Source: Truepera sp. | GTDB taxonomy: Bacteria; Deinococcota; Deinococci; Deinococcales; Trueperaceae | Assembly: GCA_965218435.1 (NCBI GenBank) | Contig: CBDCKW010000009.1 | Span: 96,001-160,000, forward strand | DNA length: 64,000 bases | Direction of reading: 5' to 3' | Shown: one piece after another, positions 1 to 64,000 of the stretch | How positions within the stretch are numbered: position 1 is the first letter of the stretch | How the letters are laid out: each line of letters opens with the position of its first letter | The notes under the pieces: generated by a model | What the model was told of the DNA's origin: nothing | Databases searched by the model: none | The model's input: only the letters and a program-made list of their open reading frames with translations | Translations under genes and position numbers: made by a program

Positions 1-1
1 T

Positions 2-133
2 CAGGGCGGTGAGATGCAGTGGGAGCTGGTGATGGCAGCAACTGTGATCTTAACAGTGCCGATGGTCGTAATTTTTCTCTTGGGTCAGCGGTACTTTGTG
101 CAGGGGATTTCGACGACGGGGAGTAAAGGCTAG
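2..133 (+). CDS. 3' end of carbohydrate ABC transporter permease (partial)
   Basis: Translates QGGEMQWELVMAATVILTVPMVVIFLLGQRYFVQGISTTGSKG*, a typical MalG-type C-terminus; cut by the window edge. Confidence 0.85.
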   Translation, partial: QGGEMQWELVMAATVILTVPMVVIFLLGQRYFVQGISTTGSKG

Positions 134-239
134 GTTCGCCTACGTTATCTTAGTCAGGAGCGTTCGCAGCGTGACGTATGGCCTCGTACCCTGACCGGAA
201 AAACATTTCCCGCTAAGCACTCATAGTTTAACTATAAAC

Positions 240-282
240 AAACGTCACCTAAGAAGTTTTGATCCTTCTAGGTGACGTTTTT
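240..282. terminator. Probable bidirectional intrinsic terminator
   Basis: AAACGTCACCT(A)AGAAG / CTTCTAGGTGACGTTT stem followed by a T run, between convergent genes. Confidence 0.7.
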
Positions 283-299
283 GTCAGCATGCCAACCCA

Positions 300-1199
300 T
301 CAACTGTGTTCTAGCTCGAGCACGTAATCAACGGTTTCAAAATAGGGTTCAAACCCCGCTGAACGGTAGAGCTTGAATGCTGCCTCATTCGTAACCTCAT
401 ACCCCACGATGGTTGTCTCCATGCCTACTTCTTTCATCCGCGCCATTCCCGCAAACATCAGTGCTTTAGTTAAACCGCGCTTTGTAAAACTACTGTGACA
501 GCCTACGGGTTCAAAGAGTCCCGTTAGGCTGATAGGGTCAAACCAGATCATCACAAAGGCTGCAAAGCGTCCGTCAGGCGCAACGGCAACGAGCTCCCGC
601 TGGGGGTCAAAGCCTGGGGTTCGCATCACTTTAAGGTAGTCGGCTTCAGTCCACTTGGGGCCAAAGGCTCCGTTATGTACGTCTGCCACAAGCTGTGCTT
701 CGTGTTCCCCGGCTACAGAACGAATCGTAAAACCATTGGGTAGACGAGCTTCAGCAATGCTATCAAGGCTGCGCTTCATCACTGCGTGGTCAGCTTTTTG
801 TGCGCTAAAACCCAGCTGCTCGAGGCAATCCTTCGCTGCTTTGTCATCCTCTACGAAATTGACTGTTACGGTCTTTTTCTCTGTTTCCTTCAGCTGTTCA
901 CGCATCACTGAGAGGCAGGCACGGTGAAACTCTAACTCCCAAGCACCTCCACGTCTGCGTGTAGCTATCACCGGGGCATACCTACCTGAGTTAGCGTCTA
1001 GCTCGACGACAGCAAGTAGCTGCTCACCTTCTTCAACAACATGAAAATAGTGCTCGAGCCCTTCCCCACGGTAGCCGTTACTCATCCAGTGGACAAAATC
1101 ACCGGGGTGATAGTTTGCAAACTTGTCACGCTGCCAGCACTCGCCGATAAAACGCGTAACCGCAGGCAAATCATTTGGTTGATAAGGGCGCAACATCAC
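300..1199 (-). CDS. GNAT family N-acetyltransferase (tandem GNAT domains)
   Basis: C-terminal FEPVGCHSSFTKRGLTKAL and NEAAFKLYRSAGF motifs. Confidence 0.85.
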   Translation of the reverse strand: MMLRPYQPNDLPAVTRFIGECWQRDKFANYHPGDFVHWMSNGYRGEGLEHYFHVVEEGEQLLAVVELDANSGRYAPVIATRRRGGAWELEFHRACLSVMREQLKETEKKTVTVNFVEDDKAAKDCLEQLGFSAQKADHAVMKRSLDSIAEARLPNGFTIRSVAGEHEAQLVADVHNGAFGPKWTEADYLKVMRTPGFDPQRELVAVAPDGRFAAFVMIWFDPISLTGLFEPVGCHSSFTKRGLTKALMFAGMARMKEVGMETTIVGYEVTNEAAFKLYRSAGFEPYFETVDYVLELEHS

Positions 1200-1332
1200 G
1201 TCATGTCTACTTTAGCGTAATTTTTCCGGTCAGGAGATTGCACCTTTATAAAATAAGAAGTGTCAACCGTAAACTCAATAAGAAGTACTGCCTCTGATGT
1301 AACTCGAGCTAACCCTAGCGTATCAACAGAAA

Positions 1333-1920
1333 CTAGCCCAACTGTGAGGGTAACTCGAGCCCCACCGCCATAAGCTCGTTCCTGTTCGCTTTAAGCTGTA
1401 CGCGTGGCAAGGGTCTTCGGGCGGGGCCACTGACGGCTTTCCCGGCCTCGAGCGGGGCAAAGACCGAGAGGTGACACGGACACGCTAAAACCGGGTGCTC
1501 GGCGCGGTAGTTAAAGGCGACCTCGAGCGTTCCCAAATCACGCCTTAAAGAAACCGGACACCCTTGATGGGTACACACGCGGCTAAAGGCCAAATAGTGC
1601 CGTCCAGCGATACTGAGTCCACCGGGGACAGCTTCAGGGATACGAAGCGCGATGGCGGGGATTTCACTCGCCTGCGTCTTTAGGGTAAAGGGCGCACTAC
1701 TCCAAAGCTCGGTCAACGCGCCAAGCGCAGCGATACGTTGCGGCGTGACCGGGGCAAACTCGGGCGCTTGGGGGGTGACTTTATCAAAGTGCACGTAGTA
1801 CGCCTCCCACACGCCCCAGGCCGCGCCGCCCAGCACCGCTAAAACGGGGAGCCGCCAGAGCCAGGTCAGGAAGGTGCGGCGTTCGACCAGTTCAGAAGAT
1901 TTAGTATCGGTCTCGTTCAC
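1333..1920 (-). CDS. Rieske [2Fe-2S] protein with Tat-like signal
   Basis: RRTFL twin-arginine motif plus hydrophobic helix; CTHQGC and CPCHLS Rieske motifs. Confidence 0.9.
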   Translation of the reverse strand: MNETDTKSSELVERRTFLTWLWRLPVLAVLGGAAWGVWEAYYVHFDKVTPQAPEFAPVTPQRIAALGALTELWSSAPFTLKTQASEIPAIALRIPEAVPGGLSIAGRHYLAFSRVCTHQGCPVSLRRDLGTLEVAFNYRAEHPVLACPCHLSVFAPLEAGKAVSGPARRPLPRVQLKANRNELMAVGLELPSQLG

Positions 1921-1933
1921 AGGTTCTCACTTG

Positions 1934-3244
1934 TTACGGATTGCTGAGCGGCAACGGGGTTTTGAGGATCGCTTCGGAAGTTCCCGGCTGGTCTGCTGCG
2001 CTGGGGGGCGGTGCACCGTTGCGGAGACGTTCTTGGGCGTTAGCAATCAGGCTCGGGACGCGTCCGGCTTGTGCTTTCCCACCCGCGACTTTGACGTAGC
2101 TCTGCCACACCTCGACGGCTTTACGGTATTGCCCCAGCGTAAAGTGCGCGTTGCCTAAAAAGAGGAGGGTTTGCAAGTTGTCCGGCTCGAGCTTGCGGGC
2201 TCTCGCTAAGACGGCGATGGCGTCCTCGTTACGGCCTCCAAAGAAGAGCTGTTGCCCAACTCGGCTGAGCGCAGTGGCGTTATGCGGGTTTTTTTCGGTC
2301 AAAATCCTGAAGTAGTAGTCTACGGCGTGTGAACGTTCCTGGTGCGTCCAGTAACTGTTGGCGAGCGCCAATAGGTTCGTCTCGTCAGGTATCTTTTTCA
2401 CAGCGACGAGGAGCGGCTTAAAGGTTTGGGCCAGCTCGAGCCGTCCCTCGACCTCTTTGTCACCCGCGCCCCCCGGCGCTTTGAGGTAACTCTGCCACGC
2501 GTCGGCAGCGGCGGCCATATCTTGATTGGCGTAGTAGATTTCGCCTAAAAAGTAGAGGGTCTCGAGGTCGTTCGGGTCGGCGTTCCGGGCCAGTTCCAGA
2601 TATTTGAGCGCCTCGGCGACGTTGACCTGCAGTTGTAACATCCCGAGCCGCTGATAAGCTACTGCCGGAACGGGTTTCGTCTTATTTAAGACCTGCAGAT
2701 AGACCGCTTGCGCTTTATCGCCGTTTTGCGCCTGCCAGTAGCCGTCAGCTAAGGCCAGCAGGTTTTTGGCCGACGCGTCGCGGGTGGCGGCGCGCTCGAG
2801 CCCTACGAGCTGCCTGCCGGTAATCGGCGCAGGCGTGCCGTCTGCTGCAGTAATTTCAGGCGAAGCGTTTTGCGCCATGAAAACCGCGCCCGTCAATCCG
2901 GCGACTAACAGTGCCACCGAGGTCAGCGGCAAGGCCCAGTTACGGCGGTGTAGGGGCGGTTTTACGGGTTTAAGCTGCGCCGGACGTTCGTCGAGGGCGC
3001 GTAAGACCTTCGCGGTCTTCGCTTCGTAGCGGGCGCGGAGGGCGTCGCGGCGGGCTTCCGGTAGATCAGTACGGGCGTCGAGTTCACGGATGGCCCGCAA
3101 GAGCGCGTCGCGCTCTTCTTCCAGGTCTTGCGTCACCGGGTCGCGGAGGCTGGGCAACCTGTCGGTCTGACCGGGAACAAGCAGCGGAATGACTAGATAG
3201 ACAAAGAGCAAAACCGCCAAGACGATGATAAAAACAGCGGTCAT
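1934..3244 (-). CDS. ccmI: Cytochrome c biogenesis TPR protein (CcmI/CycH-like)
   Basis: Two TM segments flanking a coiled coil, then TPR repeats; located in the ccm operon. Confidence 0.75.
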   Translation of the reverse strand: MTAVFIIVLAVLLFVYLVIPLLVPGQTDRLPSLRDPVTQDLEEERDALLRAIRELDARTDLPEARRDALRARYEAKTAKVLRALDERPAQLKPVKPPLHRRNWALPLTSVALLVAGLTGAVFMAQNASPEITAADGTPAPITGRQLVGLERAATRDASAKNLLALADGYWQAQNGDKAQAVYLQVLNKTKPVPAVAYQRLGMLQLQVNVAEALKYLELARNADPNDLETLYFLGEIYYANQDMAAAADAWQSYLKAPGGAGDKEVEGRLELAQTFKPLLVAVKKIPDETNLLALANSYWTHQERSHAVDYYFRILTEKNPHNATALSRVGQQLFFGGRNEDAIAVLARARKLEPDNLQTLLFLGNAHFTLGQYRKAVEVWQSYVKVAGGKAQAGRVPSLIANAQERLRNGAPPPSAADQPGTSEAILKTPLPLSNP

Positions 3245-3681
3245 AGCCCACCCAGTTCACGCCGGACGCGTTCTCTGTCCTCGAGACTAATTTCTTGCGG
3301 CACCACTGCGTTTCGACGCCAGCGCGTTAAAAAGTAACCCAGTACCCCGAGGCCGAGTGCGCCCACCGCGAGCGGCAACCCCCAAACCCAGAGGTAGAGG
3401 CCGCGACGTGGTGGGTCCATCAAAATCCAGTCGCCGTACTTGCCTTGAAAAAACGCTAAAATTTGCGGCTCGCTCTGACCTGCTTGCAGCTTTTCGCGGA
3501 TGATCTTGCGAAACTCAATGCTCGAGCCTGAACTCGAGTCCGACGCGGACTCGGCGCGGCAGACCGGGCAGCGCAACTCACCGGCAATCTTAAAAACCTG
3601 TTGCTCGAGCTGCACCTGCGCCTGCGCAAAGCTCACAAATAGGCTTAAAGCAGCTAACAAGACAAAAAAGATGCGTTTCAT
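3241..3681 (-). CDS. ccmH: Cytochrome c biogenesis protein CcmH
   Basis: Signal peptide, LRCPVC motif, YGDWIL, C-terminal TM. Confidence 0.92.
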   Translation of the reverse strand: MKRIFFVLLAALSLFVSFAQAQVQLEQQVFKIAGELRCPVCRAESASDSSSGSSIEFRKIIREKLQAGQSEPQILAFFQGKYGDWILMDPPRRGLYLWVWGLPLAVGALGLGVLGYFLTRWRRNAVVPQEISLEDRERVRRELGGL

Positions 3682-4304
3682 GATTTCAAAAGCTTCCCGA
3701 TCTGCTCATCCATGATTTCTTGCGTCACCGCTCCCGAGTGACGGTAGCTCAGCGTTCCGTCCGCGCGGATAAAAAAGGTTTCGGGCAGGCCGAAAAGCCC
3801 GTAGTCAATGTTGATACGGCTGCTTTTATCCGGGCCGTTCGGATAGGTGAGGCCAAACTCATCGAGCATCTTCTGAGCATCTTTAGGCGTGTTTTCCTGG
3901 GTGTTAACGCCGACAAAGAGCACTTCGTTTTGATGCTCCTGCCACGCTTTCTCTAATACCGGCATCTCTTCGCGGCAGGGGAAACACCACGACGCCCAGA
4001 AGTTGACGACCAGCGGTTTGCCTGTTTGGGCGGCCTTATAGAAGGTAGCCCCGTATTCGGGTTGATAGCGGCTAAAAAGTGGCAAAGAGAAGTTGGGCGT
4101 TTCCTTGTTGATGAGCGCCGAGGGAATGTCGTCGCGCCGGGTCGGGTCACGCAAGATGCCGAAGACGAACAGCCCGGCGACTGCGCCCACAACGATGACG
4201 ACCCCTAAAAGCCGCCTGAAGCCTTTGCTGACGCTGTTACGACGTCCGGAGCTGTTCGTCTCAGTGACGACTACGTTAGGTTGGTCGTCTTGACGGTCAC
4301 TCAT
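3678..4304 (-). CDS. ccmG: TlpA/CcmG thiol-disulfide oxidoreductase
   Basis: NFWASWCFPC and GLPETFFI motifs; N-terminal TM. Confidence 0.9.
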   Translation of the reverse strand: MSDRQDDQPNVVVTETNSSGRRNSVSKGFRRLLGVVIVVGAVAGLFVFGILRDPTRRDDIPSALINKETPNFSLPLFSRYQPEYGATFYKAAQTGKPLVVNFWASWCFPCREEMPVLEKAWQEHQNEVLFVGVNTQENTPKDAQKMLDEFGLTYPNGPDKSSRINIDYGLFGLPETFFIRADGTLSYRHSGAVTQEIMDEQIGKLLKS

Positions 4305-6322
4305 ACTGTGGCAATGTCCTCTCGAGCTTCGACTCGAGCTTTAGCCTTACGCGCGGGCGGCAAGAGCGAGAATACCGTTCCGGCAATTAGAATCAGCGCA
4401 CCCACCCAAATCCACGACACGAGCGGACTCTGCACCGCGCGCAGCACGATAAAGTTTTGATCCGGGCTGACGGTTCCGGCGATGTTGAGGTACACGTCAC
4501 TCCAGAGGCCGTAGTGGACTGCAGGCGTCGGGATCAGCTGCGGCTGAGCGCCTTGCGCCCCGCTCGTATAGGCGTTGACACTCGGCCGCAACGTGGCGAC
4601 CTGACGACCTTCACGCCACACTTCGATGATTGCCCCCGCCTGAATCCGCCCTGGATGCTGCTGCATAAAGCGGTCGGTGGCGCGGAGCTCATAGCCTTGA
4701 AACTCGGCGCTCGAGCCCAAATCAATACGGAGCTGCTGATCAACCCGGTAACCGCCCGAGCCTGCGATCCCCAGCGCAATCACGATAATCGCAAAATGCA
4801 CGATAATCGACCCCATCCGGCGACGGCTCTCAGAGGCGTACTGGGCGAAGACCGGAAAAAAGCCGCGTCCGCTGAGCCGCATCCGGGGGGCAATAGAGCC
4901 GCTTAGGAGCAGCCACACGCTGACCAGGTTGTAAGCGGCGAGCGCAACTGTTAGAAGCGGATAGAGTTTGTGAACCCCGAGCGCATAGGCGACGCCGCCG
5001 CTAAGAACTGCTGCGCTGACGAGCCAAGTAAGATTGCGTACGAGCGACTGGTCATCGGCTTTGCGCCACGGTAACAGCGGCCCAATACCCATAAGTGCAA
5101 AGATCAGCATCCACAGCGGAAACGACAACCGGTTAAAGAAGGGTGGCCCGACGGTGACTTTTTGCCCTGAAAACGCCTCGACGATCAGCGGAAACAGCGT
5201 CCCTAACAGCACGGCGAAGGTCATCGCTAAAAAGAGGACGTTGCCGAATAAAATGCTCCCTTCACGGCTGACAACTGCGTCGAGATCGGCGCGGTCACGG
5301 ATTTGGTCCCAGCGCAGGGCCAAGAGTCCGAACGCTACTGTAATGACTAAAATGAAAAAGCCTAAAAAGTACGGTCCCACCGGGCCGTCACCGAACGAAT
5401 GCACCGACGAGATCACGCCTGAACGGATGATAAAGGTGCCTAAGATCGTTAGGGCGAAGGTCAAGATAATCAGCATCAGGTTCCACGCCTTGAGCATCCG
5501 GCGACGCTCTTGCACCTGAACGCTGTGGATAAACGCTGTGGCGGTCAGCCACGGGAGCAGCGAGACGTTTTCTACGGGGTCCCAGTTCCAGTAGCCACCC
5601 CAGCCTAAGACTTCATAGCTCCACCACCCCCCTGCGATCTTAGCGACGCCTAAAAAACCCCAACCGATCAGCGTCCAGGTCCGCGACTGCACCATCCATT
5701 CACTACCGGGGCGCTGGGTGATGAGCGCGGCCATCGCGTAGGCAAACGGCACGGTGAGGCCGACAAACCCTAGATACATCAGCACGGGATGAACCGACAT
5801 CATCCAGTGGTTTTGTAAGAGGGGGTTAGGGCCGGGACCGTCCAGCGGGGGGTTGACGAGCCGGACAAACGGGCTCGCCACAATACCGTTGACGCTGATA
5901 AAAAATGTGCTGACGGCGCTCATGGTAACCAGCGCCCAAGGGCGGAGTGGGGTATTCGGCGCGACGAGTGCCAGCAGTGCAGTGTAGGCGGATAAGAGCC
6001 ACGCCCAGAGCAAGATAGAGCCCTCTAAGGCCGCCCACATCGTCGCCACTTTGACCCACGTCGGTGAGGTTGAAATCGAGTGTTCGGCGACGTACTTGAC
6101 GCTGAAGTCGTCGGTTAACAGCGCCGTTTGCATCACGGCGACCGCCGCCGTCATCGCTAAAAAGACCGCAACCGAAGCGTAACGCGCCGAAGTTTGCAAC
6201 CGGGCGTCGCGCTGCGTTGCGCCCAAAATCCCGACGATGAACGCGTACACTGCTAACGCCAGGGCCAGCAAAACGCTGGCGGTTCCAGCTGTCGCAAGGC
6301 TAAGTTCAAACATCATTCTCAT
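4301..6322 (-). CDS. ccmF: Heme lyase CcmF
   Basis: WGGYWNWDPVEN WWD motif, HPVLMYLG, SVHSF. Confidence 0.96.
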   Translation of the reverse strand: MRMMFELSLATAGTASVLLALALAVYAFIVGILGATQRDARLQTSARYASVAVFLAMTAAVAVMQTALLTDDFSVKYVAEHSISTSPTWVKVATMWAALEGSILLWAWLLSAYTALLALVAPNTPLRPWALVTMSAVSTFFISVNGIVASPFVRLVNPPLDGPGPNPLLQNHWMMSVHPVLMYLGFVGLTVPFAYAMAALITQRPGSEWMVQSRTWTLIGWGFLGVAKIAGGWWSYEVLGWGGYWNWDPVENVSLLPWLTATAFIHSVQVQERRRMLKAWNLMLIILTFALTILGTFIIRSGVISSVHSFGDGPVGPYFLGFFILVITVAFGLLALRWDQIRDRADLDAVVSREGSILFGNVLFLAMTFAVLLGTLFPLIVEAFSGQKVTVGPPFFNRLSFPLWMLIFALMGIGPLLPWRKADDQSLVRNLTWLVSAAVLSGGVAYALGVHKLYPLLTVALAAYNLVSVWLLLSGSIAPRMRLSGRGFFPVFAQYASESRRRMGSIIVHFAIIVIALGIAGSGGYRVDQQLRIDLGSSAEFQGYELRATDRFMQQHPGRIQAGAIIEVWREGRQVATLRPSVNAYTSGAQGAQPQLIPTPAVHYGLWSDVYLNIAGTVSPDQNFIVLRAVQSPLVSWIWVGALILIAGTVFSLLPPARKAKARVEAREDIATV

Positions 6323-6333
6323 CCTCTTGTTCT

Positions 6334-6756
6334 TTACTCGAGCGCCTTTTTCAGCTCTTGCACACTGACCTGTTTGCCCTCAGCGGGTTTATATTCGGCG
6401 CTGTGTTTGATTAAGACTTCGTTGCTGACAAACGTTCCCTGGTCGAACTGACCCACCACCACCACACCGGTATCGGCCTTAAAGAGTTCGGGCGGCGCGC
6501 CGCTGTAACGAACCGGATAGGTCTGTACGCCGTCGGTCACGTTAAAGGCTAGATCGAGCGCCTTGTTGTCGTATTTAATGCTTTTGGCCTCGACCAGGCC
6601 GCCTAAACGGATACGCCCCGCGTACTTGGCTGGAGCCGCCGCATACTCGCTCGGGACGATAAAGTACACCAAACTGTTGGCTAAAGCTTGGTAGATAAAT
6701 AGTCCGGCCACACCTAAAAGGGCAACTCCTGCGAGGCTGTAAATTAGACGTTTGAT
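6334..6756 (-). CDS. ccmE: Heme chaperone CcmE (probable ATC start)
   Basis: IRLGGLV, PELF, KHSAEY heme-binding His motif; GGAGG lies 7 nt before the ATC at 6756; the ORF-track extension to 6864 overlaps ccmD. Confidence 0.9.
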   Translation of the reverse strand: MKRLIYSLAGVALLGVAGLFIYQALANSLVYFIVPSEYAAAPAKYAGRIRLGGLVEAKSIKYDNKALDLAFNVTDGVQTYPVRYSGAPPELFKADTGVVVVGQFDQGTFVSNEVLIKHSAEYKPAEGKQVSVQELKKALE

Positions 6757-6881
6757 GTCCGTTCCTCCAGTTTTTTCAGGCGGCGGCTGATGTACAGCTG
6801 ATACCCGCCGTAGGTGATGAGCAGCTGCGCCCAGGCCAGCGCGACCCAAACCCACGGCCCCCACGTCGTGACGTCAAACAT
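6744..6881 (-). CDS. ccmD: Heme exporter protein CcmD (45 aa, not in the ORF track)
   Basis: MFDVTTWGPWVWVALAWAQLLITYGGYQLYISRRLKKLEERTSNV*: one TM plus basic tail, between ccmC and ccmE, with GGAGG upstream. Confidence 0.8.
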   Translation of the reverse strand: MFDVTTWGPWVWVALAWAQLLITYGGYQLYISRRLKKLEERTSNV

Positions 6882-7614
6882 GAATTACCTCCTGCGGCGC
6901 TGCGCTGCGTGTGTCCTCTATTTCGTGAAGTCCCGCTTCTAAACGCCCAACCCGGACGCGTTCAACCATAAAGTATAGGTACAGCAGCGCGGCAGCCCCG
7001 ACGTTAATTAGGAGCACCCGTACCATGGACGGGTCCATCGTGACGCCGCTACCGTCTAAGGCGAGGCTTTTCGCTGGATGCAAGGTCCGAAACCACTCGG
7101 CGGCCAAGTAGTTAAAGGGCAGACTTGCTAAGACGATAATGCTGACCACGGCGCTCACCCGGCCACGCCGCTCGGGGTCGTCAACCAAACCGCGGACGAT
7201 AAAGTAGCCGACGAGTAGGGCAAACATCAGCGCGGTCAGGGTCAGTTTGGCGTCCCAGGTCCACCAGGTGTTTAAGGTCGGGCGGCTGTAGGTCATCCCG
7301 CCAACGAGCGTCAACGCAGCAAAAACGAGGGCCAGTTCTGCGTTGGCGACAGCCCACACGTCATAGATGCGTTTGCTCCGCCACAAAAAGAGGCAGCCGA
7401 ACACCGCCGTCAAAAAGACCGCCAGAAATGAAATCCACGCGACCGAAACGTGCGCGTACATGATGCGGATCAGGTCACCTTGATTGACGTCGGCGGGAGA
7501 GGCGAACAGCGCCAGGTAGAGACCGACGCCGAAGAGAGCCAGGGCTGCGAGGCCGAAAAGCCGAAGCCAGGTGGGTTGCCGAGCTGTGTCGGGGCGGGTG
7601 CGTTGGGTGCTCAC
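6874..7614 (-). CDS. ccmC: Heme exporter protein CcmC
   Basis: IMYAHV, WWTWDAKLT, RTLHP motifs. Confidence 0.92.
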   Translation of the reverse strand: MSTQRTRPDTARQPTWLRLFGLAALALFGVGLYLALFASPADVNQGDLIRIMYAHVSVAWISFLAVFLTAVFGCLFLWRSKRIYDVWAVANAELALVFAALTLVGGMTYSRPTLNTWWTWDAKLTLTALMFALLVGYFIVRGLVDDPERRGRVSAVVSIIVLASLPFNYLAAEWFRTLHPAKSLALDGSGVTMDPSMVRVLLINVGAAALLYLYFMVERVRVGRLEAGLHEIEDTRSAAPQEVIHV

Positions 7615-7636
7615 ACGTTACTCCTTTATTCCTCTA

Positions 7637-8311
7637 CTACTCTTCTACGACAAACGGGAAAATAGCGGTGCAGACGACGAGATAAACCAGATCAAAGCCT
7701 GCCAACAATTGTATCCAACTCCGGCTCTCGGCAGGGTTTTCCAGCAGCATGGTGGCGCTACTCGAGCGCACCGCCGCCAAGATCACCGGGACGATAATGG
7801 GGAAGATCAGGACGGGTAAGAGGGACTCTCTAGCGCGAAGGTTTGAGGTTAGCGCGGCGTAAAAGGTCGCAATCAGTGAAAAGCCGAGGGTGCCGAGTGC
7901 GATGGTTAGGAGTAAAGAGCCGAACGCGGAGATGTCCGCGCCGAAGACGGCGGCGCTGATCGGCAGAAGGAATGCACCCAAAACGAGCATAAACAGCCAG
8001 TTCGAGAGCAGTTTGCCTAAAAAGATCGTTGCGCGCGGCACCGGGTAGAGGAGCAGCTGCTCTAAAGCGTTGTCCTCTAATTCGCCCTGATAACTCTGCG
8101 ACGCCGAAATGACCCCGGCGAAGGCGAGGGCAATCCAGAGCACGCCCGCCGAGGCGTTCCGCAGCGCGGTTTCGTTAGGGCCTAAAGCGAACGCGAGGAT
8201 AACCAGTACCAAGCCTGAAAAGAACAAGGTGGCGACGGCAACCTCTTTGCTGCGCAGCTCGAGCAGCAAATCTTTACGGGCAACGGCGAAGACAGCGGTC
8301 AGTTCAGACAT
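7637..8311 (-). CDS. ccmB: Heme exporter protein CcmB
   Basis: KDLLLELRSK N-terminus, six TMs, LLPVLIFPIIVP. Confidence 0.92.
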   Translation of the reverse strand: MSELTAVFAVARKDLLLELRSKEVAVATLFFSGLVLVILAFALGPNETALRNASAGVLWIALAFAGVISASQSYQGELEDNALEQLLLYPVPRATIFLGKLLSNWLFMLVLGAFLLPISAAVFGADISAFGSLLLTIALGTLGFSLIATFYAALTSNLRARESLLPVLIFPIIVPVILAAVRSSSATMLLENPAESRSWIQLLAGFDLVYLVVCTAIFPFVVEE

Positions 8312-9003
8312 AACTCACCAGCTTCACTGACTAGCTTCTCGGTAACATGGTTGGGGTCAGTAACCGAAAGGATGCCTCCCTCGAGGCTCAATACCCGGTC
8401 GGCGAAGCGGGCGCTGCGCCCCAGTTCATGTGAGGCCATCATCACCGTTTTACCCGCAGCTTTAGCCTCCAAGAGAAGCGTATCAATCAGCTCACGTCCG
8501 GCTTCGTCCAGCGCGGTGTAGGGTTCATCTAACAGCCACAGGTCAGCGTCAGCCAGCAAGAGACGTGCGATTCCAAGGCGTTTTTTCATCCCGCTCGAGA
8601 AGGTTCGTACCAACTTGTCGCGGGCGCTGAGTAAGCCGACGCGCCCCAGATACGCGTCCAATTCAACTTGTTTGCCGTAAAGTTTAGCTGCTAACGCTAG
8701 ATTCTCACGGGCGCTCAGTGCCCCATAAGCGCCACCGAAGACGCTCAAGTAGGCAATCCGCTCGCGGATACGGTGTGCGTCCCGCACAAGGTCAAAGCCC
8801 AACATGCGCCCACCGCCTCTACTCGGTCTGAGCCGCGTCGAAAGAACGCGTAAAAGCGTCGTTTTACCCGCGCCGTTACCGCCGCGCAGCACGAGCGTCC
8901 GCCCAGCCGTGACTTTCAGATTGACGCCGCGCAGGACGTACGCCGCGCCGTAACGCCGTGCTAAATCGTTTAGGTCAATTGCCAACGGCTGAGTCTGCGT
9001 CAC
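8299..9003 (-). CDS. ccmA: Heme ABC exporter ATPase CcmA
   Basis: GGNGAGKT Walker A, FSSGMKKR signature, LLDEP. Confidence 0.92.
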   Translation of the reverse strand: MTQTQPLAIDLNDLARRYGAAYVLRGVNLKVTAGRTLVLRGGNGAGKTTLLRVLSTRLRPSRGGGRMLGFDLVRDAHRIRERIAYLSVFGGAYGALSARENLALAAKLYGKQVELDAYLGRVGLLSARDKLVRTFSSGMKKRLGIARLLLADADLWLLDEPYTALDEAGRELIDTLLLEAKAAGKTVMMASHELGRSARFADRVLSLEGGILSVTDPNHVTEKLVSEAGELCLN

Positions 9004-9710
9004 AAGCGGCTCCAGAGCCAGTCGGGGGTGTAGCGAATCAGCGTGCCGTTAAGCGTCGTATAGGTACCGGTCAAGAGCATCACGCCCGCTGCAATTAAGA
9101 TAATGCCGGAAACGCGCTCGACCCACGGTAAATAATGTCGAAAACGGCCTAGAGCCCGTGTAAACGACCCCAGCATCACGGCTGCTGCTACAAAAGGTAC
9201 GGCCAATCCGAGTGCGTAACAGGCCAAGAGCGTCACCCCTTGCCCGAGCTGACCCGAAGTTCCCGCAATCGTCAGGACGCCGCCCAGCACAGGCCCGATA
9301 CACGGCGTCCAACCTGCAGCAAACGCCATCCCCAAAAGCACCGCGCCGATGGGCGTCTGCGTTTCACCAGCAAAGCGCACCCTCGCTTCGCGCTGCAACA
9401 AGTTGCTCAAAAAAGGTACTCGCACGCCCAACATCACCACGCCGAAAAAAACGATCAGCACGCCGCCTAAAAGCGTCAGTTCGCGGCGGTAAGCACTTAA
9501 TAGCCCCCCAAGCAAACTTGCCGAAGCGCCCAGCCCGACAAAGATGAGTGAAAAACCCAGCACAAAAAACAAGCTGCTCCGGACAACCCGTCCACGCGCC
9601 GCCCCGACGCCGCCGACATACGCTAGGTAAGAAGGAACGAGCGGCAGTACGCACGGCGACAAAAATGACAGCACGCCAGCGGTAAAAGCGAGGGGCAAGG
9701 TGGGGGTCAC
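9000..9710 (-). CDS. ccdA: Cytochrome c biogenesis protein CcdA
   Basis: SFLSPCVLPLVP and GWTPCIGPVL motifs. Confidence 0.93.
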   Translation of the reverse strand: MTPTLPLAFTAGVLSFLSPCVLPLVPSYLAYVGGVGAARGRVVRSSLFFVLGFSLIFVGLGASASLLGGLLSAYRRELTLLGGVLIVFFGVVMLGVRVPFLSNLLQREARVRFAGETQTPIGAVLLGMAFAAGWTPCIGPVLGGVLTIAGTSGQLGQGVTLLACYALGLAVPFVAAAVMLGSFTRALGRFRHYLPWVERVSGIILIAAGVMLLTGTYTTLNGTLIRYTPDWLWSRL

Positions 9711-9846
9711 AAAAACTCCGGGGGCACAGGGTCTCTAAGTATACGCGCCGGGTATGAATGTTCCCTACGGACATTTGTCCTCATAAATGGCTGAACTGAG
9801 CGTAACTTTAGTGCGGACGTAGGCTAAAGATGTGTGCGCATAAGGG

Positions 9847-9876
9847 TTGACACCACTTAGGCACGCTTCATATACT
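9847..9876 (+). promoter_or_regulatory. Sigma-70-type promoter of the tRNA operon
   Basis: TTGACA-N18-TATACT, 13 nt upstream of tRNA-Lys. Confidence 0.8.
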
Positions 9877-9889
9877 GACAAACGCTGTT

Positions 9890-9965
<76 letters not shown>

Positions 9966-9966
9966 A

Positions 9967-10041
9967 GGCTCCTTCGACTAGCGGTCAGGTCACCACTCTT
10001 TCACAGTGGCGACACGGGTTCGAATCCCGTAGGAGTCACCA
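9967..10041 (+). tRNA. tRNA-Glu (UUC)
   Basis: Anticodon arm CCACT-CTTTCAC-AGTGG, GGTTCGAATCC, CCA end. Confidence 0.97.
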
Positions 10042-10174
10042 GCAGACGGCGTTGGTATCACCTTGGGGTGGTACCAGCTTCTTTTAAGAGGTACTAGAAA
10101 GACCGGCGTCAACAACAAATTGAAGTCCGGTAGTCTATCAGTGAGTGCTTAGACTAGTTGCTGATACCAACCTT

Positions 10175-10250
10175 GGGCGATTAGCTCAGCTGGAAGAGCG
10201 CTTCCCTTACAAGGAAGATGTCGGGGGTTCGAGCCCCTCATCGCCCACCA
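10175..10250 (+). tRNA. tRNA-Val (UAC)
   Basis: Anticodon arm CTTCC-CTTACAA-GGAAG, GGTTCGAGCC, CCA end. Confidence 0.97.
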
Positions 10251-10271
10251 AGAAAAGACAGTCAGAGACGC

Positions 10272-10309
10272 AAAAAGAAGCCCCGCATAGTAGCGGGGTA
10301 GCTCTTTTG
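10272..10309 (+). terminator. Intrinsic terminator after the tRNA operon
   Basis: CCCCGC-ATAGTA-GCGGGG hairpin followed by a T-rich tract. Confidence 0.6.
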
Positions 10310-10727
10310 TAGGTCAGGTTGCACCTACGGGATTTTTAGTTCGCGGTTGACGGGTCACTTTTGGGTAAGAAGTCGAGAAGTGAGACTGCGGCGTTGACGC
10401 GCTGCTCTTTGAAAAAATCGTGTAGACATCTAAAGATGCGTGTACACATCTAAGGTGAATGAGGCTCGAGCATGTCTCAAGCGGTCTGCTAAGACCTTTG
10501 GATCAACACCGCGACGGATTGCCGTAAAAGCATGAAGTGTCTTTAGCGTAAAAAAGCTGTCCGGCAAACACTTTCTTAAATCAGCCCTGAGGCTGCTGAA
10601 CTGTTAGTGCTGTACTTAAGCTTCAGCGCAAACCTGCGTCGGCCTATCATCTTGTGACATCAAGATACGCTGCGTTACGCCTTTCTTTGGGGACAGTGAG
10701 CAAATGATTTACGAAGCAGCTTGGGCG

Positions 10728-11663
10728 CTACCAAGGTAGCGGGTCATTTTTTAGCTCGAGCTCCCAAAAGCTATCGATCTTTTTGACGACTTCAGGCGGC
10801 AGTTCTGCCCCGGCTGCTGCAGCGTTATCCAGAACTTGGCTACCTGTTTTAGCTCCGGCAATCACGGTTGACACTCCCGGTTGAGCCAACACATATTGCA
10901 GCGCCGCGTGGGTCAGTGACCTGTCCGGCGGTAGTAGCGCCGTTAGTTGCTCGACTAACGCGGCCCGGCGGGCGATAATCTCGGGTGACCAGCGGCGGCG
11001 CACGCCTTCAAACTGACTGTCACGCCGGTATTTGCCGGACAACCAGCCGGAATCGAGCGGAACTTTAGCGATTAGGCCGACGCCATGCTCTTGCGCTTTG
11101 CGAAAGCTCGCCTTCGGTTCTTGGTGAAAGATATTGAACAACACCTCGATCACACTGCTTGCCGTCGTCTCTAAAACTGTCTCGAGGTCTCTACTGTAAT
11201 CAGCCGAAACACCATACGCGCGTACCTTGCCCTCAGTTTTGAGGCGCTCCAACTCCTCGTAGTGCGGCGCGTGGTTTCCGTCCAGCAGCTCAGCAGGTGG
11301 GCTGTGGAGCAGATAAACGTCAAGATAATCCGTCTGTAAGCGTTCTAAGCTGGCCTCGAGCGACGTCCGAATGGCTGACACGCTGAAATCTGTTTTGCCT
11401 TCGGGCGAATGGCCGAACTTGCTGCAGATGCTTACGCGCTCACGGACGGGCCGGAGCACCTCGCCGAGCAGCGTTTCGCTCCGGCCTGCGCCGTAACCCG
11501 GGGCCGTGTCGAAGAAGTTGCAACCGGAGTCTAAGGCTTGTTCGATCACCTGCCGCGCTTCGTCGGGGTCGTGTACACCCCAGTCGGCGTTGGCGAGTTG
11601 CCAAGCACCCAAACCTACTTCACTGACCGAGATACCGGTTGCACCTAAAGGACGTTGGTTCAT
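10728..11663 (-). CDS. Aldo/keto reductase
   Basis: VSEVGLGAW, FFDTAPGYG, SLERLQTDYLDVYLLH. Confidence 0.93.
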   Translation of the reverse strand: MNQRPLGATGISVSEVGLGAWQLANADWGVHDPDEARQVIEQALDSGCNFFDTAPGYGAGRSETLLGEVLRPVRERVSICSKFGHSPEGKTDFSVSAIRTSLEASLERLQTDYLDVYLLHSPPAELLDGNHAPHYEELERLKTEGKVRAYGVSADYSRDLETVLETTASSVIEVLFNIFHQEPKASFRKAQEHGVGLIAKVPLDSGWLSGKYRRDSQFEGVRRRWSPEIIARRAALVEQLTALLPPDRSLTHAALQYVLAQPGVSTVIAGAKTGSQVLDNAAAAGAELPPEVVKKIDSFWELELKNDPLPW

Positions 11664-11755
11664 TATCTTCCAATCTTTGTAGCGATCCTCAGCTTAACGC
11701 AGGTTGTTACGTTTAAGCCTGAGCGTGGGTTTGGGTAAGCTCATCATGAAAGCAT

Positions 11756-13219
11756 TTACGGCGTGACTGACGCTGGAAACTGAGGAGGTTGTCTCACTTT
11801 CGTCACCTGTTCGAAAGCAAAGGCGAGTTTAAGCAGGGTAGGCTCCTGATACGCCGTGCTAAAAAAAGAGATACCAATCGGTAGTCCCCTAACAAACCCG
11901 GCAGGTACGGTGAGGTTCGGATAACCTGCTACTGCGGCCGGGGTTGAGCTGCCGCCTGAAACATGGTCGCCGTTAATCAGGTCGGTAGTCCACGCGGGGC
12001 CGTTGGTCGGGGCGACGATGGCCTCGAGCCCATGCTCTTTAAGCGTAGCGTCAATCCCCTCAGTACGTGCCAAACGATGGTTACGGGCTAACGCCTCCAA
12101 GTAAGCAGGTTCGCTTAGCGGCCCTTTAGACTGCGCTTGGATGAGAAACTCCTGCCCAAAGTAGGGCATCACGTGTTCAGCGTGTCTTTCGTTAAAGGCG
12201 ATGACATCCTCTAACGACCGTACCGGCGCGTCAGGTCCCAAGCCCTGCAAACAGGCGTTGAGACCGGCCTTAAATTCGTAGAGCAGAACTTCAAACTCAC
12301 TCTCGCTGTAAGCTGCGCCGGACTCCAGGTCAACGTCAACAAGCTCAGCGCCTTCTGAACGCAGCACTGCCAGCGCCTCTTCGATCACCGCGTCTACGCG
12401 GTCGTGAAAGCCGAAAAAGCTGCGAGCAACGCCGATACGCGCACCCCTAAGGCCGTCAGCAGCTAGAAACCGGGTGTAATCGGTTGCCTTATTTGCGTCA
12501 GTGTCTGATAGTGCGCTGAGCAAGATAGCGGCGTCCGTCACGCTGCGCGTCATCGGTCCGGCGGTGTCTTGCGAGTGAGCAATCGGAATGATGCCACTGC
12601 CACTTACCAAGCCAACGGTAGGTTTAAGGCCCACCACGCCGTTGACCCCGGCAGGGCAGGTGATAGACCCGTCCGTCTCAGTGCCAATCGCGGCGGCGCA
12701 GAGATTGGCCGAGACCGCGACACCCGAACCCGACGACGAGCCACACGGGTTTCTATCAAGCGCGTAAGGGTTTTTCGTCTGTCCGCCGCGACTGCTCCAA
12801 CCGCTGCTCGAGCGTGGTGAACGAAAGTTCGCCCACTCGCTCAGGTTCGTTTTACCGAGAATCACCGCGCCCGCGTTGCGCAAGTTCGATACCAAAGGTG
12901 CGTCTTGCTTGGGCCTCGAGCCTTCTAAAGCTAACGAACCCGCTGTCGTCATCATCTTGTCAGCCGTGTCAATATTGTCTTTTAGCATGACTGGGATGCC
13001 GTGAAGCGGGCCACGTGCCCCACTTTCGCGGCGTTCTTGGTCGAGGGCGGCGGCAATCTGAAGGGCGTCGGGGTTAAGTTCAATTACAGCGTTAAGGGTT
13101 GGGCCTTGGCGGTCGTAGTGCTCGGTACGTTCAAGGTAAGACTCAGCCAGCGAATAGGCCGTCGCTTCACCGGAAATCATCAGGGCCTGAAGCTCATGGA
13201 TACTCAGCTCGTTCATCAT
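11756..13219 (-). CDS. Amidase signature family enzyme
   Basis: GPLHGIPVMLKDN, CGSSSGSG, GTETDGSI (Ser-cisSer-Lys triad). Confidence 0.95.
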   Translation of the reverse strand: MMNELSIHELQALMISGEATAYSLAESYLERTEHYDRQGPTLNAVIELNPDALQIAAALDQERRESGARGPLHGIPVMLKDNIDTADKMMTTAGSLALEGSRPKQDAPLVSNLRNAGAVILGKTNLSEWANFRSPRSSSGWSSRGGQTKNPYALDRNPCGSSSGSGVAVSANLCAAAIGTETDGSITCPAGVNGVVGLKPTVGLVSGSGIIPIAHSQDTAGPMTRSVTDAAILLSALSDTDANKATDYTRFLAADGLRGARIGVARSFFGFHDRVDAVIEEALAVLRSEGAELVDVDLESGAAYSESEFEVLLYEFKAGLNACLQGLGPDAPVRSLEDVIAFNERHAEHVMPYFGQEFLIQAQSKGPLSEPAYLEALARNHRLARTEGIDATLKEHGLEAIVAPTNGPAWTTDLINGDHVSGGSSTPAAVAGYPNLTVPAGFVRGLPIGISFFSTAYQEPTLLKLAFAFEQVTKVRQPPQFPASVTP

Positions 13220-13233
13220 CCGACTCTACCGCT

Positions 13234-13530
13234 TCACGTCTTGTGCCGTTCGTTTTGTTGGTCGGGCCACCGCTCTTGACGAACCGGCAAGCGGTTGAGT
13301 TACCGCTGGTAAAAGGTCCGGTCCGGCATAAACTGATCTATCAAGGCGACAAAGCGGCTATGCGTGGCCTCGAGCAACTGCACCAGCTCGTGCAGCAAGA
13401 CGTACTCGAGGCACCCCTTCAGTTTTTTGGCTAAGTCCGTACTAAGCCTGATGCTCTTCCTAGCCGGGCTACAACTACCCCATTTTGTCTTCATCCGCCG
13501 GACAAAGAACGTTTTGACTATCCCAGCCCG
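13234..13530 (-). pseudogene. Truncated YgjP/DUF45 (M48-like) metallopeptidase remnant
   Basis: RRMKTKWGSC...LEYVLLHELVQ; HExxH degenerate, internal stop at 13300 followed by LNRLPVRQERW, N-terminal part missing. Confidence 0.75.
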
Positions 13531-14447
13531 CTAGTTCAAGCTATGCCCTTTAGGGCAAGACTTTAGTTGCTACTCATCTCTAAAGAGGTGACCGCGTTGA
13601 AAAACAAAGTAGTTCCACTATGTCGTCACCCACCGACGATAGAACCAACCTGTGCCGCGAGGTGCGAGAAGAAAAGGGCGCTATTCGAGCATGAGTCGGG
13701 ACTTTAGTCCAACTCAAACCTATGTACTTTCAGTGCATAGGTTGTTTAGTTCAACCTTTAACCGTGGCTGCCATTTGGCGATAAGTTCCGGTACTATATC
13801 TTTAAGTTGTTCCCGGTGCTAGGTCCCGAGTCCTTCCGCACGTTTGGCCTGTGGGAACGACAGCCTGAGCCGGAGGGATAGGGATAAAGGTTGCTGTCCT
13901 AGCACAGCCCCGGCATAGGTCACCCGTATTCTGAGCACCGATGAGGAAAACGCCCGGAGCAGGCGTGGGGGACGCTACCGGCTCACTCCTGAAATAGTTT
14001 TTGAGCACTTCAGGTGTTATCTGCGGTAAACGACAGACAAAAGATGCTGACTGCAAAGTTGTACGTTTTTTTACACTAAGGTGTCCGGCGGTTTGTTAGC
14101 CTTCGTTAACCTACTGCCGGGAGCAACCTATGGAGCAGCAATAATTCACCGGGTTCTGCTGACCTTCTAAGCTTAGCGAGAGCTAGCAGCGTGAAGTATG
14201 AAAGTAAGACTTAGACAGCAAGGAGCAGAAAAGTGATAGCTAAACAACGAAACCAGCGTCTCTCACGTACTTAAAGCATAACAAGCGCGAACGTCAATAC
14301 AACCCGGTTTTGGCGTTTCCTTCCGAACAGTTTGGTAACGCCTTGCAGCATATGTTCTGCGGCATAGGTATAGCAGGGCTTACGCCACCGCGCTACGCCA
14401 CACTTGTACGTCACACCTATATTACGTCACATCCAGAGGAGTCCAAG

Positions 14448-16292
14448 ATGACCGGTTCACATCCTTTACCACCTCGCAGTTTTCAAAGTCGCCGCTGGTA
14501 CGCGGCAGCGTTAGGTGCGCTGCTGACTCTAGCCGCCTGTTCACAATCTGCGCCTCAGAGTCAGGAAGACTCTAATACAGCCGAACAGAGCGAGACGCAA
14601 AGCGTCCTCTTTTTGCAGGCTGTCAACGACCTTTCCGACCTCACTTGGACGCGCGCCACGAACGGCTTGGGGCCGGTAGAAAAAGACACGAGTAGCGGCG
14701 GGAGAGCTGCCGCTGACGGGACGACGCTGACGATGGGCGGCGTCCGCTACGTGCGCGGTTTAGGCGTTCATGCGAATTCGACCTTGGTCTACACCCTAGG
14801 TGGTGCTTGCACCCGCTTGACGGCTCAAGTCGGTGTTGACGACGAGGTCGGTAGTCGCGGCTCGGTTATCTTTCGCGTCTACGCCGACGGCCAAAAATTG
14901 TACGGCTCGGGTACCCTGACCGGCGCAAATTCGGCCAAAAGACTCGAGGTCGACGTTACCGGTAAGCAGCAGCTCAAGCTGGTGGTTACGGACGCAGGCA
15001 ACGGCGTCAGTTACGATCATGCGGATTGGGCGAGTCCTCAGCTCGAGTGTCAATCTCAAACCGACCCTAACCCACCGGGAACGCCGCAAACTGTAACCGT
15101 AAAAGTACCGTCAGGTCTTGGGAGTGCGCCTTTTGATCGCCCACGTACCCTCAAGGTACCTGCAGGTTTTGGCGTCTCGGTCTATGTGCGCATCACCAAG
15201 GCCCGCTTTATGCAGCCGCTGCCGAACGGCGACTTGCTGGTGTCGCAGCCGTCTACCGGTAAGGTGCTGCTCGTCCGGCCCGGTAAGGACGGCGCGGGCG
15301 TCGTAACTACCTTCGCCTCCGGCCTTAAAAATCCGCACGATCTGGTGCTGCACGCGGTCTCGGGTGTCAGCTACTTGTATCTGTCCGAAAGTAGCCGCGT
15401 CACACGCTCGGTATACGAGAACGGCGACACGGTTCGGCGCGGTGCTCAGACGGTGGTGGCTAATCTGCCCGACTCGAGCACCCCGGAACTCAAGGGGGCT
15501 TACGCGCACGCCCTTAAAAACATCGCGCTGGGACCGGACCATAAGCTCTATGTGTCGGTGGCGTCGGCGACCAACCAGAGCCCTACGGATGTGACCGCCG
15601 CGTTTAAGCGCGCCGCTATCTATCAGTACAACGCCGACGGTAGCGGGGGGCGGCTGTTCGCCGAGGGTATCCGCAACGCCGAGGGATTGGCTTTTGCACC
15701 CAACAGCAGTGCGCTGTGGGTGGTTGTGAATAACCGCGACAACATCGCCTACCCGTTTCACAACGACTGGCAAAACGACGGCACCGGCGACGATTACGGT
15801 GAGGTCATTCAAAGCTACGTGGACAACCATCCGCCGGAAGAGTTTATCAAGGTGCGAGACGGCGGCAATTATGGCTGGCCGTACTGCAACCCTAATCCCG
15901 ATTCGGGCTTGAACGACATGCCTTTTGACCGCGACGTGCAAAATAACCCCGACGGCTCCAAGTTAGATTGCAGCAACGCTGACCGGATCACGAAGGGGAT
16001 TCAGGCGCATTCTGCGCCGCTGGGCCTAAGTTTCTGGAAGGGCGGCGCGGTGGCAGCTCTGCACGGCTGTTGGAACTGCTCGAGGTTCATCGGCCACAAG
16101 ATAAGCTATTTTCCTTGGACGGCTGCCGGTTTACCCAGTGCCGAACAAGATTTGGTAAGCGGTTGGGTTACCGACGCGGCGAACAAAGAACGTTGGGGCC
16201 GTCCGGTAGACGTCGTACCCGACGCTGCGGGCAACCTGCTGATCTCCGACGATTATGCCCACGCTATCTATAAGCTCAGTCCGAACAGGTAG
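14448..16292 (+). CDS. Lipoprotein with NPCBM carbohydrate-binding domain and PQQ-dependent sugar (sorbosone) dehydrogenase-like beta-propeller
   Basis: LAAC lipobox; NPCBM motifs GLGVHANS and DHADWA; GIRNAEGL, GGNYGWPYC, HSAPLG, GRPVDV; AGGAG before ATG 14448. Confidence 0.85.
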   Translation: MTGSHPLPPRSFQSRRWYAAALGALLTLAACSQSAPQSQEDSNTAEQSETQSVLFLQAVNDLSDLTWTRATNGLGPVEKDTSSGGRAAADGTTLTMGGVRYVRGLGVHANSTLVYTLGGACTRLTAQVGVDDEVGSRGSVIFRVYADGQKLYGSGTLTGANSAKRLEVDVTGKQQLKLVVTDAGNGVSYDHADWASPQLECQSQTDPNPPGTPQTVTVKVPSGLGSAPFDRPRTLKVPAGFGVSVYVRITKARFMQPLPNGDLLVSQPSTGKVLLVRPGKDGAGVVTTFASGLKNPHDLVLHAVSGVSYLYLSESSRVTRSVYENGDTVRRGAQTVVANLPDSSTPELKGAYAHALKNIALGPDHKLYVSVASATNQSPTDVTAAFKRAAIYQYNADGSGGRLFAEGIRNAEGLAFAPNSSALWVVVNNRDNIAYPFHNDWQNDGTGDDYGEVIQSYVDNHPPEEFIKVRDGGNYGWPYCNPNPDSGLNDMPFDRDVQNNPDGSKLDCSNADRITKGIQAHSAPLGLSFWKGGAVAALHGCWNCSRFIGHKISYFPWTAAGLPSAEQDLVSGWVTDAANKERWGRPVDVVPDAAGNLLISDDYAHAIYKLSPNR

Positions 16293-16373
16293 CGCGAGTA
16301 GCCTTGTAGGTCTTTTACACCTGACCGGGTGTCTTTCCTAAAGTTTTGGGCTCGAGTTACCGATGGAGGAAAG

Positions 16374-16702
16374 GTGAAGCGTGGTGATATTTACCGCGTA
16401 GACTGGGAAACCAGCATCAAAGGTGAGCCTGCTTTTAGCAGACCTGCTGTCATCTTGACAAACAATGATGCTAACAACCACCTACCTCATCTGGTAGTTG
16501 CCCCTATTACCAGCATACGCGCCTTTACCCCTTCGACGTTTTGCTGCCGGTCGCAGGTTGTGGGCTTAAAGAAAGCAGCAAAGTACAGCTCAACTATGTG
16601 CGTGGGCTCAACCGAACACCTTTAACGGGCTATCTGGGGTCACTCACCGAGGCGTTGCGGCTCGAGCTTGACGAAAAGTTACGGACTCACTTAGGGCTGT
16701 GA
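16374..16702 (+). pseudogene. Frameshifted PemK/MazF toxin
   Basis: VKRGDIYRVDW..RPAVILTN..VVAPITS, continuing in another frame near 16515 as RLYPFDVLL..SKVQLNYVRGL..LRTHLGL*. Confidence 0.8.
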
Positions 16703-17141
16703 GCCTGGGCGACGCTCTGCCCTAAGCGTCCGTTTTGCCGCCGCACGGTACAACACGAGGTTGTGAATACGTCCCTGGCGGCGTCCTCGATATTTGTGGC
16801 AGCTCGAGGTATCTATAACTGAGGTCCCGTTCAATTCAGCGCCACTCAGATACTTTTGCAGCACATTTGAACAAATTCGGGAGCTTTGCTCAAAAGTAGG
16901 TCTGATTGGGTCTGATCGCGTAAGATACGCCAGCATCACGTAACACCCCAATTAAGGACATCAGTTACGACCGCTCGGACAGCCGGGATAGGCTCACCGG
17001 CAACGCTGCCGCAAACCTCGGTGAACGATGCGGCGCTTTTACCCCCGGCGGCTTTGGGTTACGCCGTTCAGCCCGAATCCGGATGTAGACCTGCTTTAAG
17101 GGGTCGTTTGTTACACTGGTTTGCGGAAAGGTGGAACCACG

Positions 17142-17999
17142 ATGAACGCAGAGCTTGTCGAACAGTTGCGGCGGACACAGCAAACGTTAGAACCTCGCGC
17201 CAAAGCACTGCGTAGCGCGGCGGGTGCGCTTAAGCAGGCGCTAAAGTTAGCCGGTGAAGACAAACCCGACGCCCTGCCGATGCAAAAGGCGCTGATCAAA
17301 CTGCAAGAGGCTGCCGAGGCCGTAGACGACGACACCCTACAGGAGGCCACCGGGCACTTCCAGGCTGAAACCGAAAAGGCTTTGGGTGCGCTGGCCTTCG
17401 AGTTTGCTAAAGACCTGCGTGAGGCGTTTACGGCGCGGGGGCTCGAGGTGACGGGTCGCCCTCCGATGTTGGCTGTCAGCGAGCTGGTGCTCGGTATCGA
17501 CACGGCGGCACGCAAGGCGGGGTGGTTTTACGGCAAAGAAGCCCTCACCCGCCCGCTCCCACTCTCGCTCAGCGCCGTCGTAGGAGCGTTCGAGGGGGAG
17601 CAGCGAACGATTCTGGCGCGTGAGCTGGACACTGAAGCGTTCTTGGGAGAACTTTATACGACCTGGACGCAGGTGCTTGAGGGTAAGAGCCGCCGACCTC
17701 AGGGGGGGCGGGTCAGCCTGATCGAGACGTACAGCAAACTGGTGCTGAACCGGCAGTCGGGCCGCTTTTGGAACGCACCGTCGCGCAGCACTTTTCGGGA
17801 CTACCCGCGTGCGCTGTTCGTACGCGACCTGGTGCTGGCGCAGCCCTCGCCCACGCTTACGGTGGGCGGTGAGCGGCAGCGGCTCTTTTTGGGCGTCGCT
17901 ACCAAAAGTCAGGCGGAGAGCTCGAGCCGCAGTCTCTGGGTACCGCAGGGACCATTTGAGGGCGGCTACTACGCGGATATCACCTTTGAACCGGTTTAA
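17142..17999 (+). CDS. Hypothetical protein with helical N-terminus; first gene of the ATPase/ATPase/helicase cluster
   Basis: About 285 aa ORF with GC-rich codon usage, purine-rich RBS-like sequence upstream, no recognised motif. Confidence 0.75.
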   Translation: MNAELVEQLRRTQQTLEPRAKALRSAAGALKQALKLAGEDKPDALPMQKALIKLQEAAEAVDDDTLQEATGHFQAETEKALGALAFEFAKDLREAFTARGLEVTGRPPMLAVSELVLGIDTAARKAGWFYGKEALTRPLPLSLSAVVGAFEGEQRTILARELDTEAFLGELYTTWTQVLEGKSRRPQGGRVSLIETYSKLVLNRQSGRFWNAPSRSTFRDYPRALFVRDLVLAQPSPTLTVGGERQRLFLGVATKSQAESSSRSLWVPQGPFEGGYYADITFEPV

Positions 18000-18084
18000 G
18001 CGGTAACCTCAGTCGGCAGTGATTTTGGTCGGCAACGAGCTAAACCGTACCGGGTGGATATAATCGGCCCATGATGAACCTCGT

Positions 18085-18234
18085 CTTACGCACAAGCCGT
18101 CACACAAGGTATCAAAGGTACAGCAATGCCGAGCAGGGGAAACATAGAGCACAGAATGCTTGGTTGATGCTCCTTGCTGTATTCGCTGTTCCTTACGCGG
18201 TGACCCAAACCCGTCTACTGAGAACAAACCGCGT
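18085..18234. repeat. Non-coding element, copy A (ends shared with 21070-21330)
   Basis: 5' CTTACGCACAAGCCGTCA and 3' CGTCTACTGAGAACAAACCGCGT nearly match copy B. Confidence 0.65.
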
Positions 18235-18240
18235 GTGAGT

Positions 18241-19515
18241 ATGAACCTTTCACCGGCTCTCGCCCGTTCTATCGTCGAAGTGTTGGGGGCGTCCGGCACC
18301 CCACCCGACCGAGGGGTGCAACACTTTAACGTGGGCAACCGCTCGCTGGTCGAGGCGCTCGACACTTACTACTTCTCGTCGTATCTGCAAGACGGCGGCG
18401 CAGCCTTTAAGCTGGTCGTAGGTGACTACGGCAGCGGCAAGTCGCACTTTCTCTACTGCCTAAGAGACGTGGCCTGGGCGCGCGGCTTTGCGGTCGTCAA
18501 GGTTGACCTGAGCCCCACCGAGACGCCCTACAACGACCAGCGGCTCGTTTACGGCGCGGTCGCCCGCAACCTCGTTTGGCACGAGGGCGAAGGCGTTTCG
18601 GACGAGGCTGGACTACCCCGCTTTTTGGAGGGTACCCTGACCCGCATCGTCGGTGAGGAACCGAGTCTCGAGACCTTGAACCACCCTAACTACCGTGCGC
18701 TGGTTGATACTCTCGAGGCCAGCACGATTGACAGCGCAGCGTATAAAGTGGCGGTGCTCGCCTACTTCGACGCACTGCTGGGCGCTCATGAGGAGCGGTT
18801 GGCCTCACTGACGCGCTGGCTGCTGGCCGAAGACACCACCCCGGACGACACCAGGGTGCTGCGCGGCCTCGGCGTCACCGGCAAGATTACGCGCACCAAC
18901 GCCTTTAGAATGCTCCGTTCGCTCGCGCAGACCGTGCGGGCGCTTTCCTACAGCGGCCTGCTCCTGCTCTTCGACGAGGTTGACCGGATGAGCAGCATCG
19001 GCGGCAAAGCCGAACGGCTCGCGACCGACACCCTCCGCGAGGTCGTTGACCGCTGCCGCGACGACTTGCCCGGCGCGATGTTCGTCTACGCGGTTCCGCC
19101 GCAATTTATGAGTGACGTGGTGCCGCGTTATCCCGCCCTGCAACAGCGTCTGCGTGCTCCGGCGCGGTTTTCCAGAACGAACCACTTCAGCCCGCAGATC
19201 AGCTTGGAGCATCTCGATTTAGCCGAAGACGACCTGATGCTCGCCATCGGCGAAAAGCTCGTGCCCATCTTTGAGACCGCGTTCGGGGCCGACCTCGATG
19301 AGAAAATCCAGCACGCCAACGCCGCCATCCTCGCGAACGTCGCGCGCGACGTGTTTCTCGATGTAAGCCACCGGCGGCTGTTTATCAAGACTTTTGTCAC
19401 CGAACTCGCCCGCCAGCACGCCGAAGGGGAGCGGGTGCTGACCGAGCCGGAGGCTACGGCCCGGTTGCGGGGTCAGGCCGAAGCCCTTGGGGACGGCCTG
19501 ACCCCACCGTACTAG
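18241..19515 (+). CDS. BrxD/DUF2791-like P-loop ATPase
   Basis: GTPP..G..NVG N-terminus, Walker A GDYGSGKSH, Walker B LLLLFDE, YPALQQRL. Confidence 0.85.
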   Translation: MNLSPALARSIVEVLGASGTPPDRGVQHFNVGNRSLVEALDTYYFSSYLQDGGAAFKLVVGDYGSGKSHFLYCLRDVAWARGFAVVKVDLSPTETPYNDQRLVYGAVARNLVWHEGEGVSDEAGLPRFLEGTLTRIVGEEPSLETLNHPNYRALVDTLEASTIDSAAYKVAVLAYFDALLGAHEERLASLTRWLLAEDTTPDDTRVLRGLGVTGKITRTNAFRMLRSLAQTVRALSYSGLLLLFDEVDRMSSIGGKAERLATDTLREVVDRCRDDLPGAMFVYAVPPQFMSDVVPRYPALQQRLRAPARFSRTNHFSPQISLEHLDLAEDDLMLAIGEKLVPIFETAFGADLDEKIQHANAAILANVARDVFLDVSHRRLFIKTFVTELARQHAEGERVLTEPEATARLRGQAEALGDGLTPPY

Positions 19516-19517
19516 AG

Positions 19518-20951
19518 ATGATCGGGACGCCCGTTGAGCACCCTCAGTACGGCCCCGGTCAGGTGGTCGCCGTTTACAAACGGGGCAGCGAGTGGTTGGT
19601 GCGTTTTGAGAGCGGCCTGCGTTTCCGGCGACCCCGGCAGGAGTTTACGGGGGAGCACGCCGACGCCGCGCCCATCGCCCCGGCTCGTGCCACTCAAGTC
19701 AACCCGCCGCTGCTCGAGGGCCGGTTTGGGGCACGTGGGCTGATCGAGGCGCTGCGGCTCGGCATTGCGCCTGCGCAGCAAGCGCAGGCGCTTACCATCG
19801 GTCTGGAGAAAGAGCGTGCCAGCCTGGGCGCAGGGTTAGAGAGTGCGCAGCGGGGTCACGGCGCGGTGCGTGCGGTGGTCGGCGACTACGGTCAGGGCAA
19901 GAGCCACATCGTCGAACTCACCGCTCAAGCGGCGCTCGAGCGCAACTTTTTGGTCGCCGGTAGCAGTCTCGACCTGCTCGAGCTGCCGCCCCACCGCGGC
20001 TTCGATATCTACGCCAGCCTCGCGCAGAACCTCCGCTACCCGGACAACGACGAGTGGGGGGACGAGCGGGGGTTGGGGCCGCTGTTAGAACGCGCCACCG
20101 AACGGCAGCTCGCGGAACCTCTGGCGGCGGCAGCGGCGCTCGAGGTTGATCCCTTACAGCTCACCGTCCGCGCCCTGGCGACGACCGCTTCGTCGCGGCA
20201 GCGGCGTGCTTGGGAGCGGTTTTTAGCCGAAGGTCGCCGGGTTAAAGCGATGAACCCGGCCCTCAAGCAGCTTTTACCCAAGGGGCAACGGTTTCCCAGC
20301 CTCTACAAGGTCGGTCACAACGCCCGTCAGCTGGCCTATCTGCTGAGCGGCGTGAGCGTCCTCGCCCGGCTCGCGGGGTACAGCGGTCTCGCGGTCCTCA
20401 TCGACGAAGCCGAAAGCTACTCGCTGCTCAAGCCTTACCAGCGCCCCAAAGCAGGGCAATTTTTCAGCGCGGTCAGCTATGCGGCGCTGTCGGGCCGACA
20501 CCCACATCTGCGCGAAAATGACTTCGCTCATCACCGCTTCTGGGACTACCCGCTGTACTATGGGGGTTCCTCTGGTAATTCTTATAGCGGCTCCGCCGGA
20601 CTCTTTTTTCTCTTTACCGTAACCCGCAGCGATAACCGCTTGCCGCTCGAGGTGTGGCTCGCGCCTGAAGACGTGCTCGAGCTCGAGCCTCATCTCAGCC
20701 CGCAAGAACTCGCGCAGTTTTTAGAGACGCTGGGGCGTTTTCACGCCCAAGCCTACGCTTACACGCCGGACGAGCGCCACGGACAACTGCGCCGCGCCGC
20801 CGCAGAACACCTCGCGCGGGGGGTGCGAAACCACCTTTTGGGCGTACGCGGGGCGGTGCGCCTGAGCGTTGACCTTTTCGACCTCCTCTATCTCTACCCT
20901 GAGTACGAAGTGGTGACGATCTTGGACGAACTGCGGGCGCAGCTGCGATAG
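19518..20951 (+). CDS. Second BrxD/DUF2791-like ATPase with N-terminal Tudor-like domain
   Basis: VEHPQYGPGQV..WLVRF N-terminus; IEALRLGIAP, GDYGQGKSH, GYSGLAVLIDEAE. Confidence 0.82.
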   Translation: MIGTPVEHPQYGPGQVVAVYKRGSEWLVRFESGLRFRRPRQEFTGEHADAAPIAPARATQVNPPLLEGRFGARGLIEALRLGIAPAQQAQALTIGLEKERASLGAGLESAQRGHGAVRAVVGDYGQGKSHIVELTAQAALERNFLVAGSSLDLLELPPHRGFDIYASLAQNLRYPDNDEWGDERGLGPLLERATERQLAEPLAAAAALEVDPLQLTVRALATTASSRQRRAWERFLAEGRRVKAMNPALKQLLPKGQRFPSLYKVGHNARQLAYLLSGVSVLARLAGYSGLAVLIDEAESYSLLKPYQRPKAGQFFSAVSYAALSGRHPHLRENDFAHHRFWDYPLYYGGSSGNSYSGSAGLFFLFTVTRSDNRLPLEVWLAPEDVLELEPHLSPQELAQFLETLGRFHAQAYAYTPDERHGQLRRAAAEHLARGVRNHLLGVRGAVRLSVDLFDLLYLYPEYEVVTILDELRAQLR

Positions 20952-21069
20952 CTGTCGCCATTTCAGAACCAGTTAAAGGTGTTGACAGCGTGCACTGTGG
21001 AAAAGAAGCAGGAAGCAGTAAGTGGCGGCCAGCTAAAAAACCGTGTTTCTCTACGCACTCAAAACGCAG

Positions 21070-21330
21070 CTTACGCACAAGCTGTCAAAGACACAGCAAT
21101 ACTTCGGACAGGTTTTGACATAAAATCCGAGTTGACTCGTCTGTGACGCAAAGCTCTTTGATAAAAGTCGTATCGAGAAGCGTCGTCCCCGACGTGTTTT
21201 CTAGGAAAGTATCCGAACTAATGATACAGAACATCTGCTGAAAAGGAAGAATGAAGCGTTCTCTACTCTCCCTTCTGCGTTCTTCATTCCTTTATATACC
21301 CACTCGTCTACCGAGAACAAACTGCGTAAG
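21070..21330. repeat. Non-coding element, copy B, with 8-bp terminal inverted repeats (MITE-like)
   Basis: Begins CTTACGCA and ends TGCGTAAG; end motifs shared with copy A. Confidence 0.6.
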
Positions 21331-21406
21331 GTGAATGAGGACGTAAGGCTCGAGCGCCCCAACGTCCAACCGATAGACGACCCTAAAGGGTAAGCTTTGA
21401 GGGCAG

Positions 21407-23476
21407 ATGGACACGCAGCTCAAAACCCAACTCGCCCGCACTTGGCCGGTCTTCTTCGCCGGGTACGGCTCGTTTACCGAGGTGCAGCGGCGCGCCATGC
21501 CCGTCATCTTGGCTGGTTGGGACACGCTGATTACGGCTGCGACCGCCTCGGGCAAAACCGAAGCGGCGCTGGTCCCGCTTTTAGAGCGGCACATCCTCGG
21601 CCGTGAGGGTTCCGGGCTGCGCCTCTTGTACCTCTGCCCGACGCGTGCGCTGCTCCGCGACCTGTTTGGGCGGCTCGAGCCCTCCTTACGCACCCTGGGC
21701 GTTGCGGCAACTATGAAAAGCGGCGATACCGGCCCGGTCTCTTCGCGTCGCCCGCCCACGGTACTCTTTACCACCCCGGAATCGACCGACTCGCTCCTCA
21801 CCCGTTCCCCCCGCCTCTTCCGAACCCTCGAGGCGCTTGTCCTAGATGAAATCCATCTCTTTGACGACAGTCCCAGAGGGGATCAGGTGCGCTGTCTGCT
21901 GGCACGTCTCGAGGTCATCCGTCAATTCAGTCAACCAGAGTTTGGTCAGCCGACGCGCCCCCCCGCACAGCGCGTCGCCCTCTCCGCCACCGTGGACGCG
22001 CCGGGGGCAATTGCCGCACGGTATCTGCGTGACGCGGTGATCGTTCAGGTTCCGGGCCACCGGGGTATAGCGGCCGAAATCGCGTCCATAAGTGAGCTTG
22101 GCGACCTGACGGCGGCGCTCGCAAAGGGCACCGCCAAAAAGACCCTCGTCTTTTGTAACACCCGTCACGAGGTCGAGCAGGTCGGGACTTTTTTGCGCCA
22201 AACGCTCCCTTTCGAGGCCACCGTACTGGTGCATTACGCCGATCTGGACAGCGCCATGCGGCGCGAGGTGGAGACGCGCTTTGCCGAAGCGAGCGTCGCG
22301 GTCTGTGTCAGCACCTCGACGTTGGAACTCGGCGTTGACATCGGCAGCGTCGATGAGGTGGCGCTGCTCGGGCCGCCCCCCAACCTGAGTGCGTTTTTGC
22401 AGCGCGTCGGACGGGGTGGCCGGCGGCGGCGCGAGAGCCGGGTGTTATGTTTGGCCCGCTCCGCGCTCGAGGTTCGCCACTTCGACGCGCTGCTCCGCCT
22501 GGCGCATGGGTTGATGCCTAAACTCCCGGCGCGGCACTACCCCTTTCGGCCGTCGGTATTGGTTCAACAGGCTTTTAGCCTCATCAAGCAGAGCCCTACC
22601 GGAGGGTTGCGTTTGGCCGACCTGCGCCGCGTTGTGCCGGAGGGACTAGGGGAGGGGACGCTCCGGAACGTTTTAGATCACCTCGTTACGGAAGACTACC
22701 TGACGCGCGGACGACCCGGCGAGTGGCGGGCCGGGCCGGGTCTCAACGAACTCGCGGACCGGCACGAGCTTTACAGCAACATCGGCGGCGACGTTTTGAC
22801 GACGACTGTCGTAGACGCTTACAGCGGACGACCGGTCGCCCGTACCGACCGACCGCGCCGGGTCGGTGAAACGTTGCTGATGGCGGGCCGCCCGGTCGAA
22901 GTGGCGTGGCGCGACCGGCACACGTTTGCGGTCAAGGAAGGTAAGCGCAGCGCCGCAAAAGACGTCATGCGCCTGGTCCGTTCGCGTCAAGCGGTACCGC
23001 TCGAGCTGGCTCAAGGCGTCGCTTCGTCATTCGGCCTTGGGGTAGGGGAGATGCCGCTTTTGCAGGACTCCTACGGGCTGCAGCTCGTTCATTTTTGGGG
23101 CGACGTTTACGGCGCGTGGCTCGCAGCTATCTTGCAAGCACACCACCTACAAAAATATTGGGAAGCACAGTACGCGCGTGAGGACGAACCCTTTGTGTTC
23201 TCGTACGACGCTTATACGCTCCGCCTTCCGTTTCCAGTCCCGGCCTTGCCGCCGTGGGACAGCACACTGGCGCTGGGCACGCTTAAAACGCTGGTACCCC
23301 GGCTCGAGCCTTACCTCGAGCTGGGCCGCTTTCAGCCTCTCTTGTCACCGGAGGTGGCGCTCGGGGGAATTGTAGCGGAGTGCGACGTAGTGCGGTTTGA
23401 AGCCCTTTACCGCGCAGGGAGGCTGATACCGGTGTCGCCGGGGCTCCGTGAAGCGTTACGGGAGCTGCACGAATAA
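21407..23476 (+). CDS. Lhr-like DEAD/DEAH-box SF2 helicase
   Basis: ATASGKT, PTRAL, TTPES, DEIH, SAT, STLELGVDIG, QRVGRGGR. Confidence 0.92.
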   Translation: MDTQLKTQLARTWPVFFAGYGSFTEVQRRAMPVILAGWDTLITAATASGKTEAALVPLLERHILGREGSGLRLLYLCPTRALLRDLFGRLEPSLRTLGVAATMKSGDTGPVSSRRPPTVLFTTPESTDSLLTRSPRLFRTLEALVLDEIHLFDDSPRGDQVRCLLARLEVIRQFSQPEFGQPTRPPAQRVALSATVDAPGAIAARYLRDAVIVQVPGHRGIAAEIASISELGDLTAALAKGTAKKTLVFCNTRHEVEQVGTFLRQTLPFEATVLVHYADLDSAMRREVETRFAEASVAVCVSTSTLELGVDIGSVDEVALLGPPPNLSAFLQRVGRGGRRRRESRVLCLARSALEVRHFDALLRLAHGLMPKLPARHYPFRPSVLVQQAFSLIKQSPTGGLRLADLRRVVPEGLGEGTLRNVLDHLVTEDYLTRGRPGEWRAGPGLNELADRHELYSNIGGDVLTTTVVDAYSGRPVARTDRPRRVGETLLMAGRPVEVAWRDRHTFAVKEGKRSAAKDVMRLVRSRQAVPLELAQGVASSFGLGVGEMPLLQDSYGLQLVHFWGDVYGAWLAAILQAHHLQKYWEAQYAREDEPFVFSYDAYTLRLPFPVPALPPWDSTLALGTLKTLVPRLEPYLELGRFQPLLSPEVALGGIVAECDVVRFEALYRAGRLIPVSPGLREALRELHE

Positions 23477-24079
23477 CGGTAGCGCGTACAGGTCGGGGTC
23501 TGAAGAGGTAATACTAATTCCGATTGATTTGTTTGCATAAACGGACAAGTCCGAGCGGAGCGAGTGGGAACAAATATACGGGTGGAGCGTAATAGACGAT
23601 CACTGAGGCTTTTTCTCGGTGATCGGGAATAAAGCGGAATCCGTATAAGACACAAAATCCAGAAACACATTTACTAGGTTGTGTTGATGTTTGCTCTTAT
23701 TATCCTGCTTTAAGTCCGTGAGAGACGCTATTTTCGTTATTCGGCTACTGCCTTCTGCTTGACTCTTTCGCATTACATACAGCTGACGACCCTCGCTAAG
23801 CTCAGAATATCAGCAGAACCCAGCTAGTGGCTAACCCAGGCATCATTACGGGCACTACGCGACCTCTGGACTCGCACTTCGCGCCACGCTTCAAGGGGCA
23901 CAGAGAGCATGACCAGCTTGGCTTGACCGTGACGTACATATTTGCTGACGCATATTCGTAATCCGTGCGGATGCAGGTGTGGGCCAGCACACCCTAGAGG
24001 GAGATGATGACCCAAAACCTCAGTTGAAAGTTCCGTTACCGCGAAGTCAAAGGGGCAGCTGGTCCGTCTGAGCGTGCTG

Positions 24080-26113
24080 TCACGGCTGCCCGTTACCTCG
24101 AGAGGTTACGAGATAGCTAAAACCGCCCGCTGAAACAGGGACGCGTATCCGGCCCTGACGACCGAGAACCGTTTCGCTCAGCGTGCCCGTATCGTCGTAG
24201 ATAAAGGCTTTGGCGCTCCTGGACACGTTGAGGGTCACGACTCGCCGCTCCGGGGCAAAGCTCTGCAGCAGCGTTTGCTCAGCGGTGCCGGTAAGGTCTA
24301 AACGCGCGATTTCCGGACGAATTAAAAAGGCGTCGAGCTGAACAGGCAGTTTACCTATTGGCGAAACGCTCAGCGGCACCATGCCTGCGTTTAGCTGATT
24401 TGTTACAGTACCCGGTGCTGAGGCCAAAGCTACCGTCAACAGACCTTTGTTTGACGAAACGCCGGGGTCACCCGCGCCGCCCAACCAGAAGGTATAGGGC
24501 TGTTGTCCCAAAGTCATTTCCGCGCCGGTGGCAAACAAAAGAATGGGTTGCTGCTCAAAGACCGGTAGGACAGCGTAACGCCCGCTTTCAGGCAACGTCA
24601 CCTCGAGCCCCAGCTGCCCACCGGGTGAGAGCGTGACATATGCGCCGCCACTCCACGAGGCTTCCCCGTTCCAAGCACTCTCCGGCGTGACGACTTTGCC
24701 TTGTGTCAGGGTGGCGGACTCGGCTTCTACTAACTGCCAGCCTTGTTGCAAGCTGCGGGTGGACCCATAAGCTGCCGCTTTTACGCCCGGATGCGCGTCC
24801 AAAGCCAACATCGAGAGCAAGCCGTGAACTGTACTCTCCGCGCCCGAGTTGGGGTTGATACGACCGTCGGTCTCGAGCCCGTCGAAGGTGCGCCCGGTTG
24901 CTACGTCATACATCGGGGTCGTGGCCCGGTTGTTGCCAAAATACCAGGCTCCGGCGATCCCGGCGAGCTGCTCGAAGACCGCTTCGCCGGTGAGGTCGGC
25001 GACCTCTAAGAGATTTTGCAGCGCGGCGTCGGCACCGTAGGCAATCTGCACCGTTTCAGCCGGGGTCGGGGTCCAACCTTGATCCGCCCCGCCTTGGACC
25101 AAGAGCAGTGGGACAAAGGTGCTCATTTCAGAGCGGGCGGCGGCAATCATCGTGGGTTCGCCCAGCACGTCCCCGGCAACCGCCAACGCCCCGGCCATCT
25201 GTGCGCCCCAGCCGTGCCACAGCGACCTCGAGCCCGTCCACGGCAGGGTCGCGCCGAAGGGAAACTCGGTAGGCGTGCGTGAGGTCAGCAGCATCAGGCC
25301 GTCGGCAAATTTTCGTAAGGCGTCTTCAGCTCGGGGGTTTGAAGTCGCGCGTAGATACGCCGCGAGGCCGTAGACCGCTTCACTCGAAGCGTCCGCGCCG
25401 CCGTTAATCAACCAGGTCGGATTTTGAAAGCCGTGAAACGTCTCGGTTTTAGGATAATTGACCAAGACCTGCCGCTCCAAAGCCCCCAGCGCCAGCTCGA
25501 GCCTCGCTTCTAAAAACGCCGCAAAGTCCGGGTCGTCCGCCGTAAAAGCTGCGTAGCCCTCACCCAGCGCCCATACCGTCCGGGCCAGCCAATATGACGC
25601 GCCGGAATCGGACGGGTCGGGTTGCTCGACAGGTTCGGCGCTCGGATTTAAGGTTCCGTCCGGTTGCACCCATAAGACGACGTTGCCTTCATTCGGCCCC
25701 GGTGTCAGCGTCTGTAAGTAGGCGACGGTGCGTAAGAGACCATACGCCTTGGTGCGGCTACTCGCAGTACCGGTTTGCTGCCAGTGCCGCAGATAGACGA
25801 CCGCCGCGCGGGTCAGGTCGTCGGCGTTAAACGCCCCTTGACCCCAGGTGTCGGTCGCCGCGTCGTAGTCGCCCCCTCCAACGCGGCGATAAGTGCCGTT
25901 TTCCAGCGGTTCGGCGTAGGTCCAAAGTGCCAGCAGTTCAGGGTTTTCAGCCAGCCGGTAGGTGCTGTGTCCTGCCTGTTCGGGCGGCGTGATCGTTTGG
26001 GTTAGAAAATCGAGATGAGACAGGTTGGTTAAGGTCTGCGGCGCAGCTGCAAAGGCTCCTGAAAGACCTAACCAGGTCAGAATTACAAGTGATTGTAAAG
26101 AGCGTTTTAACAT
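24080..26113 (-). CDS. Secreted glycoside-hydrolase-like protein (probable alpha/alpha barrel plus C-terminal beta domain)
   Basis: AAGGAG before ATG 26113, signal peptide, NADDLTRA and NSGAEST motifs; last gene of a sugar operon. Confidence 0.6.
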   Translation of the reverse strand: MLKRSLQSLVILTWLGLSGAFAAAPQTLTNLSHLDFLTQTITPPEQAGHSTYRLAENPELLALWTYAEPLENGTYRRVGGGDYDAATDTWGQGAFNADDLTRAAVVYLRHWQQTGTASSRTKAYGLLRTVAYLQTLTPGPNEGNVVLWVQPDGTLNPSAEPVEQPDPSDSGASYWLARTVWALGEGYAAFTADDPDFAAFLEARLELALGALERQVLVNYPKTETFHGFQNPTWLINGGADASSEAVYGLAAYLRATSNPRAEDALRKFADGLMLLTSRTPTEFPFGATLPWTGSRSLWHGWGAQMAGALAVAGDVLGEPTMIAAARSEMSTFVPLLLVQGGADQGWTPTPAETVQIAYGADAALQNLLEVADLTGEAVFEQLAGIAGAWYFGNNRATTPMYDVATGRTFDGLETDGRINPNSGAESTVHGLLSMLALDAHPGVKAAAYGSTRSLQQGWQLVEAESATLTQGKVVTPESAWNGEASWSGGAYVTLSPGGQLGLEVTLPESGRYAVLPVFEQQPILLFATGAEMTLGQQPYTFWLGGAGDPGVSSNKGLLTVALASAPGTVTNQLNAGMVPLSVSPIGKLPVQLDAFLIRPEIARLDLTGTAEQTLLQSFAPERRVVTLNVSRSAKAFIYDDTGTLSETVLGRQGRIRVPVSAGGFSYLVTSRGNGQP

Positions 26114-26180
26114 TTTACTCCTTTTGAAACGGCTCAGCTCCCGGCTTGCTACGCCGTTAAACGGGTGGAAAGTACCCTGG

Positions 26181-27089
26181 TCAGCCATTTCTAAGCGTCC
26201 AGGTAAGCAGCGCCTCGAGGTGCGCTCTCGCCAGTCCGACCACCCGGTCAGCGCCGCCATAGTAGAGATAGATGGTGCCGTTTATAACTGGGTTGGCTGT
26301 GCCGAAGACGACATTCGGGACGTCGCCGCGCAGCTCCCAAGCCGTTTGCGGCTCTAACACCGACGCCTCGGGGCGTTTAAGCACTTTGGTCGGGTCGTCT
26401 TTGTCTAGGAGCGCGACGCCCATACAGTAGACGTGGTCGTCGTCGTAACCGTGATAGATCATCAGCCAGCCTTCGTCGGTCAAGATCGGCGGGCCTCCGG
26501 CTCCGACCCGTTTGCCGTCCCAGAGGCCGGGACGCGGCGAGAGAAGCTGGGCGTGGTCCTCCCAAATGTACATGTCGTCGCTAAAGGCGAGCCAGACGCT
26601 CGGGGGGCGGCGGTGAAAGGTCACAAAGCGCCCGTCAATCTTGGCGGGGAAGAGGGCGTGGTCTTTGTTGTCTTCGTGCTGCACGACCGGCCCCAGCTTT
26701 TCCCAGGTGATGAGGTTGTCTGAGACCGCGTACATCGGGGTGATGCCCTGCGGCGGGACGCCGACATTGGGAAAGGGGCTCGAGCGGTCGAAGGCGGTAT
26801 AAGCCATGTAAAAACGGCCGTCTAACTCGGTGACGCGGGGGTCTTCGACGCCGCGCGCGTCCATGTCGCTGCTTGGGCTCAGTACGGGTTCGCGCAGCCG
26901 GTTCCAGCTGAGGCCGTCCGAAGAGACGGCGTACCCAATCCGCGACACGTAGTCGTAGCCTTGGGCGCGGTAGTACATGTGAAAGAGTCCGTTATGGATG
27001 ATCACAGCCGGGTTAAAGACGTTGACGGCTTCCCAGGGATTGGCCGGGTTGGGAACGAGGACGGGGGTGTAGTGGCGCTGAAACTTCAC
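26181..27089 (-). CDS. GH130 family glycoside phosphorylase/mannosidase
   Basis: VFNPA, GVEDPRV, YTAF, NKD, HR, YHG, VPNVVF, YYGGAD motifs. Confidence 0.9.
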   Translation of the reverse strand: MKFQRHYTPVLVPNPANPWEAVNVFNPAVIIHNGLFHMYYRAQGYDYVSRIGYAVSSDGLSWNRLREPVLSPSSDMDARGVEDPRVTELDGRFYMAYTAFDRSSPFPNVGVPPQGITPMYAVSDNLITWEKLGPVVQHEDNKDHALFPAKIDGRFVTFHRRPPSVWLAFSDDMYIWEDHAQLLSPRPGLWDGKRVGAGGPPILTDEGWLMIYHGYDDDHVYCMGVALLDKDDPTKVLKRPEASVLEPQTAWELRGDVPNVVFGTANPVINGTIYLYYGGADRVVGLARAHLEALLTWTLRNG

Positions 27090-27219
27090 GGAGAACTCCT
27101 CGGAGCTTGAGTTGACTGGGTTTGGGGTGGTTTGGGCTGGGGACGTTACCGGCTTCTTGATGCCTACTTCTTACGCTCTACTCCTTGGTAGAACCGCCAT
27201 ATCACCTTGGGTTGCCGAC

Positions 27220-28263
27220 TTAAGAACTCGAGCGTATAACAAGTGAGACGGGTAGTTCGGGCGACGTGGTGGGCTGTCCTCCAAGCCGCGCTAACAGCTG
27301 CGTCGCCGCCTCAGTGCCGAGCTGTTGACGCGGAATCTGCAGCGTCGTGAGGGGCGGATGGCTATAACGGGCGAGGGCAATATCGTCAAACCCGACGACG
27401 GCAACGTCGTCCGGCACGCGCATTCCTACCTCGGCAAGGGCGCGCAGCGCACCGAACGCGGCCATGTCATTGGCGGCAAAAACCGCGTCGAAAGGGGCTG
27501 CGGTAAGCAACTTTTGTGTGGCTAAGTAGCCGCCGTCCGGCCCCAACCGGCCCGTTTGTTGTCGTTCAGGTAAAGCCTCCTTATCCGCTTCGGCGTGGGC
27601 GCGAAGATAGCCCCGACGCCGCTGCAAAAAGTTCGGGTCATGGGGCACTTCGGCAATGAACGCGACCCCCCGGCGTCCTTTTGCGAACAGGTGCCGAGTT
27701 GCCTCATACCCGCCCGCTTCATTGGCCACAGTGACGCTCGGAATCTCAGGACGCCAGCCGCGCCAGCCCCCCGCCGAATCTACCAAAACGAGGGGCAGAC
27801 GCTGCTCGAGCTCTCTTAAGAGCGCCGCCGGTAAGTCACACCCGAGGGCGACTACGCCGTCGCAGCGGCCCTGCACCCACCCCGGGTTGACGCTGTCGGC
27901 ACGCAGGAGTAGCAAACTTAAACCGTTGGCGGTTAAGTGCGCCTCGAGCCCGCCCACCACCTCGGCGTAAAACGCGTCTAAAAAGGTGGGGCCGTGACGC
28001 CCGGAAACGAGGACAGCGACCGTCTCGGTCCGGCCCGATTTAAGCATCTGGCCCGCTGCGTCGGGGGTGTAACCGAGCTCGAGTGCTGCTCTTTGCACCC
28101 GTTCCCGCGTGCCGGGACTAACGTCGGCGTAGCCCCGGAGGGCTCTCGAGACCGTCGAGATCGACACACCTACCGTAGCCGCTACATCGCGGATACTGAC
28201 ACGTTTTCCGGCGCGTTTGCCGGTTCTGCCGGGTGGTAGCAATTTACTTAAAGACAAAGGCAA
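27220..28263 (-). CDS. LacI family transcriptional regulator
   Basis: SIRDVAATVGVSISTVSRAL HTH; VPDDVAVVGFDD, PPLTT. Confidence 0.93.
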   Translation of the reverse strand: MPLSLSKLLPPGRTGKRAGKRVSIRDVAATVGVSISTVSRALRGYADVSPGTRERVQRAALELGYTPDAAGQMLKSGRTETVAVLVSGRHGPTFLDAFYAEVVGGLEAHLTANGLSLLLLRADSVNPGWVQGRCDGVVALGCDLPAALLRELEQRLPLVLVDSAGGWRGWRPEIPSVTVANEAGGYEATRHLFAKGRRGVAFIAEVPHDPNFLQRRRGYLRAHAEADKEALPERQQTGRLGPDGGYLATQKLLTAAPFDAVFAANDMAAFGALRALAEVGMRVPDDVAVVGFDDIALARYSHPPLTTLQIPRQQLGTEAATQLLARLGGQPTTSPELPVSLVIRSSS

Positions 28264-29074
28264 TCCCAGCCGTAAACTGTTTGCGAAAAAACCAAAAGAC
28301 GATCAAGACCGGCAGCGTCAACAGCGTACTCGCCGCGTAGATCGGTCCCGGATACGGCGCGTACGACCCTGAGAGCGACGCCAGCAAGACTGAGAGCGTC
28401 ATCTTCGAGCGGTCACTCACGACCATCAGGTCCCACAAAAGTTGCCCCCAACGGTCCATAAACAAGAATAAGGTAATCACCGCGGTGATCGGCAGTGACA
28501 CCGGGACGATAATCCGAAAGACCACCGCGATCTCCGAGGCCCCGTCAATCCGCGCCGCCTCGATCATCTCACTGTCCACCGATTTGAAAAACGAGGTGTA
28601 CATAAAGATGGCCCACACGCTCATCGCCGTCGGGATGATCATCCCCGCGTAAGAGTTATAAAGCCCGACGTAACGCACGATCAGAAAAGTGGGAACGAGC
28701 AAGATGATGGCCGGAAAAAACATATGAAACAAGATGACGTTGTTGATCAGACCTCGGCCCCGGAACGGAATCAGTGACAAGGCGTACCCGACCAACCCCG
28801 CCGACACGACCATCAGCAACACGCTGGTCACCGTCACGATAAAGCTGTTGACGAGCGCCTGCAGCCACGGGTCCCGCGCACCCGCCTCGAAAAAGAGCCA
28901 GTTGTACGAACGTAGGGTGAGGCTGCTGGGGATGACCTGTTTGTCCACCTGGTCCCAGGGTGCGAGCGACTGCACGATCAGGTAGAGAAACGGTGACACG
29001 GCTGCGACGACCCCGACGAGCAAAACGAGCGCGACCAAGCTGCGCCCGAGCGGATTTGCCCTAGCGCCAACCAT
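28244..29074 (-). CDS. Carbohydrate ABC transporter permease
   Basis: EAARIDGAS EAA motif, six TMs. Confidence 0.93.
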   Translation of the reverse strand: MVGARANPLGRSLVALVLLVGVVAAVSPFLYLIVQSLAPWDQVDKQVIPSSLTLRSYNWLFFEAGARDPWLQALVNSFIVTVTSVLLMVVSAGLVGYALSLIPFRGRGLINNVILFHMFFPAIILLVPTFLIVRYVGLYNSYAGMIIPTAMSVWAIFMYTSFFKSVDSEMIEAARIDGASEIAVVFRIIVPVSLPITAVITLFLFMDRWGQLLWDLMVVSDRSKMTLSVLLASLSGSYAPYPGPIYAASTLLTLPVLIVFWFFRKQFTAGIAFVFK

Positions 29075-29939
29075 TGCGCCCCCCCCACCACTCCATCACG
29101 CGCCGCACGATAAACACTGCGGCAAACACACTTACCGCGTTTAAGAGCGCTACCGCCGACGCGTACCCAGCTTTTAGGCTGGTAAAGAGCTGATAGTAAA
29201 TCTCGAGCGTCCACGTCTGCGTCGCCAGCTCCGGCCCGCCGTTGGTCAAGATAAAAGGCTCCGTAAACACCGAAAACATCGCCCCGACCGACAAGATGAT
29301 GACGGTGTAGAGAGACGGATAGAGCATCGGAAAGGTGATGGTCCAGAACTTCGTCCAAGCGTTCGCCCCGTCTAGGTTGGCCGCTTCGTAGAGTTCGACC
29401 GGGATGCTCTGCAACCCGGCCAAAAAGATCAGCGCGTCGTAGCCTGAAAACTTCCACGCCATCATCAGGCTGATGACGACGACCGCCAGCGCCGGATTGC
29501 CGAGCCAGTCGGGGTCGGCCCCGAACGCGGTGCGCAAAAACGCGTTAAAGGGGCCAAAGTAGTTGAGCACGCCGCGTACCACGAGGGCCGCCGCGACCCC
29601 GGAGGCCAGATAGGGCAAAAAAAAGGCAATCGCCAGCGCCCCTTGAAACCGTTTGACCGAGTTGATTAACAGGGCAATCACCATCGCCGAGGCGAGCGTC
29701 ACGGGGATAAAAATCGCCATGAACTTAAACGGCGTCAGCGCCGCCGCCCGGACGCGGTCGTCTTGCAACGCGTCGGTAAAGTTTTTGAGGCCGATAAAGT
29801 CGCTTTGCGGCGAAATCAGGTCCCACGACTGCGTGGAAAGCCACACGCCCCAGAGGAGCGGAATCAGAAAAAAAACGAAGGTAAAAAGGAGATAAGGGGA
29901 GGCCAAGAGCCACCCCCACCTCGAGAAGTACCGCTTCAC
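29061..29939 (-). CDS. Carbohydrate ABC transporter permease
   Basis: LYEAANLDGA EAA motif. Confidence 0.93.
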   Translation of the reverse strand: MKRYFSRWGWLLASPYLLFTFVFFLIPLLWGVWLSTQSWDLISPQSDFIGLKNFTDALQDDRVRAAALTPFKFMAIFIPVTLASAMVIALLINSVKRFQGALAIAFFLPYLASGVAAALVVRGVLNYFGPFNAFLRTAFGADPDWLGNPALAVVVISLMMAWKFSGYDALIFLAGLQSIPVELYEAANLDGANAWTKFWTITFPMLYPSLYTVIILSVGAMFSVFTEPFILTNGGPELATQTWTLEIYYQLFTSLKAGYASAVALLNAVSVFAAVFIVRRVMEWWGGRNGWR

Positions 29940-29942
29940 CGC

Positions 29943-31214
29943 CTAGTTACCTAAAAGACCCTGCATCGCGGTTTTAGCGTCGGCCCACGCCTGCTCGGGC
30001 GTTTTATCGCCCTTGACCGCCGGAATCAGCCCTTCGTCTGAAAGTGCGGTTTGAATGTCGGAATAGTTTTGGTTGACAATGGGCGGTACCGCATACGGGA
30101 TTTCTTCAGCGTATTGGACCAACGCCGGGTTGTCTTTTAAGAAGCTCGAGAAAACCTGGTTGCTGCTTACGTCGTCCCGGGTCGGCGGTAAATTAGTCGT
30201 TTGAAACCAGGTGAGGTCGTGTTTGGGGTCTGCGTAGACCCATTTGACGAACTCCCAGGCGGCGTTACGCGCGTCCTCCGGCGCTCCGGCAAAGATGACT
30301 AGGCCCTTAGCGTCGGCAAAGGTGTAGACCGGTTTGCCTTTGGCGGTAGTGTCGGGGGTCGGCGGATCGGTCAAAACGTATTCTTCGCCTAAATTCAGGT
30401 CGGGATAGTTTTCGCGCCAGCTCGAGAACGTCCACGGCCCCAGTTCACTCCAGACGCTGTTACCCGTCTCGAACGGCGTTTGCACCTCACGCGTTAAGAT
30501 ACAACCCGCGTCGTTGAGTTTTTGGTAAAAGTCGAATACGGCGATGGCCGCCTGGTCGTCGGCGGTGATTTCGTTGCCGGTAATGAACGGTTTGCCGCCC
30601 GAAGCTGCGTCATAAAGGGTAAAAAAGTCAAACCAGCGTTGCCACCAGACGTTCGTTACGAGGTCGGCCCTGGCCAGCAAAAACTTGTTCGGGTCGGCCT
30701 CTTTGATGGTTTTGCAAGCGTCTAACACCCCGCTATACGTTGCGGGGGGCGTTTTGACACCGCCTGACTGCAAGATGTCGCTCCGCCACCCGAAGAGCAT
30801 CGCGTTGGTGTAGATGGGGAAGATGTAGTAGTTATCGTCGGGGAATGTCCACGCTTTGACGGCAGTTGTGGCGTCCCTAGACTTGACTAACTCGTCCCAA
30901 CCGGGCAGCGTATTGAGCGGCACGATAGCCTTGGCGTTATAGAGCTGCGCACCGAAGCCGATAAAGATGTTTTCAGCAATCGTCGGGCTGTTACCGCCTG
31001 CGAGTGACGCGAGAATGGCCGCTTCAGACGACGGCGTTTCGGGAATCGGCGTTACCGTGACGGTCACGTCCGGGTTGACCTCTTTATACGCCTTCGCCAT
31101 CTCTTCCCAAAACTGCGTTTGGGTGGGGTTGGGCGCAGACCAAAAAGTCACCTCTTGGGCAGCACTTAAAGAACCTATAATGAGACACGCGACCAGCAAA
31201 CCGATACGTTTCAT
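29943..31214 (-). CDS. Sugar ABC transporter substrate-binding protein
   Basis: Signal peptide, family 1 SBP features, first gene of the operon. Confidence 0.9.
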   Translation of the reverse strand: MKRIGLLVACLIIGSLSAAQEVTFWSAPNPTQTQFWEEMAKAYKEVNPDVTVTVTPIPETPSSEAAILASLAGGNSPTIAENIFIGFGAQLYNAKAIVPLNTLPGWDELVKSRDATTAVKAWTFPDDNYYIFPIYTNAMLFGWRSDILQSGGVKTPPATYSGVLDACKTIKEADPNKFLLARADLVTNVWWQRWFDFFTLYDAASGGKPFITGNEITADDQAAIAVFDFYQKLNDAGCILTREVQTPFETGNSVWSELGPWTFSSWRENYPDLNLGEEYVLTDPPTPDTTAKGKPVYTFADAKGLVIFAGAPEDARNAAWEFVKWVYADPKHDLTWFQTTNLPPTRDDVSSNQVFSSFLKDNPALVQYAEEIPYAVPPIVNQNYSDIQTALSDEGLIPAVKGDKTPEQAWADAKTAMQGLLGN

Positions 31215-31316
31215 GTGACCTCCTCTCTAAAAGACGAACCTACCTGCGGGCGACCCTTTCTTTACCCCCTAAACCGGTAGCGGTTGACGAGCCTAAAATG
31301 CCGCTACCAAAGTTTC

Positions 31317-31360
31317 AAAAACGTTTCCGGTACCTTAGCATCAGCTCAACCTAGGGTCAA
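31317..31360 (-). promoter_or_regulatory. Promoter with probable LacI operator
   Basis: Minus strand TTGACC-N17-TAAGGT followed by GGAAACGTTTTT, a LacI-type AAACGTTT core. Confidence 0.65.
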
Positions 31361-31561
31361 GAGGGCGTCAATGAGGATAAAAGATGAACGGGTCGGCACA
31401 AAAGAAATACCCACTTTTACGGCGAAAATCCCAGCGGCGTAGGTGTGCTTGGTAGGTATAAAAGGTGTTACAGTCATAAATTCCACTGCTTCTACAAACG
31501 CTGTACCCGCCGACTCGCTACGACTTGCTGACAGCTTTGGTACGGCGTGCCCACAAAACTG

Positions 31562-32386
31562 TCACGCAAACAGGCGGCGAAACTCTTTGGGCGTCACGCC
31601 GACGGCTTTTTTGAACTGCTTTGAAAAGTGAAACTCGTCAAAAAACCCGAGCTCGAGCGCAACCCTTCTCAGGGTCATGGGGTCACGGACAAGCAGCTCA
31701 CAAGCCTTCTGCATTCGTAGCTGAGCGAGGTACCGACCCGGAGACACGTGCGCTTCTCTGACGAAACGTTTGCGGAAACCCTCGTAGGTCATCCCCAGCT
31801 TTCCGGCGAGGTCAGGGTAGTCGGGAGACGTGGTGACGTACGCGGCTAACAACTCAGTCGCCAGCGCCAACCAACGGGGTTCTGCACGCTCGTGGCGTTT
31901 CTGCTGGGTTAGCACGTCGGCCAAAAGTTGTTGCACTCGGCACAGCCGCGCCAGGGCAAACTCAGCGCCCGCCTGGGGGTCGGTCCACGCCGCCGCGACG
32001 ACGCGCCCCTGCCAATGGTCAACCGGCTCGAGGTGGTAAAGCGGCCGTTCGGGTTTCAGCAAGCCCTGCTGTCGCCACAGCTCAACCACACTGCCCTCAA
32101 AGACCACAAAGGTCTCGCTCCAAGGGTCTTGACCTATGGGGCCGTACACATGACTGATGTCAGGAAAAATGACGAGCAGGTCACCGGGCCGCAGCGAAGC
32201 TGAGTAGCCCGTCTCGTCACGGAAGTACCCGCGTCCGCCGGTGACATACACCAAGGCGTAAAGACCGAACACCCGGGGCGACGCAACGCCACTGCTTTGC
32301 TGCAGCACACCGGCCAGCTTGACCTGACCGAGCGGGCTGCTCGAGCCGGTGTCGAAAACGACGTACTTATCGGCTTCTGCTTTCAT
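31562..32386 (-). CDS. AraC family transcriptional regulator
   Basis: Cupin N-terminus, C-terminal GFFDEFHFSKQFKKAVGVTPKEFR; start uncertain (ORF open to 32455). Confidence 0.9.
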   Translation of the reverse strand: MKAEADKYVVFDTGSSSPLGQVKLAGVLQQSSGVASPRVFGLYALVYVTGGRGYFRDETGYSASLRPGDLLVIFPDISHVYGPIGQDPWSETFVVFEGSVVELWRQQGLLKPERPLYHLEPVDHWQGRVVAAAWTDPQAGAEFALARLCRVQQLLADVLTQQKRHERAEPRWLALATELLAAYVTTSPDYPDLAGKLGMTYEGFRKRFVREAHVSPGRYLAQLRMQKACELLVRDPMTLRRVALELGFFDEFHFSKQFKKAVGVTPKEFRRLFA

Positions 32387-32536
32387 CCCAAATCTTACAT
32401 GAACATACCACTCTAGCCATTCTACGGGCGGGCTGTCCCCGCTATGATCGTCCAATCAACTACGAATAGGCGTCTGCACTATTGCCCGACACTCTACCAA
32501 AACGGCGATACAGCGCCCTTCTTGAGGAGGTCAGCC

Positions 32537-33457
32537 ATGGTGACCGAACCGACACATTTGGAACGTCCGTTAACGAGTAACGGTACGCCGCTTGACCTGT
32601 CGCCCAAACGCTTGGGGCAACTCGAGCCCAGCGACCCCGCGACGCCTATCTCGGAGCTGAGAGCGCAGTATGAAAGGCAAGGCTACCTCTGGCTCAAACG
32701 GTTTTTCGAACCGCACGACATTAGGGCGTTTAGAGAGCGGTTTTTCTCCGCGTTTGCGGACTTGGAACTGCTGGCCGCCGGAACGCAGCCCGCTGAGGGT
32801 ATCTATTCAGGCCGAGACATCAGCGCGAGCGTAACCAACAAAGTGTTAATGGAGTTTGTCCGTACCGCCGCTTACGAGTCGTTTTGCTTGCAGCCAAAAC
32901 TGTGGCAGTTTTACGATGCTTTTTTATGGGGGCCGTCGTACCTACATAAACGTAAAATCATCCGCTACACCACACCTGCTACGCCCGAAACGGCCCGCTC
33001 GACCGGTGCGCATTACGACCTTATCTACCTGCGCTCGGGCACCGACCGGGTGTGCTCGAGCTGGATTCCACTCGGTGACGTTCCTGTAGCGATGGGCGGC
33101 CTGGTGTACCTCGAGGGTTCGGACGCGCTAGGCCGAAAGATGGAAGCCGACTCCAGCCGCCGCAACAAGGACTTGCCACGCGCTGAACAGATCAGCGCCT
33201 ACAACAAAAATATGGGCAAAGGCTGGCTTTCGAAAGACTTGCGCTCACTCGCCGAAAAAGCCGACGGGCGCTGGCTCATGGCCGACTACGAAGCGGGCGA
33301 TATGGTCGTTCACAGCGCCTATATGATTCACGCCGCGACCGACAACACCGACCCGGCGGGGCGGATGCGGCTGTCGACCGACATTCGTTACCAGAACGTC
33401 CGCGATGAGATTGACGCCCGCTGGGAAAACCATTGGACGTTAGGGGACATGTTGTAG
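32537..33457 (+). CDS. Phytanoyl-CoA dioxygenase family (Fe/2-oxoglutarate) enzyme
   Basis: HYD...IHAA...RLSTDIRY; GAGGAGG before ATG 32537. Confidence 0.88.
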   Translation: MVTEPTHLERPLTSNGTPLDLSPKRLGQLEPSDPATPISELRAQYERQGYLWLKRFFEPHDIRAFRERFFSAFADLELLAAGTQPAEGIYSGRDISASVTNKVLMEFVRTAAYESFCLQPKLWQFYDAFLWGPSYLHKRKIIRYTTPATPETARSTGAHYDLIYLRSGTDRVCSSWIPLGDVPVAMGGLVYLEGSDALGRKMEADSSRRNKDLPRAEQISAYNKNMGKGWLSKDLRSLAEKADGRWLMADYEAGDMVVHSAYMIHAATDNTDPAGRMRLSTDIRYQNVRDEIDARWENHWTLGDML

Positions 33458-33520
33458 CGAATTTGCTCAAGATAAGTGACCGCAAAGTTTTAGGTATCGC
33501 CCTTTAAAGGAGGAAACACC

Positions 33521-34906
33521 ATGACCAAAGACGCCGCAACAAAACCCTTTCTTCAGCACCTGGCTACGATCTCGAGTTCTACGATTTCGCGCCGCACCTT
33601 TTTGAAGCTGACCGGAGCGACGGGCGCAGCGGCGGCACTCGGGAGCCTGACCCCGGTCGGGTTTGCCCAGGAACCGGTGACACTGACCTATTGGCACGGT
33701 TGGACGGGCGAATGGGAGAAGATGGTGCAGTTCGTCGTCGATATGTTTCACGAACAGCAAGACCGGATTCGTGTCAATCCGGTGGTCGTCCCCCAAGATC
33801 AACTCTTGGCGAAGCTGAGCGCGGCGATTGCTGCGGGTAATCCGCCGGATATTACGACGCTGTTCGGTTCTACGGCAATTCCGACCCTTGCCCGTCAAGG
33901 TGCGATTATGGCGCTCGAGGACGTTGGCGGCGTTGATTTAGCGGCGGCGCAGGCGTGGTTCGACCCGGACATCTACAAGCTCGGTCAGTTTGAAAATAAA
34001 ACCTATGGCCTTTCGTATTGGGCCGGTGATTTTGCGCTGCTCTACAACAAGGCGCACTTTGAGGCGGCGGGGCTCGACCCGGACAAAGGCCCGACGACGA
34101 TCGCCGAACTCGACGCCTACGCCGAAAAACTGACTGTCAAAGACGGCGATAAAATCACTCGGCTGGGCTTCTTACCCAACGATTTATGGCTCTGGGGAAC
34201 CGTTTACGGGGGCAGCTTTTACAACGCCGAAACCGGGCAGGTCACGGCGAACGATCCGGGCGTTGTCGAGGCGCTCGCTTGGATTCGCTCATACCCTGAA
34301 AAGTACGGCGCGCGGGAAGTGGCGGCGTTTCAGTCAGGGCTCTCGAGCGAGCGAGCGCAAAACCTCGACCCGTTTATCGCAGGCAAATATTCGATGCAGA
34401 TTCAAGGCCCGTGGAAGCTCGGCGATATCCGCAACTTCGGTCAAGATGTGCAGTACGGGGTAGTTGCGCCGCCCGTTCCCGAAACCGGGATGCCCAAAGC
34501 CAACTGGACGTGGGGCGACATCCAGATCATCCCGACCGGCAGCAAAGACCCTGCCGCCGCCGCCGAGTTCGTGCTGTTTACCGGTGGTGTGAATGATCCC
34601 AAAGGCTACGTCAAGCGTGTGACCTGGGGTGACCGACCCATTAACGTACCCGTATCTAAAAAAGTCATCGAGAATCCGGCCTTTCAAAAGGTGGTCAGCG
34701 AATACCCTGGGTTTGATACCTTTGTCGAGGCACTCCTGAGCGCCGAGCGGGTGGGTTCGCCCCCGGTGATGGCGGCGGCTGCCTTTTACGCCGAGCGCAT
34801 GACGGCGATGCTCGAGCGCGTGATGCTCTTACAGCTCGAGCCCCAAGCCGCTTTAGACGGCCTGACCGACGAGGTTCAGCGTCAACTTCAGGCTATGGGC
34901 GGCTAG
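33521..34906 (+). CDS. Tat-exported sugar ABC substrate-binding protein
   Basis: SRRTFLK Tat motif; family 1 SBP motifs. Confidence 0.9.
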   Translation: MTKDAATKPFLQHLATISSSTISRRTFLKLTGATGAAAALGSLTPVGFAQEPVTLTYWHGWTGEWEKMVQFVVDMFHEQQDRIRVNPVVVPQDQLLAKLSAAIAAGNPPDITTLFGSTAIPTLARQGAIMALEDVGGVDLAAAQAWFDPDIYKLGQFENKTYGLSYWAGDFALLYNKAHFEAAGLDPDKGPTTIAELDAYAEKLTVKDGDKITRLGFLPNDLWLWGTVYGGSFYNAETGQVTANDPGVVEALAWIRSYPEKYGAREVAAFQSGLSSERAQNLDPFIAGKYSMQIQGPWKLGDIRNFGQDVQYGVVAPPVPETGMPKANWTWGDIQIIPTGSKDPAAAAEFVLFTGGVNDPKGYVKRVTWGDRPINVPVSKKVIENPAFQKVVSEYPGFDTFVEALLSAERVGSPPVMAAAAFYAERMTAMLERVMLLQLEPQAALDGLTDEVQRQLQAMGG

Positions 34907-34918
34907 GCAAAAGGCTTC

Positions 34919-35812
34919 ATGGCCCTTTCCGATTACCGTTCAGCACAGCGTTCAAACCGGGTGGCGGGTCGCCGGGAAGCGCGGACCCGCCGCGCCGTCC
35001 GCCGCCTGTTTCGTCACCTGTTTCTTATCGCACTCAGCTTATTGTTTCTCGCACCGTTCGTGTGGATGGTCTCGACTTCGTTCAAGACGAACGCGCAAGT
35101 GGTCGAGTGGCCCCCACGGTGGCTGCCGAACCCACTGCACCCGGCAAATTATCCTGGCGTGTTCGCGTCAATTCCGCTCTTGACCTACGCGAAAAACACG
35201 CTGATCGTCACCTCGCTCAGCGTCATCGGCGCGGTCGTCTCGAATTCAGTGATCGCTTACGGCTTTGCGCGTATCCGCTGGCCCGGACGAGACGTACTTT
35301 TTATCATCACCTTAGGCACCTTGATGCTCCCCTTTCAGGTGACGATGATCCCGCTGTTCATCATGTTTTCAAAGATGGGCTGGGTCAACACGTTTCTGCC
35401 GCTGATCGTCCCGGCGTTTCTGGGCAACGCCTTCTACATCTTTTTACTCCGGCAGGTCTACTTGGGGATTTCGGAGGAGTTCTCCGAAGCGGCGCGGATC
35501 GAGGGCGCGTCGGATTTGCATATCCTCTGGCACATCATCGTGCCGCTGGCGCGTCCGGCCCTTTTAAGCGTCGCGCTCTTTCAGTACCTTGCGTCGTGGA
35601 ACGACTTTTTAGGGCCGCTCTTATACCTTAACGACGCCTCGAAGTTCACCCTGGCGCTGGGACTCGCCAACATGCAGTCGGCGCTCGGATTATCCGACTT
35701 CGGGCAGATTATGGCCGCTGCAACGATGATCGTGCTGCCGGTCATTGGGGTCTTTATGTTTACGCAGCGGTACTTTCTCGAGGGCATCGCCGCGTCGGGG
35801 CTTAAAGGCTAA
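34919..35812 (+). CDS. Carbohydrate ABC transporter permease (MalG-like)
   Basis: EAARIEGAS, WNDFLGPL. Confidence 0.93.
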   Translation: MALSDYRSAQRSNRVAGRREARTRRAVRRLFRHLFLIALSLLFLAPFVWMVSTSFKTNAQVVEWPPRWLPNPLHPANYPGVFASIPLLTYAKNTLIVTSLSVIGAVVSNSVIAYGFARIRWPGRDVLFIITLGTLMLPFQVTMIPLFIMFSKMGWVNTFLPLIVPAFLGNAFYIFLLRQVYLGISEEFSEAARIEGASDLHILWHIIVPLARPALLSVALFQYLASWNDFLGPLLYLNDASKFTLALGLANMQSALGLSDFGQIMAAATMIVLPVIGVFMFTQRYFLEGIAASGLKG

Positions 35813-36717
35813 TGGCAATCGTCACCAAAAAACGCACCTCACGGGCGCAGCGATGGGCCTTGATTCGTGGCCTTGCCTTTGTCAGCCCCTGGCTTGTTGG
35901 GCTCTGCTGGTTTTATATCTATCCCTTTTTCGCCTCGCTCTACTACAGCTTTCGCAACACCACCCCGTTTTCTGCCGGAACGTTTTTAGGGCTCGAGAAT
36001 TACCGCTTACTCGTCAGCGATCCGCTTTTTTGGCGCTCGCTGCTTAACACCTTTTACTTTACGGGCGTTTCCGTCATTTTAGGCAACTTGTTTGCCCTAG
36101 CCCTGGCGCTGCTCTTAAGTCAGCGGCTGCGCGGGATGACCTTTTACCGCACCATCTTTTACCTGCCGAGCATCGTGCCGTTTGTAGCGGTCTCGGTCGT
36201 CTGGATTTGGATTTTGCATCCGCAGTACGGGATTGTCAATTACGCGCTCGAGCGGCTCGGTTTGCCCGCTTTAGGTTGGTTTAGCGATCCCAACTGGGCG
36301 ATGCCCGGTCTTATCTTGGTAAGTCTATGGAGCACCGGCAACATGATGGTCATCTATCTGGCGGGGCTGCTCGACGTACCTAGAGAATTACACGAGGCGG
36401 CGACGATTGACGGCGCGTCGGCGTGGCAACGGACGCTCCGAATTACCATTCCGCTGCTGACGCCGATCATTCTTTTCAACGTCATTATCGGGCTGATCGG
36501 CGGCTTTCAGTATTTTATTCAGCCCTACATCATCACCCAAGGTGGTCCGGCGGATTCGACCTTGGTTTACGCGCTTTACCTCTATCAGAACGCGTTTTCT
36601 TACTTTCGGATGGGTTACGCCTCGGCGATGGCCTGGGTGCTCTTCGTCGTGATCATGATCGTGACGCTGCTGGTGTTTCGCTCGTCGGGGCGTTGGGTTT
36701 TTTACCGGAACCGCTGA
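35812..36717 (+). CDS. Carbohydrate ABC transporter permease (MalF-like)
   Basis: EAATIDGAS, GYASAMAW. Confidence 0.93.
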   Translation: MAIVTKKRTSRAQRWALIRGLAFVSPWLVGLCWFYIYPFFASLYYSFRNTTPFSAGTFLGLENYRLLVSDPLFWRSLLNTFYFTGVSVILGNLFALALALLLSQRLRGMTFYRTIFYLPSIVPFVAVSVVWIWILHPQYGIVNYALERLGLPALGWFSDPNWAMPGLILVSLWSTGNMMVIYLAGLLDVPRELHEAATIDGASAWQRTLRITIPLLTPIILFNVIIGLIGGFQYFIQPYIITQGGPADSTLVYALYLYQNAFSYFRMGYASAMAWVLFVVIMIVTLLVFRSSGRWVFYRNR

Positions 36718-36954
36718 CTTTATATCAGGTTTTTGTCACCGATTTGGTTTTGCCATTGTTAAGACCGGACTAGAAGCGTCGAAGCTTACCCGATGCCCTT
36801 ATACTCTGATTGTATAGCTGATTACGCTACCCTCACTAAAGGTTTCAAAATGGCTGTTAGTAAACCTGGCTGCTGGACTCGAGCCCCTAAAAGGTAGTTT
36901 GCCCGCATTGGCTCACGCCGCAACTTTACGGGAGGACTGACTTGATACCTAAGA

Positions 36955-36982
36955 CAAGAACGCTCACGTGTGAGCGTTCTTG
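36955..36982. terminator. Perfect inverted repeat, probable terminator of the S8 peptidase gene
   Basis: CAAGAACGCTCAC-GT-GTGAGCGTTCTTG. Confidence 0.65.
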
Positions 36983-37009
36983 AAACTTGTGGCTGATTTT
37001 GAGCGTTCT

Positions 37010-38350
37010 CTACCGAACGACTTTTAGAAACGCTTCGATGTCAAGTCCACCTTTGCCGATCCCGTTTTTGTAAGCTTTGTTTTGACCGTTGCCGTAAAGG
37101 TCGTCTGTTTGTTCCATCAGTACGTCAGCGAGCCTGCTGCGGTCTACGTTGAGGGACTCGCCGAGAGCAAGCGCCAGCGCCCCTGAAGCCATCGGTGCGG
37201 CCTGCGAGGTGCCCGTCCAGGCGGCTAAACTCAGTTCCGGTGCCGGACCGAAGACGCGTTCGCCCGGGGCGGCGAGTTCGACCTCTTTGCCGTAGGTGGC
37301 AAAGTCCGACTTCGCGCCCGCCAGCGTGATACTCGTAACGCTGGTGCGCAGACGTCCGGCCTTACCATTGGCTTTTGAAGCGGGGAAGGTCACCTCTTTG
37401 TTGCCGGTGTTGCCGCTCGAGGCAACCACAAACACTCCCTGCTTATTGGCCCACTTGATGGCTTCGTCGACGGCTTTGATATCTTTGTCGCTGCCGAGTG
37501 AAAGGTTGATGATGTCAGCACCTTGGTCTGTCGCCCACTGGATGGCCGCAGTGAGGTGCGCCACGTCGCCCGAACCGTCAGGACGGAGCACCCGGATAGG
37601 CAAGATCGTCGCGCGCGGCGCAACTTGGCGGATGATGCCCGCGACGTTGGTGCCGTGCCCATAACCGTCGGCGCTTAGGTTTCCCTCTTCTCGAGGCAAA
37701 TTGTCGTTGTCTACAAAATCCTTCCATTCCGCAGCCGGTGCAAGCGCCTCTGCCAGCGCCGGGTGCGCCAGGTCAATCCCGGTGTCGATCACCGCGACCT
37801 TGACGTTATAGCCCAGGTTTTTGGCGAGCGTCTGGCCTTGCTCGAGGTGCACCCGTTGCCAAATCGCCGTGTTTTCCGGCATCCAGAGATACTGACCGTT
37901 CGACCACAGCTCAGCTCCGCCTCCTGCCCAAGTGCGCGACCTGCCACCGGCCCAGGTACGCGACCTGCCGCCAGCCCAAGTGCGTGAGCGCCCGTCCATC
38001 CAGGCGACCTCGCCCCCCGCTAAAAAGGCGTTGCGGCTCTCCTCGAGGGTCAGGTTCGCCCATTCGTCACTCGTGGCGTCGGCTTGGACGCTCAAGGCGC
38101 TGTCAAGCCCGACCACGGCGTAGACACCTGGCTGCCAGACGACGATCTCGCCGCCGTAACGCCTTTCGATGTTGGCGCGCGTGTCGCTCGGCTTAAGCGT
38201 CACGGTCAGCACGTAGTCGGGCCGCGCTGTAGCCGTGCGCGTCGCGGCCGGTGCCGAGGTCTGACAACCGGTCATGAACAGTAAGAGTGTGGCCGCAAGC
38301 AGATAATAGTTCCTCCGGCCGTAACGAAGACGTAATAGATGAAGTTTCAC
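37010..38350 (-). CDS. S8 (subtilisin-like) lipoprotein peptidase with internal octapeptide repeats
   Basis: MTGC lipobox; catalytic DTG, HGT, GTS motifs; (GRSRTWAG)x3 between the pro-region and catalytic domain. Confidence 0.93.
   Translation of the reverse strand: MKLHLLRLRYGRRNYYLLAATLLLFMTGCQTSAPAATRTATARPDYVLTVTLKPSDTRANIERRYGGEIVVWQPGVYAVVGLDSALSVQADATSDEWANLTLEESRNAFLAGGEVAWMDGRSRTWAGGRSRTWAGGRSRTWAGGGAELWSNGQYLWMPENTAIWQRVHLEQGQTLAKNLGYNVKVAVIDTGIDLAHPALAEALAPAAEWKDFVDNDNLPREEGNLSADGYGHGTNVAGIIRQVAPRATILPIRVLRPDGSGDVAHLTAAIQWATDQGADIINLSLGSDKDIKAVDEAIKWANKQGVFVVASSGNTGNKEVTFPASKANGKAGRLRTSVTSITLAGAKSDFATYGKEVELAAPGERVFGPAPELSLAAWTGTSQAAPMASGALALALGESLNVDRSRLADVLMEQTDDLYGNGQNKAYKNGIGKGGLDIEAFLKVVR
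37922..37993 (-). repeat. 3 x 24-bp coding tandem repeat (GRSRTWAG)
   Basis: Identical peptide with only synonymous nucleotide differences between copies. Confidence 0.95.
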
Positions 38351-38406
38351 TTCTCACTCCTTAGGTGTTACTAACGGGTAAGCCTGTCCCCCCGTAGCAC
38401 ACCGAA

Positions 38407-38440
38407 AGTCTAAAGTGAAAAGCCTGACGAAATTCTTACT
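38407..38440 (-). promoter_or_regulatory. Direct-repeat promoter of the S8 gene
   Basis: AGTAAG-AATTT-CGTCAG-N11-TAGACT on the minus strand. Confidence 0.65.
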
Positions 38441-38565
38441 TTCTGCTGACCGGCGTAAAGCTCTAAACGAAGCTGGCTGCGACGCCGTTTAGGTCAGCGT
38501 GCCCCTTTACGTTCCGGGCTCCTTTATAAAGATCGTTGCCCTTCTTCGAACCCGAGCTGCTGAGT

Positions 38566-38599
38566 TGTAAGAGTTTTGTCAGTCGGTGTTGTTTAGCGT
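38566..38599 (+). promoter_or_regulatory. Direct-repeat promoter of the TPR-HD-GYP-GGDEF gene
   Basis: TGTAAG-AGTTT-TGTCAG-N11-TAGCGT. Confidence 0.65.
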
Positions 38600-38708
38600 A
38601 GGGTGCGGCTCACGTTTTGAACCGCAAAACTTACCGACCTGGGGATTCTGATGTGGCAGCGCGGCAGTCTAGACCAAAAATGTATCCGGGGCTCCGTCAG
38701 GGGCGATT

Positions 38709-41147
38709 ATGTCTTATGAACCGCTCGGTTTAGTGCCTACAACCGTTGCCGACAAGTCGGCGTCGGTGGCGCACGAGGCGGCACAACTGCTTAGGGCAGC
38801 TTTGGCGGCAGGCCGAACATGCCGTGAGCTCGGCGACTTTGAAAGCGCCGCGGCGCAGTTTTCTACGGCGCTTGCCTTAGCCAAACAGCTGGACGACGCC
38901 GGAGCCGAGTCTGACACCCTTAACCTGCAAGCTGGCCTGTGGAGTACGATGGGCGACACGCCGCGGGCGCTGGAAGCTCTGGAGCGTGCGCTCGAGCTGG
39001 TTCAAGCCCCGCAGTTCAGGGACCGTCAAGCCAACATCTTAAACAACATGGGCACGTTACATACAGTGCTCGGCAATTATCCGCAAGCCCTGGAACACCT
39101 TAAACACGCCCACGACCTTTTGCGCACGGTCGCCCCAACGTCCCGGAGTTCGGCTAGCAACCTGACCAATCTAGGGAGTTTATATCAGGAGCTAGGTGAC
39201 CCGGCTGAAGCCAAGAGGTTTTTTACCCAAGCTGCCGAGGTCGCGCAAGAGGCCGCTGAACCTCTGATGGCTGCAGCCGCTCTGAATAACCTGGCTTACA
39301 CCCACGCCGACGCCGGGGAGTGGCCGCTAGCCAAGGGTTATTTTCAAAAGGCGCTGACGATCAGTCAGGAGGCGGGGGCGAAAGAGTACGAAATCGATAA
39401 CCTCGACGGCCTGGGACAGGTCTACGCCGCTTTAGGCGAGGCTGACCAAGCTAAAAAGACCCATGAGGCTGTTTTAAGAAAAGCCAGGGACATCGGTTAC
39501 CTAGAAGGTGACGCGCTGCTCAACTTGGGGCGAAACTATCTGGCTCGGCAGCCTTTAGCGGCGCTCGAGTTTTTACATCAGGGTCTTCGGGTTGCTCAGC
39601 AGCTGGGGCGCTCCGTCGCCGTGTACGAAGCGCACGACCTCCTGGCCAAAGCGTATGAAGGCACAGGCGACTTTGCCAGCGCCCTCTTTCATCAGCGGGC
39701 CTATCAAACAGCGGAAAAAGCCGTTTACAACGAAGAGAACGAACGTCAAGCGCGCAGGCTCACCACTCAGTTCGACCTCGAGCGGGCGCGCCGCGAAGCC
39801 GAAGAGTACCGCCTCCGCAACGAGATCACCCAGCAAGCCCGGGACGACGCCGAGGCGACGGTGCGTGAGCGCACACGTGAGCTTGAAGAGGCGCAGCTCG
39901 AGATCGTCACGCGCCTCGCCGTCGCTGCCGAATACCGCGACGACAACACCGGCGAACACACCCGGCGGGTCGGCCGCAACGCCGCTGCGATTGCCCACGC
40001 CCTCGGCTGGCCGGAAGACGAGGTGCAGCTTCTTTTTACCGCTGCCAGACTTCACGACGTCGGCAAGATTGCGATCAGCGACCTTATTTTGCACAAACCG
40101 GGAAAGCTTACACCCGAAGAGCTCGCCCTGATGAAAACCCACGCCATGATCGGGGCGCGTATCTTGTCCGGTGGCCGCTCACCGCTTTTGCAGCTGGCTG
40201 AAGAGATCGCGCTGGCCCACCACGAACGCTGGGACGGTAAGGGCTACCCGCTGGGACTTTCGGGTGACGCCATTCCGCTGGCTGCCCGGATCGTAGCTGT
40301 TGCCGATGTGCTCGACGCCCTGACGCACGAGCGCCCCTACAAACGGCCGTGGCCGGTCGAGGAAGCGTTAGCTGAGATCGGTCGGCAGAGCGGCCATCAC
40401 TTCGAACCGCACGTCGTAAAGGCGTGCTTCGCGGCTTTCGGTCCGGGTCGCGCACTTTCTCCCACCGACGACCCGGCAGCTTGGCGCGGCACCGTTCAGT
40501 TCTCGGCCGGACCGTCTGCCCCGGCTGCGCCCTATCAAGCTTTGGAAACTGTGAGCTCGGTTGAGCGACTGAAAAAACTCCTGGCCAAAGCGGTTCAAGA
40601 CCTCGAGCTCAGTCGCCACGAGGCGCGAGCCGTGTCCCGGCAGATGCACGAGATGGCGTTCTCCGATCCCTTGACAGGGCTGTATAACCGCCGCGCGTTC
40701 AGGGCCGACCTCGAGGCCGAGACGTCGCGCGCCCTGCATCAGGGCGACACTTTAAGCGTGCTTAACTTAGACCTCGACTTGCTCAAGCAGGTCAACGATA
40801 CCGAGGGGCACGAGCGTGGTGACGCGCTGCTGCGCAGCTTTGCCGAGGCGGCGAGCAAACAGCTGCAGCCGTGGGGCAGGCTCTACCGTGTCGGGGGCGA
40901 CGAGTTCGCGGCGATTCTCTCCCATACCAGCACGCAGCACTTCGGCGCGGTTCGCGCGCAGCTGGAGAGGGCGGTAGCCGAGGTTCGTGCGGACGGCTTT
41001 GCCGGCGCGGGGGTCAGCTTAGGGATCGTGGCGTTTCCCGAAGAGGTCGCGACCACCGGGGATTTGGTCCGTCTCAGCGACCAACGCATGTATGAAGACA
41101 AGCTTAAACGGCGAAAAATGCGGCAGGGGTTACAGCCTGCTGAATAA
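38709..41147 (+). CDS. TPR-repeat + HD-GYP + GGDEF c-di-GMP signalling protein
   Basis: Asn-rich TPRs (LNNMG, LTNLG, LNNLA); HDVGK..HHERWDGKGYP; DLDLLKQVND..GGDEF. Confidence 0.93.
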   Translation: MSYEPLGLVPTTVADKSASVAHEAAQLLRAALAAGRTCRELGDFESAAAQFSTALALAKQLDDAGAESDTLNLQAGLWSTMGDTPRALEALERALELVQAPQFRDRQANILNNMGTLHTVLGNYPQALEHLKHAHDLLRTVAPTSRSSASNLTNLGSLYQELGDPAEAKRFFTQAAEVAQEAAEPLMAAAALNNLAYTHADAGEWPLAKGYFQKALTISQEAGAKEYEIDNLDGLGQVYAALGEADQAKKTHEAVLRKARDIGYLEGDALLNLGRNYLARQPLAALEFLHQGLRVAQQLGRSVAVYEAHDLLAKAYEGTGDFASALFHQRAYQTAEKAVYNEENERQARRLTTQFDLERARREAEEYRLRNEITQQARDDAEATVRERTRELEEAQLEIVTRLAVAAEYRDDNTGEHTRRVGRNAAAIAHALGWPEDEVQLLFTAARLHDVGKIAISDLILHKPGKLTPEELALMKTHAMIGARILSGGRSPLLQLAEEIALAHHERWDGKGYPLGLSGDAIPLAARIVAVADVLDALTHERPYKRPWPVEEALAEIGRQSGHHFEPHVVKACFAAFGPGRALSPTDDPAAWRGTVQFSAGPSAPAAPYQALETVSSVERLKKLLAKAVQDLELSRHEARAVSRQMHEMAFSDPLTGLYNRRAFRADLEAETSRALHQGDTLSVLNLDLDLLKQVNDTEGHERGDALLRSFAEAASKQLQPWGRLYRVGGDEFAAILSHTSTQHFGAVRAQLERAVAEVRADGFAGAGVSLGIVAFPEEVATTGDLVRLSDQRMYEDKLKRRKMRQGLQPAE

Positions 41148-41166
41148 CGTTAAGATTAACGAAAAC

Positions 41167-42069
41167 TCAGCTTGGTTGGCTCGAGGTGTAGCGATACCCT
41201 TCGCTGGGGCGCAGCTCGAGCACCCCCCCGGCACCCGCAAACGTCCGCAGAACCGCTAAAACCCGTTCGGGTACCGTCTCGGCGGTACTGATGGCCGCCA
41301 GCGTCGGTCCCGCCCCGGATAAAAACGCGGCGCTCGCTCCTGCGTCCAAAAGCGCCTTACGGCAACTTGCCAGCCCCGGAATCAGCGGTTCGCGGTACGG
41401 TTCGTGCAGCCGGTCTTGCGACGCGGCGCACAGTAGTTCGGGTTTGTCGAGCGCGACGGCAGTGGTCCAAAGGGCGCAGCGGCTCGAGTTAAAGATCGCG
41501 TCGGCGCGGCTGTACGTCTGCGGCAGGACGGCCCGCGCCTCACGGGTTAAGAGTTTGGTTTCCGGTACCGCAAAAAGGAGATGCCAGCGAGTCGGCAGCG
41601 GTAAGGCTTGGCAGAGGTAGCCGGTCTCGGTTTTGGCCGACACGGTAAACCCGCCGTAAACCGCCGGGGCCACGTTGTCGGGGTGACCCTCGAGCCCCGC
41701 TGCTAACTGAAACACCCCGTTACGCCCCAACGCACCGCCCAAAAAAGCATCGGCCAGTGCTGCCCCGGCGACGAGCGCCGCCGATGACGACCCGAGCCCA
41801 CGGGCGAGCGGAATCGTGTTGTGCGCCGTAACGCACACTTTCGGCGCAACCTGACCCACCGCTGCAAACGCCGCCCGAAAGCCCTGATACGTCAGGTTAT
41901 CCGGCGTGTCCGCCACCTCACCTGTGCCGCTGTAGCTCAGGCTGTCGCGCTCTGAAAGCGCGGCAGAAACAGTTAAATACTGCGTTACCGCGAGCCCTAA
42001 ACAGTCAAACCCCGGTCCCAAATTGGCGCTCGTGGCCGGGACCCGTACACTCGCCTTCATTACGCCCAT
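41167..42069 (-). CDS. thrB: Homoserine kinase
   Basis: VPATSANLGPGFD, PLARGLGSS, EGHPDN, SGAGPT. Confidence 0.95.
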   Translation of the reverse strand: MGVMKASVRVPATSANLGPGFDCLGLAVTQYLTVSAALSERDSLSYSGTGEVADTPDNLTYQGFRAAFAAVGQVAPKVCVTAHNTIPLARGLGSSSAALVAGAALADAFLGGALGRNGVFQLAAGLEGHPDNVAPAVYGGFTVSAKTETGYLCQALPLPTRWHLLFAVPETKLLTREARAVLPQTYSRADAIFNSSRCALWTTAVALDKPELLCAASQDRLHEPYREPLIPGLASCRKALLDAGASAAFLSGAGPTLAAISTAETVPERVLAVLRTFAGAGGVLELRPSEGYRYTSSQPS

Positions 42070-42122
42070 GTCAAGCTCACATTAAGCTCCACAGTTAAGA
42101 CAACAGTTAAGACCACAGTGCC

Positions 42123-43607
42123 CTAGTCGGTTTCAGCACACGCTTGCCAAGCTCTCGGGATATTCTCGATCACGTCCGAGGCGATCAGCCCGTCGCCGTA
42201 ACGCTCCGCCGCGAGCTGTCCCGCTCGAGCGTGCGTCCAGACCGCCGCGCCGGTCCTTTCAAAAAGCGTGTCCGTGTCGGCGCACCACGCGCCTAAAAAA
42301 CCAGCTAACACGTCGCCGGTACCGCCGGTCGCCATCCCCGGATGACCGCCGCTGTTAACCAACACGCGCCCGTCGGGTGCCGCAATCACGGTGGTCGAGC
42401 CTTTAACGAGCGCCACCGCGCCTGCTCGCTCTGCAAGTGCTTTCGCCGCTGCAAGCGGGTCTTTTTTAACCTCTGCCGTAGACATGCCCAAGAGCTTCGC
42501 CGCCTCACCGGTATGCGGCGTCAGGACGCAGTGGCCGTGAGCGCGAACCGCCTTGAACCACGCGTCACCGCCTGTCAGTGCGCCCGCATCGAGCACCGTC
42601 GGGACATCTTTTTGACTAATCAGCTCGGACAGGAGCGCGTCGGCTCTTTTATCCAACCCCGGCCCGATCACCCGCACCTGCGCCCGGTTATCGCCGACAG
42701 CAGCGATCATCTCTAAAGGATTTTTGTCCCACTCGAGCTTTTCGTGAATTAGCTCCGGCCAGGTGCCCGGAAAGCTCCCTTCAGCCGCCAAAGTCACAAG
42801 CCCCGCGCCTCCCCGCAATGCAGCGCGGCAGGCCATCTCCGCCGCGCCCAGATACTGCGCGGAACCGGCGATAACCAGCACGGTTCCGACGGCGTACTTT
42901 TGGGTGTCTTCAGCGCGCGTCGGCAGGTGCGGGCGCACCGTTTCAGGCGTGAGCAGCGTGACGTTCGACTGCTCGTCCAAAATAGCCGCCGGAATCCCGA
43001 CGTCGGCGGTTTCAAGCTCACCGAACGCAGTTCTGGCAGGGTAGAAATAGCTGGCAATTTTGGCCCCGGCAAGTTGCACCGTCCGCGTCGCCTGAACGTG
43101 CGGCCCTAAAATGTCGCCGGTATCAGCTGCAAGTCCCGAGGGAAGATCAATGCTTAAAATGTCTGCGCCGCTGCTGTTAAGCGTTGTTACCATTTCAGCC
43201 AGCTCACCGGCGAGTGCCCGAGACAAGCCGCTGCCGAACAGCGCGTCAATGACAAGCGGGCGTTGCCCTAAAGCGCCCGCCAAAGTTTGCTGAGTGAGGG
43301 GCTGTGGGGTGACCCCGTGCGCCAAAAGTGCGCCGCGCATCGTCTGTGCGTCGTCCCCACTAGGCGTGTCGGAGAGTTCCAGGACGCTCACACGGTAATG
43401 GTCTGCTAGATAGCGAGCTGCCACGTAGCCGTCGCCGCCGTTATTGCCTTTGCCGCAGAGGATTAAGACAGTTTGGGGCGTAAAGTAGCGCAGCGCAGCC
43501 TTGGCGACGGCGCGTCCGGCCCCTTCCATCAGCAAAAGGAGCGGAATCCCGGCGTCGGCTGCCGCTTGGTCGGCGGCGCGCATCTGCTCGGCAGAAAAGA
43601 GTTTCAT
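42123..43607 (-). CDS. nnr: Bifunctional NAD(P)H-hydrate epimerase/dehydratase
   Basis: LME.AG, GKGNNGGDG, DALFGSGL, LTPHTGE, GGTGDVLAG. Confidence 0.93.
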   Translation of the reverse strand: MKLFSAEQMRAADQAAADAGIPLLLLMEGAGRAVAKAALRYFTPQTVLILCGKGNNGGDGYVAARYLADHYRVSVLELSDTPSGDDAQTMRGALLAHGVTPQPLTQQTLAGALGQRPLVIDALFGSGLSRALAGELAEMVTTLNSSGADILSIDLPSGLAADTGDILGPHVQATRTVQLAGAKIASYFYPARTAFGELETADVGIPAAILDEQSNVTLLTPETVRPHLPTRAEDTQKYAVGTVLVIAGSAQYLGAAEMACRAALRGGAGLVTLAAEGSFPGTWPELIHEKLEWDKNPLEMIAAVGDNRAQVRVIGPGLDKRADALLSELISQKDVPTVLDAGALTGGDAWFKAVRAHGHCVLTPHTGEAAKLLGMSTAEVKKDPLAAAKALAERAGAVALVKGSTTVIAAPDGRVLVNSGGHPGMATGGTGDVLAGFLGAWCADTDTLFERTGAAVWTHARAGQLAAERYGDGLIASDVIENIPRAWQACAETD

Positions 43608-43736
43608 GCCCTTAGTTTACGGGTTCCGGCGGCCCGCTCACCTGTCTCAAAAGCTCTGTTAAAAGTGCCGGTATTCCCGCCCCGACTTTGGCGGACACGC
43701 TAAACTACAACCGCTATGTCACAATGAAGACGAGGT

Positions 43737-44048
43737 ATGGAAACCTTACCGCTGACCTTCGCTTTAGCTTTGGGAGGCTGCGTCACTGCGTGGCTGTTCG
43801 CGTCGCGGCGGCTCGAGCCTCCCCCGTTTTCAAAAACGCGCCTTTACGTCGGTCTGCTCTTTATCTGCGTCAGCTATCTGCTCTGGGTATCGGACTATCC
43901 GGCGGCGTGGCGCGTCCCTGAACTGGTCGAATATTTCGCCACAATCACCTTTTCAGCGTTTCGCATTTTGTGCGTCGCGGCGACCGGCACCGTGCTTTTC
44001 GGCAGTATGGTCGCGCTCCTTTACTTCACTCGGCCTAAACGCCGTTAG
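43737..44048 (+). CDS. Small membrane protein (about 3 TM)
   Basis: GAGGT before ATG, hydrophobic segments, basic C-terminus. Confidence 0.6.
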   Translation: METLPLTFALALGGCVTAWLFASRRLEPPPFSKTRLYVGLLFICVSYLLWVSDYPAAWRVPELVEYFATITFSAFRILCVAATGTVLFGSMVALLYFTRPKRR

Positions 44049-44222
44049 GTTCTGTTGACCTTCTCAGTTAGAGGCTGTTCCAGCGTGCGGCGTAGCAGAA
44101 GTAAGCATCCAGCATAAAGTCAGCAGTTCGTAAGTCGAGATAGTAGCTTTTGTGTGCTCGAGACGCGCTGGCAGCAAAGGTCATACGGCCCAAGTTGTCA
44201 TTACTTTCGGTAGACTGCTCTA

Positions 44223-44846
44223 GTGGGCAGAAGCCGGATTAGTAAACGTCGAGGGACGAACCAAAGCGGTAAGACGCCGTCCCCCAAGGGCCGCTCGAGC
44301 CTCGGCTCGGACAAAACGCACCAGACTGCTGTCGTGATCGTTCCGCCTAAAGCTGTTTGGGAACCTATTCAAGAGATTCGCAGCGTACATGACAAGCAGT
44401 TTCGGCGCTGGCTGCCGCACCTCACGCTGCTCTATCCGTTCGCGCCCAAAGAAGACTTTACCCGCCTACTGCCCGACCTCGCACAGGCGGCGTGGGCAGA
44501 GAGGCCGTTTGAGCTGACGCTGGCGCACTTCAGCTCGTTTCGGCACGGGCGAGACTATACGGTGTGGTTGGAACCGACCCCTGCCGCGCCCCTCCAAAAA
44601 CTGCACCGAACACTGACGAAAGCCTTACCGCACTTTGGCGACACCGGTTCGTTTCAGGGCGGCTTTACGCCGCACCTCAGCGTCGGGCAAGTCGAGGGCG
44701 CAGGCAACCTTAAGAAGCTCTTGGCTGAATTAAGTGAGGGCTGGGAACCGCTCCGCTTTACGGTGGGCGAAGTCTCGCTGATTTCGCGCAAAAGCCCACC
44801 GAACGACATCTTTCAGATTGACCGGCAGATTACGTTGGGGGGCTAG
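44223..44846 (+). CDS. 2H phosphoesterase (2'-5' RNA ligase family)
   Basis: PHLTL and PHLSV HxT/S motifs. Confidence 0.85.
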   Translation: MGRSRISKRRGTNQSGKTPSPKGRSSLGSDKTHQTAVVIVPPKAVWEPIQEIRSVHDKQFRRWLPHLTLLYPFAPKEDFTRLLPDLAQAAWAERPFELTLAHFSSFRHGRDYTVWLEPTPAAPLQKLHRTLTKALPHFGDTGSFQGGFTPHLSVGQVEGAGNLKKLLAELSEGWEPLRFTVGEVSLISRKSPPNDIFQIDRQITLGG

Positions 44847-44977
44847 AACATCGGCTTGGATTTTACTGCCTGAGTCTTGCGTTGTGCTGGCGATTAATAA
44901 GAAGTAAGCAGACCGCAAGTTGACCGTGCGTCTCTGACGGGCTCGAGCCCAAGCAAAAGCTAACCCAGGCAGCAGCT

Positions 44978-45799
44978 TTACTCGCTGCTCATAGGCGGGT
45001 ACGGGTACACATCGCTCAGGATTTTTTCTACCTCGCTAAAGCCCGCCGCGCCAGGGCTGATAAACTCGTGCGTTCCGCTCGTCTCAGAAAAGGTCACCGG
45101 GCCACCTAGCCGCTTAACCAACCGGCGCGTGTCGGCTGGGGAGACGGTCGTGTCGGCTTTACCTTGTAACACGAGTGTTGGGGTGGTAATCCTCGGCGCG
45201 GCCCGGGATGCGGCGCGGCCAACTTGTTGTAACTGAACTAAAGACGACGTAGGCAAGACGACCTTTTCCCGCAGCTCGCGCTGCACCTCGGGGTCGTCTA
45301 GGTTGAGGGTGGGCTCGAGCCGCCGGAACTGTGACCGGACGACCTCTTGGGTAAAGTCGGCGTTTTGAAACGGTTTAAGCTGCGGCAAGACGTACTGTAC
45401 GACGGGTAACACTTTGGCGCGGGGGTCGGCCAGTCGAGAAAAGGGGGCGAGCAGCACGAGCCGGTCGGGGTCAGCCGCCAGCTTGAGCGCGACCGCGCCG
45501 CCCATCGAAAACCCTAGTAACAGGGTCTCTTCCGCGCCTTCTTGCATCTCTGTCCAAGCCCGCTGCGCCGCCCGCACCCAGTCTTGCCAGTGCGTCTGAC
45601 CCAAATTTTCGATGTCCATGCCAAAACCCGGTAACAGCGGGCCGTGAACCTCGAGCCCCCCCTTGACTAGAATCTCGGCAAGCGGCAACATCTCGGCGGG
45701 GGTACCGGGAAAGCCGTGCAACACCAGTGCCCGCCGTTTGCTCCGGCCCAGCACAAAACTTTTGTGACGCGGGCCGCCGTAGAGGTTGGAAACGTCCAT
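44978..45799 (-). CDS. Alpha/beta hydrolase (carboxylesterase-like)
   Basis: HGFPG, GFSMGG, D and H catalytic residues; start set at ATG 45799 because the longer ORF overlaps lepA. Confidence 0.88.
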   Translation of the reverse strand: MDVSNLYGGPRHKSFVLGRSKRRALVLHGFPGTPAEMLPLAEILVKGGLEVHGPLLPGFGMDIENLGQTHWQDWVRAAQRAWTEMQEGAEETLLLGFSMGGAVALKLAADPDRLVLLAPFSRLADPRAKVLPVVQYVLPQLKPFQNADFTQEVVRSQFRRLEPTLNLDDPEVQRELREKVVLPTSSLVQLQQVGRAASRAAPRITTPTLVLQGKADTTVSPADTRRLVKRLGGPVTFSETSGTHEFISPGAAGFSEVEKILSDVYPYPPMSSE

Positions 45800-45940
45800 A
45801 GCTTTGATCGTGACATAGGCGCAGCGAAAAGAAAGTGGTGAGCGGGCCAGGCGTAAGAAGCAGGCAGTTAAGAAGCCGAAACGTCGTTCTGCCTCTCCCC
45901 CCGTACCTACCGGGCTACCCACGCGGGCTACAATAAACGG

Positions 45941-47728
45941 GTGGAAATCCGTAACTTTTCGATTATCGCGCATGTGGATCACGGCAAATCAACGCTCGCC
46001 GACCGCATCTTAGAGCTGACGCAGGCTGTCTCGGAGCGGGGCCGCCGCGACCAGATGTTAGACACACTGGAGCTCGAGCGTGAGCGCGGCATCACTATCA
46101 AAGCGACCCCGATGCGCCTGACGTATACTGCTAAAAACGGCACACCGTACATGTTTAACCTGATTGACACCCCCGGACACGTGGACTTTAACTACGAGGT
46201 GTCGCGCTCCCTGCGGGCGTGTGAAGGCGTCTTGCTCGTCATTGACGCGTCACAAGGGGTCGAGGCGCAGACGATTCAAAATGCGTATTTAGCAACCGAC
46301 AACGGCCTCGAGGTCTTGCCGGTCGTCAACAAAATCGATTTGCCCAACGCGGACCCGGCGGGTGCAATCGAAGAGTTGGAAGAAGTCGTCGGCATCCCCG
46401 GTGACTTTGCGGTCGCAGTCTCAGCCAAGACCGGCGAAAATGTCGAGGCGATCCTAGAAGGTATCGTCGAGCACCTGCCGCCGCCCGAGGGTGACGCGGA
46501 CGCCCCGCTCTCATGCCTGATTTTTGACGCCGTGTTCGACTCGTATCAGGGCGTGATCTCGTTTATTCGCGTGTTTGACGGCTCGGTCAAATCAGGTGAC
46601 CCGATCAAAATTGTGAGTACCGGCAAAACCTTTACGGTGGATAAAGTCGGCTTTTTTTCACCTGCGCCGACGGTTTCTGATCTCCTCGGTCCCGGTGAAG
46701 TGGGCTGGTTGACCGCCGCCATCAAAGATATTTCAGATACCCAAATTGGCGATACCATTACCGGCGCGACGCGCCCGACCCAGAACATCATCCCCGGTTT
46801 TAAGCCCGCGCAGCCGGTCGTGTTCTCTGGTCTCTACCCGACCGATTCCGAAGATTACCCCAAACTCCGCGAGGCGTTAGAAAAACTCTCCTTAAATGAC
46901 GCGGCGTTTACCTTTGAACCTGAAACGTCAGAAGCGTTAGGCTTCGGCTTTCGCTGCGGTTTTTTGGGACTCTTACACGCGGATATCGTCCAGGCGAGGC
47001 TCGAGCGCGAATTTGACCTCGGCCTGATTGCCACCGCCCCTGCGGTCATCTACGAAGTCGAACGTACCGACGGCTCGAAAGAACGCATTCAAAACCCTGC
47101 CGACCTGCCCGACCCCGGCAAGATTGTGCGGATTTTAGAGCCCTATGTCAAACTCAATATCTACGTCCCCGAAGAGTACGTCGGCAACATCATGGGACTC
47201 TTGCAAGAGCGCCGCGGCGAGATGAAAAATATGGTCTATCACGGGCGGCGCGTCGAGCTGCGTTACGAAATCCCGTTCGGTGAAATCTTGTACGACTTTC
47301 ACGACCGCCTTAAATCTTTGACACGCGGCTACGCCAGCATGGACTACGAGCCTTTAGAGTACCGCGAGGGCCACCTCGTCAAAGTAGACATCATGGTCAA
47401 CGATGAACAAGTAGACGCTCTAGCCGTGATCGTCCACCGCGACAAGGCGTACAACTTGGGCCGCAAAATTGTAGACAAAATGGCCGAGGTCATCCCCCGG
47501 CAGATGTTCGCCGTGCCGATTCAAGCGGCCATCGGCAGCAAGATTTTGGCTCGCGCCACGGTCCGCGCTTTCCGTAAAGACGTGACCGCGAAATGCTACG
47601 GCGGTGACATCACGCGTAAACGCAAGCTTTTAGAAAAGCAGAAAAAGGGGAAAGAGCGGATGAAGCAGCTTGGCACCGTCGAGGTGCCGCAAGAGGCGTT
47701 TTTGGCGGTCTTGTCGAGCGGGGAATGA
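45941..47728 (+). CDS. lepA: Elongation factor 4
   Basis: [49 protein letters not shown]. Confidence 0.98.
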
Positions 47729-47857
47729 TGTAAAAAACTTCAAATTGTGAGAGTGACCGGCACTGTTAGACTCGGCGTGATGAAGCGTCTTGTCTGTCTT
47801 AAAGTCTCTACCTTGCCAAGGCTGCACAAGCGGGCGACGTTTCCTGTTTACTTTAAG

Positions 47858-47891
47858 TGTAAGAAGTTTGTAAGAGCTCGAGCACTACACT
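47858..47891 (+). promoter_or_regulatory. Direct-repeat promoter of the minor pilin operon
   Basis: TGTAAG-AAGTT-TGTAAG-N11-TACACT, ATG 7 nt downstream. Confidence 0.7.
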
Positions 47892-47898
47892 CGTGTCT

Positions 47899-48390
47899 AT
47901 GACGAGGGTTCGTGCCGGGTTTACGCTTTTAGAAATGCTCATTGTTATGAGCATTATGGGCATCCTTATGGCTATAGGTATTCCTATGCTGCGCCCCCCG
48001 TCTTCATATCTTTTCGCTAACGACCTTAAAGCGATGATTTTGCAAGCGCGTTATGAAGCGATTAAACGTAATACGCCCGTCGCGGTTGTTTGGAGTAGTA
48101 CGAACCGTACCTACACCACGCGGCTCGACGCGACCAATACCACCTTTGCCAATACTAATAGTGCCTGCACAAGTAGCACAATTATCAGTACCAAGCAGCT
48201 CAGCGACTACCGAAACGTTGACATCTCAACCAATATGCCGGGAAACGGCATTGTTTGGTTACCTACAGGTTTGGCAAGAAGTTGCAGTACAGGTGTCGGA
48301 AACAGCACCACAACAATCGGTGACGGTAGGCAGACCTATAAGGTCATCACCTCAGCAGGTGGCCGAATTAGGCTCGAGAAAGCATCGTGA
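47899..48390 (+). CDS. Type IV minor pilin, FimT/GspH-like
   Basis: G|FTLLEML prepilin motif, ARYEAIKRN. Confidence 0.88.
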   Translation: MTRVRAGFTLLEMLIVMSIMGILMAIGIPMLRPPSSYLFANDLKAMILQARYEAIKRNTPVAVVWSSTNRTYTTRLDATNTTFANTNSACTSSTIISTKQLSDYRNVDISTNMPGNGIVWLPTGLARSCSTGVGNSTTTIGDGRQTYKVITSAGGRIRLEKAS

Positions 48391-48773
48391 AGTCGTCCGC
48401 AGGCTTGACGCTGCTCGAGGTCATCGTTGCGCTGGTCGTACTGGTTGTTGGCGTTTTACTCGCCGCCACGATGCAGACGAGCGCCCTACGTGCGAGCAGT
48501 GAAGCCGCCGCTACGCAGGGCGTCACTAAATTTGCGGAGGCGGAGATCGAGCTGCGGCGGCAGCTTGACCTAAGCACGGCTGCCAGCAAAGCTGCGACCT
48601 GTATAACTTCGGTCACGTCGGGTTACACCTGTCAGGTGCAAGTGCGCGCTTGTCAGCTTTCCGGTTCTTCGCTAAGTTGTACGGGTACCGGGAGCGACGC
48701 CGATCAGGTCAAAGTTACAGTGGGTGGCCCGCGTCAGAAAACCGTCACGCTTACCACGGTTAAAGCAAGATGA
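48387..48773 (+). CDS. Type IV minor pilin, PilV-like
   Basis: G|LTLLEVIVAL prepilin motif, four Cys. Confidence 0.85.
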   Translation: MKSSAGLTLLEVIVALVVLVVGVLLAATMQTSALRASSEAAATQGVTKFAEAEIELRRQLDLSTAASKAATCITSVTSGYTCQVQVRACQLSGSSLSCTGTGSDADQVKVTVGGPRQKTVTLTTVKAR

Positions 48774-49414
48774 AACACGCACGAAGCGCCGGTTTTACGC
48801 TGGTGGAGTTGCTTGTCGCAGGGACAATTATGCTGCTTATCCTCGGAGCTTTAGGAAACCTTTTTGTCAGCTCGAGCCGCGCTTACCGGGTCAACAACGA
48901 AGCTTCAGACCGTCAACAGACTGCTGAGGCCGCTACCCAAATGCTGACCTACGAGATTGGTCTAGCGGGCTACCGCGGGTCTGATCAAGGTGCAAGCTCC
49001 AGGGAATTTAAGACAACAGCGGTACTAGGCGTAGTTTCAGTTCCGGAAAGTACACTCATTATCACCAAGGGCGCGACCGCTACCAGCCCCGACACGGTTA
49101 CGGTTCGCTACTACGAAGACCGCTTTATTAGCTCAACCGCAAAACGTACGGCTGCTTTTACTGCCGCTAAGGATAGTGATAATGCTTATAACCTCTACCG
49201 CGCTCAAGACGGTGATAACAAGCCCGCTATCTTAGGTGTCAAAAACCTCAAAGTCGTGAAATATATTAAAAGAGACGGTACCGAAGCGACCAGCGCCACC
49301 AAAGACACCCTCGCCGCCCTTAAGCTCGAGCTCACTTTTATTGACGGACTTAAGCAGCAACTCGTTATCAGCATTCCCAACCTGCAGCAACTTCCCGTTC
49401 TTCCGACTCTTTAA
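48770..49414 (+). CDS. Type IV minor pilin, PilW-like
   Basis: G|FTLVELLVA, EIGLAGY. Confidence 0.87.
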   Translation: MKHARSAGFTLVELLVAGTIMLLILGALGNLFVSSSRAYRVNNEASDRQQTAEAATQMLTYEIGLAGYRGSDQGASSREFKTTAVLGVVSVPESTLIITKGATATSPDTVTVRYYEDRFISSTAKRTAAFTAAKDSDNAYNLYRAQDGDNKPAILGVKNLKVVKYIKRDGTEATSATKDTLAALKLELTFIDGLKQQLVISIPNLQQLPVLPTL

Positions 49415-49441
49415 CCCTTTACGTCGTCTCGAGAGGTCACT

Positions 49442-50896
49442 ATGAAAAAGCAAGACGGTATCGCTCTAATTGCAACACTCCTTATTATGGCCGCTATCAT
49501 GGCGCTCGGTGTGGGTACACTCTTTTTAGCCAACATGAACTTGCATATTGCTGAAAACAGCCGCACGCACGCCGTTGCTCGTTACAACGCCGAGGCGGGT
49601 TTGGAAGCGGCACTTGTCAAGTTAAAAAAAGATTATGAAGCGAGCACACCTAAGCAGTTTCCTACAACGCTGACGATGCCGAGTTCGCCAGATAGCGCCG
49701 TGACCTATCAGAACGCTGGCTACACGCCCTACACGACAGCCGGTATAAGAACGCAGGCTCGAGTCGTTATTGTCGGTACCGGCCCGAACAGCGCACGCTA
49801 CCAAACTGAGGCGCTTTTGGGGGCGGCAGCGCCTACTTCGAGCACGCCGCCGAGCTGGATGGGTCTGGTCAGTGAAAATGTTGTAGATGCGAACGGTGGC
49901 CCCACACTTACCGACGCACAGCTACACGGCAACGGCGGTTATGAGATTGCTGGTAATACAACGTTTCAGACGTGTAAAGGGGCAAAGTGCGAAGAGTTCA
50001 AAGTCTCGGACAGCCCGGTAACCGCAGCGCCCGGAATGTCTTCTTACGAATGCAAGTCCAACGGGGGTAAGAGCGAACTCTGTTTTGGAGGAAAACCCGC
50101 CAAATATTCAGATAAGCCTGTTTCTATTGGAGACATCAACCAAAAGTATCTGGACTTGCGGAACGGCACGGGAACGAGTCCGAGTAAGTTCGGCGTCAGA
50201 AGCACCGACACGCTTACAAGCAGCGCGGCGCTTACTGGCTGTACTTACAGCTTGAGTGCTACAACGACGACTAAGGGCAAAAAGACGGAAACGACGCCTG
50301 CCCAACTAGCTACGAGCTATCCCAGCGGCTCGACCGTTTGTGTCAACGGCGACGCAAACGTACCTTCTGGTGCAACCTATTCGGATGTCAAGATCATTGT
50401 CAAGGGTAGCGCGGCTATAAACGGTACCGCTACGTTTAATAACGCAAATCTTCTAAGCATGAACGTACTCGACCTTGGCGGCGACATAACGATGGCTAAC
50501 GGCAGCCGCTTGTTCGGCGATTCCCAAGTAAATTTTGCTGGCTCTGTTGCCTATAGCGGTACGGCGACGATTGCTTCAGGGGGGACAATGAACTTCACGT
50601 CAAAAGCCAAAGAAATCTATAACACCCAGTCCAACGAGGTCGGTTTAGCCGTTATCTCTGTTGGCAATTTTGACGCCCAGGGAGGATTAAAAGGCAAAAG
50701 TGAAGAGTTTGTAAACGCTGCAATCCAAGTAGGCGGCGTAGCTAATGTCAACGGGGGCGCTAAAGTTCGGGGTGGGATTAGTTCAAAAGGCAGGCTGACT
50801 ATTAAGGGGCATAGCGAGATATACGGCGACGCCGTGCTGACCAACACTGACCTCTCGAGCGCCGACCTAACTGTAGCCGCCTTAAGCCGCCGTTAG
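49442..50896 (+). CDS. PilX/ComZ-like large minor pilin
   Basis: G|IALIATL (no Glu5), YNAEAGL, long Gly/Asn/Thr-rich beta-type C-terminus. Confidence 0.8.
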   Translation: MKKQDGIALIATLLIMAAIMALGVGTLFLANMNLHIAENSRTHAVARYNAEAGLEAALVKLKKDYEASTPKQFPTTLTMPSSPDSAVTYQNAGYTPYTTAGIRTQARVVIVGTGPNSARYQTEALLGAAAPTSSTPPSWMGLVSENVVDANGGPTLTDAQLHGNGGYEIAGNTTFQTCKGAKCEEFKVSDSPVTAAPGMSSYECKSNGGKSELCFGGKPAKYSDKPVSIGDINQKYLDLRNGTGTSPSKFGVRSTDTLTSSAALTGCTYSLSATTTTKGKKTETTPAQLATSYPSGSTVCVNGDANVPSGATYSDVKIIVKGSAAINGTATFNNANLLSMNVLDLGGDITMANGSRLFGDSQVNFAGSVAYSGTATIASGGTMNFTSKAKEIYNTQSNEVGLAVISVGNFDAQGGLKGKSEEFVNAAIQVGGVANVNGGAKVRGGISSKGRLTIKGHSEIYGDAVLTNTDLSSADLTVAALSRR

Positions 50897-50989
50897 TATT
50901 TTTAGTAAAAGTAGACTGTAGACCCCTCGAGCCCCATCATCTTTATAAACGCTTAGCATGGGTTAAGCTTTCATGGTATAAACTTACTT

Positions 50990-51460
50990 ATGAGCATCGT
51001 CTGGAAACTCCGCGAGGTCTTAAAACAGCACAACATCACTGTGTACAAGCTCTCGAGCGTTTCCGGTATCCCTAAAAACACGCTTTACAACCTCGTCAAC
51101 AAAGAACCGTCACGGATTGATTTGGGCACACTTTCGGCTGTGCTGGGTGCGCTCGACGCTTTAACAGGTAGGCGTGTAAAAATAAATGACGTTTTAGAGC
51201 GTGACTCGGAATACGAGTTTGGTGACGACGAACCGGTACCTGACAATGTTATGGAGCGCATCAAATTTGAGGCTGGTAACGTCAAACTCATCCCCTGGAA
51301 GCAGGTCAAAGCAGAGCAAGACGCAAAGCGTGTAGCGGCGCTCCGTCCGATAGGTTTAGACCGCCAAGAGGTGAGTGAAGCGTTTTTGGCGGAGAGCCTG
51401 CGCCCGTTAGACGAAGATGAAATTGAGGCGTTCTACCGGCCCGAACTGCTCAATGACTGA
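50990..51460 (+). CDS. XRE HTH protein, probable antitoxin of the downstream VapC
   Basis: N-terminal Cro/C1 HTH; C-terminal VapB-like RPIGL..PLDEDEIEAFY; overlaps the VapC start. Confidence 0.7.
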   Translation: MSIVWKLREVLKQHNITVYKLSSVSGIPKNTLYNLVNKEPSRIDLGTLSAVLGALDALTGRRVKINDVLERDSEYEFGDDEPVPDNVMERIKFEAGNVKLIPWKQVKAEQDAKRVAALRPIGLDRQEVSEAFLAESLRPLDEDEIEAFYRPELLND

Positions 51461-51860
51461 AAAAATAACTGACGCCGCCCTGTTAGATACCCACACCCTC
51501 ATCTGGTACAGCGTGTCACCGGAGAAGCTGAGCCGCACAGCCTCGGACTTTATCCGTGAGCGCGAGCACCGCATCTACGTTTCAGCTATTACAGCTTGGG
51601 AAATTGCGATTAAAGTACGGCTTGGAAAACTTGAAGAAGCCCGCTATTTACATGAACACTATCACCAGCGGTTAGCCCAGTACGGTTTTTTAGAGCTTCC
51701 GTTTACAGCCGTTCATGCACTCGTTGCGGGTGGCCTGAACTCGTCCCACAAAGACCCTTTTGACCGCGCCCTAAGTGCCCAAGCCACCAGCGAGCAAGTT
51801 CCTGTTATCACCCAAGACGACGCTTTAGCAGGGCTGCCCGGTACACGCGTTTTGTGGTAG
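51453..51860 (+). CDS. VapC/PIN toxin
   Basis: LLDTHTLIW, WEIAIK, HKDPFDR. Confidence 0.9.
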   Translation: MTEKITDAALLDTHTLIWYSVSPEKLSRTASDFIREREHRIYVSAITAWEIAIKVRLGKLEEARYLHEHYHQRLAQYGFLELPFTAVHALVAGGLNSSHKDPFDRALSAQATSEQVPVITQDDALAGLPGTRVLW

Positions 51861-51921
51861 CGGTCTCCACAAACGTTTTATCGCAGTTATATCGTCTATA
51901 GCCCCGTGCTAAAATCTGTGC

Positions 51922-52146
51922 ATGACACGTCAAGATACGCTGCAAACGATCAGCGAACTGCTGCCACAGCAACCGCAAGAAAAGCTCGAGGCACTGCTTA
52001 GCTGGCTCGAGCAAGACGAAGACGCTTTTGAGAAACAGCTACGCGCCGATGTAGAGGCGGGAAAGCTTGACAGTCTCATCGCCGAGGTCGTTGCTGAATA
52101 TGAAGCGGGAGAGACGATAGACCTCGATCTCGCATGTAAACCCTGA
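51922..52146 (+). CDS. Small acidic protein, probable antitoxin
   Basis: FEKQLRADVEAGKLDSLIAE; directly upstream of a RelE/ParE-like toxin. Confidence 0.7.
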   Translation: MTRQDTLQTISELLPQQPQEKLEALLSWLEQDEDAFEKQLRADVEAGKLDSLIAEVVAEYEAGETIDLDLACKP

Positions 52147-52159
52147 AGCCGTGTAGCTT

Positions 52160-52420
52160 TTGAAGCACCATGCAACCAAAGCTTTTTGGAAACGGTATAA
52201 CCAGCTCCCCCTTAATGTACAGCGTCTGGCACGCAAGCAGTACGGCTTGCTCAAGCAAAACCCACAGCATCCTTCTCTACATTTCAAACCTGTTGCCAAG
52301 CTGTGGTCTGCAAGAATTAACGACGACTACCGAGCTTTAGCGATTAGATATGATGATGCTTATGTGTGGTTTTATATCGGAGTACACGCCGAGTATGACA
52401 AAATCATTGCTCAACGTTAG
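52160..52420 (+). CDS. RelE/ParE-like toxin
   Basis: FWKRYNQLP, NPQHPSLHFK, WSARI, WFYIGVHAEYD. Confidence 0.85.
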   Translation: MKHHATKAFWKRYNQLPLNVQRLARKQYGLLKQNPQHPSLHFKPVAKLWSARINDDYRALAIRYDDAYVWFYIGVHAEYDKIIAQR

Positions 52421-52451
52421 GCGCACCACCCACACCACAAAAAACCAGGCC

Positions 52452-52535
52452 AAAAAAATAGTCCGTGGTATCTTCACACGGACTGGGGTGGCCTCCCCTT
52501 TGTTGCGCACGCCCCGGCATTTGCTTTGGCGTGCC
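52452..52535 (-). ncRNA. Candidate small RNA
   Basis: GCACGCC/GGCGTGC hairpin, then AGTCCGTG/CACGGACT terminator with T7; no ORF. Confidence 0.35.
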
Positions 52536-52733
52536 CTTATCATGCTCACCCAAGCTTAAGGGAAGCTTAAGATTTCGTAAAATTATATTTATATAAATAG
52601 ATCAGGCTACGCTGGCTTCTTGTTGGCCTTCTTCGGCTCCGGTAAATCCAAATACGGCTGCGCTGTGTATCTTCCTAATGTCCCGCACGGTCACCCCCGG
52701 CTCTGTGCGGGTTTTTTATGGCTGCTCGCTCTG

Positions 52734-52934
52734 CTAAGCAGCGCCGAGTACAGCGGTGATTTCCTCCGCCTCGAGGTACGGGTAATCTTCTAAAATCTCG
52801 CTCACGCTGGCTCCGGCGGCGAGCAACCAGGGCACATCTTTTACTCGAATTCTTAAATCACGGATGCAAGGTCGGCCCCCACACTGTTCAGCGTTTACGG
52901 TGATGCGGTGCCCTTTGCTCATAACGTGGCTCAT
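52734..52934 (-). CDS. DUF433 family protein (antitoxin-like, orphan)
   Basis: CGGRPCIRDLRIRV, ILEDYPYL. Confidence 0.85.
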   Translation of the reverse strand: MSHVMSKGHRITVNAEQCGGRPCIRDLRIRVKDVPWLLAAGASVSEILEDYPYLEAEEITAVLGAA

Positions 52935-52952
52935 AAGGTCAAGTGTAGCTGT

Positions 52953-53240
52953 TTACGGCGTCTGGAGTTCTTCTAACCGCCCCAAAATCCGCGCCAGCGC
53001 CCCGAACACCGCCCAACCTGCTGCGCCCAGCACGATAAAACCCGCCGCTTGCGGGATGAAGTAAAAAGGGTCGCCGTTTACGGCGCGGAAGCCGTTGGCG
53101 AGGGCGTAGGTGCCCCAGAACACCCCGAGGATGCTCGAGGCGAGAGAAAAGATGCTCAAAACTATTTTCATAAAGTCGGTTTTCGTCTGTACTACTGGAA
53201 TTTGCGTGACGGTTACAGTTTCTGAGCTGTTGTGGTCCAT
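52953..53240 (-). CDS. Small two-TM membrane protein
   Basis: GGAG upstream, two hydrophobic helices; downstream of the pilin gene. Confidence 0.6.
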   Translation of the reverse strand: MDHNSSETVTVTQIPVVQTKTDFMKIVLSIFSLASSILGVFWGTYALANGFRAVNGDPFYFIPQAAGFIVLGAAGWAVFGALARILGRLEELQTP

Positions 53241-53270
53241 GTACTATCTCCAAGTGTGTACTGAAAAAGT

Positions 53271-53298
53271 AAAAAAGGCGAGCGGTTAGGCTCGCCTT
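53271..53298 (-). terminator. Intrinsic terminator of the major pilin gene
   Basis: AAGGCGAGC-CTAACC-GCTCGCCTT followed by a T run on the minus strand. Confidence 0.8.
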
Positions 53299-53321
53299 GA
53301 CGTTGCGGTTAAGCGTTCGGA

Positions 53322-53708
53322 TTAGGGTTTGCTGATGGATTTGCCATCGTAATTAAACACTGTGCCTTGAGCTGAAGTAGCCGTAATGGTGTACTTGTCT
53401 GCTGCAGCGTCGTAGGTGACAGTGCCAGGAGCAGTAGCTAGAACGGAAGCAGGTATAGGTTTGTCAGTCAGTGTGGCACAGCTTGTTTCAGTCGGAAGTG
53501 CTTGAGAAACAGAATCGCGCTTGGTTTCAACAGCTGTGATACATTCACGAATCCAAGCTTGCGTGGCAGTCTCGTTAGCGCGGGTACGGGCGGCTAAAAG
53601 GTTCGGGATAAGAACCGCGGCTAAGATGCCAATGATGGCGATGACGATGAGAAGTTCGATGAGGGTAAAGCCTTGGTTGGCCTTACGGGTACGGAGGGTG
53701 TTGCGCAT
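53322..53708 (-). CDS. pilA: Type IV major pilin
   Basis: NQG|FTLIELLIVIAIIGILAAVLIPNL, two Cys, AAGGAG RBS, own terminator. Confidence 0.9.
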   Translation of the reverse strand: MRNTLRTRKANQGFTLIELLIVIAIIGILAAVLIPNLLAARTRANETATQAWIRECITAVETKRDSVSQALPTETSCATLTDKPIPASVLATAPGTVTYDAAADKYTITATSAQGTVFNYDGKSISKP

Positions 53709-53805
53709 GGTGTTGCTCCTTTTGTGAGCGCCCGGATAATGGGATTTAGGAATGGCCGGTTGCTCTTGTTAGTTCTTGGCGAACGTTTCTTCGTTCGCTG
53801 GATTT

Positions 53806-53839
53806 AAGATACTCACTAGGCTCTTACAAAAAACTTACA
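53806..53839 (-). promoter_or_regulatory. Direct-repeat promoter of the major pilin gene
   Basis: TGTAAG-TTTTT-TGTAAG-N11-TATCTT on the minus strand. Confidence 0.7.
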
Positions 53840-54027
53840 AAAAAGCGTGTGCAGCACGTGTTAAAAAAGTAACAGGGAGTTGGGAGCAGGAGGCGAGAAG
53901 TGAGGTGCGGAGCTGACCGCGTGTAAAAGGAAGGGTAAATGTAGCAGGGAGAAGGTAAGAGGCGTTAGCTGCATTCTCAATTCTGTATTTCTACTTCTCA
54001 CTTCTACTTTTCGTCTATGCTGTTCTT

Positions 54028-54279
54028 ATGACTGTTGAACTTACCAAGGAACAGGAAATGCTTATCGAGGAGCAACTTGCAAGCGGGCGTTACGGGTCTC
54101 GGGATGAGGTTATCGCTGAAGCATTGGCGCTGCTTAGTGATTATGCTCAGCTTGAACAGCTAAAGCTGGAGCGGTTGCGCGCTGAGATTCAAAAAGGTTT
54201 AGACAGTGGTAAAAGTACCCCGCTAGACATGCGGGCGCTTAAAGAGGAAGCGAGACGGCGTAACGAATATACTCGCTGA
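54028..54279 (+). CDS. ParD-like ribbon-helix-helix antitoxin
   Basis: SGRYGSRDEVIAEAL, LRAEIQKGLDSG. Confidence 0.88.
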   Translation: MTVELTKEQEMLIEEQLASGRYGSRDEVIAEALALLSDYAQLEQLKLERLRAEIQKGLDSGKSTPLDMRALKEEARRRNEYTR

Positions 54280-54690
54280 TGCACCCTGTCGCCTAAAACC
54301 TGTACTCAAACGGCCCGAGGCTGAAGCAGATTTATTCCTACAGGTTTATCTTTTATGTGGGAGCGTGTCAGTTTGGACAGCCCTGACGCCGCTGACCGCG
54401 CACTCGACCGGCTTGCAGAAAGTTTTGACCTTTTGGCAGCTCAGCCCTTAATGAGACGAGCACGGCCTGAGCTTGCGCCACAGCTTCGCAGCTTTGTACC
54501 GGGTCGCTACGTCATCTTTTATGTACCTTATGGAAACGGCATTGATGTTGTAAGGGTGTTGGGCGGCAAAAAAGTGCCCCAAACGCAGTGGCAGGGTACG
54601 TTCGGAGTGAGCTTGAGCGGTAGCAGACGCTGCCTTCCATTTTCAGTTCTCCCTTCTCAATTCTGTATTTTTGCTCCTCTACTCAGATAG
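54279..54690 (+). pseudogene. Disrupted ParE toxin
   Basis: VLKRPEAEADL (from 54302) is out of frame with MWERVSLDSPDAADR..RPEL..LRSF..YVIFY; early stop after ATG 54279; aberrant C-terminus. Confidence 0.7.
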
Positions 54691-54724
54691 ATAACGATGT
54701 GTAAAAGCTGTGTTATGCTGATAG

Positions 54725-55306
54725 GTGTCCGCGCTTTCTATTTTAGATATTTCCGTAGATCATCCAGACATCCCGAACCTTCGGCGGCGGGCGCTGCTGT
54801 GTGCCGGGCTGCTCGGCGCAGGTAGGCCGCTTTTACCCCGTGAACTCGAGACGTTGCTGGGGCTTACTGCCCAAACCGAGGTCGAGGAAGCTGTAAGAGA
54901 CCTGCGCGAAGGGTTGCGGGAGGCCGGGTTGGGATTGGTGTTAGAAGAGGTGGCAGGGGGTTACCGGCTGATTGTAGACCCGGTGCTGACGCCCGACCTC
55001 GAGGCTTTGTTGTCGCCGCCGCCCCTGCCGCAACTTTCTGCGGCGGCTTTAGAGACGTTGGCGCTGGTGGCGTATCAGCAACCGATTACGCGGGGGGAGC
55101 TCGAGGCCGCTCGCGGCAGTTCATGCGCCTCGACGCTCGAGACGCTGCAAGAACGCGAACTCATCAAGGTGGTGGGGCGTAGAGATGTGATCGGCAGGCC
55201 GCTGCTATACGGGACGACGGGCAGGTTTCTTTTAGAGTTCGGGCTCAAGTCGCTTGACGATTTGCCGCCCTTAGAGGATGCGCCGACGGACTTTTTGCGG
55301 GGGTAG
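54725..55306 (+). CDS. scpB: SMC-Scp complex subunit ScpB
   Basis: VAGGYRL, LSAAALETLALVAYQQPITRGE, GRPLLYGTT. Confidence 0.95.
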   Translation: MSALSILDISVDHPDIPNLRRRALLCAGLLGAGRPLLPRELETLLGLTAQTEVEEAVRDLREGLREAGLGLVLEEVAGGYRLIVDPVLTPDLEALLSPPPLPQLSAAALETLALVAYQQPITRGELEAARGSSCASTLETLQERELIKVVGRRDVIGRPLLYGTTGRFLLEFGLKSLDDLPPLEDAPTDFLRG

Positions 55307-55391
55307 GTTTGCGTACGACCTTTACGAAAGCGTTTTGCTCTTTGCTGTCAAGCTCGAGTAACCCCCCCCTTAGACCTGTTAGCCTGAACCT

Positions 55392-56276
55392 ATGGCTCAA
55401 CCTTTTGCCGAACGACTTTTTGACCGCATCAACAACACCAACTCCCGTGTGTGTCTAGGGATTGACCCACGCCCCGGCGCACATCCGCTGACGCACCCGG
55501 CACGGTTTGAAGGCGACCCGGCGCAGATTGCCAGAGCCGTCGTTCACTACTTTCAGGCCATCATCCAGGCGACGCAGGGGAGCGTGGCGTGTTACAAACT
55601 GCAGTCGGGGTTTTTTGAGGCGCTCGGCGTACCGGGGCTGATCGCCTTGGCGCAACTGATTGCGGACGTGCGGGCACGGGGGATTCCAGTTATCTTAGAC
55701 GCCAAACGCGGGGACATCGGGGCGACGGCGGCGGCTTACGCGCAGAGCTATCTGGGTAACGGGGTCTTTGCCTCGGACGCGCTGACCGTAAACCCGTATC
55801 TGGGTGAGGACGGTCTCGAGCCCTTCGTCACGCAGTCCGTTAGCGCCGACCGGGGCATGTTCGTGCTGGTTAAAACCTCAAACCCCGGCAGCGTAGACCT
55901 CCAAGACGCTCGTTTAGAGGGGGGCGAGCGGGTGTTTGAACGTGTTGCGTCGCTGGTGACCCGTCTTGCTGAGCCGCACCGGGGCGCGTCCGGCTACGCA
56001 CCGGTCGGGGCCGTGGTCGGCGCAACCTATCCGGCAGAACTCGGGGCGCTGCGGGCACGTTTGCCGTACAGCGTGCTGCTCGTTCCCGGTTACGGCGCAC
56101 AGGGCGGCAGTGCCGATGACGTGGCGGCAGCGTTTGATCAAGACGGCCTCGGCGCGGTAGTCAGCTCGAGCCGCGCCCTCACCTACTTGACCCAAGAGGC
56201 GGACTTTGCCGAACGCTCGCGGACAGCGGTTGCCGAGATGAACGCGGCGTTAAACGGTGCCCTCGGTCTCGCTTAG
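55392..56276 (+). CDS. pyrF: Orotidine-5'-phosphate decarboxylase
   Basis: CLGIDP, ILDAKRGDIG, KTSNPGS, PGYGAQGG. Confidence 0.96.
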   Translation: MAQPFAERLFDRINNTNSRVCLGIDPRPGAHPLTHPARFEGDPAQIARAVVHYFQAIIQATQGSVACYKLQSGFFEALGVPGLIALAQLIADVRARGIPVILDAKRGDIGATAAAYAQSYLGNGVFASDALTVNPYLGEDGLEPFVTQSVSADRGMFVLVKTSNPGSVDLQDARLEGGERVFERVASLVTRLAEPHRGASGYAPVGAVVGATYPAELGALRARLPYSVLLVPGYGAQGGSADDVAAAFDQDGLGAVVSSSRALTYLTQEADFAERSRTAVAEMNAALNGALGLA

Positions 56277-56447
56277 TACCCTTGCAGTTAGCCGGAGCTA
56301 AGTGGTGCCGACTTGTGCTTTTGTCGTTGCGTCTCGCTTACGCCTGAAACGCTCTGATGCTTACCAAGCCGGCAGCTACTGACTTCTGTATGCTTAATTC
56401 TGTGTTCTCAATACCGACTTCTCCGGCAGGCTACGCTACAACCAACT

Positions 56448-57371
56448 CTAGCCCCCAACGAACTTGAGAATAGCCTGCGGGCTCATATTGGTACGGAGCT
56501 GCGGAATCAGCCGGAGTATGGTCATAAATCCTACGTTCGGCCCTAAAAAGAGCGCGGTGTAGCGTTTTTTATCAGCAACCTCGGGCGCAGCAAACGATAA
56601 ATAGGCGGTTTCGTCACCGGGCGGCGTCTCGAGAATCTCCTGCGGTAAGGGCGGCTCGGCGGCTAAGATCACTAACCGTGATTCGTTGGTGGCGATAAAG
56701 AGCCGCTCGGCAGTGTCGGCGGGCGCGTAGACGTAGTTTTGGATGCTCACCACGCAGTCGCTCAGCCGCGCCATCGCCCCCGCGACATCTTCTTGGACGT
56801 TGACGGGTTCGGCGGGTGGACGGACGACGATGAGGCGCGGATAGACGCCGTTTCGGAGCGTGGCCCAAAACGAGATGTGGGTAGGGTCAGCCGGGTCAAA
56901 GGCGAACACCGCCACCGGGTCGAGATAGGCCCCGGCAGACTCGAAGATGGGCTCGAGACTTGCTAAAAGGTCGCTCCCGCTCGGGGTTCGGTCGGTTAAG
57001 GTCGGGGCGGGCAGCTCGTACCAACTTGCCAGTTTGCTGAGCGCCGCTGCCCACGCGTCAAACGAAAAGGTTCCGGCGCTCCAGCTCGGGCTCAGGAGGT
57101 CGCGGTCGGCCAGGTAAGCAAACAGCGCCCGGTCGGGGTCATCTGCGGCAACCGGCAGGTCGGTCACCCGCTGCAAAGGTGGAAGGGAAGGCTCGAGCAG
57201 TTCTACAGCTCGTTTGAGCAGCTCGGCGGCGCGGCGGCCGTCGGCAGGTTGGGCCAGCTCGTTGGCGCTCAACCCGGCGCGTAACTCTGTACTGCACCGC
57301 TGCGCGTAGGTCAGTCCTAACAAGCAGGCGAGACTCAAAACTAACAGATATTTGGGCGTGTGGTTCAACAT
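56448..57371 (-). CDS. Secreted hypothetical protein
   Basis: Signal peptide, 307 aa, genome-typical codon usage. Confidence 0.7.
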   Translation of the reverse strand: MLNHTPKYLLVLSLACLLGLTYAQRCSTELRAGLSANELAQPADGRRAAELLKRAVELLEPSLPPLQRVTDLPVAADDPDRALFAYLADRDLLSPSWSAGTFSFDAWAAALSKLASWYELPAPTLTDRTPSGSDLLASLEPIFESAGAYLDPVAVFAFDPADPTHISFWATLRNGVYPRLIVVRPPAEPVNVQEDVAGAMARLSDCVVSIQNYVYAPADTAERLFIATNESRLVILAAEPPLPQEILETPPGDETAYLSFAAPEVADKKRYTALFLGPNVGFMTILRLIPQLRTNMSPQAILKFVGG

Positions 57372-57570
57372 AAAATGAGTCTAGCGTATGAAACTTGGGC
57401 CGGTATGAGCGCCGCTATAAGGCGCTATAAGGTCCGTAAAGCCGGTTATATCGGTGCCGGAAGGTGTCCCATTGACTTGGGGTGCTGTTTTCTACGGCTT
57501 GCCGGAGAAACACAATATGTTAAACACAACCTGCTTTCAGCGTGAACCTCTTTCTGCTACGCTTTAAGCG

Positions 57571-57870
57571 ATGCCTAGCACCCTGAACGTGCCTCCTGAT
57601 GTGCTCGAGTCCTTTTGTCGCCGTCATCACATCCGTAAGCTGTCTACCTTCGGTTCGGCGTTACGGAGCGACTTCAGCTCGGAGAGTGATGTAGACGTTT
57701 TAGTAGAGTTCGAGCCGGGACACACGCCGGGGTTGGCCTTTTTTGGTTTACAGGACGAGCTTTCAGAGCTTTTTGGACGCAAGGTAGACCTGAATACGCC
57801 TGCTTTTTTAAGTCGTTATTTCCGTCAAGATGTTTTGAGGGAGGCTCGAGTTGAGTACAAACACGAGTAA
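57571..57870 (+). CDS. Minimal nucleotidyltransferase (MNT antitoxin-like); no HEPN partner seen
   Basis: FGSALRSDF..SDVDVLVEF, GRKVDL. Confidence 0.9.
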   Translation: MPSTLNVPPDVLESFCRRHHIRKLSTFGSALRSDFSSESDVDVLVEFEPGHTPGLAFFGLQDELSELFGRKVDLNTPAFLSRYFRQDVLREARVEYKHE

Positions 57871-57893
57871 GGTTCGTTAAAAATAACCTTTGC

Positions 57894-58514
57894 TTAGCCT
57901 ATAAGCCATTTCGCCATTTCTTTTGTCGTTGTCACCAACCCGCTATAGGCGTTGAGAAACATCAGTGCTTGATCCTCGTGCTCAGCGCAGAGGTCGCGTA
58001 GAACGAACACAAGGTAGCTCTCGCTGCTCGCACGTTCGGCGGCGCGGCGCACGCAGATTTCCGTACGGACGCCGCTCAGCAGCACATATTTGATGCTGTG
58101 AGCGTCCAAAAGCTGCTTTAAGTTGGTGCTGGTAAAGGCGTCGCCGCAGCGTTTCTCGAGGGTAACGGCGTCTTCGGGGATAGTTAGCCCGTAAAAATCG
58201 TAATCACTGTGATTGGGGTTTGCGGGAAAACTGATCCCTTTAACCTTGTCGAGCCACTTCATATTTTGAGGCCGACTCGCTTCGTCGGCAACGGCGCGAA
58301 TATAAACAGATAAGCCGCCCGCTTTTTGGAAAGTTTCGGCAAAGGCGTTGATTTTGGCTGGTAACGCCTGCATCCGGGTATTGGCGTGCTTGCGCCCGGT
58401 GACGCCTGTCGGGGAACAGAACATATTCTGAACGTCAACGATAAGCAGGGCGCACTTATGTGGGTCAAGGTTGGGCTCGAGCCCGGAAGTGTAGTCCTGC
58501 CAGTGCGTCGTCAC
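57894..58514 (-). CDS. Isochorismatase-like cysteine hydrolase
   Basis: ALLIVDVQN, K..DAF, GVRTEICV. Confidence 0.88.
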   Translation of the reverse strand: MTTHWQDYTSGLEPNLDPHKCALLIVDVQNMFCSPTGVTGRKHANTRMQALPAKINAFAETFQKAGGLSVYIRAVADEASRPQNMKWLDKVKGISFPANPNHSDYDFYGLTIPEDAVTLEKRCGDAFTSTNLKQLLDAHSIKYVLLSGVRTEICVRRAAERASSESYLVFVLRDLCAEHEDQALMFLNAYSGLVTTTKEMAKWLIG

Positions 58515-58671
58515 GCCCAGTGTTTGTTACTGAGTTGAGCCGTAGTCACAGGACGATTATAGGCCGAGGAAAAGACTTGGAACGATTCCTGTCCTCAGGC
58601 TGAGCGAGAGTTTAAGACTACTGCCCAATCACTCGGTTGACTTAGCTCAAGAGCTTAGCTAAGCTATCCTT

Positions 58672-58902
58672 ATGACCCGTGTCACTATTCATGAAGCTAA
58701 AACTCAACTTTCCAAGCTCATCAAACAGGCGCTGGAAGGCGAAGAAATTATTATTTCTCGGGGTAAAGAACCATTAGTCAAACTCGTCCCGTTACCGGAA
58801 CAGCGCAAAGCACGCCGAATCGGTGGGGCAAGAGGACTTATCGAATACATGGTTGAGGATTTTGACGGGCCTTTAGAGGTGTTCAAGGACTATCAACCGT
58901 GA
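58672..58902 (+). CDS. Phd/YefM antitoxin
   Basis: IHEAKTQLSKLI..GEEIIISR; TTGACT-N17-TAAGCT ends 6 nt before the ATG. Confidence 0.92.
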   Translation: MTRVTIHEAKTQLSKLIKQALEGEEIIISRGKEPLVKLVPLPEQRKARRIGGARGLIEYMVEDFDGPLEVFKDYQP

Positions 58903-59285
58903 AGGTGTTGCTCGATACCCACGCGTTTTTATGGCTTATCCAGGGGGATAAACGTGTGAGTAGGGAGGCCGAAGCTATCTTTTTAGAGCGCGACAACGAG
59001 CTGTTTTTTAGTGCGGCGAGCTACTGGGAAATCTGTATCAAGCAGAGCTTGGGCAAGTTAGGGTTGACATTCGGCTGGCAGGAAATCCTGGACACCGAGC
59101 TGGCAGTCAACAGCATCAACTGGCTTGACATCAAAAAGGCGCACTATCAGGGCCTTTTGCACCTCCCGCAGCATCACGGTGATCCCTTTGACAGACTTCT
59201 GATTTCGCAAGCCGTAGCTGAAAATATGGTGCTGCTGAGTGCGGACGCCAACATCGGGAAGTACAGCGTAAAGACAGTTTGGTGA
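58899..59285 (+). CDS. VapC/PIN toxin
   Basis: LLDTHAFLW, WEICIK, HGDPFDRLLISQA. Confidence 0.92.
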   Translation: MKVLLDTHAFLWLIQGDKRVSREAEAIFLERDNELFFSAASYWEICIKQSLGKLGLTFGWQEILDTELAVNSINWLDIKKAHYQGLLHLPQHHGDPFDRLLISQAVAENMVLLSADANIGKYSVKTVW

Positions 59286-59449
59286 TTTTAGAGTAACCTG
59301 AAGAATCTGCGGCGTGTAAGCTCGAGTCCTTTTGCCGCCATCGTTACATCCGCGAGTTTTCGGTTGCTACTGAATAAACAACAACTACATTAAAGCTGTA
59401 AAAATTGTCTCGCTAGCACCCCAGTTCAGGGGTGCTTCATTATGCTGAT

Positions 59450-60067
59450 TTAAGAGCTTTCTAGTCGGGAAAACCCCGTTGGTTTTTCCAGCATAACGAG
59501 CGGAGAACCTATAAAGTTTATTCCTATTGCTTTCAGGTCTTGTTTAGTTTCACTGATTGGCTTAATAAGGCAACGAACTTCTAGCGCAAACTCGCTCCTT
59601 ATGCTGGAAAACTGATCTAGGATTGATGCGTAGTTATAAGAGAAATAACTTGATGAGGCTAGGAGAACAAAGCTTACAGAACTTCCTTTTAGAGAAAAAT
59701 ACTTCCCAATCTCTTGTCCTGTGATCTCATTGCCTCTTCGACTAGTGCTCCTGATTGTGCGAGCTTCAAGGCGACCATCTAACCAAAACAGTTGCGAGTT
59801 ATCTGCTGGACGTTGTTCGAGAGCGGGATATTGCTCGAGTTGATGCTGCAAATCTCTATACATAGCCCTTGTTGTCAATTTATATTGTCTTGTTTCTGTA
59901 GCTTGGATACCCGCATTAACGAAGCCAATATTGACACCTCCGCCGCTACCCTGAGTTTTCGAGATGGTTGTTGGCACGCCTAAATCGCCTGTTGTATCGT
60001 ACAGGTCAGCGATAAACTCGATGTCAAGATAGATAAGCTCATACTCACTTGAGCGTCTTTCAAGCAT
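59450..60067 (-). CDS. Hypothetical protein, AT-rich
   Basis: 205 aa ORF with AAGGA upstream, in visibly low-GC DNA. Confidence 0.7.
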   Translation of the reverse strand: MLERRSSEYELIYLDIEFIADLYDTTGDLGVPTTISKTQGSGGGVNIGFVNAGIQATETRQYKLTTRAMYRDLQHQLEQYPALEQRPADNSQLFWLDGRLEARTIRSTSRRGNEITGQEIGKYFSLKGSSVSFVLLASSSYFSYNYASILDQFSSIRSEFALEVRCLIKPISETKQDLKAIGINFIGSPLVMLEKPTGFSRLESS

Positions 60068-60106
60068 ATAAGTCCTTTCAAATCATAAGCATTTTTTTGC
60101 TTGAAA

Positions 60107-62980
60107 TTATGCAGCGACCTCTTCTCTCAAGGGCGTCACCACCTTCCGCAAAAACCGCCCCGTATGACTCCCGGCCACCGCCGCAACCTCTTCCGGTGTC
60201 CCCTGCGCCACCAAGAGCCCGCCGCCGTCGCCCCCTTCCGGCCCGAGGTCAATTAGATAATCCGCCGTTTTGATTACGTCGAGGTTGTGCTCGATGACGA
60301 CGACGGTATTGCCCTGGTCAACGAGGCGGTGCAAGACTTCCAGGAGTTTCTGAATATCGGCAAAGTGCAGCCCGGTCGTGGGTTCGTCCAGGATGTAAAC
60401 GGTTTTACCGGTCGCACGTTTGGAGAGTTCTTTAGCCAACTTGATACGTTGCGCCTCACCGCCGGAGAAGGTCAGCGCGGACTGGCCGAGTTTGATGTAC
60501 TCGAGCCCCACGTCAAAAAGCGTCTGGAGTACCCGGTTGATCTTCGGGTGCGCTTCAAAAAACGTCAAAGCTTCCTGCACGTCCATATCTAAAACATCGG
60601 CAATCGTCTTACCTTTGTATTTCACCTGCAGCGTCTCACGGTTGTAGCGTTTGCCGCCGCAATCTTTGCAGGTGACCCACACGTCGGCTAAAAAGTGCAT
60701 CTCGATCTGAATTGAGCCGTGCCCACCGCACGTTTCGCAGCGGCCCCCCTTGACGTTAAACGAAAACCGCCCCTTGGGGTAGCCGCGTTTTTTGGCTTCG
60801 GGCAACAGCGCAAACACGTCGCGGATGTTGTCGAAAACGCCTGCGTAGGTCGCGGGGTTGCTGCGCGGGGTGCGGCCGATGGGGTCTTGGGTGATGTGGA
60901 TGATTTTGTCGAGGTCGTCCAGGCCGTCCAGTTTTTTGTACGGCCCTGGTGTCACGACCGCGCCGTTTAAGAGTCGTGCCAGCGCCGGGTAGAGTGTCCC
61001 CGTGACGAGGCTTGATTTGCCTGAACCGGACACGCCGGTCACGCACGTCAGGGTGCCGAGCGGCAAACGTGTGCTGACGTTCCGCAAATTGTTGAGGGCT
61101 GCGCCGGAAAGCTCGAGCCACCCCTTGCCCCGCCGTCTTTCAGGGTGCGGCGGTTGGATCACTAAGTCACCACTTAAATATTGTCCTGTTAAACTTTTTT
61201 TATTCTTGGCAAGCTGCTTCGGCGTTCCGGCTGCAACTAGCGCACCGCCTTTGACCCCGGCCCCCGGCCCCAAATCGAGGATGTAGTCGGCCCGCGCCAT
61301 CGTCTCCTCATCGTGTTCGACGACCAACACGGTGTTGCCCATATCGCGGAGGCGCTCCAAGGTTTGAATCAAAGCTTCGTTGTCGCGGGCGTGCAGGCCA
61401 ATCGAGGGTTCGTCCAAGATGTACAACACGCCCATCAGCCCCGAGCCGATCTGTGACGCTAAGCGGATACGCTGCCCTTCACCGCCTGACAGCGTTCCGG
61501 CTCTGCGTGCCAGCGTTAGGTAGTGCAACCCGACGTTGAGCATAAACCCGAGCCGTTCCCGAATCTCTTTGATGACCTCTTCGGCGACTTCGTTTTGGTG
61601 CGCGTCTAAGATTTCCGGCAACCGCGTAATCCACGCGTGCGCTTCGCCGATGCTGAGGGCGCTCAGGTCAGGCAGCGAGGTACCGCCGACCGTGACGCTT
61701 CGCCCTACCGGGGCCAGCCGCGCCCCACCGCAACTCTCGCACGGCAGCTCGCGCATGAACTGCTCGTACCATTCGCGGGTATCTTCACTTTGCGTTTCCT
61801 GGTACTGCTTTTTGACGTTGTACACGACGCCGTAGAGCGGGCGACGGCTCCGGCGCGTGTAGCCCTTAGCGGTGCGGTGCGTAAACTCGAGAGGTTTGCC
61901 CTTTGAACCGTGCAGCAGCGCGTTCCGGGCTGTTTCCGGGAGGTCTCGCCACGGCGTATCTAAGCTGAAGTCGTAGTGCCTTGCGATAGATTCAACTGTG
62001 GAAACCGTCCAGCCCTCTTTTTTCTTGAGTTCGCCGTAGTAGCGGAGCGCGCCGTCATTTAAGCTCAGCGTTTCGTCGGCCACGAGCAGCGCCGGGTCAA
62101 CGTCCATGCTTGAGCCCAATCCGTGACACGTCTCGCACATCCCGAGCGGCGAGTTAAACGAGAACATCTGCGTGCTCAGTTCGGGGAATGAGATGTCGCA
62201 GTGCGGGCAGGCGTTGTGTTCGCTCATCAGCTGGTCGGTGCCTTCGTAATTGGCCAACAGGAGGCCGTCGGCCGTTTTGAGCGTCGTTTCAACCGAATCG
62301 GTCAGGCGCGACAAAAAACCCTCGTCACTCAGTGCGTTCTCAGGGATAACGAGGCGGTCTACGACGATTTCGATGGTGTGTTTGTTCTTTTTCTCGAGCT
62401 TCAGCTCTTCATTCAAACTGACCGTATCGCCGTTGATTCGCGCACGGGCAAAGCCACTCGTCCGGGCATCGGCTAAAACCTCAACGTGCGTCCCTTTGCG
62501 GTTTCTAACGACCGGTGCGAGGAGCTGTAACTTCGTCCCGACCGGCAACCCTGCCAGTTGCTGCGCAATCTGTTCGGCACTTTGAGCAAAGACTTCGCGC
62601 CCGCAGTTTGGACAGTGTGGCGTCCCGATATTGGCGTACAAGACACGCAGGTAGTCCATCACTTCGGTGACAGTTGCCACCGTTGAACGCGGATTTTTAC
62701 TTACCGTTTTTTGTTCGATGGCAATGGCAGGGGAGAGGCCGCCGATATAATCTACTTTAGGTTTTTCCATCTGGCCTAAGAACTGCCGCGCATAGGCCGA
62801 CAAACTTTCGACGTAACGGCGCTGTCCCTCGGCGTAAATCGTGTCAAACGCCAGTGACGATTTGCCCGAACCCGACACGCCGGTAATCACCACGAGCTTG
62901 TCCCGAGGAATTGTCACATCAATGTTTTTAAGGTTGTGGTGCTTGGCACCCTTGACGGTTATGCGCGTTTCGGCCATCAT
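60107..62980 (-). CDS. uvrA: Excinuclease ABC subunit A
   Basis: Two GVSGSGKSS Walker A motifs, [11 protein letters not shown], zinc fingers, UvrB-binding region present. Confidence 0.97.
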
Positions 62981-63062
62981 TCACCCTCCGGGGCACAGAA
63001 TCACGAAAATCCTACAACAAACTCGTGGCAGTATACCTTAATAACTAAGGGTTGCGGGTAGA

Positions 63063-63596
63063 TTAAACGGAAGTGTTTGCGGCGGCTCGAGCCAACACCT
63101 TGTCAGCCTCCTCCGGCGCGTAAAGCCGGTAGAGCGTCAGGTGAGGCGGCGCGTGAGCGAAAAGGATTTCGTACCGACGGCGCTGCCGCCAATGCGTCTT
63201 AAAAAAGAACAAAAAGATCGAGTTGCGGCTGAAAAACGCTTTTTGAAATGTTTCGGTGTTGTTACTCCAAAGCGTCTCACGCCTAAATGTGCGGCGACAG
63301 GTGCGCCCAAAGAGCTGCCAGAGTTTCGTGCCGAAACTGTAGTCGAGCCAGATCACCGTATCAGCTTGATGAAGTATCCGAGACTGTACTCGGTTGTTGT
63401 AATTACCGTCTACCACCCAGCGTTCAGCCTGCAGAGCTTTTTCAACCCGCGCTACAAAATCAGCAGCGGGCGTCCAATTAGCTTTCCAGTAAAGTGCGTC
63501 GAGTTCAATAAAAGCTGCGTCGAGTTTTGCGGCGAGTGCCTTACCTAACGTCGTTTTACCCGCGCCGGTGGTACCGATAATAACGACTCGCTGCAT
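63063..63596 (-). CDS. Adenylate-kinase-like P-loop protein (FlaR/topology modulation family)
   Basis: GTTGAGKT, ELDALYW, WVVDGNY. Confidence 0.85.
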   Translation of the reverse strand: MQRVVIIGTTGAGKTTLGKALAAKLDAAFIELDALYWKANWTPAADFVARVEKALQAERWVVDGNYNNRVQSRILHQADTVIWLDYSFGTKLWQLFGRTCRRTFRRETLWSNNTETFQKAFFSRNSIFLFFFKTHWRQRRRYEILFAHAPPHLTLYRLYAPEEADKVLARAAANTSV

Positions 63597-63615
63597 CAGA
63601 CTTTATAAAACACGG

Positions 63616-64000
63616 TTATAAAACGTAGATACCGGGCTCGAGCCCTACTCTCGCGTCCTCGGTTTCTCCGTCCCTCTTGGTATCCGTCTTCCAGGCATAG
63701 GCCATATGACGGCTGTTAAACCCGAAGCCTATTTTCCCGTCATGCGTCACGCAAATCAGGCCGCCGCTACCGTTAAAGTGTATAACTTCAGCCAAAGCGT
63801 CTTTAAGGACTTTTTCCAGGTCACCCCCGGTGCGGAGACGTTCCGCCACGCTTTTAGCCGTCACCGCCCGCATAAACGCCTCGCCTTTACCTGTACAAGA
63901 GACCGCGACGAAGCGGTCGGCGTAGGTGCCGATTCCGGGTAGCGGACTGTCCCCGACGCGTCCCGGCCACTTGCCGAGCATCCCGCCGGTACTCGTTACG
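63616..64000 (-). CDS. Isoaspartyl peptidase/L-asparaginase, 3' part (partial)
   Basis: TSTGGMLGKWPGRVGDSP, SCTGKGE, GGLI; continues past the window edge. Confidence 0.9.
   Translation of the reverse strand, partial: VTSTGGMLGKWPGRVGDSPLPGIGTYADRFVAVSCTGKGEAFMRAVTAKSVAERLRTGGDLEKVLKDALAEVIHFNGSGGLICVTHDGKIGFGFNSRHMAYAWKTDTKRDGETEDARVGLEPGIYVL

Follow-up and report, generated by a model that had tools for sequence, protein, structure and literature searches.

A BrxD-BrxHI/Shango-lineage module with twin ATPases and an Lhr-like helicase in Truepera

What the BrxD ATPase and the BrxHI helicase do as a pair is an open question in both type 2 BREX and Shango. A 64,000-nucleotide stretch of Truepera sp. 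DNA (here called the window) carries a locus in which two tandem ATPases of this family stand between a gene of no known family and a helicase (Table 1), and we asked what this gene set is and what it may do. We regard it as an unnamed DNA-processing module that consists of four proteins, is self-contained and belongs to the BrxD-BrxHI/Shango lineage.

The four genes and their relatives

The initial annotation described four co-oriented genes with Walker A and B motifs in both ATPases, a 2-nt gap between the ATPase genes and SF2 motifs in the helicase. All of these features are present in the sequence, in four intact open reading frames on the plus strand. It missed the wider gaps, 241 nt between gene 1 and ATPase 1 and 455 nt between ATPase 2 and the helicase. 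The 455-nt spacer holds an element with short terminal inverted repeats, and four other copies (75 to 79% identity) occur in the host genome; one copy lies upstream of the host uvrD-like gene, a position that we attribute to coincidence because unrelated genes flank the other copies. Decayed mazF and ygjP genes had also been noted upstream. The MazF-like remnant, its reading frame broken across frames, does adjoin the module, while the YgjP remnant, although real, lies 3.6 kb off, past an intact 660-aa gene. Neither is shared with other loci: no member of the two families was found among the 139 nearest flank ORFs there. A sigma-70 scan of the window returned no site, and no shared palindromes were detected upstream of gene 1.

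Table 1. Features of the locus, in window coordinates
Feature	Position	Strand	Description
Gene 1	17142..17999	+	285 aa, no known family; putative DNA-binding adaptor
ATPase 1	18241..19515	+	424 aa from ATG; BrxD/DUF2791 family
ATPase 2	19518..20951	+	477 aa; divergent BrxD/DUF2791 paralogue
Putative UvrD/PcrA-CTD-type Tudor domain, ATPase 2 N terminus	19518..19652	+	profile matches
MITE-like dispersed element, ATPase 2-helicase spacer (passenger)	21097..21224	.	repeat copies in host genome
Lhr-like SF2 helicase (BrxHI/SngC type)	21407..23476	+	689 aa; motifs complete
Broken MazF/PemK-like toxin gene (local remnant, outside module)	16377..16692	+	PF02452, 39 bits
YgjP-like fragment with internal stop (local remnant)	13291..13515	-	PF01863, E 4e-20

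All four genes are genuine and intact, and they evolve under purifying selection, with dN/dS values of 0.09 to 0.21 against genome G008 (rough values, dS being above 1). They co-occur across two phyla, in numerous bacteria that have been studied little, bearing out the expectation of a conserved neighborhood, and are colinear in 57 of 80 genome loci; the other 23 end at contig edges, so that every locus long enough for all four genes (57/57) keeps the order. Together with the dN/dS values, this colinearity is more than chance would give. A distant subfamily is colinear in 38 of 80 loci. The most distant gene 1 subfamily (~25% identity) was sampled through L092, L095 and L226 only, because the sequences in the wide gene 1 alignment had diverged too far for it to be used in scans of the collections.

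For three of the four genes, the nearest homologues in the catalogue are defense components, and the whole set matches no PADLOC system, in agreement with the earlier proposal of a distinct variant. Type 2 BREX provides the best PADLOC matches, and its BrxD-BrxHI pair shares the conserved order in which the ATPase lies directly upstream of the helicase. Both ATPases match PF10923 (156 and 96 bits for ATPase 1 and ATPase 2, respectively). ATPase 1 scores 114 bits with the PADLOC BrxD profile, and the SngB profile gives 98 and 60 bits for the two proteins; NCBIfam BrxD (NF033438), whose cut-off is 350 bits, gives 116 and 66, so neither qualifies as a BrxD equivalog. Gene 1 and the second ATPase are further departures from type 2 BREX, and the module is not BREX because the host genome (100% complete) has no detectable PglZ (PF08665).

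Shango, for which anti-phage activity has been reported (10.1101/2022.11.11.516204), likewise combines a first gene, a PF10923 ATPase and an Lhr-like helicase without a nuclease or methylase. However, the module is not Shango because it has no TerB protein, and it differs also in its two ATPases, its Tudor-like domain and its chromosomal location, the module not having been found on plasmids. Gene 1 was described as soluble and unrelated to SngA; it indeed has no transmembrane segment, its profile matched four plasmid SngA sequences at an E value of 0.32 or worse, and hhalign gave 0.2%. The suggestion that the ATPase pair had replaced SngB fared less well: the ATPases are no derived copies of SngB, and each falls in a clade apart from it. 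The helicase is homologous to SngC (208 bits; BrxHI, 237 bits), yet it forms its own clade (SH-aLRT, 99). With 170 bits against 850 for TIGR04121 and 67 against 1496 for PRK09751, it does not score as a canonical bacterial Lhr repair helicase, and it would fit the "Lhr-like" group without Domain 4 (PMC8301817). Its DEIH motif is present, and K50, T51, D147, E148 and H150 are invariant in 71/71 sequences. No account of a twin-BrxD module came up in the literature covered, mostly open papers; the supplement of PMC12839542 may list such neighborhoods.

Divided catalytic residues and a candidate DNA-binding subunit

The two ATPases were said to be clearly divergent, and BLASTP aligns only 128 residues, at 32% identity; by profile they are nonetheless homologous (hhalign, 99.6%). 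Walker A and B read GDYGSGKS and LLLFDE in ATPase 1, and GDYGQGKS and VLIDEAES in ATPase 2. Alignment with SngB and BrxD indicates that ATPase 1 keeps the ALQQR arginine-finger motif and has Pro at the position of the sensor-1 Thr; R302 and P285 are each found in 118/118 homologues (ATPase 1 residues are counted from position 18244, so each number is one less than in a count from Met). ATPase 2 has no ALQQR motif and keeps T369, which is present, as are K128, D296, E297 and R444, in 88/88 sequences; R374, found in 70/88, could be a displaced finger. On this alignment, then, ATPase 1 has retained the arginine finger and lost the sensor-1 Thr and ATPase 2 the reverse, although the finger and sensor-1 assignments depend on the alignment used, hhalign placing the region elsewhere. 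Such complementary loss suggests that the pair is an ordered heteromer, possibly ORC/Cdc6-like, in which ATPase 1 would give its arginine finger to the ATPase 2 site and ATPase 2, having no conserved finger, would end the chain.

BrxD has been described as an ORC/Cdc6 AAA+ ATPase without DNA-binding domains and proposed as a loader of BrxHI (PMC12839542). BrxC, unlike BrxD, carries a winged helix after the ATPase. The ORC/Cdc6 loader is an analogy of working: the AAA+ clade is the same according to PMC12839542, and both have paralogous subunits with unequal catalytic residues, but the winged helix would here be a protein apart from the ATPases, and an SF2 helicase, not MCM, would be the client.

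That separate protein would be gene 1. It has no Pfam, PADLOC or NCBIfam match, and its AF2 model (pLDDT, 92.9) predicts an N-terminal helical bundle (residues 1 to 82), an alpha+beta middle (82 to 161) and a C-terminal winged-helix-like domain (162 to 285); residues 94 to 285 modeled without an alignment reached a pLDDT of 29.9. Conserved positions across 114 homologues are Q205, P213, Y221, R223, F226, A253 and G274. Residues 162 to 285 can be superposed on chain A in ORC entries (Z scores, 5.5 to 6.7), and ORC chains were the sole matches for that region among the 50 listed. The match is a weak one in fold and falls on chain A residues 768 to 850, which we take to be the ORC1 winged helix; the C-terminal domain thus weakly resembles one that is absent from BrxD. 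Foldseek returned no match with an E value below 0.001, and whole-model searches found only generic helical bundles, with no match in PDB or BFVD that reached 0.001. The gene 1 profile gave coiled-coil noise against PDB sequences, and the ESM Atlas held unnamed clusters only. No longer or fused forms of gene 1 were found, which is weak evidence. Gene 1 may provide, in trans, the DNA-binding winged helix missing from BrxD-type ATPases, taking the place that SngA has in Shango.

Docking, distribution and the role of the module

The N terminus of ATPase 2 is, judged by profile similarity, homologous to the Tudor domain of UvrD/PcrA. With the A7 profile, four UvrD C-terminal domains were the top four PDB matches (best E, 1e-4, for 7egt_B), and the only other host match was the end of a UvrD-like ORF. 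A conserved His and a basic residue are shared, but here the domain is N-terminal on an AAA+ ATPase and scores below the Pfam cut-off (PF21196 in 13 of 31 members). Such a domain could dock the complex on a protein partner. ATP hydrolysis would load or activate the helicase, and this might unwind or block foreign replication or transcription intermediates, with no nuclease of its own. The UvrD/PcrA Tudor domain binds a TGE hairpin in RpoB or UvrB. A candidate partner within the module, the helicase hairpin VDxxSGR, which is similar to the Tudor-binding motif, was rejected, since Glu occupies the key position in only 4/72 sequences; nor does any of the module's proteins contain the strict helicase-interaction motif.

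The same anatomy could serve genome maintenance: the Tudor domain would dock on UvrB or RNA polymerase, and the two ATPases would load the helicase where transcription complexes have stalled or where R-loops or repair intermediates occur. PcrA binds RpoB and UvrB through its Tudor domain and suppresses R-loops (PMC8318588), and mycobacterial Lhr is damage induced and favors RNA:DNA duplexes (PMC8301817). The invariant H8 and R35 of the ATPase 2 domain seem, on a motif reading, to match PcrA H681 and K712, which were picked for mutation as RNAP-binding residues (PMC5397179). However, the counterpart of PcrA L714 is Arg, the strict helicase-interaction motif occurs in just three host ORFs, none of which reads as RpoB or UvrB, and the Gram-positive-type LexA box (GAAC-N4-GTTC) precedes gene 1 in none of 70 upstream regions (0 observed versus 0.2 in shuffled sequence). 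Characterized contexts of the BrxD family in the literature covered are, moreover, all defensive.

Distribution bears on both readings. Carriers make up 40/135 and 47/128 of the genomes searched in two Chloroflexota families (30 to 37%), with 10 strong carriers among 299 Deinococcota genomes, 25 among 401 in the class of genome G300, and none among five congeners. In these congeners we found no clean empty site, the flanking genes lying at unlinked places. ATPase 1 is 70 to 80% identical across two phyla and single copy, with trees that follow host families; together with the prevalence in the two families, this is not what one would usually expect of a gene in an arms race. Searches of plasmid, phage and viral collections turned up no close orthologue. 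The expected defense-island enrichment did not appear: the 139 nearest flank ORFs include no RM, CRISPR or BREX gene, and 120 further ones yielded one Mrr-type and two PDC-S03 matches. The flanks consist of housekeeping or metabolic genes, which counts against defense. For maintenance, the slow evolution, single copy, flanks and prevalence are all favorable, but 63 to 70% of the searched genomes of both families, like the five congeners, have no detectable copy. We judge a lineage-enriched maintenance machine to be possible, though on the doubtful side.

Other genes are nested inside the operon. Inserts were found in 25 of 49 complete loci, interrupting the gene 1-ATPase 1 junction once in 49 and the other two junctions 12 and 20 times; the near lack of breaks between gene 1 and ATPase 1 favors the split-loader reading. 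Among Pfam-labeled inserted genes, 36/46 are TA, RM, CARF or AAA15+PIN genes (for comparison, 11 of 104 labeled flank genes are TA-like); any operon of these genomes may take TA inserts. Such cargo, with the absence of any effector domain from the operon, would suit a domesticated ex-defense or mobile module, either accessory to a nuclease or BREX core encoded elsewhere or kept mainly as a landing site for TA/RM genes. Of the 11 carrier genomes tested, 3 do have PglZ, but it lies 0.3 to 3.4 Mb away, and it was not found in the other 8, the host among them; PglZ, PglX, PglW and BrxC were absent from the 259 flank ORFs scanned, 360 farther ORFs lying outside that scan. The 24 of 49 loci without an insert, with catalytic residues all invariant, also argue against this reading, which we consider quite improbable.

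For the anti-phage function first proposed, kinship, patchy spread and the nested TA/RM genes speak in favor, and the flanks, slow evolution, single copy, prevalence and missing effector speak against; we put the chances of an accessory anti-phage or anti-mobile-element role at about even. The fuller explanation, a split ORC/Cdc6-like loader for the Lhr-like helicase that serves defense, is our preferred one and is held tentatively, at slightly under even chances. A bolder form, which we think unlikely, is a bacterial transcription-coupled loader, in which a captured UvrD-type Tudor domain would tether the split heteromer of two specialized AAA+ subunits and the free winged-helix subunit to RNA polymerase or UvrB, and the helicase would be loaded on RNA:DNA hybrids, as a new repair pathway made from defense parts or as a defense that senses phage transcription.

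Implications

New here are the apparent asymmetry of catalytic residues between the ATPases, the Tudor-like sequence on ATPase 2 and the weak resemblance of gene 1 to the ORC1 winged helix. Should the maintenance reading be true, roughly one in three of the genomes searched in two Chloroflexota families would hold domesticated defense parts. Because this stand-alone module appears to split the catalytic residues and to set apart both a docking domain and a subunit that may bind DNA, it would make the helicase-loader hypothesis testable.

Module genes and surrounding repeats

Re-examination of the window ORFs confirmed the four same-strand genes described in the initial annotation: gene 1, ATPase 1, ATPase 2, and a helicase. 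ATPase 1 was analyzed from 18244 onward, so its residue numbers here are 1 below a Met-based count. In Pfam, both ATPases fall within PF10923 (156 bits for ATPase 1, 96 bits for ATPase 2), and in PADLOC the helicase scores 237 bits as BrxHI of type 2 BREX and 208 bits as SngC of Shango, while gene 1 has no match in Pfam, PADLOC, or NCBIfam. Each gene is present once in the host genome (G000). Judging by the closest named relatives, this host probably belongs to Deinococcota and is Trueperaceae-like. Their GC3 is 0.72-0.79 versus 0.67 +/- 0.07 in long host ORFs, and the module therefore lacks an AT-rich island signature; dN/dS against comparison genome G008 is, by rough estimate, 0.09-0.21.

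Positions of features in and around the module
Feature	Window position	Strand	Remark
Gene 1	17142-17999	+	
ATPase 1	18241-19515	+	start ATG 18241
ATPase 2	19518-20951	+	
Helicase	21407-23476	+	
MITE-like element	21097-21224		terminal inverted repeats; four further copies in G000
Dispersed multi-copy repeat, two inverted copies	14151-14278; 23706-23821		bracket a 9.6-kb module-bearing segment
26-nt direct repeat, 88%	18209-18234; 21302-21327		member of a separate dispersed repeat family
tRNA-Lys/Glu/Val cluster	9890-10250		

Of the two decayed genes that had been placed upstream, the MazF-like remnant adjoins the module and the YgjP remnant sits 3.6 kb off. The bracketing repeats could delimit a mobilizable unit or reflect chance. 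The 26-nt repeat lies just 5' of ATPase 1 and again in the spacer ahead of the helicase. Beside the tRNA cluster, the 10.5-24 kb stretch has a mosaic makeup, with genes that are not linked to one another in congeners. Elsewhere in the host, one MITE-like copy sits immediately 5' of a uvrD-like gene, and recA has two matches with equal scores (G000:C9:1610315-1611103 and 2069696-2070484), which either duplicated recently or stem from a repeat in the assembly.

Conservation, distribution, and neighborhood

With the gene-1 alignment as the query, 80 genome loci were recovered. The full four-gene set is present in 57, with gene order kept in all 57; the remaining 23 stop 0-1850 bp past the last gene found, and in one of these (L046) the helicase end is inverted. 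Another 80 loci, from metagenomes and without dereplication, represent a distant subfamily whose gene 1 has 345 aa; 38 of them are complete and 42 stop within 3018 bp. Still more distant versions occur at L095 and L226. At L092:8087-12089 (genome G012), a distant version comprises a gene 1-like protein, ATPase 1, and Tudor-ATPase 2, with no helicase match across 20 kb. A different architecture was seen at L096:7489-12649 (genome G020), where a BrxD-like region makes up the C-terminal part of a 992-aa protein encoded immediately 5' of an Lhr-like helicase. On a Deinococcus psychrotolerans plasmid, two BrxD-like plus helicase pairs follow unannotated proteins (L228:5002-18804).

The module was not found in any of five congeners. 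Matches at E 0.001 or better occur in 12/299 Deinococcota genomes (10 strong, counting G000), and 30/401 genomes in the class of G300 match (25 strong); these tallies include the unpublished genomes G278 and G629, and no claim depends solely on them. Prevalence in the families of G300 (40/135) and G301 (47/128), with one match per genome, is a high-end figure, since these families were picked around known carriers. In quick trees with SH-aLRT as the sole support measure, the two ATPases and the helicase each form a clade of their own, separate from SngB/SngC and BrxD/BrxHI-like rows; the references were four plasmid Shango loci, one annotated plasmid gene, and L093/L094, taken as BREX-like from neighbors judged by eye. 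Deinococcota rows cluster with support of 99 in the ATPase 2 tree and 83 in that of ATPase 1, where L224 falls outside the cluster; a single Chloroflexota family group also has good support. This would fit ancient interphylum transfer followed by descent and frequent loss. Plasmid matches are distant only (<60% identity), the four plasmid loci inspected outside Deinococcus are Shango, and the phage and viral collections searched gave zero matches to the module.

Neighborhoods were analyzed without 9 frameshifted or near-duplicate loci. ORF calling gave 91 inserts, 259 ORFs in the near flanks, and 360 in the far flanks; the scans covered 87 of the inserts, the 139 nearest-flank ORFs, and 120 further-flank ORFs, the last set with PADLOC. 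Among inserted ORFs, 46/87 were labeled, and we read 36 of these as toxin-antitoxin (TA), restriction-modification (RM), CARF, or AAA15+PIN genes. The 104 labeled of 139 nearest-flank ORFs include 11 TA-like genes and no RM, CRISPR, or BREX genes; 16/120 further-flank ORFs match (one Mrr-type, two PDC-S03, and 13 read as generic domains). These insert and flank counts, drawn from module loci only, suggest that the operon draws defense cargo inside itself but lies outside defense islands; the flank enrichment raised in the initial annotation was not borne out in either flank set. In 49 complete loci, inserts occupy the gene 1-ATPase 1 junction once, ATPase 1-ATPase 2 12 times, and ATPase 2-helicase 20 times; TA/RM-labeled inserts occur in 16/49 and RM-type in 6/49, several of these loci being related. 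PglZ was not found in 8/11 carrier genomes and is far from the module in the other 3.

An AAA_15/AAA_21 ATPase with a small gene (PIN-labeled in 4/5) directly follows ATPase 2 at L012:14286-15994, L013, L035, L036, and L048, a candidate two-gene defense module. At L019:10627-11574, the ATPase 2-helicase junction holds a Card1-type CARF-domain gene. A few related Chloroflexota loci have RecJ-family or Helicase_C_3 genes immediately 5' of the module (L047:7490-9868, L014:8286-9740, L034:7491-9830, L037, and L039), probably reflecting common descent of the loci.

Protein features and possible functions

Gene 1 is predicted to fold into three domains (pLDDT 92.9, pTM 0.80). Structural alignment pairs residues 162-285 with chain A of ORC entries over 78-89 residues, in a region that we take to be the ORC1/Cdc6 winged helix; the rmsd is 2.8-4.4 A and Z is 5.5-6.7, a level that is often reached. 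Foldseek ranks a chain from an ORC-Cdc6 entry first (E 0.32). According to PMC12839542, a winged helix follows the ATPase in BrxC and is lacking in BrxD. SngB and BrxD-like proteins served as alignment references for the two ATPases. Relative to them, ATPase 1 retains the ALQQR motif (R302 in 118/118 homologues) but shows Pro, in 118/118, at the position after strand 4 that they fill with the Thr of a GTP sequence. ATPase 2 retains this Thr in 88/88 and keeps both Walker motifs; it lacks ALQQR, with the nearest Arg present in 70/88. Together, the parts would suit a split ORC/Cdc6-like loader for the Lhr-like helicase.

ATPase 2 residues 1-45 resemble UvrD C-terminal domains, which are the top four PDB matches (best E 1e-4), and sub-threshold PF21196 matches occur in 13/31 members; the single other host match to this Tudor region is the C terminus of a UvrD-like ORF. 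Through its Tudor domain, PcrA binds RpoB and UvrB at a TGE hairpin (PMC8318588, PMC5397179). That motif is absent from the module proteins, and its strict matches in the host are three ORFs, none read as RpoB or UvrB. A role in genome maintenance would agree with the Tudor domain, with slow evolution in single copy, with the housekeeping genes in the flanks, and with the biology of Lhr (PMC8301817), but a LexA-type box (Gram-positive-type consensus) was found in 0/70 upstream regions, and we give this role about one chance in three. The remaining probability goes to a partner-dependent or domesticated module.

Judged by their defining features, the module belongs to neither Shango nor type 2 BREX. 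A literature search of incomplete coverage found no description of it, nor do the parts seen of 10.1101/2025.09.30.679545 and 10.1101/2024.10.26.620412 contain one. Because of its kinship to Shango (10.1101/2022.11.11.516204, 10.1101/2022.05.11.491447) and BREX, its patchy spread, and its nested cargo, we give about even chances that the module is a defense system.

Follow-up and report, generated by a model that had tools for sequence, protein, structure and literature searches.

Analysis of a 64,000-nucleotide stretch of Truepera sp. DNA (the window) leads us to a reading, based on sequence comparison and with a probability of roughly one half, in which a subtilase is likely the self-processing precursor of a pheromone: three eight-residue Trp peptides within it co-vary with the groove of a neighbouring TPR-HD-GYP-GGDEF protein, and the peptide, once released, would be taken back into the cell, where it would control the c-di-GMP activity of that partner. 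The original prediction of a peptide-signal to c-di-GMP system in this DNA is partly supported, by the gene pairing, the low model confidence of the repeats and their co-variation with the groove, whereas the proposed switching of the partner between c-di-GMP synthesis and degradation does not hold in general.

The repeat-bearing subtilase

The precursor gene (37010..38350, minus strand) encodes a 446-residue, lipoprotein-type S8 subtilase, matched by Pfam Peptidase_S8 at residues 181-430. It comprises a signal peptide with lipobox Cys29 (38264..38350, minus strand), a pro-domain at about residues 44-112 (38015..38221, minus strand), which is mostly confident in the structural model and has a strand at residues 109-111, and the catalytic domain (37061..37810, minus strand) with D189, H232 and S382. 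C29 is invariant in 41 aligned relatives and a lipobox-like Cys occurs in 139 of 143 subtilase relatives; all 123 aligned relatives share the triad, which is kept in 140 of 143 subtilases. Three features of Peptidase S8A are present: the Asp-His-Ser triad, the oxyanion Asn (N314) and the pro-domain. By analogy with subtilisins, the motif E-x-N-xxx-F-L-A-G-G at the pro-domain end is probably the autoprocessing site.

Three copies of GRSRTWAG (residues 120-143; 37922..37993, minus strand), the candidate signal cassettes, lie between the pro-domain and the catalytic domain, exactly at their junction, and their end motifs resemble the pro-domain end; RSRTWAGG is an equally possible register. Trp residues stand at positions 117, 125, 133, 141 and 149, with a spacing of eight, and then at 156 and 164. 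As first described, the copies differ at synonymous sites only: per 24 nucleotides there are 8 differences between copies 1 and 2, 4 between 2 and 3, and 6 between 1 and 3, altering all codons but that of Trp. Recent slippage was rejected as the origin of the array because all variable sites (8/8) are synonymous. Nor do the repeats appear to be a structural element of the protease, as residues 125-153 have pLDDT under 50 and form no structure in the model.

Across 123 loci, repeat copies are alike inside a gene and differ between genes, with one to six identical copies; spacers vary between loci and A-B-A arrays occur, the D. radiodurans array (L189) has a 10-residue spacer, and L217 has a single copy. 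In each of seven genomes checked, paralogous modules bear different peptides. A separate mini-peptide gene carrying the window's peptide was not found in its own genome, nor was such a gene found near that genome's three other TPR-GGDEF-type genes.

The best fold matches of the subtilase model (E 5e-24) are unprocessed pro-subtilisins, IS1-inserted pro-subtilisin E (3whi) and pro-Tk-subtilisin (2z2z), which, with 2e1p, likewise combine a pro-domain, an S8 fold and extra junction sequence; the insertion here differs in being a tandem Trp cassette that varies in copy number and shows co-variation with a second gene. Such folds would suit an explanation in which the repeats, like the IS1 insertion of Tk-subtilisin, serve the protease itself, acting as a linker, helping it to fold or forming an auto-inhibitory bait, and the two genes are merely co-regulated. 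It would also agree with the upstream box common to both genes (described below) and with a sister class of seven-residue repeats, in which 24 of 53 subtilases (4 near a contig edge) retain repeats without a TPR neighbour. We consider it very unlikely, however, given that repeat copy number and spacing vary freely and that the repeats follow the partner's groove, not the protease's own domains.

The TPR-HD-GYP-GGDEF partner

The candidate receptor (38709..41147, plus strand) is an 812-residue protein recognised from domain matches and motifs and predicted to be cytoplasmic, its highest 19-residue hydropathy window being 1.58. The TPR domain (residues 22-345; 38772..39743, plus strand) is modelled as eight helical hairpins with pLDDT 96.6. 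It is followed by an HD-GYP domain (HD_5, residues 408-569; 39930..40415, plus strand), a predicted phosphodiesterase with the motifs HD (in HDVGK), HHExxDGxGYP (as HHERWDGKGYP), ExRD and RxYK, and by a GGDEF domain (residues 650-803; 40656..41117, plus strand), a predicted diguanylate cyclase in which RVGGDEF matches the GG[DE]EF active-site motif and which is without the RxxD I-site. The predicted architecture, with both sets of motifs intact, was therefore correct, as was the description of the TPRs as Asn-rich: of 102 partners, 101 retain N72, 98 retain N113 and 94 retain N194.

Among 104 partners, HD is present in 103 and HHExxDGxGYP in 87, and GG[DE]EF is found in 52 of the 67 that bear a GGDEF domain. 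Domain content was assessed in 135 partners: 59 have HD-GYP and GGDEF, 53 have HD-GYP alone, 17 have GGDEF alone, and 6 lack both; the HD-GYP domain after the TPRs is therefore the core output of the family, and GGDEF is an optional add-on. Since both enzymes occur in only 59 of 135 partners, a switch between synthesis and degradation is not the general mode of action.

Conservation of the gene pair in Deinococcota

The pairing is conserved, with a TPR gene within 1.5 kb in 135 of 143 close subtilase relatives, and the subtilase-TPR pair is a Deinococcota-wide module. The divergent arrangement that had been pointed out is real in the window, yet this head-to-head layout is the exception in the family (4/143), the pair being co-directional, in an operon-type layout, in 126 of 143. 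Within the eight-residue repeat class, 112 of 118 subtilases have a TPR neighbour, and in a more distant sample 26 of 41 have none yet keep their repeats; these cases, like the unpaired subtilases of the seven-residue class, weigh against the pheromone reading. Searching genome contigs with generic S8 motifs returned mostly unrelated subtilases, and four Deinococcota loci from it were excluded from the counts. A metagenome DNA-pattern scan for the repeat gave 120 stretches, one of them a family subtilase (L278) adjoining a TPR-HD gene; the remaining stretches were low-complexity DNA. A literature search for a published protease-TPR signalling module found none.

Co-variation of the repeat with the TPR groove

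Co-variation of repeat and TPR, proposed as a check on the original prediction, was found. The groove set, TPR positions 2, 5, 6, 9, 12 and 13, was chosen before testing and agrees with PMC1261162. Repeat distance tracked this groove with a partial rho of 0.62 in 51 disjoint locus pairs, which were picked greedily and so fall short of strictly independent contrasts; kinship is not taken into account by the Mantel permutation. Random 48-column sets on the same 51 pairs gave 0.08 ± 0.17, with 1 in 1000 reaching the groove value, which was reached by none of 1000 variance-matched non-groove sets; across four pairing schemes the groove partial was 0.51-0.70. Over 103 loci, the partials of repeat distance were 0.365 with the TPR, 0.043 with the protease's own catalytic domain and -0.117 with the HD domain. 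The rate-matched pro-domain gave -0.025, and none of 350 other 8-column protease windows exceeded 0.37. Groove/non-groove divergence was 0.54 in the 14 pairs that kept the peptide and 1.0 in the 25 pairs in which it had changed. Three tests yielded no clear signal and count against the reading: with every pair of loci included, the groove set (0.163) did no better than random column sets (0.113 ± 0.071), single-column scores did not separate TPR columns from protease columns, and groove-based and protease-based peptide predictions were not separated in most rows for held-out loci.

Given that the repeat changes in step with the partner's groove, the protease is likely to excise a signal of its own, and the co-variation points toward specificity between receptor and cognate peptide.

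Proposed route of the peptide

The subtilase, with its lipobox, would be exported as a lipoprotein and autoprocessed after F-L-A-G-G of the pro-domain; cuts at the similar T-W-A-G-G junctions could then yield up to three peptides of ~8 residues per protease, GRSRTWAG or RSRTWAGG. The peptide would spread outside the cell before uptake, presumably via an oligopeptide ABC transporter, for which the genome's 16 SBP_bac_5 (family-5 peptide-binding-protein) matches offer a possible import route. Deinococcota have an outer membrane, and a peptide of ~890 Da (hand-summed) may not freely cross it; the precursor is also predicted to be lipid-anchored. Both points would favour a cell-autonomous course, in which peptide released in the periplasm re-enters the same cell and reports protease maturation or envelope state, not cell density, and all of the co-variation evidence is compatible with this. 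We nevertheless think it rather unlikely, as the peptides diversify fast among close relatives and are amplified in multiple copies, traits that a treatment of such systems gives as typical of signals shared between cells (PMC11343458).

In the pheromone reading, the imported peptide would bind the concave TPR groove, where conserved Asn residues may hold its backbone and variable groove residues read its variable positions. Binding may cause a conformational change passed via the post-TPR helix to the HD-GYP domain, and we lean towards activation of the phosphodiesterase.

Relation to known systems

In design the receptor resembles those of the RRNPPA systems of Bacillota (Rap-Phr, NprR-NprX, PlcR-PapR, Rgg, PrgX, AimR): by domain match, model and predicted location, a cytoplasmic protein with a TPR-type peptide-binding domain is encoded beside an exported precursor (in 135 of 143 cases, if the subtilase is the precursor). 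In both, a peptide of 5-10 residues is present in the precursor in several copies and diversifies jointly with its receptor; the systems described in PMC11343458 include Phr propeptides in which the pheromone is duplicated. That description gives RRNPPA propeptides as dedicated and 50-120 residues long, whereas the carrier here is a 446-residue, lipoprotein-type protease with an intact triad. The output here is a C-terminal HD-GYP and/or GGDEF domain, unlike the N-terminal DNA- or protein-binding module of RRNPPA receptors, and the host belongs to Deinococcota.

The modelled TPR fold is nearer to LGN/Pins (Z 32.5 and 31.3) than to RapI (Z 25.9, rmsd 4.8, 319 aligned), Rap105 (Z 21.7) or NprR (Z 20.9), and a profile search ranked 5dbk_A (transcriptional regulator/TPR protein) 60th. 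LGN/Pins (GPSM2), which is nearest among solved folds and also the best match to a natural sequence, likewise has eight TPRs binding extended peptides, but is a eukaryotic scaffold without enzyme output or secreted ligand. These nearest folds bind extended protein segments, as would a TPR that held the repeats of unexported precursor in the cytoplasm, with avidity from the tandem copies, and so sensed export load with neither release nor import. Groove co-variation and co-transcription (the 126 co-directional pairs) would then be accounted for without import; the placing of the cassettes at the pro/catalytic junction, their pro-domain-like ends and the kept triad count against this explanation, which we judge quite improbable.

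If the pheromone reading is true, TPR-receptor peptide signalling reaches beyond Bacillota into a phylum with an outer membrane, the peptide is linked straight to c-di-GMP without an intervening transcription factor or kinase, and pheromones have a new route of manufacture, being cut from a maturing protease in several copies per molecule. More tentatively, at slightly less than even odds, we envisage a phylum-wide Deinococcota peptide language that evolved apart from RRNPP, in which the protease would serve as precursor and maturase of its own pheromone as well as its amplifier, and the TPR-fused enzyme would translate the peptide directly into altered c-di-GMP; peptide types numbering in the dozens, with several in each genome, would form kin-specific channels, one of them in D. 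radiodurans. The more than 100 natural peptide-groove pairs could serve to learn the rules of TPR recognition.

At the D. radiodurans locus, a family subtilase lies directly upstream of a TPR gene that a transposase splits from its HD part. We infer from the matching IS split that this gene is DR_A0342, an IS-split HD-GYP and GGDEF protein whose description in PMC11219805 deals with the c-di-GMP domains and, there, makes no mention of a protease, repeats or TPR. The reading, if true, names a candidate ligand for this enzyme, so that synthetic peptides could be used to test the idea in a laboratory species.

A shared upstream box

The same motif had been claimed for both promoters, and a conserved box, GTAAG-N5-YGTCAG, is indeed found in each upstream region: GTAAGAATTTCGTCAG faces the protease gene (38424..38439, minus strand; conserved in L109) and GTAAGAGTTTTGTCAG faces the TPR gene (38567..38582, plus strand). 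A search for a sigma-70 consensus promoter found none. Genome-wide, the box occurs 25 times at spacer 5 and 9-20 times at other spacers; this spacer preference is slight, and support for the box therefore rests on the family promoters. The two 16-nucleotide intergenic copies lie on opposite strands with two mismatches, an inverted pair as good arising in 4 of 300 dinucleotide shuffles, and L109 and L239, both of them divergent loci, likewise have an opposite-facing pair.

Anatomy of the gene pair

The subtilase gene (446 aa, Pfam Peptidase_S8, 37,010–38,350, minus strand) and its partner (812 aa, Pfam TPR, HD_5 and GGDEF, 38,709–41,147, plus strand) lie head to head, as the original prediction had it, with 358 nt between them. 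The partner has intact HD-GYP motifs and an intact GGDEF motif without an I-site; in NCBIfam scans of five proteins, the only model above its cut-off was that of the GGDEF domain, with no equivalog or subfamily model among the hits. Three GRSRTWAG copies occupy subtilase residues 120–143 (37,922–37,993, minus strand) and, as claimed, differ at synonymous sites alone (8, 6 and 4 nt). The motif proposed for both promoters was recovered as a 16-nt box, one copy per strand, an inverted pair as good arising in 4 of 300 shuffles of the intergenic region. Among 137 subtilases of the family, 19 have this box, GT[AC]A[GC]-N5-YGT[AC]A[GC], upstream, and its orientation never varies (other spacer lengths, 0–2; control upstream regions, 8 of 249). 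A second, opposite copy occurs at three divergent loci: the window and the Deinococcota loci L109 and L239. Its 11-bp direct repeat may point to an OmpR- or SARP-type regulator, and the box would account for how the divergent pair could stay co-regulated.

Conservation across Deinococcota

Nearly all of the best 120 of 2566 protein relatives (among 8000 scored; named organisms Calidithermus and Trueperaceae) carry two to five xxxxW[AS]GG units at the same place, and such repeats are absent from the four other subtilases of the same Truepera genome. A subtilase match at E 1e-60 turned up in 134 out of 301 Deinococcota genomes. Stretches fetched around 139 of the 150 matches listed (110 further matches lay beyond these) gave, with the window, 143 subtilases. 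A TPR gene lies no more than 1.5 kb from 135 of them, so the predicted pairing is conserved; three of the eight exceptions lie near a contig end. The TPR gene is directly downstream on the same strand in 126 pairs, divergent in four, convergent in three and upstream in two, and its outputs are HD-GYP plus GGDEF (59), HD-GYP only (53), GGDEF only (17) or neither (6). In a second sample of 40 further stretches around weaker matches within the window's own family, 26 of 41 subtilases retain repeats yet have no TPR neighbour. When 181 distinct catalytic domains were placed on a tree (two rows dropped for a missing anchor, one duplicate removed), TPR neighbours went with 112 of 118 subtilases that have 8-residue units, the window's class, and with 29 of 53 that have 7-residue units; the tight module is therefore the 8-residue/HD-GYP branch, with a sister branch often unpaired. 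The module is real and conserved.

L112 holds a tandem duplication, two subtilase–TPR pairs with different peptides, and L019 and L397 have tandem subtilases with no TPR gene in the stretch fetched. At L128, L131, L187, L190 and L370 neither HD-GYP nor GGDEF was detected in the TPR partner (654–984 aa where complete, in the first three), which likely carries some other output domain. The Truepera genome encodes three more partner-like TPR proteins without an adjoining subtilase (contig C4, 10,808–12,628; contig C9, 3,084,632–3,086,497 and 2,271,434–2,272,753), two of them GGDEF fusions and one with its GGDEF part apparently in another frame; these are possible orphan receptors.

Repeats as cassettes

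The AlphaFold2 subtilase model (41 sequences) is confident across most of the pro-domain and catalytic domain and matches unprocessed pro-subtilisins in fold, with pLDDT under 50 at residues 125–153. The repeats behave as cassettes: genes hold one to six identical copies (L217 has a single one), many arrays are laid out A-B-A, with identical end units around a differing one, and the D. radiodurans locus L189 has LGARPIWIW twice, 20 residues apart. Unit positions 1–3 are highly variable and position 4 is mostly hydrophobic, the W and last G being fixed in extracted units by our extraction rule. Seven genomes were compared for paralogous modules, and in all seven the peptides differ from one module to the next. 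At its end the pro-domain has F-x-[AG]-G-G, similar to the unit junction, and in 93 of 123 subtilases Thr occupies what we take as the equivalent of subtilisin Gly166, which makes a small P1 residue plausible. Cassettes without Trp (SRAYIFG, NRAYITG) occur at L210, L213 and L227, where the TPR partner is strongly diverged (distances from L140: protease 1.3–1.4, TPR 3.4–3.8).

Co-variation of peptide and TPR groove

The partner's TPR model comprises eight hairpins (pLDDT 96.6). Against 48,161 solved chains its best match was LGN with Frmpd4 (Z 32.5, rmsd 3.4, 314 aligned), followed by Pins:Insc (31.3), RapI (25.9), Rap105 (21.7) and NprR (20.9), and N72, N113 and N194 are near-invariant. A 19-residue hydropathy window exceeds 1.8 in only 2 of 123 partners.

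For co-variation, 123 pairs were kept from the 143 subtilases (left out: eight without TPR, eight without a callable repeat, one duplicate, one short TPR, one without anchor, one further row), and the analysis drew on the 102–103 that have an HD domain. The distance between peptides tracked TPR distance at 0.365 once catalytic and HD distances were removed, against 0.043 for the catalytic domain, −0.117 for the HD domain and −0.025 for the pro-domain, which adjoins the repeats and evolves as fast as the TPR. Where nearest neighbours conflicted between trees (43 loci), the closer peptide was the TPR neighbour's in 28 and the protease neighbour's in 12. Groove positions 2, 5, 6, 9, 12 and 13 (the concave, peptide-binding face) were chosen ahead of the test, and the text consulted of PMC1261162 afterwards agreed with them. 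In 51 disjoint pairs, which are not strict independent contrasts, rho with the peptide was 0.82 for the groove and 0.62 for the outer helix. The groove partial, with catalytic, HD and remaining TPR distance removed, was 0.62; of 1000 random column sets one did as well, and of 1000 variance-matched sets none. This partial ranged over 0.51–0.70 under four pairing schemes, followed helical periodicity when the register was shifted, and held at 0.62 when the 8-residue class was taken by itself (48 pairs), whilst 0 of 350 other 8-column protease windows exceeded 0.37. Counting against it are the all-pairs test (0.163 vs. 0.113 ± 0.071 for random column sets) and a single-column test with no clear signal; prediction on held-out loci was mostly uninformative. 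The anticipated repeat/TPR co-variation is supported in the disjoint pairs. That the repeats are a linker or bait in a gene pair merely co-regulated, as the shared box would allow, seems rather improbable beside this co-variation.

Proposed signalling mechanism

The most likely reading, to which we give a probability of about one half, is that the subtilase is exported and autoprocesses, releasing several 8-residue peptides that would re-enter through a family-5 peptide ABC transporter (the genome has 16 family-5 peptide-binding-protein matches). Once inside, they would occupy the TPR groove and thereby govern the HD-GYP domain, as a signal passed from cell to cell. The same chain confined to one cell would fit the co-variation as well, and we consider it unlikely. 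Binding of the TPR to repeats on an unexported precursor would also explain the groove co-variation, and we consider it quite unlikely.

Signalling between cells by released peptide would resemble RRNPPA systems (TPR-receptor peptide quorum sensing), whose features we take from the part of PMC11343458 consulted. The module is not classed as a member because two defining features, a dedicated short propeptide and an N-terminal output, are missing, and because its TPR, closer in fold to LGN and Pins than to RapI, may or may not descend from Rap-type TPRs. It would represent a new form of peptide signalling through TPR receptors, strongly backed by comparative evidence, and is apparently undescribed in print, no description being found among the papers searched, which did not extend to subscription titles. 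The main text of bioRxiv 10.1101/2021.11.05.467447 contains neither "TPR" nor "Deinococcus", as far as consulted, and its supplements may list this architecture.

In the window, a type IV pilin-like gene cluster (47,893–50,896; PilX-like, with leaders of the N-terminal methylation type) lies some 7 kb away from the module and is a plausible c-di-GMP-related output. Positions 27,220–36,717 hold an ordinary complement, named from translations: two sugar ABC-transporter clusters with regulators of the LacI and AraC types, and one ORF resembling phytanoyl-CoA dioxygenase.

The HD-GYP/GGDEF protein DR_A0342 is split by IS2621 in one strain, according to the portion of PMC11219805 consulted, and is not mentioned in the consulted parts of PMC8779699, PMC6895123 or one supplement. 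In the D. radiodurans record L189 (6,243–10,117), a transposase splits the receptor gene between its TPR and HD parts, and laboratory D. radiodurans strains may therefore differ in this system.
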